DNA of 64,000 bases from Octopus vulgaris (Eukaryota), in NCBI GenBank assembly GCA_951406725.2, contig OX597839.1:14818001-14882000 (forward strand), written 5' to 3'. Below, piece after piece: positions 1-64,000 of the stretch (within the stretch, counting starts at the first letter, position 1; every line of letters begins with the position of its first letter). Made by a program: the position numbers and the translations under genes. The notes beneath the pieces were generated by a model. That model ran no database searches, had not been told where the DNA came from, and saw only the letters and a program-made list of their open reading frames with translations.

Positions 1-99
1 GTAATCAGTGTATTCCAACGTAGTTTGAAATAAGACATGGACCTTTCATGATCTATCATTTAAGAACCACAAAAATAAAATTAGACCTATTGTTTCTAA

Positions 100-256
100 G
101 TACTTACCCAAAGCTCTCACAGTAGGACAGAATCTAAAACCATGCAGTTGGGAAGTGAACTTCTTAACATAACCATTCCCGAGGCTGTACATGTATAACA
201 TATATACATAGGTGCAGGTGTGGCTGTGTGGTAAGAAACTTGCTTCCTAACCACAT
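100..256. mobile_element. Two head-to-head fragments of a tRNA-derived octopus-type SINE (minus ~100-182, plus 211-256)
   Basis: 211-256 GGTGCAGGTGTGGCTGTGTGGTAAGAAACTTGCTTCCTAACCACAT matches the heads of longer copies at 18484 and 58386. 100-182 resembles the reverse complement of the same head. Confidence 0.6.
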
Positions 257-979
257 AGACAGGATTTCTACTTATGCTAAGTCCCCCAGGTTGATACCCC
301 TATCTATTTGCTTTGCATTGTTTTCTGTAATTGAATAACTTGGCTCTTGTACCAAGCCCTCAGGCTTACACTCCATACCTTTCACAGATATGTCAACCCT
401 ACTCCACTTAAACATAATCTGTTCTTCTGTATCTGCTCTCTCAGCTCCTAATCTAATTACAAACTGTACTGTCTCTTGATTTTACATATGAACATACATC
501 AGGACTACTTATAGGGTCAAGTCTATCAGGTTTACTAGCCATTACATATATGAATCAGCTACAATGCAATATTGCATTTTCTTAAGTTGTGTAGATATCA
601 TTCCCATGCTGGCTTCTCAAGAGGAGGCAGCATATATAGTGTTCAGCAATATTGACAAACACATTTTGAAATGAGCATGCCAAGATCACTAAATCTCTCT
701 CTCTCTTCCCTGGTTTGACTCAGAATCTCAGAAGGGATCTATTAATACCGTCTATAGGAAAACTGCCTAAAGCAATCTGCGCACTACAGATCAGTCCTAC
801 ATACCAAGGTTAAGGCTGCCTACACATGAAATAAAATATTTCATATGCATAAGAGTTGCAGTGAAGCAGGTGATAGTGAGCAATATCAAGAAGTTGTAAA
901 GAATGCTAATGGACACCAGCTACCCAGTATCCTTTGCCATGTGCTAGATCGATAATGGTTAGTACCAAGGCCACAGTAA

Positions 980-2020
980 GAAGGTTGTTCAAATTGTATT
1001 TGTTGCTAGAGGAACACATTCTGTATGCAGGCAAATAATGGGCTCCAAACAATCAGCATAATCATTGAGTTCTTGATGGAGAGATGCAGACTGTCCAACA
1101 TCTGCAATGCTATAGATTGAGTAGAGATGATGCTATTGACAAAAACAAAGTGCACACACAAAGTTTACAGAATGTGGCACCAACACTGAATAAGAACCAT
1201 GCAATCGGAGACCAACAGGCAAAAATCACCTGCTAGTGGAAGATTTGATTCATGCTTACTGACAAGTCAAAAATCTATGAGTTTGCTGCACTTCTGGACA
1301 GTGGATATAATGCATTACAAAAGATGGAAAACTTTGGGTATTGCAAAGTGTGTTCCTCCATAATTAACACCTGACTTGAAGGAGAGAAAGATGGAAGTCT
1401 AAAATCCTTTAGAAACATTTGAAGCTATTGAAGATGCATTTTATTGGAAAATGAAAGCTCTGTCTACAGAATGTCACACTCCTATTCCAAAGTTTAAGAA
1501 ATTAGAGAGCTAGTGATCAGCACAGAAAGTCATGACTGTTTAGGGGATAACAAGGACATCATTCTCCTTGGTTTCCTGGAAAATGGCTGTGCTGTGAACA
1601 GCAAGCGATATACTGAGATAAGCAAAAAGTTTAGAGAAGCCATTAAGAGAAAGAGGCTGAAAACAATTCAAATTCATTATAACAATGTGTGATAATACAT
1701 ATCTTTAGAAACAGATCAGGTGATTTGTAAATTAGGCTGGTTAGTGGTCCCCTATCTACTGTAGTCTGGATCTGGTGCCCTCCAACGCAGTCATCAGGGA
1801 TATTAAATTTGATGACACAGATGAAGTGAAAGTGGCTGTGATGATATGGCCACAAAAGTGCTTACATGAATTTTTTCAAGAAGTATTCAAGAGTTGCATT
1901 CAATGATTGCACAAATGCATCACTTGTGATGGAAACTGTAGAGTAGTATCTTTCGTATAAAGTTACTTTACCAACATTTGTAATTTGCATGACCAATGTG
2001 AGTTGCATTATACCCACCTT
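980..2020 (+). mobile_element. Decayed mariner transposon (transposase pseudogene)
   Basis: Broken-frame translation gives IIEFL, SAQKVMTV..DNKDIILLGFLENGCAVNSKRYTEISKKFREAIKRKR, KLGWLVVPY..SLDLVPSN (YSPDLAPSD-like) and IKFDDTDEVKVAV..HKCITCDGN. Many stops and frameshifts; TIRs not clearly resolved. Confidence 0.8.
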
Positions 2021-2363
2021 TGCTTTACTTTCATTTCAACCATAGCGTGTGTATGTATGTATATACATACAATAACACACAGGTGTTCTTCTGTTTGTAT
2101 AATAGATTGGCTTCAGATTGATGGGGATAAGTTTGTGATGATAATAAAAATTTTTTTAATTATTGGAATGGAAATAAAAATGGTTGTGTTTATGTGTATC
2201 ATCATCATCATCATCATTTAGCGTCCGCTTTCCATGCTAGCATGGGTTGGACGGGTCAACTGGGGTCTGTGAAGCTGGAAGGCTTCGTCAGGCCCAGTCA
2301 GATCTGGCAGTGTTTCTACGGCTGGATGCCCTTCCTAACGCCAACCACTCCGCGAGTGTAGTG

Positions 2364-2730
2364 GGTGTTTTTTACGTGCCACCTGCACAGGTGCCAGACA
2401 GAGCTGGCGAATGGCCACGAACGGATGGTGCTTTTACGTGTCACCGGCACGGGGCCAGGCGATGCTGGCAACGGACACGAACGGATGGTGCTTTTACGTG
2501 CCACCGACACGGGGCCAGACAGAGCTGGCAAACGGCCACGAACGGACGGTACTTTTACGTGTCACCGGCACGGGGCCAGGCGAGGCTGGCAACGAACACG
2601 AACGGATGGTGCTTTTACGTGCCACCGACACGGGGGCCAGGCAGAGCTGGCAGACGGCCACGAGCGAATGGTGCTTTTACGTATCACCGGCAAGGGTGCC
2701 AGACGAGGCTGACAGCGGACACGAACGGAT
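2364..2730 (-). repeat. Six ~60-63 bp tandem units in the RTE 3' UTR, alternating A/B types (~121-bp higher-order repeat)
   Basis: Units start at 2364, 2427, 2487, 2548, 2608 and 2670. Each reads approximately GGTGCTTTTACGTGYCACCG-CACGGGGCCAG..CTGGC..CACGAACGGAT on the + strand. Confidence 0.95.
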
Positions 2731-2779
2731 GGGTCACTTAACCCCTGCTTTCTGATATATGATTTGATTTTGATTGTTC

Positions 2780-3951
2780 TCACTGGTCTTGCCGGGTCTT
2801 CTCACGCACCGCATACTTCCATAGGTCTCGGTCTCTGGTCATTTCCTTGGTGAGACCTAGAGTTCGAAGGTCATGCTTCACCACCTCGACCCAGGTTTTC
2901 CTGGGTCTACCTCTTCCACAGGTCCCCTCAACTGCCAGGGTGTGGCACTTTTATCTTCATCCATTCTCACCACATGACCATACCAGCGCAATCGTCTCTC
3001 TTGCATACAACATCTGATGCCTATTAGGTCCAACTTTTCTCTCAAGGTACTTACACTCTGTCGATTATGAACACTGACATTACACATCCAACGGAGCATA
3101 CTAGCTTCATTTCTCGCGAGCTTACGCATGTCCTCAGCAGTCACGGCCCATGTTTCACTGCCATGTAGCATGGCTGTTCGTACACATGCATCATACAGTC
3201 TGCCTTTTACTCTGAGCGAGAGGCCTTTAGTCACCAACAGAGGTAAGAGCTCCCTAAACTTTGCCCAGGCTATTCTTACTCTAGCCGTTACACTTTCAGC
3301 ACACCCACCCCCACTACTGACTTGGTCACCAAGATAACGGAAGCTATCAACTACTTCTAGTTTTTCCCCCTGGAAAGTGACGGAAGTTGTTTTCTGCAGA
3401 TTTTCAGAGGTTAATGCTCCCGAGCATCTGCCACATACAAAAACCATCTTCCTAGTTAGCCTTCCTATGACATTGCTGCACCTCTTATGTGTCCATAGCT
3501 TACACTTGGCGCATCTTATAGAGTTTCTACCTACACCTTTTCTACAGATCGAGCAGGGCCATCTACCTGAAGGCGTTTGTGATTTGTCTACCTTCCTACT
3601 TATTACGACTTTGGTTTTAGCTAGGTTGACTCTAAGGCCCTTCGATTCTAAACCATGCTTCCACACCTGAAACTTCTTCTCCAGTTCTGATAATGACTCA
3701 GCAATTAGAGCAAGGTCATCAGCATAGAGGAGCTCCCAGGGGCATCTTGTCTTGAATTCCTCCGTTATTGCCTGGAGGACTATGATAAATAGGAGGAGGC
3801 TGAGGACTGAGCCTTGGTGGACCCCTACCTCCACCCGGAATTCTTCACTGTACTCATTGCCAACCCTCACCTTACTAGCAGCGTCCCTGTACATGGCTTG
3901 CACAGCTCTCACTAACCATTCATCTATTCCTAGTTTCCTCATTGACCACCA
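2780..3951 (-). pseudogene. RTE reverse transcriptase fragment (about subdomains 3/4-7, PHD finger and C-terminus), frameshifted near 2953
   Basis: RT-like sequence starts at WWSMRKLG. After MDED the expected KCHTLAVEGTCGRGRPRKTW...KTRQDQ* continues in another frame to the stop at 2780-2782. The copy at ~38125 has about 10 extra nt at this point, indicating a small deletion here. Confidence 0.88.
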
Positions 3952-4641
3952 ATGGCGATGGTGGTTATCGAAGACAGGGGCATATAGAAACATAGAGAGA
4001 GGGACAGGGTTAGTTGGGGAGGATGGGGGGGGGGGGAAGAAATGGTCAAGGAACACATGGGCGGAAGCTGTGCGATGGGTTCTGACTAGCATAGTGGAAC
4101 AAGACGAAAGTGTCGATAATATTTATTATTGATAATTAAGATAGTCTTGGAGAGAAAAAGGTAAAATCTAAAATCTGAGTTCGTCAGGAAGTCTTAACTG
4201 GACCCCAAACTAGCAAGAGGATTCTGTTAATCGTGATAGCAAGAAAGTAGGTTTGAAAGTATCAGAGAAGTCAAATTTTAGGGGAGACGATGAGTGGCTA
4301 TGAAACGGGAACAAATAGGGAGACGAGACAAAACTAAACGAAAAACATTACATGAATGGTATGTTGAAAACTAAAAGAAAATATGAATAGAGGGTACTGA
4401 AGGAAAATATGAGAGAAAGATTTAAGGAAACTGAAAGAATAGTGATTATACGTGCAGAGGGTAGTAGAAAGCGAAGTTGAAAGAAGAAATCTTAACTTTT
4501 AGCCGTTCATGAGCTGTGCATTCGTAGTGGAGTTGAAAGCGAGTGGGCTATATTTATATAACAAAGTTGAGTTGTGGGGTATCGCACGAGTGGAATTATA
4601 TACGAAAGAAGGTTTGAAAATGCAATTTAAAAGATGTTTAT

Positions 4642-4686
4642 TTACTTAACCGGTTTCACTCTTTGGAAAAAGATTGTCAAAAGTAA
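4642..4686 (-). ncRNA. Mirror copy of the minimal hammerhead motif
   Basis: Exact reverse complement of 4691-4735 within the palindrome. Confidence 0.65.
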
Positions 4687-4690
4687 CATG

Positions 4691-4735
4691 TTACTTTTGA
4701 CAATCTTTTTCCAAAGAGTGAAACCGGTTAAGTAA
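4691..4735 (+). ncRNA. Minimal type-I hammerhead ribozyme motif, U3-A8 variant
   Basis: Stem I TTACTT (4691-96) pairs with AAGTAA (4730-35). Core TTGACAA (4697-4703), stem II CTTTT-tcca-AAGAG, GAAA (4720-23), palindromic ACCGGT stem III, GUU cleavage triplet, AATAAA at 4735-40. Confidence 0.65.
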
Positions 4736-4829
4736 ATAAACATCTTTTAAATTGCATTTTCAAACCTTCTTTCGTATACATATATTTATATATATATATA
4801 CACACACGTATATATGCATGCCTGGATGT

Positions 4830-5400
4830 AGAAATACTTGGGTTGGTGTCTAAAGACCCAATGGGAATGAGGCACCAGGTCTTTGTCAAGGCATCCTTCT
4901 AGGAGAAAGCTAATTCATATATAAAATCTGCTGCTCCACTGAATCAGACATCTTGCACTTTGCTTGTCACTAGGATTCTTGGTACTGCTAGTGAGAGTTA
5001 CTGTGGTGTTATGCAATCCACACTCAACTTAAGACATTTGCACGGGCATTGCTGATACATCTCTGAGCAATGAGTAGATGGACAATCACACAATATGAGT
5101 ATATAATACAAGCAAGAACCTTTTGATAAATTCAGTCCTACAAGAATGAAATACAATGCAGAACAAGACCATAAAATATAAAAGATTCACAGACAAGCAT
5201 ACATATTTCCATTATCAGCTGCCAAGTAGATATTATTATGGTTTTGACACAAGGGTATTTCCTTTCAGTCCAGTGGTGTAGCAGGAGCAAAACATTAGCA
5301 TATGTCTATCACATCAACATCTGATATTATAATAAAAACTAACTTCAACTCTTAAACATAAATCGTATCATGCCTATAGCTAACGAAGTAGAAAAATTAA
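4830..5400 (+). mobile_element. Possible very old RTE 5' UTR/endonuclease remnant
   Basis: 4841-4930 (GGTTGGTGTC..TGAGGCACC..TTTGTCAAGGCAT..CTAGG..ATATAAA) resembles 13107-13200, which lies upstream of the RTE at 13780. Confidence 0.35.
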
Positions 5401-6354
5401 AAAATACTAAAATGCTATGTATAAAACAACTATTTCCCAAAAGCAAGTTACTACCTCAAACAGTATAGAACTCTGAGGAGGTTTGAAATGAAATAACTCA
5501 TGAGATGAGGGAACATGTAAAATGAAAGTATTTTTTCTCTTGGTACAACAAATCCTAATGGTGACATATAACATGGAGCATGCATTGACAGCTAATTTTT
5601 ACTGTTATAGAGTCTCAGAATTGTTGGAGCTGAACTGATACATCCATGTTTTTGTAATAATCAGTTCTTTGTGGCAAGCAGCCTGTTTTCCATCAGAGCA
5701 ATGAACAGCAAAAGAACAAATGTTGTCTACCCAAGAGCCCTTTCTGAATAAAACACATTACTGTTTGAATTGCTTGCTTTGTATGCTGCATTAATTTAGA
5801 ATTACAAGAAAAAAAGCTTTACACATCATAGAAACCTGGAAAAATTCAACTTTAGATATATATGACAAAAATATGTGCTAATATAATTAGAACTTCATAA
5901 AAACCTGCCATATGTTAAGTCACTAAGCAGAAAAATAAAATAAATTGTTTCTACATATTCGTGTTTCTTCATTGAATAGATTAAAGAACAAACAAAATGT
6001 TTCATTGCTAAGTTCTTTCTTTTCAATCAACAAATTGTGGATATGTTTTTGAAAATTTGGAATGGAAATTAGCACCTCATCCCACTGTATAAATTTGAAT
6101 ATCATATAGATGCATCAGAGTATAATAATACTGTGATAAGACATTACATAGCTATGTATGAGTGTTGTGTTCAGGGAAGTGCTTAGCATGGATTGCCCTA
6201 TGCAATATTGAATGAATAAATGAATACAAAATTGTGGATAACACATAGTTTCTTATATTATTTGTAATAATACACTATATAACAGGCCACTGTTTATTAC
6301 AGCAATTATGCAAGAAATGTTCTGCTTTGTCATATATTTACAGACACTTTGTGG

Positions 6355-6520
6355 AAGAACCATTAACTTTTCAAGTCCCATGGTAATAACCAACTTTAAA
6401 GAGCTAGTTTATTTTCTGATTTTATAGACTTTTTCTGAAAGAACCATTAACTTCTCAAGTCCCATGGTAATATCTAATTTTAAAGAGCCAAATCATTTCT
6501 AATGATTTTATGGAAATTTT
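6355..6520. repeat. Diverged tandem duplication, ~84-bp unit x2
   Basis: AAGAACCATTAACTT(T/C)TCAAGTCCCATGGTAATA...TTTAAAGAGC occurs at ~6355 and ~6439. Confidence 0.9.
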
Positions 6521-7029
6521 AGTTTTTGTCTTTGATGAATTCCAGGCAAGTAATAGAAAACAGAAAATGTCAGTAATAGTCTAAGCATAAAACTTTTCTC
6601 AAGAAATAGATTCCAGCTACATTCTCTGATATTCAAATGGAATATTGCAGTTTTTACACTTAGCTGCTTAAGATTGTTTCATTACATTTAAAATATTACT
6701 TTGAGATTGGCTCATCATTGGATCACATATAAGATTTTTTAGTGATATTGCAGATGTTTATTCAGAAATTTTAGAAAAGAACATAGTGAATGAAATAGAC
6801 TTGTACAAAGACCAGGCTTCATTAATACAAAGTAATAAAACTTTTTACTTTTACACTCTTCCCATTATTTTCTCTAATTGTATTTGAGTAGAGTATCTAT
6901 TTACTGCTAAGTGAGCTGAGTATACAATGCCAGTAACTTATATACCATCTCTTATAAACTCAGGAATGATGAAAGATAAAATTCACTTCTCACAGGATTA
7001 GAACTAGATATAACTAAATACCAAAAAGC

Positions 7030-7910
7030 TGTTGACTGTCATAATGATATAGATTTTTTTTTCTTTTTTTTTTTGTTCCACTATTTCAGACACATTTACA
7101 TTTTGTGAAAGTTTTGATGGGAATTTTCTACCAATATTCCTTATGCTGATAACAGAAATATTTCCTACATTTATCCTAGGGCTGTTATGAGAAGTGTCGT
7201 TGTTGCTAAAACAATGTCATCTTAGTAAATAAGGTATTTTTATTGAGATCTACTACCAGTGATCAAGATTTCTTTTCAAGGTGTAGATATGTCTCTGATT
7301 CTGATGTGCCTTTTATGTGACCATCTTAGGATAATCCTTTCTGTGAAAAGCATTCTAGATAGTTTTGACAACATTACATCTCACAAGAATTTACAACTGC
7401 AGAAATATCTGGGCAGCTGCTACTGATATAGATATCTCACCCTGCTATGATACTACCAATATTTTCTATTACAAAGTGAAAGTTAGGAGGTATCCATATA
7501 TCTTTTTCGGACAAAGTATTTAGTAGCTATCCCCAATTCTTGAACAGCAAAAATGCATCCTCAGTGGGATTTGATATATCTGTTTCAGATTCAGTATACT
7601 TTTCCAGTCAATATTGTTAGTATCTTCTAGCTTGTAGAGTATGTACCCATGTTGCTTATATGTTTCTCCCTCAAGTTTATGTTTAAATACATTAGTCCAG
7701 TTACTTATGGTACACTTGGAGTACAATTTCAAAAGTTCTCCACCTACTTACACGATATCTCTACAGTTGAATACATGTGATGTACTAATTTTCCTGTTAC
7801 TGTTAACAGTTGCTAAATGGTATGATATGGTACTCAAAAGTCATTTAGACTGACTTTGTCTTTGTCTCCATTCCTCCATCTAACATAGATCCTGTCAGTA
7901 GTCTTGACGT
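7030..7910 (-). mobile_element. Decayed REL-endonuclease non-LTR retrotransposon fragment (R4/Dong-like), copy 1
   Basis: Broken-frame translation gives DRIYVR..G, KQHGY, FAVQE..IATKY, a zinc-knuckle-like ISSSCP region and EYW.KIPIKTFTKCK..EIV. This is the post-RT to REL region of R4-like ORFs. Confidence 0.7.
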
Positions 7911-7939
7911 TCATGTATGATTATGTGTATGTAGGTAAA

Positions 7940-9098
7940 TGTGTATATGTGAATTTTTTTAATTGTTTGAATTCTGGAATCCTACCTATAAAGAAATAGC
8001 TGGTTTGTAGTGAAGCTGCAATGCTTCATTACAGGAATTTAGAGAGTAGTGGTGAAGAGTTACATGTTGAACTTTGAGAAAAGTTTTGCATTATTTTCGT
8101 TCACTTAGACATTATTGGCAAAATGCATGTTAGCTGGGCATTTTCTTTGCCTAAAAATCCCAACCTTTCAAGTTTATAACATTTTCTAACATAGTGAAAT
8201 GCATCAATAATTTATGTACATGAATTGATAATCTGTATAGAGAAGTTGTAATCTTTGAAGTAGTAGTTCATAAATATTTACATTATGAACTGGTCGGAAA
8301 TATTTACATCTGCAGTGTAGCTGATCACCATAATTGGGCATAAGTTTTCTTTTCTGTACCAGTCTACTTCCAATGAATGTTTACATTCATTGGAAGTATT
8401 TTTTTAATATTTATTCTAGTGTAGTCATAGCTATGAATGGCATCATTATTAGCAACAATATCATGCTAAATAGAAAGGTAATACCTTAATGTTATTTTCG
8501 GGCTGCTGTGGATCACTGTATCATCTTCTATAGAAATGAGATATCAACATTTTTGGTTGCATCATAAGGTTTTTAGCAGTTAATTACCTTTTTTTTTGTT
8601 TGTTTACTAGGTGTTTTGTAGCTATTTTTTATTTTGGGTTTGTCAAAGGATAACTTTAGAATTACAAGTTGTAACCATGACAAGTCTGAGAGATGCTACA
8701 CTTCCTGTCAGTGTTAGTTCGCATTCTCAAATTTATGAGAAAACTACCCTTTCATAACCCTTTTTGTTTGCTGAGAATTTCTCATCTAGGACTTTGAGAT
8801 AGGCTACTTTAATAAAAGATTATTGGGAAGAGTCCACTCTCAATTTACATGCTGGCGTTTTCCTCACTTTTGTGAACTTGGTTGATAGTTTTGCAACAGA
8901 TGCTGTCAGTGATACCATATGACACTCAAAGGCTATCTGGATTGATCTTAAACCTCTCCCCACTTCTTATCATTTGAGATAGAACCTTTCAGTGTTACTG
9001 TTTCTGGGTAAAATTCCAATTGATGTGAAGATTTTAAAGGTTTTCATATCTATGAAAAAGATTCCTTCTATAAATATCAGTCAATGCTATATTTGTTG
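7940..9098 (-). mobile_element. Decayed REL-endonuclease non-LTR retrotransposon fragment (R4/Dong-like), copy 2, with C-terminus and 3' UTR
   Basis: Translation gives NTERFYL..GRGLRSIQIAFE, ISYTADVNIS..NIYELLLQRLQLLYTDYQF and LERLGF..KTFLKFNM*. Flanked by 29-bp imperfect direct repeats (7911-7939 and 9099-9127). Confidence 0.78.
8365..8398. repeat. Perfect 16-bp inverted repeat with 2-nt spacer
   Basis: TACTTCCAATGAATGT-TT-ACATTCATTGGAAGTA. Confidence 0.95.
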
Positions 9099-9409
9099 TC
9101 ATGTATGTCAATGTGTATGTAGGTAAAAAAAAAAGAGGTTCTAAAGTAAGTTTTAGATAGAGGATTCAGAAATGACTAAAATTTATTTTGCAGAGATTGA
9201 TATTATGATGGCTGTGCACTAGGACAAATATTATTCTCACTTATCTGTGAGTTATACATGTAACTGAAAAAAAGGTTTATAATTTGAGACAAGGCTTGAT
9301 GCTAACCTGTTGCTTACATGTTCAAGTTAAGATTAATAAGAAAAATATTTACTGACAGTTGTACCCTTGTTTCCCATGAACTTGGTAGTGCAGTTATAAA
9401 GTTTAGCTT

Positions 9410-9680
9410 AAATATTAAGCACCAGATGACTGCCATTCTCTCTCTCAGCCAGGCTGACACAAGCTAGTTGATACAACCTAAGCCCATCATCATTGAAGAG
9501 CAGACAGTAAAAAAGGCAAGTTGCTTTACCTATTTGAATAGTGCAATCAATAAGAATGGTAATTTCAGTGACACATTAGATCTGCAGGGTGAACAAGATC
9601 AACATAGTATTCAGGTTGAGAGAACAACTGAAACATGAATGTTATGGCCTAAGTGAAGTGCAAAGTAAAGAGTAAGGGAA
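9410..9680 (+). mobile_element. Short decayed RTE-like RT fragment
   Basis: PIIIEEQTVKKASCFTYLNSAINKNG resembles RT subdomain 7 (V..FtYLGS.i..dG). Confidence 0.55.
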
Positions 9681-9954
9681 GTATCAATAGACAGCCAATG
9701 TGTGTGTGTGTGTGTGTATAAATGTGCATCTGCTTACTCGATAGAATTTTTATTATATAATGTAAGGAAGATGAGCAGTACTCTATGACTTTTCAAGGTT
9801 CCTGAGTCTAGAAGCAAGAAAGATATTAGCCTTCCTCTTGAGAATTGACTTGCATGCTTGCAATAGAGCATGGACTCTACTAAAGGTACTTATGAGCCAT
9901 GTGGTGGTTGTATTACACTGGTCGATGGATTGTATACCACCACAGAAGAATACT

Positions 9955-10112
9955 TATGATGGGCTTCCACACAGTTTCTATCTACCAGCTCTCACATGGT
10001 TTTCATCAACTTGAAGTTATAATAGAAGATATTATCCAGGAAGTCATACAGTAGGATTAAACTTGATACTCTGAAGTCACAAAGTGAAGTTTTTAACCAC
10101 ATGGCCTTGCTT
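9955..10112 (-). mobile_element. tRNA-derived SINE (family A)
   Basis: GATGGGCTTCCACACAGTTTCTATCTACC...TTAACCACATGGCC is the reverse complement of the 58386 copy head. Confidence 0.75.
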
Positions 10113-12205
10113 TCACTCTATAATGAAATTTTAGTTCAATAATATGTATGTCAACAAAACACTCATCAGCTATGAATTGTTAATAAGCTTACAGTGAAAG
10201 CGGTATCACTTTATGATACCTAATCACAAAATTTAATTGTCATGATTGTGGACACTTCATAATGTCCATGAAAAGATATAACAGATGAACACTTTGGTAA
10301 TTAGGCTGACATCCATCAAATTATTCAGCTATAAACTGACAATGACACTCTTGATATAAGTGTAGAGAGTCACTTCCCATCACCAAGTTATGCACAGAGG
10401 ACAAATCGAATTTGGTACTGAAAGCTTCAAAACACTTGTCAATTTTATGGTATCATTCATTGCATGGCAATTTTATTGTGCAGTAAGATTTCCTGATATA
10501 GACAGGCTGACTCGGCCATTTGAATGTGAAGCGTCTTTTCTATGCACATTGCAGTTCTAACTATAGGCAGAACTGCAATCTTTAATTGGTATTCTGAGTT
10601 AATTAGCTATTACTATTGCTCAATTATATATGTATATAAATATGTTCTGGACAGTACATTTAAATTGAGGGAAATAAGTTAAAATCATTGTTAACAACAG
10701 TTTTTTGTTTATCGCTTATTGATAAATTGTAGCTTAACTTTTATAGTCCTTTCTCTATATAAATTTCCCAATCCTATAAGAAACTAGAGATTTTGATGGC
10801 CTGCAATTGGTTCTATTTAAAAATTCATTATAATATAACTATTTGCATGAATTTAGATAAAATTTGCTGATACAACATAATGAGCATTGGTGTACATTAT
10901 GAATTTAGTTTATACCTATTGTTGATTTTTACCTGTTTGTCACTTTCAACTGCCCAGATAGGTTGAATATAGGTAATTTTATCATGTGTAGGTGTTTTGA
11001 TATATATTTACAAGATATTGATTCCTGTACAACAATTTTCTGTCTCACAGCTGAATTTCTGTTTAAGTTAGTCTCAATAATTTCAAAAGTGTACAACTCC
11101 CATCAGAAAAAGCATTCCAATATCAGCCTTTAACTTTAAAGTCTAAGAAATTAGTGTTATTTATTTACTGTTATTACAATCCTTATACTTTTTACATAAT
11201 TTCACTTTTAACAGTTCATCAGTACACAAAGACCCTACATTTAAAATATATAATTAATCTTTTATTTTTTTCTAATCCTTACTGCTCGACTATGTGATAA
11301 CTCGACTCTTGCTCAGAATTATCATCATTTAGATAGCTAGTGTGTACAGATAACACTGAAATATCTATCACTCTTATTTTTCTCCATGTTCAAACTCACT
11401 TTTTCTAATTAAATTTATTAATAAGAAATATTAAATCAGTAATAAATAAGACTGAATTCTAACTCATGGCTTGAGGTATTTACTGCCATTACATTGAAAA
11501 GGAAAAATCTAGGAAAATTTGCTCAATAAAACATAAAAATGAATACACATGGTGCAAACAGGAAATCTTTTGACAGAAAGTGCTTTCTAAAATGAGGCTA
11601 AATTTTGTTGCTTGTACAGAAGAGTGCTTAGTTCCAGTTTTGAAACCAAACAACTATACTGTTTGAATGACATCTTTTTTCATTACGGGCTTGATACTTG
11701 CAATTTAAGACTTAAAAGAGCTAATTCATTGTAAAAAAATTCTGACTGCATATCATCATGAGTTATGTCAAACATCTAAGATGACTCCTAATGAAATTTT
11801 AAAGTTCAGTGTTTTAGATAAAAAAAAAAAAAAAGCAATGTTCGTAGCTATTCTTTAGTAGCATATGCTTTCATTATGTTGTTCTTTAATTTAGAGTCTA
11901 AACCAACTCCAGTTATATATAAGAGTTGTTTCAATATATATTCTGGTTTATAAGTATTACAATTTAGCCTTAGTAAGAACCTAATCAGAGTCAACAAACC
12001 CCTACTTCCTGAGACAAAATTATTTCTATCCTTCCAAACTCATAAAATATGTACCACCTAAAAAAATCTGAATGATTGAGTTTACATCCCTTTCACAAAA
12101 TTAATGGAATTGTACGAAGGTTAGAAATGATATAATTCTGCTTATCACTCAGCATATGCATTCTATTCTTTTGGATAGTTATCACTGAAAGATGGTATTA
12201 TTGTT

Positions 12206-12640
12206 AAGGCAATGAGCTGGCATAATTATTAACATGCAAAATTAAATGTTTTGTGACATTTCTTGTTTTTTTTTATGTTCTGAGTTCAAATTCTGTCATG
12301 GTTGACTTGGCTTTTCATCCTTTCAGGGTCAATAAAATGAGTACTGAGCAGTGTAATCAACTAACTCCCTCCCTAAAAAATTTCAGATGCTGTGCTTAGA
12401 ATAATATTATTATCATGACTACAAGGAGAAATACTGCTCTCCAGGCAGTTTTCTGCTTATTACTGTTAAGGGTGGGGGATTGGCATTCATTAGTGTCAGT
12501 CAGACACAATATTTTGTGGTATTCTTCAGCTATTTGCATTCTGATTTCAAATATCTTCAATATTGACTTTGCATTTCATTTGTTCAGGACTGGTAAAATA
12601 AGGTAACAGTCATGTACTGGATTTGATGTGTTTTAACTTA
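12206..12640 (+). mobile_element. Two decayed copies of SINE family B
   Basis: GAGCTGGCA..GTTCTGAGTTCAAATTCTG..GACTT..CTTTCATCCTTT..GGTC(A/G)ATAAA, as in the 47879 copy. Confidence 0.7.
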
Positions 12641-12914
12641 AACACCCAAACTTCAAACCCTGTACCTACAATAATAAATTCTTAACCTTTAATTCTTATG
12701 ACAATTGTGGTTTCACACAAAATTAGATTTATACTTTCATTAATAAAGCATTATTGTTCATGTTTATTAATTGTATATCTTGCTAACAAAGTGAAATGAA
12801 TTTGCAGAGAATCTATTCAGATATATACACAGTTATAGTAACATGTATTTCTATGTACCTCTGTATTTATATGTAATGCGTGTAAATGTATCTCTTTATA
12901 TTTATATATAAATG

Positions 12915-15360
12915 TGAGAGGTCTCTCATGAATGTTACTGGTAACATGGAATCTAGTACAGCCTGTTGCATGTTTGGGTTATTGGCAACTAAACTGGCAC
13001 TCCCACCTCATGAGCAAGATTGCTAGAAATCCAGCAGGAATAAAAACAAGACTTGTCAAAAGGACAGATGAACTATATAGCAATAGCACAAGCACTCAGA
13101 AGTTTAAGGTTGGTATCCAGTGTGTTAGAAGATCACTTGTAGTGAGGCACCCCTCAGCTTTTGTTAAAGCATGTCTCTAGGGGAGGATCACTGATATAAA
13201 GCCCGATATACAAGGAATGGCATTGGACATTTTAGGGATCTTTTTCTTGCAGGTCATGGCACTCCCACATTCCTGAGCCTGCAGCTCATATTGCTTATCT
13301 CTTGGTCATGTTAAGAGGGTAGAGAGAGTCTATGAGGTGTTGTGTAAGCTTTATTGGACCTAAGATTTTGCACAGGCATTACTGGCATTTTGCATGGGTA
13401 TTGCTGGTTAATTTTAACCTTACACTTTTTAATTTTACATGTTTCTCTATTTTTTTAATATTTCAAAGTCCTGCTGTGATGAGAAGATGGCAAAACATGC
13501 AAACCTGATGAACTGGAAGCCTGTAATTAGTGGCCTACAAGTAGGATGCCCATGTTAGATATAAAGTCATCTTATGTTCCAAGACAGCAGTGGGATTCTG
13601 TTGCTGTATAAGTGTCTGAGTAGTTCCATTTGGGGAGGGCCCTAAGGACCCAGAAACTGAGGAGTGTCTATGAAAGGTTAACTAAAAATTGCCTGTTTTG
13701 ACCAGAACTGGTTAGTTTAGTGCAACTAACATATTTCCACCTTGCATTTGGAAAACAATATTTATAAAATCTGGATGGAATATGACTATTTCATGTTGGA
13801 ATGTGCATATATTCTGTTCAATAATGAGTGAATGTAGGCTTGAATGACCTACTGAACTTGTTTGCAAACTGAACCAGTACAATATAGATATAGTTATTCT
13901 TTCAGAGACTTATTCGGAAGGTGATGGTCAGCTACAGGAGCTTAGCAGTAGCAAACTTTTTCTGGAATGGGATACTGAAAGAGGAGCACAGATGAACTGG
14001 CATTGGTTTTGCAGCTCAATCTGAAATCAAGAAGTTGGATCTTCCTATCCCTATAAATGACTGTTTGATGACTCAACATCTGTACTTGAGAGTTGAACAA
14101 TTTGTGACTGATAAGTGCTCCTTCTCTGACCAGTTCTGATGAAGATAAAATTACTTGCTTTGCCCAGTTGAGAACTATGCTCAGGAAATTCCCAAGTCAC
14201 AGTCATTCTACTAGGGGATTTCAATACCAGGGTTGAAACAGGTTGACAAACATGGAGCTCTTGAATGTTTCAGTGTAGGGAAGATGAATGATAATGATTT
14301 CGTACTCCTAAAGCTTTGTGATGCATATGGCCTTGTCATTGCAAGCTCTCACTTTATGAACAAAGATGATCACACAGCAATATGGATGCACCTGAAGTCT
14401 ATGATGTTGTATGGTCAAGTCCTGTCATGGATCGTAGAGTTGGAAAGACTACTGCTTGGTGTGAGCAAAGTTCTGGAAAATAGAGAGAAGTGGGCCAGCT
14501 GAAATTACTCGATGCTTGAATGGCTGTAAAATATGTGATCCTACTGTGAGGAAGGAGCTACAGAATTGTTCATCCAACATTGAAGATATTACAACTTGAA
14601 AGAAATTTTGAGATATGGCTTTTCAATGTGCTGCTAAAACACTGGGATACGCTACAGCCAGTCATGGGGACTAGTTTGATGAAAATGATGCTGAGGTTCA
14701 GGGACTCTTATCTGCAAAGTGCAATGCCCACAGTGCATTAATGCACAGAGGGTTATCAGTTATGCAGCAGAATCTAGCACTAGGCCATTATAAGCATACA
14801 AAATCCTTACTGCACTGATCACTCAGACGACGCCAAACACCTAGTGTGAAGGTCTTTCTCTTGATATTCAAGCTGCTGCTATAGCGAATAACAGCAAGAA
14901 GCTCTATACCACCTTATGAAACAAGTTTATGAGCCCAAGAATTTTGCATCAACTCCTTCACTTTTCCTACTAAATCCACAGAAGTCGCAGGTTGTTGGAT
15001 TGAACAATTTGCTGAACTTCTAAGCAGTGAGTGTTGTCAATAACACAGTAATTTATAATATGCAACAGATGTGTCATCAGCTCCTTGGACTCTGCAGTCT
15101 CAGATGAGGTGTTAACAACAATAGATTAAGTCTTGGAAAAGCATCTGGTAAAAATGAAATTTTCACTGAGATCTTGTGCTTTGACAGTGGTCATATTACA
15201 GAATTCTCACAGGCTTATTAATGTAGTCTGGAAGGATGGTGCTATTCTCAAGGAGTGGAAGAATGCAAAGGAAAGGGAGTCAGAATGAAGTGTGGCTATC
15301 ATAGTAGTAGTATTGCTCCACTATCAGTTGCTGGAAAGGTTCTGGAAAGTATTCTTATCT
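12915..15360 (+). mobile_element. Old RTE (BovB-like) LINE: 5' UTR, APE endonuclease and RT N-terminus, 3'-truncated
   Basis: From ~13782: MTISCWNVH, NQYNIDIVILSET, FFWNG, LGDFNTRV, GKASGKNEIFTEI, WKDGAILKEWKNA and KGKGVRMKCGYHSSSIAPLSVAGKVLESIL. Numerous stops. The 5' UTR boundary is uncertain. Confidence 0.88.
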
Positions 15361-15502
15361 GCCCCGGTGGGGGTGGGGGAATAAATGTTAATATGTGTGT
15401 GTGTATAAAGTGCTTGGTGGTAAGGCTGTCAGTTACAGACAGTAATGTGCCTATTATTAATTGAAGCCTCATACATCTGTGTGTGTACACACACAAACAC
15501 AA

Positions 15503-15992
15503 ATGTGTAGGCATATACGTATACACAAATAGCTATGTGTAGGTATATATGCATACACAGATATGTGTATGTGTATACATGTATACACATACCTGTATAG
15601 GCATGTGCAGGTATACGTGCATACACTCACATGCATGTGCAGGTGTATGCGCATGCACACACACGGGCATGTGCAGGTGTATGCATGTGCACACATGCCA
15701 TCATATGCAGGTGTATGTGCATGCACGTGGGAATGTGCAGGTGTACGTGTGTGCATGCACATTCCCACGTGCATGCACATACACCTGCATATGATGGCAT
15801 GTGTGCACGTGCATACACCTGCACATGCCCGTGTGTGTGCATGCGCATACACCTGCACATGCATGTGAGTGTATGCACGTATACCTGCACATGCCTATAC
15901 AGGTATGTGTATACATGTATACACATACACATATCTGTGTATGCATATATACCTACACATAGCTATTTGTGTATACGTATATGCCTACACAT
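15503..15992. repeat. 490-bp near-perfect inverted duplication (237-bp arms, 16-bp spacer, one mismatch seen)
   Basis: Left arm ATGTGTAGGCATATACG...GGGAATGTGCA (15503-15739), spacer 15740-15755, right arm TGCACATTCCC...CGTATATGCCTACACAT (15756-15992). Confidence 0.95.
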
Positions 15993-16259
15993 AGGGAATT
16001 GCACTTATGCACATACATTAAGTGATAGGTGATATAAAACACTTAGTTCAATTAAAAAAAATTCTGTTTTCAGTATCCAATCACCACCTCTACCATCATC
16101 TCTCTCCCCCTCCCTCTCCTCTCTCTACCCTCTCATACCGCTTTCTCCCTGCTTTTCTTTAACCTCATCATCAGAACATCACCCCTCTGCTAAAATTATA
16201 TTTTTAACTCCTCCTCTACCTTCAGCTAACTTTTTTAACTACATAATAAATATTACAAT

Positions 16260-16460
16260 CCCCCTACCTCATGGATGCTTTTCTCTCCTCTTTCTGTCTC
16301 ACTCTTCTTTTTCTTTCTTCTCTTTTTCTTTTCAACTAATCATGTAAAAGCATTACAGTTACATTCCCTCTACCTCACGCCATGGATGCTTCTCTTCCTC
16401 TTTCTCCCCATCTCTTCTATCTCATGCCATGGATGCTTCTCCCTCCCTCGAAAGCATTAC
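16260..16460. repeat. Three imperfect CT-rich repeats
   Basis: CTA(C/T)CTCA..(CC)ATGGATGCTT(T/C)TC occurs at ~16264, ~16370 and ~16417. Confidence 0.7.
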
Positions 16461-16724
16461 CAACAGACTAAGTAATGCAATGACAAGCAGAATTATTATA
16501 AGATGATCATTTCCATACAACATACGAAATACATGTCATGAAAATTAATATGAATGTAAGTGAATTCATAGTATTTTTTCCATATAAACCATGTGTATTA
16601 CTTCGTGCATGTGGGCACATGTTTATGCAAATATATGGGCATGCATGCTTGTAAATGTGTATTTGTATGCTTATATGTGTGTTTGTATGTTTATATGTGT
16701 ATGTATTTGTGTTTAGGTATATGC

Positions 16725-16757
<33 letters not shown>

Positions 16758-17434
16758 CACACACGTTTGTGTGTATGTGTATACCTCTGTGTTTGTATAT
16801 GAGTATTTTATGTTTATTGCTTATTATATCAAACTATTTGTTGAACTACACAATTCAATACATAGTTCAATATAATAAGCAACACACTGAAATATGTACT
16901 GGGTCGAATATAATCAACTAATAACCTTGAACATGATACTCTAGCATGTCTGTAGTTTAGTCACAGAAACCAGTAAATGAAGAAAAGATTGACAAACCTA
17001 ACTTACAAATATAGTTATGTTTAGTTGCACAAATATACAATGAATAGTTTTAAAATTATGTTTTTTATGCACATATGTGTGTTATATGCTATACTTTGTT
17101 GGTTCTTTCTTAAAATCATAAATACCGTGTTATTGACTAGTTAGGTAAATGCCATACATAAGTAGAAATATATATGCTTACATAAATAGGTATTTACTGG
17201 CTCAACCTTATGTAGAAATGTTTTTCAAAGTTACTTCTTGTACATCATTAATAGTCATCTGTGTATTTATCTATTTGTATTAATCTACAATTGAAATCTA
17301 TTCTAAATCACTGAGCCTGGGAATTAATTTCAAAAACCTGTTCCACTCTATATTTAACACCAAATCCATTTAAAAATCTACACTAAATTCATTTGCAAAA
17401 CCTGCTCTTGTCTGTATTGAAACACATTATGCAA

Positions 17435-17480
17435 CAATAATATAATTCAATATTTTCAATAATATAATTCAATATTTTCA
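17435..17480. repeat. 22-bp perfect tandem duplication
   Basis: CAATAATATAATTCAATATTTT x2. Confidence 0.9.
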
Positions 17481-18129
17481 TTGAGAAACCTGCACATTAA
17501 CAATTTCTATATATAATTGACTTATATTGCAATTGATATACTATGGTATCATTGGTTAGTCTTCCAAAGGACCAATCACTTCATTTTTATGGTGAGAGTA
17601 AGAAAGTGTTGTATCTGGTGCAGAACAAATATTACAAAAGGCTTTGTTGAAAGAATGCCTATTTTCCAGTCTTTTTGTTGATGCTTACATCCTTCATGGA
17701 TGTACATTAACAAAAGATGAACAATTATACATAAATTGTTCTTTTTAGATTTTGATAAGTATCCAGTTATTCAATCAACTGAATAACCAGCTCATTGACT
17801 ATGTATCAAAGTGGCTAAATATTCCAAAGGTAAATGTATCTTTCATGTAATTGCCCAGTTAAGTCAGTATGGTACAGCATGAAATAAAGTTGTACTTTGA
17901 AACTATGTGTAAAATTCACCCAATCGGCTTCTATATGTTTCCAAGTTCACTAACAGAGTTAGTGTCGCCATGCAGTGAGATCAAATCTAGTTACCTTGTA
18001 ATTGTGAAATGAACTACTTCACTAATCAACTATGCTGTGACCATATGCATACATATGTGTACACACACGAACTCTCTCTTTCTCTCCTTTCCTCTTCTCT
18101 CCTCTCCTCTGCCTCTCTCTTTTTCTGCT

Positions 18130-18300
18130 TGGTCAGAAGGAAGAGCATGCCCATGAACCTTTTCAAGGCCTGAAGAGTGGTGGAAGAGAGGAAGAAAGAC
18201 ATCTTCAAATTGGAGGTTTGGCCTGTAAGCAACAGACTGAACATCACTTAAAGCTCTAAAGACCAGGTGGTAGTGCTAAACTAGGCAACAGATTGTCCTC
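18130..18300. repeat. Unclassified interspersed repeat (related copies ~20480-20640, and reverse ~23250-23420, ~52300-52450)
   Basis: Shared GAGGAA..GA..TCTTCAA...GTG(C/T)TAAAC(T/C)AGGCAA(C/T)AGATT motif. Confidence 0.5.
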
Positions 18301-18483
18301 CACACAAGTAGGATTTTAACTTGAAATACGAAAGAGTTGGAACATATGCCGCAAAGCTTTCCAGCCAATGCTCTCAGACAAGTAGTTTATTTTATTGATC
18401 CCAGAAGGATGAAAGGCAAAGTTGACCTAGGTGGGATTTGAACTCAGAATGCAGTAAGCTGTAATATCACAAACCTATTTAGG

Positions 18484-18620
18484 GGTGCAGGAATGGATGA
18501 GTGGTTAAGATGTTTACTTCATAATCATGTGGTCCTGGGTTTAGTTTCAGTATGGCATCTTGAGCAGTACCTTGAATCAACCCAAGCCTTGTGGATGAAT
18601 TTGGGAGAACAAAACTACAA
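18484..18620 (+). mobile_element. tRNA-derived SINE (family A)
   Basis: GGTGCAGGAATGGATGAGTGGTTAAG..CATGTGGTCCTGGGTTTAG..AAGCCTTGTGGATGAATTTGG. Confidence 0.7.
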
Positions 18621-18802
18621 ATGTTAGAAATGTAGTGGCAGATACAATTTCTGCATTACAGAGAATATCATAATTCCAACAGTGAATACCTTCACAAACA
18701 AGTTTAAACTGCAAAATTTCAAGCATTATCCTTTGTTAAACTCACTTCCTAACCAATCAGAATAAATATAATATAAAATAGATATATTAATATATATAAT
18801 AT

Positions 18803-19186
18803 AGTAAAGATCATTTGCCAAAATTACATGGCAATCCTGGTTTAGGACGAATATTGCTGTAATATAGCCACAGGAGACATTGTCTCCAGCTGGCTATATG
18901 ACACCATCTGTGTTCTTATATTTTTGAACACAGGAATCTAGCACCCCCACTCAGCTCAAAACATTATCTGTTTCATGATTTTTGGGTTATTTCCCTTTGT
19001 CAGCACAGAATAATTGTTTGGTTTCTCGTTCGAAACATAGTTTTCAAAGTGACAACTATTCACTGATCTATTAGGGTACAGATCGTGTCATATAGCTAGT
19101 TGGAGATGATGTCTCCTGGGGTTAAATTACAGCAACATTCATCCTAAACCAGGACTGCCATGTTATGTGGGCAAATAATCTTTACT
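18803..19186. mobile_element. MITE with ~115-bp terminal inverted repeats
   Basis: AGTAAAGATCATTTGCC..ACATGGCAATCCTGGTTTAGGA..CTATATGACAC is mirrored by GTGTCATATAG..TCCTAAACCAGGACTGCCATGT..GGCAAATAATCTTTACT. Confidence 0.88.
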
Positions 19187-19387
19187 CCATAGTACTGTTG
19201 CTGAATATCTCTCTTTGTGAGATTTACAAATAGTAATTTTCTAATATATAATATATGTAAAAAAAATATGCACTCTTTATTTGATCTCAGGAACTTGCTT
19301 GAATTCAAAGTCATGTACATAACATCAGATACATAGCACACATATGACATCATACAATTTGTAAAATATATTTGCATGAGCCATTAA

Positions 19388-19611
19388 ATAATCCTTTTGC
19401 ATTTATACTGGCCATATCAGGCTCAAATATTCTGTTTTATGCTCAAACTGACAAGATCTGGCCTTTTACACCTACCCTACAATGCCATTCTAAAGATAAA
19501 CCATCACATCATTGAAATTTGAAAGCTATGAGATAATGCATCATTACTTCAAAACAATATGAATAATTTAGCATTATGTTTGACAGAGTAATCTGAATGC
19601 TAAAGGGTTAA
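19388..19611. mobile_element. piggyBac-type (TTAA) MITE
   Basis: Ends ...GAATGCTAAAGGG-TTAA and begins with a degenerate inverse copy, CCTTTTGCATT. Confidence 0.7.
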
Positions 19612-20689
19612 AAGCTTTTTAACCCCCCCCCCCAAAAAAAAAAATTATCAGTATACACCTGCACATACATTCACAAAAGTGCAGGCATGCAATGCATGTG
19701 GTATACATTTATATTCAGGTACATGTGAATGTGGTTAAGTAAATTCTTAACCACATGGCCACTCTAGCACTCACTTAGTATCTTCTTCAAAAATCTGAAC
19801 GAAACTTTTATATAGGCTATCAGTTTGTTTAGTCCTTTCTTTCTGTGCCAGTTTTGAGTTCCTAATGGACAAGAAATCTATAACTTGCAGTAGGAAGATT
19901 TTTAGATAACTAAGTTTCTTTATCTCTTCATCATCATAGGTTTTTTTAAATGTTGGTTTGAGAAAAGTTGTTTCTCATCCACTTGATGCTATATAAGCAG
20001 TAATTAGGGACTGGAAGTGAATTAACTTCCTGATCCTATTAACATTATAGTCATTGCTTCAGTTTTCAGATTTTCCATTTTGGCACATACTTATCAAACC
20101 CACACTATCATCAAGAAGATTGTTAAAACAATCATCATGTTGATGATTAGACATGTTATCGTCATAGTACTGATAATCATCATCATCATCATCATCATAG
20201 GCTGTATTAATGGAAGAATATATGTTTCTTTTTGGAGAGGTTTATGTAAAGCAAGTGTATGGGGTAAATGAATGTGAATGTGAAAGCAGGGACTTGAAAT
20301 CTGCCCTATATCTCAAGTACTCCTTGAACAAAACAGAGGATAAAATTAAGAGGTTGAAATGAAAACTAGTTAGTGAGTTGCTATGAGTCAATATTAGTAA
20401 CTGGCAGTATCCTTATTAGTAAAACAGAATAAAGATGATTGAGTCAGCAATATTTCCTTTTCTTTTTCTTAATTACTTAGTCAGAAGAGAATATGCAGTG
20501 CCCAAACTCTTTCCAATGCCGCCAAATTTAGAGGAAAGGAAGATGATATCTTCAAGCTAGAATACTTTCAACGAAGTGAATTCTTGTGTGTCCACTGAAA
20601 ATTCAGCTGATGGTGTTAAACCAGGCAATAGATTAAGTTTCCCATTGTGATAGGAAACAAAGAATGAGAGATTTTCCAAAGATTATTGC

Positions 20690-20885
20690 TGTTGTTTAAT
20701 CCTAAGTTAGATAGAGCTAGGAGCAGAGGGATTCCAGCTATAACCACTCATTTCCCTTTGCTACAGGATGTAAATATCATTTTGTCTTCAATTCAGTATG
20801 TCCTTTATTTTAATGAGATATGGTGTGATTTGAGGTAACTTTGACTGCTATTTGTAGCAAGTTGAGAGCTGTGTAGAGGTTTACT
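20690..20885 (+). mobile_element. Abundant SINE-like repeat (family D); further copies ~22650-22840(-), 30135-30315, 36810-36975(-), 48170-48360(-), 51365-51550(-), 52780-52990(-), 61185-61560
   Basis: Recurrent GTTGTTTA..CC..GGT..GCAGACCTATGATCAAAGGCATTCCA..AAGA..GTAGG.TGTGATTTG.GGAGATTTG.CT.CTATTT.TAGC..TAGAGG. Confidence 0.7.
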
Positions 20886-21079
20886 GAATCCAGAGATGGA
20901 ACATTTGCTTAAAATCCTAGTGTTCAAATCCTGCCATGATTTTATTAATAAAACATAGCAGATGCATGTGTGGTTAATAATTTTGCTTCACAAAATTCTG
21001 GAGTTGACCTCAATGCCCAGAATCTTGGGTAAGCATCTATATACCTCTGGTGGCAATTACAGGGTTTTTTCTTTGAGCA

Positions 21080-21420
21080 ATGAATAGATTGTATCAAATG
21101 ATGCTACACATTGAGATGTGGACCTTGAAAGCAGTTATGCAAAGTCTGGAGAAAAATTAAGCAAGCCAGTAACCAAGATAATTGCATTGTTATGAACAAG
21201 TGATGCATATAAATGATAGTAGATGGGTAAAAAAAAAAGTGCTAAGAGATCCAATTGTAAAAAAAAAAGTCATAGGACATGGGCACAAGTAGTGAAAGCT
21301 GATCCCAGGATGTTGAACCTAACAAATTGGTGACAAAAGAAGCATAACAATGCAGAAATACTGTATTGGTGAGGGCCTATCCAACCTATGCAAGCATGGA
21401 AAAGTGAACATGAAAATGGT
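21080..21420 (+). mobile_element. Decayed RTE 3' fragment
   Basis: ATGCTACACATTGAGATGTGG (MLH..ETW-like) followed by the family tail CCAACCTATGCAAGCATGGAAAAGTG. Confidence 0.65.
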
Positions 21421-24229
21421 GAGGAATTTCCTGTTACCTTCCCTACCTATTTTTTAAGTAAGGTATTTACTATTCCATTAGTCTTCACACATCAAAACCA
21501 CCAAACTACAGAATGTGTTGTTAACAAAATTAACATCATTATTGCCCACTGAGTTTCAATGCAAAGACATGTAACTTTCATGTGCACACATGTGTGCATG
21601 TGCACACACACACAAAGTAGTTTGCATGCATAGGATTCAGTGTTTTCAATACTTGCATAGAGTAGCATGATTAGCCTGTTATAATGGACCTTAATCCTGC
21701 TACCATATACATCTATAGGTAACTGATTTAAACAATGCTTTTATTTCATATAATTAACTGTAAAATTCAATGATCTTCAGTGAGTGTGAAGTAAACATTT
21801 TAATTTCATGTCTATAAAGGATTGCCTGTTATCTGCTCAGGAATCTGTGCTAAACCAAGACATAAATTTAGTCCCATATTTTACAGATACATATAAGTTT
21901 TCTTTCACTAATATTTACTCAAAGCTTAAATTATCAAAGCTAGCACAAGAGAAATAGACTACTCAGATCACAGTAAACTTGGGAAATTAAGTCTGACAAC
22001 ATTGGACCTAATACAGTGCTTGACTCAAGAGAGACACAAGTAGAAGTTGTTGTGTGGTAGAATTAATTAATCCCTGCCAGGCATAAGAAGAAAAATTGAT
22101 TTAAAATCACTAATGAAGAGGACAAAGCTGGTGGTCATTGGGGTGAGTGGTTGATATTCTTGTCTACTTTCCTAATGAAAGCTAAGAATTGTATTAATAG
22201 ACTATATAAATCTAACCTTTCATCAAGATGCGTCTATGATTCTCACCACAAGCATATTGGTAATTTATTTTGAATGTATAAATTCTTTTGTGAGTATTGA
22301 AATGATGCTTATTGATTTTCCATCTGCATAGAGAGATTTATCTCAAAAATTGCTCAACTAAAAGGGCTCCATTATAGTTTATCTGTTAATTTATTGATTG
22401 TAAAGGAAAAGAAAAGCTATGTAAACACAGGAAAAGCTTGAAACCATAAAAAGTTTGACTCTGAATATGTCACTCAGTCATATTGAGTTCATTTTCATAT
22501 TTTGATAGTTAAGTTATTTAAAACTGAATTGAGCTATATTTGTTATGCATCCTTATACAAGATCTTTAGTTACAAAATAGTACATTAATTATAGTGTTCA
22601 AAGTATTTATAGTAATGTACACTAGTACTTCAAGGCTCAGCCAATGAAGAGCCCTGTGAGTGATTTCCTAATCTTTTAGAAATAGCGGCTAAATCTTTGC
22701 CACCTGCTACAATCTTAAAAAAAAAGACACTCTGGATATTGTAGCCATTGTCTGGTGGGAAAAATAGGCTGATTATGGCTGGAATGCATTTGACTGGCTT
22801 GCTTGAATAAAGTTGACTTTGGACTAAACAGCAACACCTACAACTTACACTTGAAGCCTATCATAATTAAGTGGAGTGTTCCAATGCAAGTTGAGTGTCT
22901 TGTCCTTGAACACAGTGCAATACCATTGACAGGATACAAACTCTTTGAGTGTTTTCTTTGGTATCTGGTACCCTAATTACACTGCCAATGGTAATCTTGA
23001 ACAACACTAGCAAATAAATCAAGATAAAGGAGCCTCTGTACATTTGTTCAATTTACTAGAAATAGTAACTTAGTAAATACAAATTTTAATAATTTGATAT
23101 TTCCTGAGTCATCATAATGGATTCAGACATGATGGTATGGCTATGTTTGTTTTTCAACCATATCATTTCAAGTTCAATCCAACTATGCAGTATCTTAAAA
23201 AACTGAGAGAGCCTGTTGGAAGGATAGCTGTTTCTGTTCTTAAGTGGTTGATTATCTATTGCCCTGGTTTAACACTACTCACTAGTCTTGGGTTCATTTG
23301 GTGGACTCCACTCTATTGCAAGCATTCATATAAGGTCTTTCGTTTGCTGTTAACTTCATCCTCTCTTTCCAACAACTTTAGAAGCTCTGAAAAAGTCAAT
23401 GGCTCTCACTTTCCTCCTTTGACTAAAACATTAAAAAATGCAATAATCAATTATGTGATGACGAAGTGGAAAGCATCAATTTTTCTGAAAGTAATTCATA
23501 CAAATGCGCCTCATTTAAACCTTCTAAAATACTACCGATTCTATAAGACTTTAAAACTCTGCTCCACTCGCATTTAATGATTTCTTTATTTTTTTAGAAC
23601 TTCTTAGTTAGGTTATTGATATTTGATTACGTCGTGTGTTGTTATCCATATTAAAACCAAGTCCATTTGAAGTTTTCAAGGAAACCAAAAATTTATACAT
23701 AAATATAATGATTACAATAGTTACTTGCTGGAGGCAATATTGTTGACAAACAGTAGAGAGTTATGTATATATGTTGGCCAAGAATTAGATAGCTACATCT
23801 TTGTGTAGGTGAGGGTTGAGAATTAAGAATGTCCTGTATTAGTGCATGGTACAGTGAGAATTTTGTGCTCACAGTAGACAAAGTGAGTCGTTTTAACCCA
23901 AGGTTGAACAATCAACTTAGAATCCTGTTTGCTCAGCTTCTCTGAGACCTCTCAACTTCTGCAATGATTGTCCTGTGCTTCTACATTTATGACCACATTT
24001 AGGTGAAAAACTCTTCGAAATTTCCATTCAAAAATCATACAATTGAATGAGAGCAGCTGAAATACAATTGATCAGAATTCAAAGTAAGTCACTTGACATA
24101 CTGTGGTTTATTTCTTATTATTCAGCTAACATGATTTCACATCTAAGCTCTGCTACACTTTGTAAATATTAGTGTGCCCAAACATCTTTGAGTTGAATAT
24201 GGACTAATTATTACTACTGAGTTACTTAC

Positions 24230-24301
24230 ATACGAAAATTACATTCTGCTTGCTGCTACCTTCATTGTTCACGCCTGTTTGATAGTAGTAAAAGCATCCA
24301 G
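24230..24301 (-). other. Candidate 72-nt exon (phase 1-1) of an unidentified transcript
   Basis: Acceptor TGATTTTGCAG, donor GTAAGT. Open frame (A)GCFYYYQTGVNNEGSSKQNVIFV, phase-compatible with candidate exons at 24431-24541 and one starting at 24056. Confidence 0.3.
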
Positions 24302-26142
24302 CTGCAAAATCAATTGCTCTAACAGTGAAATACTGTTCAAATTTTTAGAAAACTGTCCCGCAAATGTTAATCATTATAACAATATATGTGTAAAATAAGA
24401 TTGTTTTATTTCATGCTTATATTTTTATACCAATTAACATTTGTAGAACTGTCTTCTGTAAGTTTGAGAATTGTTGAGAGCCAGGAATATGACAGTTGGA
24501 TATTTTTACTACTTTTAAAATATTGATATCTACCAGGAAGACTGAACAAAATGGTTGTAAAAGATGGCAAACTGCAGACACAAGTTACCAAGTATATATA
24601 TATAAATAAACTGCATACATTGTTTGTGTTTTATTTGATTGCCTGTCCACTGCAGTATGAGGGAGTCATCCCACTAATGAACTGGGAAACAAAACAGATA
24701 CATGAGTATGTAAAGTCAATAATGTTTACAACACTAGCACCGCTTTTAATTCATTATTGAATTTAATATGTATCTATCTATACACACACACACACACATA
24801 CATGCATGCACGCACATTATTTGGAAGATACATATTAAAGCAAAAATTTTAATCTGTTACAGTTCAAAACTTTATACCTTACAACAATAGATTCTTTTTA
24901 TAAACTATAATATACACCAGTCAAATGAAGCTTATTACAAGCTGCATTTTATTCATTACATTTGTTTTAATGCCACCACCTGGTCCTTAGTGCCTTTAAT
25001 GAAGCCTATTGTTTTACAAGCATTTATTTAGACCTAGTCTCCAGTCTTGGAGGTCCTGAAAAGAGTGAGGCCCACTACCCTTCCTCCTCTAACTAAAAGA
25101 CTGAAAAAATATGTATACATAGTATTATTTCAAGGGTGAAAAATTGAGTTAAAAAATTAAGCTAGTTAAAAATTTAGTTTGCATGCAGAGGTATAGCAAA
25201 GGATATCAGTACCTGGAGTAGACACTTTGGGCGCCTCATTTTAACTGATATGACAGACCAGAATATAATTTGTGCTATTACTCCCCTTCTTGCTACTCCT
25301 CTGTTTGTATGCACAATATTTGTGTTTGCATCTTAATGAAAACTATTGGATTAATGAATTATACACCTTAACCATCCATCAAGGAGTATTCATGCACTAA
25401 ACATAGTCATGGTTTCTTAACTTTCAAAATTTATATCAAATATCCTATTTGAATAAATATATTTTGTGGTTGTACAATTGTGTTTGTATTGTTTAAATAT
25501 AGACATATGCACTTATATTTACATGTACGTGTATATGTGAGTGTGCGTGTGTGTCTTTATTATATATATCTATAGTATTTCCCTATCATTACATCCTCCT
25601 CTCAAGGTTTTCAAATCTGCTGATGTTTTTTGTATTTTCTTACTTGACCATTGCCCCTTACCAACACTAGTTAAATCTCTCTTATTCTCCCTTACCTTTA
25701 TTCTTCAGTTATTTTTTTCCTCACTCTCACTGTTCCCATTTTACTAATAAAACTTTATCTCTGATATAGGTTTTTGCCTTAAGCATATGACTTCTTGCTT
25801 CCTTCATGAACTCATTTTTATGAAAACTTGATTTGGCAATATTAAATGATAATTAATGGATTAAACTATGATATTTACAAATGTGTTAAATTACTTCAGA
25901 ATTGACATTACCATTATTTAAGCGAATAAGGAAAATAACAGTGGACAATGTGGTCCTGAGTCCACTACACCTAAGAAAAAATTGAATGGCCATAGCTAAA
26001 ATGATTCTGATCATAAGTCTGCTCAGTCAGGTTGACTTGGAATTTAAGCAAATTTGAATCTATTTGTTTGAACTGTAGAAATCCTCTATCATTTATTCAC
26101 TTTTAGATCTAGATTAATTGGGTTATACTTGTCAGAGATGTA

Positions 26143-27417
26143 CAAGGCGGTTTCAAAAGTTCCTTTACTAGTTCTGTTGCATGCCAACAGATGACAGAAT
26201 AGAGTTGCCTGTGCAGCAAGAGCTGGCAGCAGCCTTCATGAGGTAGTGTGCTAAGTGACATTATTGTGTTTACTTCAAGTTGTGAAATTTGTGTTCTTGT
26301 GATCACATGTATGCAGTAGTCTGTCATTTTGTTATGAAAAGGAAGTTAGAACAAAGTGCCAACATGAAATTTTGTGTTAAACTTGAAAAGTCTGTTACAG
26401 GGACATCGAACTTGCTTACAACAGTGAGGCAATGGGTCACATGCAATGTTTCGAGCGGCATGGAAGCTTCAAAAGTGGAAGAATATCTCTGGAAGACGAT
26501 CCATGATCTGGAAGATTTGTCATAAGTGTAACCCCTGAGAATGTGGAGAAAACTCATCAGTTTGTGCATGAGGATCATTGGAGAACAATCAACAACATTG
26601 CTGATGTTGTTGGTCTGTCGTATAGGTCCATGCAGGTAATCCTAACACCTGAATTAAACATGCAGTGTGTCTCTGCCAAGTTTGTTCCCCTCCTGATAAC
26701 CACTGAGCAGAAAGAACATCATGTCAAAGTCTGTCAAGATCTCTGTCAGCATGCTGTTGATGGCCCATTCTTCATGTTGTGGATCATCACCAGTGATAAA
26801 AGTTGAGCCTACAGGTATGATGCTGAGATGAAGCAACAGATGTTACACTGGAAGACCCACATCATCTTCACAACTGAAGAAGGCACAACAAAACTGCAGC
26901 TCAATCAAAAACATGCTCATTGTTTTTTTTTTTCAACATCTGCAGTATTGTGCATCAAGAATTTGTTCATCAGGGCCAGACCATCTACTGTGATGTTTTG
27001 AAGTGGCTGAGGGAGGACATTCAGTGAAAGATTGGACCTATGGAACATGAAGAATTGGATTCTTCATGCTGACAATGCACCCTGTCACTGAGCTCTCCTC
27101 ACTCATGAGTTTCTCACTGAAAACAACATGGTATCACTTCTGCACGTGACATATTCACCAGATTTAGCATCGGCAGACTTCTATCTCTTCCCCAAGATGA
27201 AAATACAACTCAAAGGTCACCATTTTAACACTGTTGTTGAGATCAAGAGTGAATTGCAGAAGGTCCTCAACTCACAGAAAATTACTTTCAGGTCGAATTC
27301 CAAAAGGGGCAGGAATTCTGGGACCAGCGACTATTTTGAAGGATATATTAAAACATAGGTAAATAAGGTATTTTTTATTAAATATAACTAGTTCCTGAAC
27401 TTTTTGATAGCATGTCG
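26143..27417 (+). mobile_element. Near full-length decayed mariner (DD34D-type) transposon, ~1.27 kb
   Basis: Ends TA-CAAGGCGGTTTCAAAAGTTC and GAACTTTTTGATAGCATGTCG-TA. Translation gives MKRKLEQSANMKFCVKL, VSAKFVP, IITSDKS, WILHADNAPCH and YSPDLASADFYLFPKMK. Confidence 0.95.
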
Positions 27418-30400
27418 TACAGTTTGAAAGGTAATTGTGCCAACCTTGACCTCCAGTATCAAAGAAAAGTGATGTGTAAACATTACTTGTAAAACATACT
27501 ACACAACTGGCTGTAAGTTTAATCTTAATATTCATCAAGTGTAAGTGATGCATGTAAACATGTTTGTAAAACATACAATACATTTTGTCAGTGGCTAAAA
27601 CTCTATTCTCTATGTCACTTCTCATTTGTATCAGACATCAAGGTCAAGATAACTGTCTTTCAAAATAGAAACCTCCAACAATTATTGATAGCTGAACAAG
27701 AGGAATATACTGTAGCAATTTCATCTAAAACACTTTCAAAAGATTGCCTACAACAGTCATTAAAACTATTGCAGGTGGGAAAATTTTATGATTATATTTA
27801 TGAAACAGATGCTCTGTAACACATTCACATTGAGCTACTAGCATATCATTGAAGACATCGTTTTCAAATGATGAGTTAAAGGAGAGTATTTTGAGGTGGT
27901 TTACCATTGCCTTTTCCAGATTTAAATGTTTGAGCTCAACACTGTAAGCTAACCAAAATATCTGTAAACTATGCAATGATTCTATTTTCTACAGTGATGA
28001 CCATATTTACACATAGGAATTATGTATATATAAGTAAATTGAACTATTAAGAGTTTTTTCTATCATAAAAAAAACCCCACTAGATTTTATGTAAATTGTG
28101 GTTCTTATGACTTATAGTTTCAACTTTAGTTTAAATATTGTAAAAGGTATTTTATAGAGAGATTTATTTTCTTGTACTTTTTAATTATTGAATGCTATTG
28201 ATATTTTGTTTTAATTTAGATAATCTACAGTATGTGGAATATACCCTATTTATTCTCTACTCAGTCAACTTTGATAGAAGCTAAAAAAAAAATTTGTTTC
28301 AGCTTGGCTATTTATAGAAATATACATTATAAAGCAAATAACCAGAAAATAAGAAAATTGGTAATCAAAAGTAATGTTTCACTTATGTATGTGGTTTATA
28401 TGGGGTAAAATAGAAACACTGTGGGGACATTTGCGATATGTATATTTGTATGTCATAAAGTATTTTCATTTTGCTCAGAGGAAATAATAGAATACGGAAG
28501 GAGTCAGGTAAGGTGGGGAAATTGGGAAATAGAGCCGAAATGAGGACACAGACATTCAAAATTATATGACCACCAAGCAGGCTTTATTCATGTACACGAC
28601 AAAAAATTGAAGACTTCTTTTGAATGATTATTGTAGGAAATAGGGAAAGGAAGCTAGTAAATAAGTTGGAATGTATGGTTACACTTGAGTGAACTTACAC
28701 CTAAGTACAAATACACAAAAACATTTATATTCATACATACATACATACATAGATACATACATACATATATAGCACACTTCACCATACTAGAAAACTGTCT
28801 TTCTCTATTATAACATAATTGTGTAGATTGCACAGCACAACAACAATTCTAATTGTATCATAGACAAAAATTTTGTATGTGTAGTATTATAGTAAGTATT
28901 TTGAACCAGTGAAACAAAGCTAATAAATAGTTGAGAATGTTTAATGAAGCAGTCAGGTTTCTTGGGGAAAAAAACTGTCCTTAAAAAGAAAACCAATATG
29001 TGTTACCGCTTAAGACAGCTCATTAAAAATAATTTGATGGCCATAGCTAGCAGTGCCAATGGAAACTTTTGCTTAATCAGCTATTTTCTTTATAATAGGT
29101 CTACTTAAACTTGAAATAGAGAGCTGAGGTTATGAATTAACATTTTATGGCTTAGTCAGAAGAGGAAGTGCAACACCCATATTTTCAGGGCCTCTGAGGC
29201 TGGTGGGAGGAAGAGAGAAAGTTATTCTCAGAACAGAGACCTGGTTTAAAAGTTTGCAATATTATGGAATCCATTAAAAGAATCCATGGGCCATGTATCT
29301 TGGTGTGAGACAGGTGGATGTTTAAACATGAACTCCTGATGTTAGGCCTATTCTGTGCTTTTTTTCCATATCCAAAACAATATAATAAAAACACCATTCT
29401 TCCTTGCATGACCATTTTTACTGCTTAATCCTTTGTTGTCATTTCAAGAAGATGCAACATCAGATCTGTCTTTACCATTTTGGCTTAAGTCTTCCTTAGC
29501 CCCTAAGCTCTCCCCTAGTTCCAGTCACTGTGAGTATGTGGAACTTCATACAGCTACTCTCCTCCATGCATATCACTTATTTGTGTCTTCTTTGTGCACT
29601 ACATCTGATTCCTATATTTCCATTATGTAATTATATAAAGCAAATAGCTTATGCATTCAATCTTCTTTGCTATATTCTTCTTTGATCTGTAGTTTAGTTT
29701 TGCTACTTCAGTTTATTTCTTGGTTACAAATAGTACAGTTGGTAGTATTTCTAGCTTACATTATTTGTGAAATTTAAAATAAATTTATGTAAATGTGACA
29801 GGGATGGCAACCATAGTGATGATAATGATGACATAGAAATAGTAGGTATAATTAATTCTTCAGTAAATTCACTACCTTAGGCAACTAGAATACAAATTGA
29901 GGAAAGTTGAAATATAATGTGCTTTACAGACTATGAATTTGTCATCTAGTTAATTAATTTCTCTTTTATATGAAGAATATGATACTTTAAGATATATTTA
30001 ATCTAAGAAAGCAGGGTAATGTCTGTAGCCTCTAGGCCTTTTCAGATTGGTGTGGTCGGTTCAGTTGATATACAACTTGAACTTCATAGCTTCATGATGT
30101 CTACAGAGAAAACTATTCATAATTCCAGAAATTTGTTCTTGTTATTTAAACCCAAGTTAGCCTAATTGAGGAAACCTATCTATGCATATCTATTACTTCT
30201 TTTTCTGACATTTAAGGCTGCATTAATCAATAATGTACATTATTTTAAGATGGTAGGATGTGATTTGGAGATCTAGCTCCTATTTATAGCAGGCCAAGCA
30301 ACCAAAGATGTCTGTAGTTTTGAGTAGTAGTAGGAGGAGTGAGGAAATGTTAACTCTTTAGCTCTGATTAAGAGATATCTCATGAAACCTCAAAATGCAA

Positions 30401-31129
30401 AACAAGTTTTAGGATTTTAATACAGAATTTTGTATATGAAAGGCAGGAATAGGACTAATAGGAGAAGAGGCAGATGCATCATATAGAACACAGTACTAAA
30501 TTGGAAGCAGGTGCATCAGGTGGTAACATTGTTCTGAAGATATTATTTTGTACTAAGATAAATTTAATCCTAAGCACAAAAGCTTTTTTATTTTTATGGA
30601 GAACAAGTTCTGATTAGTTACCTTAACAGCAAAATAACACTGGCATTTATTTCATTAAACTGAGAAGTATATACTTTGCTGATCTGGAAGTTTAATTCAG
30701 AGAAATTTGAAACAGAACTGCAAATGAAAAAGTGCTATGACAACATAAATTAGTAGTTTAACACTGATTCTAGCAAAGTTTTGATGGTTGAGGTAGATTC
30801 TGTTGTCCATAGCTGAGTGTGCTTCATTCTAAAGAATTTAGAAAACCTTCACTCCTTAAAATGTAATTATTATTTAAATCACAGAAATTAAATTTTAACC
30901 ATTTCCCAGAGACAAAATGTGTGTATTTAATGCAACATTGTGAGAGTGAAAAACAATAGATTCGAAACCAAGATGTAGTTTCATTATATCAAGAACTGCA
31001 TAAACCAATGAAAACTTAAGATGGTAGGATGTGATTTGAAGATTTAGAGCTATTATTAGAAGGTTGAGTGACCATATTAGAGGTTCACCTTACAAATTAA
31101 ACTCTTATAAACTAATATGATTATAGCAT

Positions 31130-31500
31130 AGCATAATTCCTAAACTTGAGTGCAAGTGTATACAGGACAATGAATTGAATATTCCGTATAATGTGAGTGG
31201 GCGCAAGCTAGAGAGACCTGGGAAAGATCTCATTCATCCACTGTATGAATTCAAAAATTACTATAGATAGTCTTCCAATAGTGTCAGCTTCTTAGACGTT
31301 AACTTAAATCTAAAAGCTAGCAGTTTCAAGCCTAATAAAAGTCTATACTATGTTAAGAGGTCCAGTTACCCACCTTAGGAATATAATTTATAATATAAGT
31401 AGACAAATCTCCAAACAGTAATTGGATGAGACAACCTTCAATACAGCCTGGCCCTACAACAATGATGCTCTGAAGATCAGCATGTTCTCAGAGCATATTT
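31130..31500 (+). mobile_element. Decayed Penelope-like element RT fragment
   Basis: Broken-frame Y.DNEL..NVSGRKLER..KDLI, KITID, VSFLDVNLNL, KPNKSLYYVKRSSYPP, ISRQISK and YNNDALK match the PLE RT C-terminal pattern (YRDD..FLD..SNHP). Confidence 0.75.
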
Positions 31501-31679
31501 TATATATATATTGTAACATCTCCATGTGACTGGTTACCAGTTGTATACCCATGACGTTTTGGCATTGCATACTTCATCTGCAAATTATGACTATAATGAT
31601 TACTACGTAACTTTGAGCTTCCTGTAACAGCTGTCAAGTTAAGAAATTACATATTTTCTTCATATTTTTTAATGCTCCA

Positions 31680-32005
31680 GTTAAATGTGTGTATGTATGT
31701 ATGTATGTATGTGCGTGTACGTGTATTTTGTTTCTGAATATATGTGGATATGTGTGTATGTATATATGTCAAGCTTAATTGTTTATCAGCATTACTACCT
31801 ATACATAGATATATGCTCACATACACATGCACACATATATGCTCACAAATGCACAATATATCATGCACGTATATATGCACACATGTACATGCACATGCTC
31901 ATATATATATATGCACACAAGCACACATATATATGCACACAAGCACACTTGCATATATGTGCACATCCACACACATATATGTGCACATGCACACTCATAC
32001 TCACA
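31680..32005. repeat. Low-complexity (CA/TA/TG) cryptic microsatellite
   Basis: Alternating purine-pyrimidine tract that generates spurious H/T/Y/M/C-rich ORFs. Confidence 0.85.
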
Positions 32006-33062
32006 CATCATTGTTTAACATTCTTTTCCCCATGTTGGACTGTTCAACAGGAACTGACAAGCTAGAGGACTGCACCAATCATCAATGTCTTTTTTGGTAT
32101 GGGTTCAACAACTAGATGCCCTTTCAAATCCCATACTTTAGTATACTGGGTTTTTTTTTATTGTGACACTGGCACTAGTAAGGTCACCAAGTAACTCACA
32201 AGACAAGAACCCTGGAGGAGGTGGAAGCATAATAGACAAGAATACGTGTCTTGTTCAAGAGGAGATATATGGTTTTCCCAGAGAGAGAGAGAGAGAGATG
32301 GTGAGGGCATAGCCTCAGGGTTCAAGGTGAATATAAGAGAAAGAATAGGGATAGAGGAACAGTTGGGTAATTAAGTCTGCAAGAGAGTGAATAGGAATGT
32401 GACAGATGATTAATGACAGGGGTGGATTCAGTGAATGGGACACACAGTAGAGGCATGGTCAATGGTGACTATCAGTCAGGTGGGAAGTGACAGAAATAGG
32501 GAGTGGGTCAAGGATTTGGAAGCAATAACAGACAGTAATAGGGATACAATGTGAAGTGTTGGTGAATAAATATCATTTACAAAAACTGAGTTGTACCATC
32601 TTTACATGAGTTGTGGTGGGGAAATTTGACAGGACCTCACTTTTAGTGAGATGGGTGTGTCTTAAGCATAACAATGTTGATCCTTTCAGTCCTTTGTAAT
32701 TTCCCTGTGAAGCTCAACATATTGAGATCAGTCTTCACTATTTCATTCCACATCTTCCTGGGTTTCCCTCTTCCACAGATTCTATCCACATTTAGCAATC
32801 AATTCTTTTTTTTATGTAACTGTCTTCATCTATCTACATCACCCATGGAAGCATAAAAGATGACATTAAATGATGATGATCACATGATTACACCAACAGT
32901 TTTCTTTTGCAACACATCTGTTGCCTTTATGTCTAACTGTTCTACTGACACATTTTTTTTTTTTGCTGTACACATAGACAAGGATATTACAGCAACCTAG
33001 CCTCATTTCTTTCCAGTCTTCACATGTCCCCCACATTCACAGTCCAAGTTTCACACCCATGA
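32005..33062 (-). mobile_element. Decayed RTE 3' fragment with long GA-rich 3' UTR
   Basis: HGCETWTVNVGDM.RLERNEARL and DRICGRGKPRKMWNEIVKTDLNML; tail at ~32005-32040. Confidence 0.8.
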
Positions 33063-33084
33063 GTGTGTACACTCCCCCCTCCCC

Positions 33085-33476
33085 TAGTTTTAATGTCTAT
33101 TTTTCCATACTTGCATAGATCATGCAGAATTTGTTGCGGCAGGTACTCTAAGGGCCAGACACCCTTGTCACCAATTGTCACCTGATTCCAAGCAAAGTAA
33201 TATTTCTCCATAGCTGGACATCTTGAATGGCAGTGACACTTATTTATAAGCATCACATGATGCCAAAACAAGGAGACATATACACCCATATCAAATATAT
33301 AAATATATGCATATGATAGGCTTCTTTCAGTTTCCAAATCCATCTACTAAATCCACTCACAGGGCTTTGATTAGGCCAGGGCAAACAGGAATTTGCCTAA
33401 GGTGCCACAGTGGGGTGGAACTCACAATCTTGATAATGGTAAACAGACTCCTTAACCACACAGTCATTCCTGTACT
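33085..33476 (-). mobile_element. SINE family A with RTE-derived tail
   Basis: Head at 33315-33476 and tail GTTTTAATGTCTATTTTTCCATACTTGCAT at ~33087. Same layout as 58386-58780. Confidence 0.75.
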
Positions 33477-35237
33477 TATGAATTTGTTAACCATGCAAAG
33501 AAATATGATCCTAGAATAAAGAATGGTGGTTCTAGGTTAAAAACATGGTTCCCGTACAAAGAATTATAGTCCTAGAATAAAGAAATATAGTTTCTATCAT
33601 GGAGGAGTATTATTCTAGTTCAAAGAAATACCATTTTTACCTAAATAAATAACAAACTATGAACAAATGTATCATATTTTCAAAGTATCTTTTAAGGCAT
33701 TATTACAACCAATCTAGAATCTATCTCTTTAGATTTTAGGGAATTGTTCTTAATCTTTGCTCTTGGTCAACTCTGAGTGAACATCACAGTAATCAAATAA
33801 CTACATTATCTAGTATGTTCTGTTCTTTCTTTAAGATGGATTGCAGGAAGACCATTTGGTTCATGCCAAGCAGTTACTCATTGTGGTTAAAAACCTTTGC
33901 AAATGTGGCATGCTTTGGTTCTTCTCTGATGAGAACATCTTCAACCAAGACCTTAAGCCTTACAATAAAAATGACAATTGTGTGCAGCTCTTTCTGACGC
34001 CCCCAGAGTGATGCATTCTATTGTCTGGGTAATATCCAAAATGAATAAGAACATTTGGTGTAGACATATCAATTATTCCAGTCCACATTGAAGCAGTCAT
34101 TGAAGTTAGTCAGATTCATAGAAGAATCTTGTAAGAAAGCTTATTGAGAGAGTACACAAATTTTTATTAAAATGCAGTTGTTTTTTCCTAGATTAGAGTT
34201 ATTTCATTAAACTACCATATGTCCTGAAATATCTCTTACACCCTGTGTGTATGTGTCTATAGTATTTTACCACAGAAACTGCCTGTATTTCAAACAAATG
34301 TGTGTGCTGTTATAAATTCATACACATGAAATGAATGTTATAGCTAATTTTAATATTATTTAGTCTTATACAATCTGATCATATTTTATTTGTTTATTTA
34401 TCCATTTATTTTTATGTGAGGGTTTTTTTTTTCTTTTTTTTTTTGCTAAGGATAAATTCCATTTAAATCTACAAAAACAAGCAGCTAGTGTTTGGAAGTC
34501 ATTTTGTTTTTGTTTTTTTCTTTTCTGCACATGTCAAACAGTAAAAGAATTACTATTATCCATTGTTATTAATATTGTCTGCCTCTTTTTGCCCCTTGTC
34601 TACTATTCTGTTCTATAACTTTTAATTTTAACCAATGTCACAAAAAAATTATATGGAAACATGAAAATAAATAATTTCCAAAGACTGTTTGCCATAAGAC
34701 AAAATGTAAAACATGGATTGTTAGCATGAAATAGCAGCAATACAATAATAGCTATGTGATATAAATGGTGATATGACAGTATAATAGAAGAATAATTGTA
34801 GCTTGTAGTTCAAGGTCTGCTGTTGTGCTGATATGCCAAGTCAGTTGGTTCTAAAAAACATTTGGTAAGTCCTTGACTTACACTGCGTGTCACTAGTTTA
34901 GGCTAAGCACCTGCCAAATTTTTTTTTCTTCATTACCAGCCTGAGTGTAGAGTTCATATAAAAACAATTGAAATAATTACATTTATATTTTACATAAAAT
35001 TGTTAATATTTAAATTGTGAAATTTACCACAGTTAAAATGCTCTAGAAATTTCATAATCTCAAAGCTGTTGCTTAACTCTGGATTTTGTAGTATTTAATG
35101 AATGCTTGTCTATTAGAGGAAATATGACAACTACAGTCCCAGTATGGTATTTAAAGAATTCTCATGACACGAGATGATAGTAATTACCTACTTTATCCGT
35201 ATTACTTCTCTTCTATTTTATAATTTTCTCTGATAAT

Positions 35238-35455
35238 TTAACCTTTTGGGGCCACATTTCAAATGAAAAACCCTGCCAATGTGTTCCAGTTAATTTTTAA
35301 AATAATCAAAATTTGGTGGAATTTAATGAAATAACTATTTTTCAAGATGCTAGAAACAATTAAGCTGGTAGGAAGAATGAACATTTTAAAATGTAAGTTT
35401 TTTTTTAATCATATAACAAGAAGCAATCACAGGCATGTTGGAATCAAAAGGGCGA
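35238..35455. mobile_element. Probable decayed TTAA-type MITE (related to 40863-41098)
   Basis: TTAA-CCTTTTG...CAAAAGGG ends and an AT-rich interior. Confidence 0.45.
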
Positions 35456-37728
35456 AAAAAAATATTTTAATTATATTCTAACTTATTTCAATAACATATA
35501 ATTACTTTTATCATTAGTACAAATTGCAGACTTTTAGGAAAAAGATTAAACTGGTTTGAATTAACATCAGTAAATTACACATATTTTAGTTTGCCTGCAC
35601 TGGTATACTCATATTCCAGTTTAGTTGTAAGGATGCTGTTGTGAAAGATTTCAATCTGGCAGAACCATCCATTTATCTCCATGTCTGTCCATGTCTGATT
35701 TCTCCCAGAAAGACATTAGACAGGAAAGGAGAAAGTGAAGAATCAATTCCTGTACAGTACTTAACCTTATTTATTGACACCCTACCCTTACCACACACAC
35801 ACACAAAATGAAAGGAAAAGTTAGGAACAGTATTTGATTTTGGAATGTAAAGAGGCAGAACAAATACTACCAGGCAATGCATCAAGTGCTCTGATGAATC
35901 AGCCAATTCAAGACCTTATTATTTTAGTATTTCTGTTTGAATTGTTACAGAATTCTTTCACATGATTCTCTTTAAATATGTAAAAACATAAAATGCAACA
36001 ACTCAAAAATCAAAACTCCAGCCATCCAATATTCTTTGAGTATTACTTTTAAATAACTAAAAATTTCTAATATTCTATATAATATGTATGTCTACATTAA
36101 ATGTAAGCAAACTATATTTTTCAAACACTCTTAACTTATTAATTGAATCTAATAAGATTAGCAGAATCATTAGCAAAATGGATAAAATATTTTATGGTAT
36201 TATTTAGTTATGTCTCTATATGTTCTGGGTTCAACTCACACCTTGTCCCATGCCTTCCTAGGTCTACTTCTTTCCTAGGTTCCCTCCACAGTTAGAAATC
36301 GGCACTTCTTTACACAGCTGTCCTCATCCATATGGAGACTACTTAGACATTCTCATTAGTTAATTACAAATTTCAGCCAACCATTTTTTTCTCTGAAACT
36401 AGATATATTGCTATACATTAGTGGTGCAGTTGTTCCATTCTAGAATCAAAAATCTAGAACTCATCTTGGTGATAATGATTTCTGACTTTGGTACATTACC
36501 ACAAATTGAAAGGGAGTAGACAATTTGACCTAATACATGATTGCTTCTTTTATAAACCTATTTTCTATAGTTAGGATAACTGAGCTGAAGCTCAACCAAA
36601 TATCACAATAATGCCTTTTGCACTTGGCCATTTTGTTTTATATGGTAATCTTTTTAAAGTTTCAATTTTTCAGGGACACTGAATTCAGAACATAAAGGTG
36701 CATAATTCTCTGCCTGATGCTCTATTTCTACTGTTCAGCTGTCACCTCACCATTTTTTTCTCAATTATCAATAGTAAAAACAATATTTTACACTCTTAAA
36801 GAACAGAGCCAATGAGAGCCTCTGTGATTTCTTGAATTCTTAGAAACAGCAGACAAATCTCCCTCAGATGACATCTTTACCATCTTAAAAGCATATTTGA
36901 AAAAAAAAACATAGTCATGGTTGCAATGCCTTTAATTGTCTGCTTATTGAAACTAAACTGGAGCTTACACAACAGTAACTTGTGCCTATTTTATCAGAAT
37001 GAGGTAAGTAAATATGAAAAGAGAAGTCTTCCTCAATTTTAGTTGAACTCAGTACAAACTAAACACTGGTTAAATATGAATTCTTTATACTAACTTGTGT
37101 GCCAACTTCTCTAATCTTACATTCTGGTTGGAACTACTTTATCTATATCACCGAAAAAAAAAATATAAAAGAAACTTTATTTTTCCATTCCTCTTTTCTC
37201 CAAAATTTCTTTTGTGAATGCAATAAGTTATTTTTTAGAGGTAGTATTTCTTATAAAGTGCAAAAAAAAAAGTCCTGGTCTGCATCATCAATTAGTGATA
37301 ATAAACAGCTCAAAAGTAGAATAAATTAATTTGCTGTGAGGAAGGGGAAAAGTTAAATATTTTAGGCAGTAACCTGCACTGAGTGTTTTCTTTTGGTACT
37401 TCATAGATAGATTGAAATTAGTGAGAGAGAAAATAGTGAAGAATAAGATATGGCAGGGATTTCATCACCAAAGTGTGATGAGAAGTGAAGCTGACATTAT
37501 GAGTACTGAAGTGCTGAACAGTAATGCTAAATAAAACATCCGAATGTATTTATTTTGTTTCATTTTGTTCTGTACTTATAATTTTTGTATTAGCATTATG
37601 GTAATGGAAATTAGGAAAGCCATGGTGGGTAGGTCTTTCTCCAGGATCATTGAACTAGCTTTCATCATTAGGACAGTAATGTTTATAATTTTGCAATATT
37701 TCACAATTAAAATTGGAATTAAGGCTTG

Positions 37729-38703
37729 CTAGAGGTAGTTGATAGCTTCCGTTATCTAAGTGGCTAAGTCAGTAGCAGAGGTGGATTCTCCAAGAGTGTA
37801 TCTGTGAGAATAAGAATAGGCTGGGCAAAGTTCAGAGAGCTCCTACCTCTGTTGGCAACAAAGGTCCACTCCCTCAGAGTGAAAGGCAGACTGTATGATG
37901 CCTGAGTGCAAACAACTATGCTACACGATGTGAAACATGGGCTGTGACTGCCATGGACATGCATAGGCTTGTAAGAAATGAAGCTAGCCTGCTTCAGTGG
38001 ATGTGCAATGTCAGTGTGCATGTATAACAGAATGTAAGCATCTTGAGAGAAAAGTTGGGCATAAGGAGCATCAGATGTGGTGTGCAAGAGAAATGACTGT
38101 GCCAGTATGGTCATGTGATACATATGGATGAGGACAGCTGTGTAAAGAAGTGCTGATTTCTGTGGAGGGAAACCTGTGGAAGAGGTTGAACCAGGAAGGC
38201 ATGGGACATGGTGAAGCATGATCTTTGAACATTGGGCTTCACAGAGGAAATGACTAGCGATCAAGACCTTTGGTGATATGCCGTGCTTGAGAAGACCCAT
38301 CAAGTCAAGTGAAATCATAGTCATGGCCGATGCCGATGTCACATAACTAGCATCCTTACTGGTGGCACATACAAAGCACCTTTCAAGTGTTGGCCTCACA
38401 GAGGCAACAACAAACGACCAAGACCTTTGGCAATATACTGTGCTTGAGTAGAAGACCCATCAAGCCAAATGAAATTGTAGTCATGGCAGATACTGGTGTC
38501 GCATAACTGGTATTCATACCAGTGACATATAAAAACACCCATTACACTCTAAGAATGGTTGCTGTTAGGTAGGGCATCCAGCCATAGAAACCATGCCAAA
38601 TCAGACTGGAATCTGGTGCAGTCCCTCAGCTTAACAACTCTGGTCAAACTATCCATCCATACCAGCATGGACAATGGACACTAAATAATATTGATGATGA
38701 TGA
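37729..38703 (+). mobile_element. Older 5'-truncated copy of the same RTE family as 2198-3951
   Basis: LEVVDSFRYL, RIRIGWAKFRELLPLLATK, SLRVKGRLYDA and TCGRG; (GAT)n tail at ~38693-38703; ~155-bp tandem duplication at ~38260-38545. Confidence 0.93.
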
Positions 38704-39050
38704 GGCATAGCTGTACAGTTAAAGTTTGCTTCCCAACCATAAGGTTTTGGGTTCAATTCCATCACATGGCACCTTCAGCTGAGTGTATTTGGTAGACAGA
38801 AACTGGAAGAAGCCTATCATATACGTCTAAGGGTGTGTGTTAGTGTTTCCTTGTGTTGACCTCATGAGATAGACATAAACAAGAATCACCATGATGTTTC
38901 TAATCTTCCATGAGAACATGTCTGACCATGGGGAGATATTACCTTACTTGGAAGCAGGTGAGGTGTCAGTGACATCTGGCTACAGAAATCTGCATCAACA
39001 AATTTCAACCAATCCATGTGAGCATGAAAAAGTGCATGTTAAAATGATAT
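38704..39050 (+). mobile_element. SINE family A with RTE-like tail, abutting the RTE tail
   Basis: GGCATAGCTGTACAGTTAAAG..CCCAACCAT..GGGTTCAATTCC..TTTGGTAGACAGAAACTG..CCATGTGAGCATGAAAAAGTG. Confidence 0.75.
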
Positions 39051-40234
39051 TTTCTAAGCTCTTTCAGGTCACAGAATATCTTGTAAGTTGATTGGGTAAA
39101 GTTGTTTTTTTTTTGTTTTATTTTTCTCTTGGTGGGAGCAGTATCTATATATGTTGCATGTAAAGTGACATCCTAACCAACTGAAATATATATCTATAAG
39201 AATTTAAAAATAGAACAGTGCACCAACATTCTCACCAGATGATCAGTTATTTTAACAAGATCTTGATGAAATATTACAGTACATTCTCAAATTACAGACT
39301 GTTGAAAAGGTTTGTTACAGAGTTCTATAAAATATATAAAAATAAAAGCATTTAAAAAATCAGGGAAAATGAATATCCACATCCAACATATAATTTAAAA
39401 AACACTTTATTTGAAGATTCAGAGATAATGGTAGTAAGAATCTAGCCTGTTAAACACTGAGACTATTTCTTAATGTTGTCTTAAAAAGAATGAATAACAT
39501 TTCTTTCAGAAGTAATGAATACTGCATCTAAGACCTAGTGAAATGAATGTGCACAGCAAGGACACAATCTTTTGCAATGTAATGAGAAATGTATCTCATT
39601 AGCACAGTTAGAATAACTTCACAGATAAATGTATAGGTCATCAAATCAAAAGACTCGATCTTGTCACTTGAAATTTCACTCAATCACTGTCACTGAATAC
39701 TGAGTTTTTGGATTAGCTTTTGCTACATTTCTAGCAAATGAGTCACGTTAATTTCCTTTGAAGTTTTTTCTAATTACAACTGAAGTGTATAGGGTAAAAA
39801 GACAGTTTTCTGTCTGGATATGAAGATATTGCAAGTATGAGGTGTGAATTGTCTCAAACAGTCTTTGCATTTCTGACTATAATCATACAAAAGCACATAC
39901 ATATTTTTCAAATTGTGTGTATGTATGTGTGCATGCATGCATGTTTAAGTATACACATGAAATATATTACCTATTTTTTCCCTTTATATATTTTATTTTA
40001 CTGTACAACTTGTTGTGGGTTTAATCAGACAACCTAACTAGGGTGAGACTCTAGTAATGTTAGAGAGGACATGTCTGTGGACCAGAGGGTGGTTGATAGT
40101 AACTTCCTTTTTGTGAATGCAGTCGAGAATAACTGTTGTGTGTGTATAAAAGTGTAACTCTGTAATTCTAGAAAACCTAAGATGAAAGCAACAATTGAAT
40201 TCTACTCTGATATTATATATAAGACAGTACTGTT

Positions 40235-40605
40235 GTTATGCGCACTGATATCCTAGATTGTATCCAAGAAATGGCCACTAGACTGATTGGTAGTAAGTCA
40301 CTACCATCCAACCATTTGGTTTATCATTGTGCTGCATGTTCTCTTGTAGCCTTTTTTACCACTATTATAGTGGCCTATTCTCAGAACTGGCTGATTTCAT
40401 GCCACTTCTACTCAAGTGCTGCTAGCTCATTTGCTTCTCTTTCTTTTGTTATCCATTTTATGTTTTCTTTAGCTCAGGCCTGAACAAAGAGCACTTCCTC
40501 TCCAGAAAGTTGGCTCTCTATAGCTACCTCTCTGCACATTTTTCCTGCAACCATCAACTTATAACTGTTCAATAGAAACATCAACCACATTGACCTTACT
40601 GGTCT
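40235..40605 (+). mobile_element. Decayed CR1/L2-group LINE C-terminal fragment
   Basis: ILDCIQEMATRLIG..L..H....SL..F(YHYY), followed by HIFPATINL.LFNRNINHIDL. Confidence 0.65.
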
Positions 40606-40862
40606 CTGAGAGTTTATGAAAGTCATTGGTACAACTCCTTCCTCTAGATTATAGGATATTGAATTAATGACAGGTATCTTGTGTATATTTGCAGTACAGT
40701 TAAATTCAAAGTACTTCTGTTCACTTGGCAATTGAGAATAAGTGCCAAATCATCTAGGAATGTTATGAGATAGATTAGCATCTTACCAAAAGTTTTGATC
40801 TTACCCAGAGAGATAATTACTGAGCCATTTAAATATATGAAGCTGAAGACTAGCATTGGTCT

Positions 40863-41098
40863 TTAACCCTTTATGACTATACTTCTAACACAATGTTTAA
40901 TAATAAATTTAGAAAATTATTGAGAATCTGTAGCATTTTTTAAAAAATAACTTTTCCATTACTAAGTTGGATTTTAGAACATAATTTTAGAAAAGAAAAA
41001 GTTTGACAAAATTGTAACAAAAAGTTTTAATTTAAATACAAAATATTTCGTTTAAAATCAATAAGTAGCTACTGGTAGGTTAGTATAGAAAGGGTTAA
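40863..41098. mobile_element. piggyBac-type (TTAA) MITE
   Basis: TTAA-CCCTT ... AAGGG-TTAA. Confidence 0.7.
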
Positions 41099-43599
41099 AG
41101 GTACTTTTGCAATTAAACTAGGTGTTTATTTATTTTACTGTTCTTAATAAGGGAGAAATATTTCAACTTAATTTAATCCACTAGAATCTCAATGTTTCAC
41201 TCCAAGACCATCTGATGTATTGAAAGTATTATTGCAGTTATTGATTTTCTTGTTTAAGATCAAAAATCATATTTGTTATTTTGTAAAAGAAATAATGAAC
41301 TGATATATTCTTGTGAGAAAAATATACTGCAAGTTATCTTATAGGCAGTCATGCTCACAATTAAAATGATAAAAGGAAGAAAGAAAAATATATATTTGTT
41401 TTCCCACAATATAAGTTCATATCTTAAATATAAAAAAAGCAATAGCAGAAGTAAGGCAAAGATGTATTACTCCAGTTTGTTTTTGCTATTGTACAGTACC
41501 TTGGGTAAGTGTTTTCTACCATAATCTTGGGTTATCCAATACCTTGTGAAGAATTTGGTAAACAGAAACAGCTGAAGCTAGTTGTGTGAACCTTTTGATA
41601 ATGTATAATATTCATGATAAATTGGTGCTTTTGAACAAACGTTGTGTGTGAAATTTGCTCTGCTCAACAAGCACAGAAATTTTTTCATTATTTTTGCTAT
41701 TGTAAATTCTGTAACCCAGTGGTTAGCCCATTGGAAACCTATAACCACCAACACTTATCTATGGAATGTTATATAAAATAAGCTTTCATTCTGTGACTTT
41801 ATTTCATATAATTTTAAGGTTAGTCATTTGAAGAACCTATTTTGTATAGCATGTGACATTAAGGCATTCAAATGATGTCACTAGAAAGTTTATATATTTA
41901 GTTTTGTTTTTGAAAATGGCTAGGTATAAAGGTATGGAACTGAAATTAGTTTTGGATTTCAGGTGTAAGGAATAGGTACCTGGCATTTTTGTTGGGGAAA
42001 ATAACCTAAAGTATCTTATCAATGGGGAAATTTGCAACACATCTGATTAATACTGCAAAGGAAAATAAAAATTCAGTTAAACACTGAACCTTATGCTTCC
42101 TTAACTTTGTGGAAGTATTTTTCATTTTGTGATTTTTATATAATTCTTCACATAAGATTTGAATATGATTCTCAATTGGGTTAGTTGATAGGACATAGGT
42201 AAGCTTGCCAACACTATGATGCCATGTATTCCATCATGAGCAACATATTAGGGAACATAACTCTCATTGGTTCAGTTCACTTAGTTTTAAAGAGAATTCT
42301 GGAGGATTTAACATTGCAAACAATGTAAGCACTGTAAAATTGATGTGTTTTGTTAGTTTGTGGTCATTTCAAATCCTTGCATGGGTTTAATTTGGAATGA
42401 AATGGACTTCGTCAATTACTGATATTCTAAACAATGATAGTTTTAATTAATGTCTTAGAAAGCCAGTACTTCACATGTGAAATTGTCATATCTCAATTTA
42501 CAATGGATTTATAGTAATGTTTGTAATAGTTTAAACTGATTATAAAGTCAATAAGCCTTTATGCTTATATGAAATCTTACACTATACATTCACTGAGAGT
42601 TAAAATATAATTCTATTCACACATTATGCATTCATGGCTGGCATTCCAGCTGTAAAAACTGTCTGCTTAGGGTGGTTCCAACTGTGATTAGACAGATGCA
42701 TGATGCTAATGTCAACTTAGCAGAATAAACCTCATAATAATGATGGTGAAATGTAGAAGTGTATTCATGATCTTGTGTGGGTTGATAAACATTTGAGAAG
42801 TAATTTTTTATAACTTTTTTTCTACAAAAAATATTTATATTTCTATCTCAGAAACTAACAGAAATCACATATGAATTATATCACAAATATAAGAAAAACC
42901 AGTAACACAAATCTCTTAATGATGCTGTAAAATCTGATTTTTCATTGTTGCCATATACATGTGTGTTTAGTGGGGATGGTTATGCATATAAACACCCCTC
43001 TCCTCTATGTTATGTGTTTGTATGTGTATAAAACATTGTAATATATATTTTATAGCATTGTTCTATATACACTTGTATAAATATATAGATTGATCTTGAA
43101 TAGACACTGAAGAAAACAACTTGGGAGATAGCCATGACAGCTGAGATCAGTTCAAAGTTCTTGTGATTGACTAGAGACCACAGATGGAACTCTTTTGCGG
43201 GCAAAAGCTAATTTGGTCTTTGCTGCTCACCTCAAGCAATGTGGCAAGACACACTCATGACCCTGAGATACTTGCTGCTGAAGTAGAAGGATTCTCAACA
43301 ATACAACTGCTTTGGTTATAATCAAGAGAAAGAAATCGTCTTTGTTGTTTATTTTACCTATTTGGGGGAAATGATGGGATGCTCTTCCTGTTTTTAAGTA
43401 AAGTAGTATTTCCCCTGGCATTTTGAACATAAACAGCACAATGGTCAGATATGCTTGCATGGAAGATTGCAAAGGAACAACACTGCTTGCTTGATGATAT
43501 TTGTTTAGAATAAGCATGCAATGCAAAACAAGGTAACAAAAATACATATGAGTATACACACAAATATATAGATATGTATATGTGTGTGTGGATATCTTT

Positions 43600-43895
43600 T
43601 AACTTTTATCTTTCACTTGTTTGTCATTTGACTGTGGCATGCTGGGGTGCCACCCTTAATGGTTTTTTAGTCAAACACATCAACCCCAGGACTTACGTTT
43701 TTTTGTAGACAAGTACTTATTCTATCAGTCTCGTAGTGACACACACACCAGCACAGGTGGTGGGGGACAAACACAAAGACATACAGGCATAGATATATAC
43801 ATATAAAAATACGACAGGCTTTTTTCAGTTTTTGTCTACCAAATCCACCCATAAGGCTTTGGTTGGGAAGCAAGTTTCTTGCCACACCTGCACCT
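43600..43895 (-). mobile_element. SINE fragments (family C followed by an internally deleted family A copy)
   Basis: CACTTGTTTGTCATT.GAC.GTGGC also occurs at ~58170; ACAGGCTT..CAGTTT..TCTACCAAATCCAC..CCACACCTGCACC. Confidence 0.7.
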
Positions 43896-43896
43896 T

Positions 43897-44066
43897 TATA
43901 TATATATATATATATATATGCATATGTGTGTGTATATATATATGCATATGTGTCTGTATATATATATATATATATGTGTGTATATATATATGCATGTGTG
44001 TGTATATATATATATATATGTGTGGGCACAAAGAAACTATATATATATATATATATATATGCCACA
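43897..44066. repeat. Compound (TA)n/(TG)n microsatellite
   Basis: Direct observation. Confidence 0.95.
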
Positions 44067-44689
44067 TATCTGGTTACTTTTAGGTACCCTCTCCTATTTA
44101 TATATAAGAGAAAGTTATTTATATGTATATATATTTTCCCCTCTAAAAGTGAGTTGAGTGTACTGATTGATGTACCACATATCTCTATGTCTTTCTTTTC
44201 CTGTCATATCCATAAAGTTGTGGTGAAAGAATTAATCACCTTATTTTGAAACCCTATGGATAATACCGTACTAAATTCTAGTGCCTCAACTTGAGTATCT
44301 AATTCATCTGAATCTATATATACCTAATTCATCTGAATCCATATATATATATATATATATATATAAAGGAGAACAACAAGCAGATGTATGAGTTTAACAC
44401 TCAAGAAGACTGGAAAAGTCTTTGCTCTTCAACAAAGAACTGAGAGGAAAGAAAATTTTTAAAAATGAAAAGAAAAAAATGTGTGGGGATATATATTTGT
44501 ACAATGAAATACCTGAAGAACTATAAGTAGTGTCACTGATCAAAATTATTAAGCTAGGTAGTCTTGCTAAGTTGTATCTTTTAGATCAGCGGCCACTTCA
44601 GTAATTAATTTCACATGTAAATTAGTTAATTTTTGGCACTAAGTGCAGAAGATGTGAGAAATAAGGTATGTAATGCAAAAGCAATAATG

Positions 44690-44952
44690 TACAGATGAAA
44701 TGAACATTAAACTGAACTTAAGAGGAGTAAGGTGTAATATGTACAGATGTTAATGATGGATAAAGAAATGTAAGGAGATCCAAGTTGTGGAAGAGGAAGT
44801 TATACACCAAGGATGACATAGGTAGAAATGGTGACAACTGAGCAAGGGTTCTAAACTTCACAAAGGAATGCAACAAATGATTAAGTTGTGGTAGAAGAAA
44901 CCCATCCAATCCATGCAAGCATAGAAAAGTGGATGAAAAATTATGACAATGA
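44690..44952 (+). mobile_element. Decayed RTE 3' end
   Basis: TGTGGAAGAGGAAG (CGRG) and tail CCATCCAATCCATGCAAGCATAGAAAAGTGGATG. Confidence 0.6.
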
Positions 44953-45524
44953 CAAACTCTCAAACATAAAATTTAGGCTCAATAAATTTTTCAAATTTTG
45001 TATCTGTCAGTAGTAACTTCTTTCATGGTCTTTCTATATTCCAAATAAATGTCCAATTTTCTAAATTAGTAAAAATGAAAAAATAAAAAGAAAATTTACT
45101 GAATTGGTCAAGTGATTGTAATTGTAAATGAGGTTATTTTTGAAAGATGGACATATGACAATTGTTTGAAAAATCAGATCTGTATGACGTATAAAGGGTA
45201 TAGAGATCCTTTGATTGTAACATTCCTACAACATTGTTTCATCATGTCTTTCAAAGATAAAAAACTAATATTGCTGCTCCTCATAGGAATGCAGTGGGCA
45301 CTATGGATTTTACGCAGATCTACCCTTAATGTGCAAGTTAAACTAAAAAGATTCATTCAGGATTCTCACATGTACTGTCTTGCTTCAAAATAACCACAAC
45401 CTCTACTACTACCCTATTTTACTGACTCGTGGAATGATGAAAGATAAAATGGACAGTTATCAGATTTCAATTCAGAATGTAAAGAGATGTTGCTAAATAC
45501 CACAACACATTTGATGCTCTAAAA

Positions 45525-45983
45525 CAGTGGTTCTCAACCATTTTTTGCCTATGGACCCCCTTTGATTCCTATTTTACTCAGATGGACACTCATAGCCATT
45601 CAATGTTTAAAAAATCCTATTTTTCTATTTAAATATCATTAGGGATTGTATTAAGATTGTTAAAAATATTTTGTAAGTTGTCGAAGTATAACCAGTTTAT
45701 TGGACCTGAATTTTAACTCTGTGCAGATGGGAAGTGGTATTGACTGCATCGAAACATGGTGTGCATGTCTTGCTCTGTGCAGTATTGTGTTTTCAAATAT
45801 ACCACACTGTGAAGAATCTATAAATACACCGTAAAATTCCTTGTATGAAAAATTATGTAGTTACTGAATGGTCTAATACCAGTACATGGCACAGACTGTC
45901 TACTAAATCCGTATGCAAGGGGTTAACAACAAAATCTTAAGTGGACCACCAAGGGACATATGGACCCTGGTTGAAAAGTACTG
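45525..45983. mobile_element. hAT (Charlie-like) MITE
   Basis: TIRs CAGTGGTTCTCAACC and GGTTGAAAAGTACTG. The 8-bp flanks CTCTAAAA and TTCTGAAA match at 6/8 and resemble NTCTAGAN. Confidence 0.85.
45717..45922. mobile_element. TTAA-flanked MITE nested inside the hAT MITE
   Basis: TTAA (45713-16) then CTCTGTGCAGATGG ... CCGTATGCAAGGGG then TTAA (45923-26); imperfect TIRs. Confidence 0.6.
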
Positions 45984-47878
45984 TTCTGAAATGTCTACCA
46001 ATATCACTCGTTAAATAGATCTCAGTACTTGACCAGCAACCAAAATATATAATTCTTCATAGAGGCCACAGTAATTCTTGCAGTCATAATGTAATATCCA
46101 ACTCATCCTATTTAGTGCATTCCTTTCCAGCTACTTCTGTCATTCAATATGTTCCTATTTTTACAGATATATGGCATCATTCTTCCCTAACAGCATCATA
46201 TAACCTACACTTCATATAGAGAAAGAATCCTTTTATTGCTCATAATGTCAGAGTTCTTTAGTTTTATGTTATAAATTCCACACCCTAGACACTAAGTTAC
46301 TGAATCCATGCCTGGAACTAAATTAGGCTGCTTAAATAACAAAAATCCTCTTTTTCATGAATCATCACAACAGTCCTTTGCTTTTGTGGCATATATATAT
46401 ATATATATATATATAGTTTCTTTGTGCCCACACATATAAATACCTAAGATATTTATATATGCATGTAGACATATGTGTGTGTATATACACACACTCATAC
46501 AAATGTATATACATATAAATGTATAGGTTTTCTTAGATCTCACAATGATGTTTCTACTCATGTATGTGGTATGTGGATAGTATAAATAGCACTTGATATG
46601 TGTTTATATACACTGTGTATATGTTTATATTATATATTTATATACATCTGTCAGTAGCATATGTGGTAGGTGTATCTAAGCATCTCAGTCTGGATGAAAA
46701 CTTCACACATACACACTGATATCTAATCATACATCAGTGTGTGTGTGTGTGTGTGTATATATATAAATTTGGTATGTCTGCATATGTATATATTAGCAGT
46801 ACATTTAGTATTACTTTGAACAGCTCCCCTCCTCCATCACAAGTATTACACACACACACAATGATACTTTTAACTATAAAGTGTTCACATACACACAAAT
46901 ACACATTTACATCGTGTACATATTCTTAGATATGTAAGTAATTGAGGAATAGGAGGATTTCAACCTAAACAGTGAGAGAAGAAATCATCAGATGTAAATA
47001 CAACTAAACAGAAGTGAGTAGTAAATTGCTGTTGTCTTGGGAAGTAGATAACAACAAAATTTGTAACCATACACCTCTTCTTTCCTATTACTGATATAGG
47101 AAGTGTCTACTGACTTTAGAAGAGAGTGGGGGAGGGGGGGAGTACCAATTGGCTAGACAGGAGCTAGTAGTATGTGTTTGTGATTATAACTTAAATATCC
47201 TGGATATTAGAATGCTAACACTGATTAAACTTCTAAAATATCATACATAGGAGAACACAGGTGAAGTTAATTAAAATTAAGCGAAGATTCAGCTTAGGAC
47301 AAACTTAAGTGAGGAAAATTGAGTCAGTATTTGTTTATTTACTTCATTTTTCTTTATTATGAAATACAGATATGACAAAAATTTTCATACATATTAGGCA
47401 GTGAGACATACAAACATATAATAAAATGAAATAGTTCTTCTGTCTTCTCCCACCATGTACAACAAAATAGTATTATCATTCTAGAAGGTACGTTCCGAAG
47501 ATTTTTGGGAAGATAATATGTATACTTTTGTTAATGTTTAAAAATAGGTAAAATAAATAAGCCCTATATGCTTTGGGTTGAAGATTTTATATAGTGAAAT
47601 CATAGACTGCTTATAAAATATTAGCTAAATAACAGTAGCATTGGTCGTTTTTTTTATGTTATACAGAAAACAGAATGATTCACAATACTCTACAATATCC
47701 ATCCTCTTAAAGGAAATAGTTTTGAATGTTTATTCATTCAGTTAATTCATCAGTTTCCCTTTTTTGGAGAAAAATGTTGGGGTTGTTTTACACAAAGCAA
47801 TTGATTACATTTTAATTAAATTTATACATTGTATGTGAATTGTATTTTGTCTTGTCACCTGCAATATTGTATTTGCTG

Positions 47879-48075
47879 AAGGTGGCGAGCTGGCAGAAAT
47901 GTTAGCATGCTGGGCAAAATGCTTAACGGTATTTCGTTCTGAGTTCAAATTCTGCTGAGGTCAACTTTCATCCTTTTGGGGTTGATAAATTAAGTACCAG
48001 TTGCATACTGGGATCGATTTAATCAGTTGGCCCCCTTCCCCGAAATTTTGGGCCTTGTGCCTCGAGTAGAAAAGA
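47879..48075 (+). mobile_element. SINE family B, best-preserved copy
   Basis: GGTGGCGAGCTGGCAGAAATGTTAGCATGCTGGGCAAAATGCTTAACGGTATTTCGTTCTGAGTTCAAATTCTGC (B-box-like GTTCAAATTC). Related copies at 12206, 52045 and 61680. Confidence 0.82.
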
Positions 48076-48977
48076 ATAGTGTATTTACTGGAAATGAGTA
48101 GATAGAAAACCCTTGGAGATGATCAGCAGGAGGAGCAATTGTGAACATGAGCCATTGAGACTAGTTTCTCACTTGTACTTTGGAATGCTATAAAGAGTAG
48201 CCAAATTTCCTTAATATTGAAGAGTTTTTTTTAAAAAAAGGGAAGAAATATATAGTCCTAGATACAATGTCTGAAAAAAAAAATGAAATAACTGCTGGAA
48301 AGTATTGAATTATTGATGGGTCTAATCAATCAGGGATGACAGGGAGCTAAACAACATCACGGTGTCTTGAGGAGGGAGCTATAAAGGATGTTTGTAACAC
48401 TTGCTATAGGAAGGTAAATGCATTAGCTGTTTTTCATGGGTTCATGATTTTTATTGATTAGTTCAAAATGGTTGACATCTCACATTTGCTTATTTCTTTT
48501 CTACTCCTTTCAGAAATTTTTTTTTTTTAAAATTAATATCGCCAGATAGATGACCTAATTTCAATTAATAAACAAACCCTTTTAACTTGAAGTAATTATT
48601 TCCTTATCAGATACCATTGTCTTTAAAGAAACAAAAGACACTGCTAAAATGAGATGGTTATGGTTAAAATTATCACATATCTGATCAATCAGGCTAAGCA
48701 ACATTTTAATACCAATCTGCCTGAGTCTGCATTGGTTCTATGATCAGTAACTTGTCCTAAAGTGTCCATACTAAAATTAAAACTGCCCATTATCATTTTA
48801 AGCTAGGACCTTTTCAGTTTAGTTCTAGACACAGAGTTAATGAAAAATGTTGGGTGTTTTTGTTATACTCCTAAATTGTTGTTTGTTTACAAAACTAATT
48901 GGAACAAATAGGCAAAAATATTTTTTTTAAATCTTAGGGCAAGTGAAACAAAGTAAGGACAATAGGGATTAATAGTT

Positions 48978-49460
48978 TGTAAACGACCGTGTGAATTGAG
49001 GAGACGAGAATGGCTCCTTTGCACATCACACAGTCGATACAACAAATATGAAAAGAATAAATGCTGTGTACGTAGAGAGATGATGTTGATGTTAGGACGA
49101 ATGGTGGCGACAGAAATGGAGGTCTTGAATGCTACTGGACGAAGTTGATGAGTCTCCATGTGGCTGCTGTTGTGTTGTCACTAGAACTGGCTCTGTCCTG
49201 TGTGGTCAGTGGCTAGACCTTAAAAGGTCTGGAACCAAAAGACCTCAACTCGATGTGAAGCTAGAGTTTTATAGGGTGCAGTTGGCTTACTGGAGGTTTA
49301 GAAGAGACTGTCTCACGTAACCTTATCAGAAGGCTGCGATTGGTTGGGTTGCATATTGGCGCACAATAGAGCAAGAGACAAGTTGCATCAATACCAACCA
49401 ATCAAGTAGTGAACACAACAGGGTACAAGAGTGGTCGAAGGCTAGCTGTTATCTACTACA
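48978..49460 (-). mobile_element. Possible solo LTR or young insertion with promoter-like motifs
   Basis: CpG-retaining island with TGTA...TACA ends. The minus strand has CCAAT (49339-43, 49355-59) upstream of TATAAAA (49267-73). No TSD found. Confidence 0.4.
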
Positions 49461-49770
49461 TCCGTATTTATGTATATATAACAGAGAGAGAGAGAGGAAT
49501 TTCCCTTAAGTGTACGCTACAAATTGTTATTTACAAAAATGTGGTATAATTGCAGCTAAATATCCAGTTTTTACTTGCTCAGAGTTGCAAATAAGGATTT
49601 CTTATCTTTGCACAAAACCAATTTGTATTGTAAAGGAGAGACAATCTGATTGAATTGATTTTCGTATACTACTACTTATTTTCTTGGTCCCAAATGATAG
49701 AAGGCACAAATTAATTGAAGCTTGACTCTGAAGCTACAAAGATGAAGGTATTAATAAAAGCTAAATATTG

Positions 49771-49807
<37 letters not shown>

Positions 49808-52800
49808 GTGTGTGTGTGTAAGTACACAAAGTAGCAAAGATTAAAATAAACATGTGTCATTATTTTGATATTTGCTACTACATGTGCTTACACTAAAGTA
49901 ATTCCAGTTTGGCAAACCTCAGCATGCACACATGCACACACACACACTCACACACACACACCAAATGATTTGTTTGTTGTTTCCTATATAGGAACAGAAG
50001 TTCCTGTCTAGCCCCATCATCATTGAGGAAGTGCAATCACACTGAAACACATAACCGATAGTCTGGTGATATCACTTGGAACTCTACAGTGAGAAATTTG
50101 TTGTCTGAGATAAAATTATGCAGTGATTGCCATTCATGTTCTAGTGTGTAGGAATCTGCTAAAAATAAATGACATGATGCTTTGTGTGCTTAAACTGAAT
50201 ATACATACATGCACACACATTTATATTAGCTGAATTAGTTGAAAAATTGATAACTTACGTATCAAAAGTTCTCTTATACTGGTCTTATTGATTACAACAT
50301 TGTCCTGAGTAAGGATACAAGTAAATGTTCTTTTACATATACATTATCATCAGCATAATTTTTATGTCTGCTTTGTTCATTCTGGCATGGATTGGACAAG
50401 AATTCTTGAAGCATTATTCTATGGTTGGGTGCCCTTCTTGACACCAACACTTGTTATTAATTTAGGTACTTTATTCCACTGATATTTGTATGTTGAAATA
50501 GCTAATTTGCAAAATATATTATGCCAGACAAACAACTCTTACCCCTGTAAAAATGATTACGAAGACTTTCAAAAACACATATACATGCATATATATTGTG
50601 GGCTTCAGTACAGTTTTCATCACCTAGATCTTTCTCACAAGACATTGACCAACTGTAGATTATAGCAGGTGAAAAATGCCAAAGGGAAACTTCTCAACAA
50701 CACAGTCATGCTCTTACAAACAGTCAGGTTTCTACACATATAGATGCAATTATATAAGAATAAGAAAATGATGGTACTAGATAAAACAATATTTCATGGA
50801 ATTTAATATCTGTTACTATAAATGAGACTGGCTAGTTTAAATGAAGTGCTAGTTTTATGGTCACTAGATTTGGTAGACTTAAATGATGAAGTATTATAGT
50901 TTCAATACAATATTTTTAAATGTGTCCTAGATTTTTTAATGCCTAAAAACTTCAGTATTGGTGTTTATCAAAGTAAATCTGTTGCTCTAAATCGTATAAT
51001 TTATATTTACCTTGGAAATTAAAATTAACAAAACTCATTCAGCATACAATTATAGTAAATTCTATAATAGAGGACAAATCTGACATTTTAGAGACAAGTC
51101 TAAGTTTGTAAAAGTTGGAAACTAGACCAATTAAGTGTTTTATTGTTTAATCATCCATGTAGGATAGAAGGCAAGTTTGATTCCAGCTTTCTAATGGTCC
51201 CAAAAGGAAAGACAGTTTTTGTTGATACTTAAATTGCTTTTAATGAATTTTATTACAATTCAAGTAAGTGTACAAATCCAAAGACATAAGGCGGCATAGC
51301 TATGGATTCAATACAACATATTGTAAACCCTTCAGGTATTAGTCCAACAGATGCCTTGAGTCAACAAGGGAGTCTTTATGTGGTTGCTTAACCTGCTACA
51401 AATTACAATAAAATTTCCCTTAAATCACATCTTAAACAAAAATGATGCATTAGGTAATGTAATCCTGGATACATTGTATCTGAACAAAATGAAATTGTCA
51501 TGGTTGGAATAACTTTTGATCATGGGTCTGCTTGAGCAGCACTGACCTAAGACAACTTAGATATATATAAATTAATACTTGATCCAAGAAAGAAGTATTA
51601 TAATTTGAGCCAAGATTGCTTCATTTATAAACCAAAAAGTAATGTTAATGCTATACATTCATAAATTACTTTTAAATGTCATAACATTTCCAATTGATGT
51701 AAATGTTTGTTTTTTATTTTAATTCTTTCCTCTCATCTAGACAAACTGGGTGGCAACTAGTCATGATATTAAATTTCCTAACAGAATTATTTATTTACTT
51801 AAGTGTTAGTCAGAAGAGGAAGGGCTGGGGCTCAGTGGCTGGTGACAAGAAGAGAGGAAGCAATATTCAGACCAGAAACCTTGTCTGAATGCTTACAATG
51901 GAATGAACTTTACAACAAGCACCCAAGATCCAAGTGGTGGTAAACTGGAAGACAGATTAAGTCCTCAGATACCCTTCTTGACCAAAGTGTTGACACACAG
52001 TAGAGTCAAAACTGTAAAGACACATTGCTGTGAAATGAACTTATTAGGTGGCAAATGAGCAATCATTAAGGTATTGGATAGAGTGTTTTGTGGTATTTAT
52101 GTCGTGCTCTGCATTCAAATCCCACTGAGATCAACTCTACCTTTCATGTTTTTGGAGTAGATAAAAATGTATCAATTCAAGACGGTAGATTAGAAGAACT
52201 AAAAGAATATTGGACTGGATATAGTATCTGCTCCAGCTCTTTGTGTTTCAAGTTCAAATACCACCATCCTTTTTGGGAGGTAAACACAAAAATCCATAGT
52301 TAAACACTACCACCAGACACCTTCAGTGCCTTTAGTGGAGCCCACTGTGTTACAAGCATTCAAGCCACATCTTTTTAAGAATACTGTCCTTCCATTCTAT
52401 CAGTCTTGAAAATCCTATGGAGGATTATGTGCATTGCCTTCTCTGATGACTGAAAGATAAAAAGAAACAGATCATCATTCACCATTATTCCCAGGTCTTC
52501 TTCAGTTTTCTTTTTCTACAAATTTCTTTCATTTTGAACTTTTGGCTCTTCTTTACTCAACCATGACCTATCACACAGCTTAATAAGAGAACAGGCAATG
52601 TATGTGACGCCATTTTTGGAGCCTCCAAGATTAGTGGGAAGAAAGCATTGAGCTGCAATAAACTGAATTCCACAAGGGTCAGGTAGGAGATATCCATTAC
52701 TACTGATATATTAGTTGTCTTATTAATATCAGCTCCTTAGCTGTAATACCTCAATTTTCAATGTGTTTCCTCTCAACAGGGAGCTTCTACATGGTTGCTT

Positions 52801-53870
52801 CACTAGCCAAAATTAACGGTCAAATTTCCTTTAAATAATAACCTAACTTTAAAATGATATCTAAGATTACATCAGCATAGCATTTGGTACATGGTAACTG
52901 AAAAGATGGAATGGCCAATGACTGGAAGGAATACATTTGACCATAGGCCTTCTCAATCAAGGTTGACTTGAGGTTGAGGAACAACAGCAGTAATAAGGCT
53001 CAGTAAAGCGACAGTATACAAATGAAGAATTCATTTGGCCATTATACTGAGAATTTGTTACTTTCGAGATGAAAATGAAACACTTTTGCAGTTCTGAATA
53101 CTCTTCTATATTTTATTTCATCTTTTCCATTGTATCAACCTAAACTATATTCTTGAAACTTTCATTTACAAACCCCCTTTCATACACTCTCATTAGCCTC
53201 TCCTATATTTTGCCAGTCAATATTATTTGATGCACATGAGATAGTCAGTTACTTGAATTTGCTAATCAGAAAGCTTTATTGACTTGATGTCTCTCTAAGC
53301 CCTACTTGTGGTGTGATTTGGACTTGGAACCACAGGTCAGTGAAACCTATGTGAATTATACATTGGTCTTGTTTCTTACAATTATGAACTGTACTTGCCT
53401 TTGGGACCTATACACAGCAAGATAAATTGGATGACTGAAAGTCAAGTACCATGTTATGCATATCAGAAATGTATGGCTGTCATAATTTTACATTAGGGAT
53501 TTTTTTCTCTTTTTTATGCTGGCATGGATTGGATGGATCTCACAGCTGCTAATCTTTTGTCGTTTGGCACACACAATGACAAAGAAAAACTGGCCAACTT
53601 TGTTGTTGTGAATGTCATAATTTTGACATGGTTTTCATGGTTGAATGCTCCCTCCCACCATCAAGCACTTTACAGCATGAAGTGAGGATATTTTAATTAT
53701 GCTACTTTCATTGGAGAGGTTGTCTTGAACAAAGCTTAAGAGTAGCCTCTATTTTATGCTGGTTCCATTTTTTTCTTAACTTTCTGGAATGGTCTTTTGT
53801 AGTTGGATGTACTTCCTAACAAAATGTGCTTTATAATGCCACTTGGACACACACACATATGTGTATATAT

Positions 53871-53920
<50 letters not shown>

Positions 53921-56262
53921 CATTACTTTTTTTCACTCACATTACTTCTCCCACACTCCTCCAATTACATCATTGTAATCAGAAAATATATAAGCATTAT
54001 GAATTAAATTAGTTGTCAATGACTAAAAGCAGTTGAATCTGAAATAAGGAGCTGGACCTTCTTTCCTAACTGAAAAATTATTAATGGTTCCACAGAGCTT
54101 TCTAGATAATATTAATAATAATAAAAGCCATGATGATGCTGATATTGATTACCTTTTTTTACATACTATTGAGTCAATTATAGTTTTGTTTCTATTTCTA
54201 GTCATAGCAAACATTCTTTCACAAAAAGCCTTGTATATACATCATATTATGAAACTACTCCTGAAATTGATTTGCATTTTTTAAACCATGAATTTAGACT
54301 TGTTGTTATTACAATATTGTGTTTGTGTATATAGGAGGGGAAAACATTTAAAACATTTTATGAGGAAAAATCAACCAACGTATATTTCCAGAACAAATGA
54401 CATAAAAGTTTGTTCAAATTCTGCTATGCAGTTTATATTTCATTTCACATGCATGTCATATTCTGTATTTAATATGTTTTATTTATATTAGATTATCATA
54501 AATTTCTCTGTGGTATATGAACACTCCAACAGCAGAAAACCACCACCATTTCTCATTGGTAGGACTACATTGTCCAGACCATCTGTTCCTTTTTTTAAGA
54601 TGATCAGGAGTTGAGTTTAAAGATTTGGTTACTATTTTTAGAAAGTAATGCATTCAGATAGAGCCTCTATGTAAATTCTAATACTTTGTACAGAGAGAGA
54701 GAGAGAGAGGGAAGACAGAAACAATTCATTTTTTGATGCCAGGAACAATAACACTTCCAAATACTTTTACTAACCCTTTCATATTTACCATAAACGCTAG
54801 AGTATGACTAATTTCACCATATCACAAACTCCATTAATAATAATTAGGTCACAGAGGTGACAACTTATCTGCCATCTGATATTGAGGAGTTCAGGGCTTT
54901 TCATTTTTGACTTCTAACTATTGGTTTGCACCAGTTTATTTGTGACACATTTTAAAGTAATTAAATATAATAGCATTGAACAGAGTGGGTAACATTAAGT
55001 ATAAAAGTTAAACAAAAACTCGAGTGGGCTAGTAAGATGAAGACTTTTTAAAATTCAGTGGCTATGACCAGCTTAAAGCAGTTAAAGATCATGTAACTAT
55101 TCCTTGTAGTTTGATTATTGGTAATTTGGTCTAGTTAGCATAATTTATTTTGTTGAGTATGCTGCAGTTGATACTAAATGACCAAATGACTATATGACAT
55201 GAATTTAGTCTTTTCCATTTTTAACTCTCTTTTATTAAACATTTGCTCTACATGACATTCTTTTATTAGATTCAACCATTGGACTGCAGCGATGCCATGG
55301 CACCATCTTCAAGGGTTTTTGTTGATTGACCACAGTGCTTTGGTATTTACTTCATTTCTTCTTATAATGTGAAATGGACATTGATGTGAAGAAAGATAAT
55401 TCAGTGTGTTTCTGTTTGAATATAGCAATTCTCAGAGTGCTTCATAGCAAATTAAAACACCAGACTCTGCTATAAATGGCAGATAGTTTCATTATATAGT
55501 CACAAACAATAGATGTATCAGGCAGATTTCACTTGTCACAGAAATTAAAACTAACAATACAATAAAATCCAAAAATAGAGGATAAAATAAGAAAAGAAAA
55601 TAAGCATATCATAAAGATTTGCTTTCTGAAGATTTGGCTGACCATCCTGTAACAGCTAGATGAATAAATCCCAACCTGACCACTGAAGCCTTAAAAGTGA
55701 TTTTGTGGTTGCCAATTGAAGGACCTGACATATATATAATGTGTGTGAGTGACTTTATATTTCCTTCCTCTCATCTTCATGTGTGCTTGCTGATTATAAA
55801 CAATGGCCTTGCTGATGACATCATTTGCTTGCAGTTCATGCCAAAAGTATGTCCAAGTTGTTCAAAAGACTGGGGTATTTATTACCTTACTTGGAAGGAA
55901 ACAAGTGAGAGTTGGTATCTGGCTGTAGAAAACTATGCCCCGACACATTCTTATAGGATCCATGTGAGCATAGGAAACTAGACATTGAAATAAAGATAGA
56001 TATAAACACACACACACATGCATGCACACGCATATATGAACAGAGATCTATAAATATATATGCTCATATACATAAATTTACATTTATATATATATGTGCA
56101 TTCATATATTTAAAATGGTTCTTCTGAAGTATTCTTGATACAGTCACAATATTTGAAGAAAGATTTTCTTCTAATATAAATTAATTGTACAAAAAATTTT
56201 TAACAGAATGCGTTTTAGAATTAAGTTTTTGTATGGTAAGTTCTTTCAGTATTGCTTTGCAA

Positions 56263-56349
56263 GCACACATGTGCGCGTGCACACACACGTGCGCGTGCAC
56301 ACACACGTGCGCGTGCACACACACGTGCGCGTGCACACACACACACACA
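56263..56349. repeat. 18-bp minisatellite x4 within a (CA)n tract
   Basis: (ACACACGTGCGCGTGCAC)x4, uninterrupted purine-pyrimidine alternation. Confidence 0.95.
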
Positions 56350-56605
56350 GCAGTTTAACTCAGCACCACATTAAAGTTTCATGGACATGTCCAACAAGCA
56401 CATAGAATTTCAAGTAATGCAGTGTTGAGTGCTTTCTATCACTTGTTCATTCATTCGACAGGTGTCTATACAGTTTCTATCTTCTATATTAGAATATTAC
56501 TGGTCAAGCAAGTTAATGATATAAACTTCCCCAAAGTGTGAGCTCAAATTCAGAACCATGTAGTTGACATGCAAACTTTTTAAGTTCACTGCTTTATAAC
56601 ACACA

Positions 56606-57841
56606 CAGGGTGTTCCAGAAAGATTTACTCATGTTTAAAACTATTCCTACAGAATATTGGTTCTGGTAATATTATCTACATTTTACATAAAGATTTGTAT
56701 ATGTCTTTTGTTCATGTGTCTACTGTTTCATTTGTCTATAACAGGTTTGTAAACAAACATGGCATCAAAAGCAAAATGTGACCAGATTGTCACTTTATAA
56801 ACAACTGGAGTGAGCAACAAGGACATAACAAAACAGTTGAATGTGTACCATAAAACAGTATTCAATACCTGGAAATAATACATGGAGTCTGCTACTACTT
56901 CTAGTTAGCCAATTCCTGGTAGGAAATGATCAATTCATACCAAACAAACTTAAGTTGGGAAGCGAATGAACTGAAGTGCAAGAGAAACTGCAAATTCTTT
57001 TGTTATTTCGAAATTGACAATGCATAGGATTTTTAAAGAGGATTTAAAGCTAACTGCATACAAGAAATAATCCCAGTAGTTAATTTCAGCAGCTTCCAAG
57101 AAGAAACAGCTCAACAGATAAAACCATGTTAACAGAGAAGATTGTGCCACTAATGAAGTGTTGATCTGAACCAACAAGATCTTCACTGTGGCGGCAGTTA
57201 TCAACAGTATGAGTGATAGGCTTTATTCATGTAATGCAGGAGACTTTCCCAAAGGTAGCAGGAGTCGTTTATGCCATCAGAAACCAGCTTCACCCATTGT
57301 ATGGGCTACAGTTGCATTTGATGAGTCCAAGTCACCCTTGATCTTCATCGATACTGGACCAAAGTCACCAGTAAAGTTTATGTGGAAATATTGAATGAGG
57401 AAGTGTTACCTTGGATCACAGAAACCTTTGGTGACCACTACATCTTCATTCAAGACGGCACCAGCCCACACATCCAATTTGAAACAGAGGTGGTGCAAAG
57501 AGCATTTCAGCAGTTTTGGAAACAAGATGATATGACCTCCCTCAAGTCTAGATATCAATCCCACGGACTTTGCTCTCTGGTCCATCTTAGAGAGTAATGT
57601 TTCTGCTTGGTCCTATTCAAAATGTGTCAGATCTGAATATATAAATGAGGCGCTCATGCAACTCAGTGACCACTTGTTTGCAGGCTATAATCAAGGTAAA
57701 AAGTGGTCATTTTGAAATGTAATTACTGCAATGGATTGAAAATTTACATTAGAAACTGTGTGCCTAATTTTGTTATCCTACCTTAAGTTTATTTTGAATA
57801 ATTAGGAAATATCAATGGGTAAATATTTCTGGGATACCCTG
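56606..57841 (+). mobile_element. Decayed maT/DD37D-like Tc1/mariner transposon, ~1.24 kb
   Basis: TIRs CAGGGTGTTCCAGAAAGATTTACTCAT and ATGGGTAAATATTTCTGGGATACCCTG-TA. Translation gives KIFTVAAVINSMSDR, IVWATVAFDESKSPLIFI, VLPWITETFGDHYIFIQDG and PPSSLDINPTDFALWSILE. Confidence 0.9.
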
Positions 57842-58385
57842 TATAATATATATATACTATTTATTTTAATGAATAAAAACAAGAAGAATAATATGATTGG
57901 AAGGTAAAGGTTATTCTCAGAACAGAGAACTAGCCCAAATAACTGTAACGGTGGACTCTTCTAATGGAACCTAAGGTTTAATTGCATACATAAATCATAA
58001 GTAATACGTTTTTAATAACAGATGAGAATGAAGATATGTTCCCTAAATTTTGATGTATGTGGTCTATTACACACACTTCTATAGGTTGTTTGTAGTTTAC
58101 TCATAAAATTTTAGTAGAGTCAAGTCATCCCACTATTCATAAACTGTTATACTATTCTTTTATTCCTTCACTTGTTTGTCATTGGACAGTGGCCATGTTG
58201 GATCAGTGCTTTAAAGGGTTTAGTTGAACAAATTGAACTCAGTTCTTACTTTGTATGTTATATGAACAAAGAAACCAACAATAGTTGTGAAACACTGGAG
58301 GACGAACACAAGGACATGCATACCCTTCAATACATGTCTATATGATGAACAACTCTTTTATCGAGATATATATGATATACATGAC

Positions 58386-58780
58386 ACAGGTGTGCCTGTG
58401 TAGTTGATAAATTTTCTTCCCAACCACATGGTTTGGGGCTCAGTCCTGCTGCTTGGTAGCCTGGGCAAGTGTCTACTACTATAGCCCTGGGATGGCCAAA
58501 GTCTTGTGAGTGGATTTGGTAGACAGAAACTGAGAGAAGCCCATCATATGTATGTGTGTGCTTTTGTCTTTTATCTTACATTGCATGGTTGTTGTAAATG
58601 AATGTCATTTATTTCCAATATTCTATGATAATATGTCTGGCCATAGGGTAATATTATCTTGCTTGGAAACAGGCAAGAATTGGCAAGAGGAAGGGCATCT
58701 GGCTATAGAAAATCTGTCTCAATAAACTCTGAACATGCAAGCATGGAAAAGTGGATGTTGAAATGATGATGATGATGATG
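58386..58780 (+). mobile_element. Full-length SINE family A with RTE-derived 3' tail
   Basis: tRNA-like head, GGGCAAGTGTCTACTACTATAGCC..CTTGTGAGTGGATTTGGTAGAC, and tail CATGCAAGCATGGAAAAGTGGATGTTGAAATGATGATGATG. Confidence 0.85.
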
Positions 58781-58945
58781 ACAGGCTTCTACACAATTTT
58801 TGTCACCCAAATTCACTCACAAGGTACTGCTTTGTCTCAAGCTTTTGTAAAAGACATTTGTCCAGTGTGTCATGCAGTAGAACTGAACCCTAAACCATGT
58901 GGTTGCAAAGCAAGCTTCTCAATCACGCATCTATGACTGCACCTT
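58781..58945 (-). mobile_element. SINE family A head, tail-to-tail with the previous copy
   Basis: ACAGGCTTCTACACA..CAAATTCACTCACAAGG..GAACCCTAAACCATGTGGTTGCAAAGCAAGCTTC. Confidence 0.75.
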
Positions 58946-61900
58946 TATATCATGTGTATTTGTGTTCTTTTTACAAACTGTTGTATGCAGTATGGGTTGA
59001 TGTCAACCAACATTGTGTACATTATTTTCTTTCATTCTCCATATCCTTTGTAAGGGATTTTGTAGGTATTATTGGTATACAAAGGAATTATTGTAGATGA
59101 TATTGACATTGTATGGACTTATTTAAGTTTGGAAATTAATTTACCATCTTTTATCAAATGATTATGGTACACTTTGATGAAGAAAAACAACTCTCTGATT
59201 ATACTGTCAGACAAATACAAACACATATACACACTCTCTGATACACATTCATGTGTGTATCTAACATTACCCTGATATTTTGCTCATAACTTACAAATGC
59301 AAATTTAATGCATAATTTGTAATTTATTTAATGAGTATAAGTGGAAACAGCTGTAGGAAGAAATGATTATCAATTTATCAATAATTATAAATCACTAACT
59401 CTCCATTTTCTTCTCTTAATTTAATATGGATCACACATACACTCACATGTAGGCAGTTACAAAGTTAAATTTCTGCAGAGTCTGTCTCTTAAAATCTATT
59501 CACAAGGCATCAGTCAGCTTGAGGTTACAGAGGAGGACACTTGCCCAGTGTGTTGTACAGTGTGATTGAAACTAGAAAATCAAACTTCTAGAGTGAGTTT
59601 ACCAAATCTAACTAACTGTACATTAACATACCTAATTAGTGGTCTAATAAATCTGAAATCTTTTAGTTGTCAGTATATCACCAAGATCAAATTCACTCCC
59701 CAGAGCATAACCTACATTCTGTTCTAATTTAAATTTAGAGATTGTCTCCATTACCTTTCTTCATCAGAACTGGTTTATTAAGCTTGTGATTCCAATTGCA
59801 GGTGTAAGTTTAATTAGTTAAAATTTCTTAGCTTACATCCATTGTTAGCATTATAGTCCTTCTTACACTTTGATAATGTTTCATTTAGTTCATTAAAGCA
59901 TAAAACTGAATCAGTATATAATTATTACATAATTTTCTGGCTTGTTTTTAGGATACTAAATATTTATAGATTAAGCAACACAACCATTATATATTAATAC
60001 TGAATGCCAATACCCACATACATCTTTATTTTTACTATTGTTCTTTCTTACTAACAAATTATTTTTTTCCTCTCTTTTTGTTTCTCATTTCACTTTCTCA
60101 TTATTTCCAACTTACTCTCTTTTCTTCTGTCACAATACAGCAAATATTTTTAACATAATCTCTCCTACCCAGTTAGAAGATAACACCCAATTAGTTTTTT
60201 TCTTTTTGTAACCGAGAACTGTTAACTATTAGTAATGTCCTTCCTAGAAAAGACTAGTGAAAACTGTCAGTGAAATGGCATTAGAAACATTTAGGGTAGA
60301 TGAAGTTTGATACATTTTCGTGATGGTGGTGCAATGTGAACTGGTTACCCTTTAGAAGCAGCTTTCTTGTGAAACCTTATTTACGTAGAATTAATTTGAC
60401 GTATAATGCTCTTTGTGTTCAGATAAACAAGTTATTTTATTTCAATGCAAAATGACTTGTGTTGGAAAACACCACATGGAACATGAGAGAATTACATTTT
60501 GGAAATATAAGTTGAAAACTTGCTGTGAAGTTTTAATTTCTTTGGTTGCCACTTTATTTTAGATTTTTTAAATTTCTTCCTCTTACATATGAAGGAAGAA
60601 TAAACCTCATTAGCAAATAAAAATAATCTGATCAATTTATAAACAATGTTCACAGACATTTGTATATGTACACACACACACACACACACACACACAATAT
60701 AAAAATTATGCCATTTATCAAATGCCAGAAAATGTTTATATAAAAAGTACATTGGAAGCAGATTATCATCAGCAAAGTTATATAAAGATCAGTGTTGGAT
60801 ATCTTCAGCTGTTACATCATGCTGAACAGGATGCTGATAGATCAGAAGATTCTAATAAAAAGCAAAAGTCAAGGAACAGTATGTTATAGTGTGCTTAGTG
60901 AGAAGACATTAAACAAATCAGACAAACCCTGTATCTGAAATAAATAGCCTAGCATAGTAACTACAACTTTTGGCTTTTGTCGGTATTGACTCTTTCCACC
61001 ATAGAGACTTGTTAATCATAAAGATTATTCTCTGATTATATCAAAGTATTCTAATGGCTTGCATACAATAATTTTTGTGTTTATTCTTTATTGCATAGGA
61101 AGTAATACTAACTTAATGAATATTGACTTATGGCAGGAACACGCTGCAGTTTCATCTCCTATAAGTTCATGTTCTTCTATGATTGTTTAGTTTAGCTCCT
61201 GGTTAACTCTGTTTAGGCAGACCTATGATCAAAGGCATTCTATGACTTCTCCATCTTTTTGGTGGATATAGAGGATTATATGATCAAATGTGTCATTTTG
61301 TTTTTCAAGACAATGAAGTGTGAGTTAAAGGAGATTTGGCGCTAATGCCTTCCAGGTCATTTGACAATGTAGAGGCTCCCTGTTGAAGTGGTGATGGTTG
61401 TTTAGCCTAAAATCACTCTTAATGCAGTAGGTCTATAATCAAAGGCATTCCAAACATGACTCCTCTTTTTACAGCTAGTATATCAAGAACTACATTGTCC
61501 AATGTCCATTTTTTCTAATGTGTAATGAAGGTTATTTCTAACAAATCAAGTTATCAAAGATTTTCCAGTAATAAAATAAATAAACCAATCATATATTAGC
61601 AATCAAATCACTTCAATTATAAATTTATTACTTTGTCAAAGTAAGAAACTATCATGAATATTAATTGGTTGACATGGACAGTGATTTGGCAGAATTGTTA
61701 TTGTTGGAAAAGAGCCTTGCAGTATTTGTTTCAGCTCTTCATGTTCTGGGTTCAAATCTTGTTGGAGTCAGCTTTGCATTTCATTCTTTCAAGGTCAATA
61801 AAATTAAGTTCTAGTTTGGTGCTGGGAGTAATGTTATTAAGTAGTCCCATCTTCAAAATTGCCAGCCTTGCATCCAGATTACAGACAGTTATTGGCTGGT

Positions 61901-62199
61901 GACATAGAGACATATTCTGAGTCTGCGGCATTTGCATAGATTCTCAGAAGGTGAGCAGTTATGGTAGCTTTTTGTTGGACACATTTTTTCTCACAGATTG
62001 TCTCTTTCATAGAGCTGCAGTCCTAAGTAAAGCAAAGGCCAAGGCTAGCTGCCTAACACTAGGAATTTTTGTAAAGTGCTTACACCTTACCAATGATTGC
62101 TGTGGTAGGCAGATATTACCTGTTAGCTTTCTAAAGAAGACTAGTGGTGGAGAAGAGGAATGACATTCTTTAGGAGACTTGGGAGCATCAAGTGGAATC

Positions 62200-62460
62200 A
62201 ATTGGTTGATCTGCTCTAGTGGATTTTCATCCCAGGGATCAAGGTTAACTACTTCAAGGTAAACTCTATTGGTATGGAAATTCTGTCAGTCAGGCCTGTC
62301 TGAAATGCATACAGTGACACAGTTACTCAATATTTCGCATTATTAACTACAGAATTTTGTCAAACAGCTGTTATGATTGAAATGGATCTAGGTATTAGGC
62401 AAGTCCATCATGAAGTCATCTCATTGTTAGTTCCTACAAAGATCACTTTAATAGGAACTC
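62200..62460 (-). mobile_element. Possible highly decayed non-LTR RT fragment
   Basis: Broken-frame RSISIIT..YAFQTG..LEVVNLD loosely resembles RPIS..QxGF..lD (RT subdomains 1-3). Confidence 0.3.
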
Positions 62461-63744
62461 ACAATCTTTTCAATCAAAGAAATTTAGATCACATTCCTAG
62501 AAGATGTAATAATGCTTATTTATTTGTTCATTTCATATGAAAGTTGGTGAGCAATAGCCTCATTGGTTACAAATTTTCCACTTGGGTAACCAATTCACTT
62601 CTGATGTTGTGAATGTTAAAGCAGTATCCAACTCTATGCAAAATAAATATTGCTACAGAACTGGCTTTCTCACCAATCCTTTGACACATATGCACATATA
62701 CTATCCACACTGACATAGTTTCCATCTACCAAGTTTCATTTAAAAAGTATCAGTTAATCTAAAACTGTGGACACTTGTTCAAAGTGCTGTGCAGTACAAT
62801 CAAACTCAGAACTCTGTGATTACAAAGCTATCTTTTTAACCATACAAGGTTCATAAAAATAATTTTCTTCAGTATAATGAAAGAAATGATATAGTCAACT
62901 GATACTGAAATGGAGGGTCAATACATAATTACCATAGTTACTGTGGTCATTAAGTGGTCATAGTTACTGTAGTCATTAAGCTCAGCCAAAACATAGCTCA
63001 AAACTTAGAGGAAACAAAATTAAATATGCATTTACTTCAACCACTTAACATCACTATTATCATACTGACTATATATTATGTAATTAATAACTTATGTCCC
63101 CTTATTTTCTGAGATCAAATTGCACCAATGTCAAATGAGTCTTTCATTATTCCTGGGTTGACAGATTACCAGACAAGGACAGGACTAAATTTGAATCAAC
63201 TGCCTATGCTTCCACAAGTCTCCAAGTACATTATCATAAGAGTTAAAGGTGGGGATGGGCAAAAAAAATGAATATTGAAAAGTCGCGCTCTCTCCAGCTT
63301 TCATTCTGTATGTCTCTCGTGCTCACACACACAAAATCTATAACAGACAGAAAAGTCATATACATATCAAGTGTGACATGTTTGGGCAGTGGCTACCAAT
63401 ATAAACTGACTTGGACTGTGCTGACCTATCCAGGTGTTACTCTCATCCATATGTACACACACACAGATCCCTACGTAGAGTATCTTCATCCAGTTTGCTT
63501 CCAGTACAACTTTTGTATTAGATGTTATCCAGTGCAGAGGTTTCAAAAAAGGGCAAATGTGAAACGTAATGTAGAGAGCAGTATATAAACTTACATTTAT
63601 CATTTTTCATTATCTATCTATCTATCTATCTATCTGTAAAACAAAAAAACTTACATGCCTTTGCATTAGGAACACTTCACCTGTTCTACCAAAGCTATAC
63701 TCTCTCTCTCTCTCACACACACACACTTTATTAAATGTAAAAGT

Positions 63745-64000
63745 ATATTCGGATATTTTCGGTTTGAACGGCAGTTTTTAAAAATAATTTCCACGTAACT
63801 AAACACTTTTAAACTTCGTATACAGGTAGAATGTGTTTATAAAACATCTTTTTCTCTTGGCTTTATTGAGAAAATTCTATAGTTTGTAAGATATTTGTTG
63901 TTGTTTTTTCTTCAATTTCAACCAATCAATGACGTCTATTGAGGTGAAAACATTCTGTGCCGTATGAATATCTCCCACGTTTAAGAAACAGATTAGGTTT
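63745..64000. repeat. Young CpG-retaining interspersed repeat, truncated by the window end
   Basis: Abrupt rise in CpG density (TTCGGATATTTTCGGTTTGAACGG.., CCACG, GACG, CCGT) against a depleted background. Confidence 0.55.

Follow-up and report, generated by a model that had tools for sequence, protein, structure and literature searches.

Minimal hammerhead ribozymes (min-HHRs) were defined by Cervera and de la Pena (2014) in the pseudo-LTRs (pLTRs) of Penelope-like elements (PLEs; PMC4209133). In the portions of that paper used here, the U3-A8 core variant is reported for ~1,300 Schistosoma mansoni Penelope hammerhead motifs found by a dedicated descriptor, opposite-strand pairs are noted, and cleavage is low and restricted to dimers and to molecules whose helix III was extended. 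Its alignment, consulted in the same portions, has two U3-A8 rows: Sm3 (UUGAUAAA) and Sm4 (UUGAAAAA), the latter (Sm4*) with a GUU triplet and a link to the Cercyon PLE. Perreault et al. (2011; PMC3088659, cited in part) described U3-A8 covariation and a U10.1-U11.1 mismatch as natural variants, each compatible with some activity.

For PLE insertions, the sections of Arkhipova et al. (2013) drawn on here report inverted pLTRs, one of which carries a 31-bp tail, together with solo pLTRs and duplications of 8-10 bp; palindromic junctions joining ends head to head were read there as self-priming (PMC3846280). Craig et al. (2021) report the same architecture and list octopus Naiads with a (TA)n preference (PMC8557442, in part). 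Frangieh et al. (2024) place the tail between two internal reverse-transcription start sites, with an AT-rich target and a hammerhead that is protein-assisted and dispensable for insertion in vitro (PMC11167929, in part). Non-LTR retrozymes are non-coding, carry a type I hammerhead, and are thought to derive from PLE pLTRs (PMC7229834; bioRxiv 10.64898/2026.07.22.740005). The U3-A8 core, opposite-strand dual motifs, and palindromic head-to-head junctions are thus already published features. In Octopus vulgaris, 31 Penelope-like families have been active recently (PMC13282606); the word "ribozyme" is absent from that 2026 repeat annotation, and we found no paper on octopus hammerheads, which the Lunse et al. 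(2017) survey of PLE hammerhead variants may cover.

We analyzed a 64-kb stretch of O. vulgaris DNA (the window), which is AT-rich and microsatellite-rich. At 4599-4778 it contains two arms—left, 4599-4688 on the minus strand, and right, 4689-4778 on the plus strand—that sequence comparison shows to be exact reverse complements of 90+90 nt with a spacer of 0. The perfect 180-bp palindrome of the initial annotation is therefore real, as is the hammerhead motif observed in it, and it is the sole perfect palindrome with arms >15 nt in the window. The right arm is a 90-nt repeat-end copy comprising the hammerhead motif, AATAAA, and ~40 nt leading to a short 3' end without a tail; the left arm is an identical 90-nt copy. 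We consider it probable that the palindrome represents two identical head-to-head copies of an abundant repeat—likely 5'-truncated 3' ends (solo pLTRs) of a Penelope-like retroelement—laid down by one insertion event in a TA tract. PLE parentage is what we infer from the architecture.

The predicted type I minimal-hammerhead motif occupies 4691-4735 on the plus strand, as judged by descriptor, by folding, and by by-eye comparison with a 56-row alignment in the supplement of PMC4209133 (in part). Its mirror lies at 4642-4686 on the minus strand, with a predicted cut between 4648 and 4647. Stem I joins 4691-4696 to 4730-4735 through 6/6 Watson-Crick pairs, and helix I closes the motif, giving the type I topology. 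The core TTGACAA (UUGACAA) at 4697-4703 has U3-A8 as its position 3/8 pair; GAAA follows at 4720-4723, then the palindromic ACCGGT at 4723-4728 and a GUU triplet with a predicted cut after 4729. The palindrome axis lies 2 nt upstream of stem I. This layout agrees with the initial annotation in stem I, core, GAAA, ACCGGT, and axis. The AATAAA that the annotation placed after the motif is also present, at 4735-4740 (+; mirror 4637-4642 on the minus strand), but it shares the last stem I base and does not lie beyond the stem.

Chance does not account for this arrangement. Our descriptor admitted five core variants and required a palindromic stem III, a stem II of at least 4 pairs, and a stem I of at least 4 or at least 6 pairs. 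At the looser stem I setting it returned just these two motifs from the window; at the stricter one it gave 1 match in 150 block-shuffled 64-kb windows (0.007 per window). A viral control set held 120 loci, of ~260 estimated, that matched the two core boxes plus ACCGGT: stem I reached at least 6 pairs in 0/120, at least 5 pairs in 0/120, and at least 4 pairs together with a stem II of at least 4 in 0/120. From the low shuffled-window rate and these controls we therefore conclude that the motif is not a chance match. A family-like pattern matched viral contigs five times, all without stem I, and a U3·G8 motif at 48217 in the window was rejected, its stem I being just 3 bp and at chance level. 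Other long inverted repeats in the window lie at 15478-16017 (262-nt arms, 95% alike, 16-nt spacer, CA/TA-rich sequence), 18803-19186 (118 nt at 84%), and 58397-58929 (89 nt at 73%); the same descriptor detected no hammerhead motif in these three.

Standard searches pass over the motif. A canonical CUGANGA search misses it, as had been anticipated, and Rfam does too: it reported no hammerhead family at E<=10 on 3500-6000 or on one arm alone, and nothing at gathering score across the whole window. Rfam matches to miRNA and roX families were rejected because they reflect the palindrome.

The core boxes (UUGACAA, GAAA) and the NUH triplet (GUU) are those of a min-HHR with a compensatory U3-A8 pair, and the palindromic positions 15-16 allow a dimeric helix III, with an ACCGGU self-duplex of -8.3 kcal/mol by folding. 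Helix II (4704-4719) has at its base U4704·U4719, or C4705·U4719 if U4704 is the usual bulge, followed by 5 pairs; the consensus G10.1-C11.1 closing pair after the bulged base is absent. Because the base of helix II is U·U and not a closed pair, we file the motif as one that may work like a min-HHR, short of a proven member. The monomer hammerhead fold, at -2.7 kcal/mol, is not the minimum-energy fold (45-mer z +0.36), and dimer modelling gave -12 to -14 kcal/mol for the double hammerhead vs. -20.7 kcal/mol for the best alternative dimer.

Set beside S. mansoni min-HHRs, the octopus motif has the same type I topology, short helix I, palindromic helix III, and U3-A8 core, and it likewise occurs mostly as solo high-copy motifs and in opposite-strand pairs. 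It differs from the min-HHRs of PMC4209133 in that its helix II closes U·U, whereas the Fig. S3 rows examined in that paper close with a Watson-Crick pair after the bulge; cephalopods are absent from those rows. The two variants that Perreault et al. described separately are combined here in one minimal PLE-type motif, as far as the cited part of PMC3088659 goes.

A second instance of the core variant comes from an unrelated source. A search of metagenome contigs with a pattern fixing stem I, core, and ACCGGT but not helix II gave one match, contig L006. At 2002-2042 (+) of this contig, the nucleotide sequence by itself predicts a U3-A8 minimal hammerhead with a 4-bp stem I, a bulged A, a helix II of 5 unbroken pairs with G-C as its closing pair, ACCGGU, and GUC. 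L006 and the window have nothing alike outside the motif. The motif lies ~30 nt downstream of TATAAAA, and upstream of it are both a two-finger C2H2 ORF and a Pro/Ser-rich ORF; the 2.3-kb contig has no PLE ORF, and Rfam (E<=10) found no hammerhead family on it. L006 would thus lend independent support to the motif type.

To place the arms in their repeat family, we used contigs from four public runs (X1, X4, X5, and X11) aligned to 3800-5100 at 80% likeness. X1, X4, and X5 are DNA-like, whereas X11 is RNA by guess alone. The family data comprise the 40 listed of 159 variant rows, unphased, and 903 loose ends fall beyond those listed. The right flank at 4818-5100 is represented by single contigs with 0-1 differences at depths of 51 (X1), 116 (X4), and 5.7 (X5), and summed contig depth across the arm runs from 1e3 to 1e6 in the same three runs. 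At 4603, depth exceeds the single-copy flank by ~4,900× (X1), 7,800× (X4), and 16,000× (X5), figures that give an order of magnitude, not a copy number. To that order of magnitude, the arm sequence is present in thousands of copies, and the earlier expectation of many further copies holds. X11 covers the arms but not 4812-4899 and so has no bearing on expression of this locus.

Sequence variation among the copies bears on both the origin of the arms and the state of the core. Both arms carry C4603/G4774, where T makes up 97% (X1), 87% (X4), and 53% (X5) of depth; sharing this letter against a majority T points to one template for the two arms. In each of the 40 listed of 159 variant rows, the other letter reaches at least ~70% of depth in some run, and 0 of these 40 fall within 4642-4735; being unphased, they give no view of stem covariation. 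That no such row lies in the motif weakly suggests that the C3-G8 form is not dominant among these contigs. A helix II deletion private to this copy was considered and rejected: 10 X4 contigs with a different loop II keep the same 5' side, a weak observation (median 9 letters).

The outer limits of the repeat are marked in the contigs. At 4597, 28 X5 contigs diverge from the reference into (TA)n, so that the repeat ends naturally at the boundary of the left arm. Depth is greatest at the outer ends and drops inward, the hammerhead half reaching ~35-55% of the distal half. At the inner side, copies in X4, X5, and X11 extend upstream of the axis into common non-palindromic sequence (loose ends 4688-4689). 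Raw-data contigs also contain further head-to-head joints, at 4628>4749 (exact mirror, X5), 4642>4746 (X4), and 4618>4738 (X1), all of which exclude the hammerhead.

These inner limits separate two versions of a Penelope-type origin. The 90-nt and 128-nt units could instead be full products, in which reverse transcription from the first internal site runs off the 5' end of an uncleaved transcript starting just upstream of the hammerhead, yielding a non-autonomous, hammerhead-led mini-element. Both arms start 2 nt before stem I and not at the cut site, as an uncleaved template would require; PLE transcripts begin in the pLTR (PMC6765202, in part), and in vitro it is mainly uncleaved RNA that serves as substrate (PMC11167929, in part). 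The copies that continue upstream of the axis, the reduced depth of the hammerhead half, and the inverted joints at 4618, 4628, and 4642 all fit variable truncation instead, and we regard full-length products as unlikely. The 5'-truncated ends of our preferred reading accommodate these observations.

High copy number extends beyond one arm only. A ~38-nt stretch at 4561-4598 (minus strand) adjoins the left arm and is likely the optional Penelope tail, that is, a second, longer 3' end. Depth at 4582 is 14-46% of that at 4603 and 20- to 300-fold over the 4504-4547 bin, and high depth begins at ~4559-4562 in the three DNA-like runs. A one-sided high-copy extension of 38 nt fits the 30-40 nt optional tail of EN+ Penelope insertions, as described in the consulted parts of PMC3846280, PMC8557442, and PMC11167929. 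This one-sidedness also bears on whether the arms could be terminal inverted repeats of a TA-targeting MITE or foldback DNA transposon reduced to its ends, with an incidental hammerhead match. Depth highest at the outer ends and falling inward, ends that adjoin (TA)n, and joints readable as internal deletions would all suit such an element; symmetric, fixed terminal inverted repeats would not be extended outside one arm only. Further against an incidental match, the motif has a chance rate of ~0.007 per window and carries AATAAA, and in the unrelated contig L006 this core variant comes with an intact helix II, which its search pattern did not require. We judge a DNA-transposon origin very unlikely.

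The whole unit is bracketed by a 12-bp direct repeat, TATATTTATATA, at 4549-4560 (+) and 4781-4792 (+), the right copy starting a (TA)n(CA)n tract that reaches ~4817. The pair is a probable target-site duplication, and only probable because the 12-mer has 3 more occurrences elsewhere in the window and chance in a TA-rich site is not negligible. Neither the tail nor this repeat nor the other head-to-head joints figured in the initial annotation. Together with the flanks they argue against a single copy having been turned into a palindrome by a fold-back artefact during library preparation or assembly. Arms that are 100% identical without a spacer are what such an artefact would leave, and no contig among those listed (X1, X4, X5, and X11) spans the axis or joins an arm to a flank. 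The mirror nonetheless ends exactly at the natural end of the element, and the two flanks differ; single-copy contigs of X1, X4, and X5 match the right flank at 4818-5100 with 0-1 differences; the direct repeat encloses the unit; and similar joints occur in other raw-data contigs. An artefact is accordingly a slender prospect.

Two inverted solo Penelope ends thus remain our preferred explanation, and the head-to-head inverted junction matches that described for EN+ PLE insertions (PMC3846280, in part). Like EN+ Penelope inverted and solo pLTR insertions, the locus combines a head-to-head junction, a tail of 30-40 nt at one end, a short target duplication (probable here), and an AT-rich target. 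Unlike them, the whole insert consists of two ends (~220 nt) without an ORF, and its 12-bp duplication lies in low-complexity DNA. The architecture upholds the earlier assignment to a Penelope-type minimal hammerhead in inverted pLTR-like ends, the ORF link aside. The insert may belong to any PLE-type clade (Neptune, Poseidon, or other).

A possible route to the insert can be outlined from these parts. The GIY-YIG nuclease of the element would cut an AT-rich target, and reverse transcription would start at one of two internal sites, the distal site giving the long end with its 38-nt tail on one side and the proximal site the short, untailed end on the other. Synthesis would halt 2 nt past the hammerhead, and the strand would likely fold back and prime on itself; repair would then leave the 12-bp target duplication. 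As both arms reach upstream of the cut site, the template would have been uncleaved. The hammerhead would be the usual pLTR passenger of the parent element and, if active, would be slow, act as a dimer through ACCGGU, and perhaps be protein-assisted. The upstream sequence of X4 terminates in TAACAT plus 3 nt; this hexamer is the complement of ATGTTA at 4688-4693 and would provide a ready fold-back site at the axis. Only in X4 (2 contigs) is the resulting hairpin free of mismatches; X5 shows one mismatch, and the X11 variant lacks the hairpin, and for this reason fold-back priming at the axis is put forward as a hypothesis. The target duplication, the fold-back priming, and any catalysis are steps that we infer.

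No coding sequence of a PLE accompanies the ends, as expected for solo ends. Pfam gave a match of any kind for 0/23 short ORFs in 1190-8486 (24 of 48 ORFs tested, the remaining one being a mariner piece), and a six-frame motif scan revealed no GIY-YIG or PLE reverse-transcriptase catalytic motif. The mariner-type transposase fragment lies at 1498-1689 (+; Pfam Transposase_1, E=2e-5). The octopus Naiads (Naiad_Ovul and Naiad_Obim) share the (TA)n preference of this repeat; we rejected them as the parent, with 0 exact matches to 4 arm and tail strings in the consensus file of PMC8557442 (wrapped text, one orientation). A non-LTR retrozyme was also rejected: retrozymes are head-to-tail tandem units, each with a hammerhead, whereas copies here are head-to-head, and no head-to-tail joint with the motif occurs among the joints listed.

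Neither of the repeats immediately to the left is the parent of the hammerhead. A neighboring 5'-truncated RTE-like LINE occupies 2200-3951 on the minus strand (Pfam RVT_1, E=7e-14). Its ORF at 2881-3951 (-) encodes an RTE-like reverse transcriptase whose best named match, with 83% identity across 71% of the query, is an O. vulgaris protein; this LINE breaks off at 3951, beyond which other copies extend. A PHD finger follows the reverse transcriptase, the 3' part contains approximately six tandem units of 60 nt (2370-2732), and the element ends in (ATG)n; a second copy, ~80% alike and in opposite orientation, lies at 37729-38609. A medium-copy repeat at 3952-4548, separate from the palindrome, has depth far below that of the arms and a head-to-tail joint of its own: contigs in X4, X5, and X11 run from 4547/4549 back to 3952/3971 via 27-29 nt, in three variants in X11. 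Its unit measures ~625 nt; the minus strand carries a TATA-like box where the ends join, and an inner joint lies at 4401>4229. The descriptor found no hammerhead in it. Its candidacy as the start of a PLE ORF was rejected, Pfam giving no match in three frames translated through stops. An older dispersed repeat lies in the right flank at 4873-5042, with many contigs at ~80-85% identity.

What the hammerhead could do at this locus is constrained by its mirror. A transcript of either strand contains one sense motif and its perfect antisense, and folding gives -135.8 kcal/mol for the hairpin vs. -2.7 kcal/mol for the ribozyme. With the motifs on opposite strands, no transcript has two sense copies, and therefore no dimer can form in cis. 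Because a read-through transcript is predicted to fold into the -135.8 kcal/mol hairpin, cleavage at this locus is unlikely; the motif is likely silent, and read-through RNA would be a 90-bp hairpin. The initial annotation had offered two outcomes, self-cleaving RNA or masking dsRNA. Folding favors the second, and the first is weakened in that one transcript never has two sense copies.

That annotation also took the U3-A8 pair as a sign of selected function. The compensatory 3-8 pair in an intact core stands, but the selection it points to would have acted on the parent element and not at this locus, and the variant was already published (PMC4209133 and PMC3088659, both in part). A locus kept by selection as a strand-dependent switch, giving either self-cleaving RNA or masking dsRNA, could explain the perfect arms as well as the intact core. 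A recent single-event origin explains the arm identity equally, the hairpin overwhelms the ribozyme fold on both strands, sense copies are never co-transcribed, and the family that carries the motif as a passenger numbers thousands of copies. We consider such a switch extremely improbable. Under our preferred reading, the locus is an ordinary transposon remnant.

In its present state the locus is of little consequence. It contributes one octopus case to the Penelope ends with minimal hammerheads, a class already published, and it shows that Rfam and CUGANGA searches pass such ends over. A broader pattern is conceivable, although we hold it rather doubtful. An octopus Penelope family might exist in thousands of copies with a hammerhead weakened three ways (U3-A8, U10.1·U11.1, and GUU) and with a native mini-hairpin 5' of the ribozyme that programs fold-back priming, so that perfect hairpins masking the ribozyme would be scattered through the genome, their ends marking the template 5' end and both reverse-transcription start sites. 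If this were true, the hairpin ends would be a natural record of how PLEs become inverted, a step still unsolved, and the hairpins would supply dsRNA for editing or silencing. The short copies would then offer a cheap test of inverted-junction formation and of template cutting before insertion.
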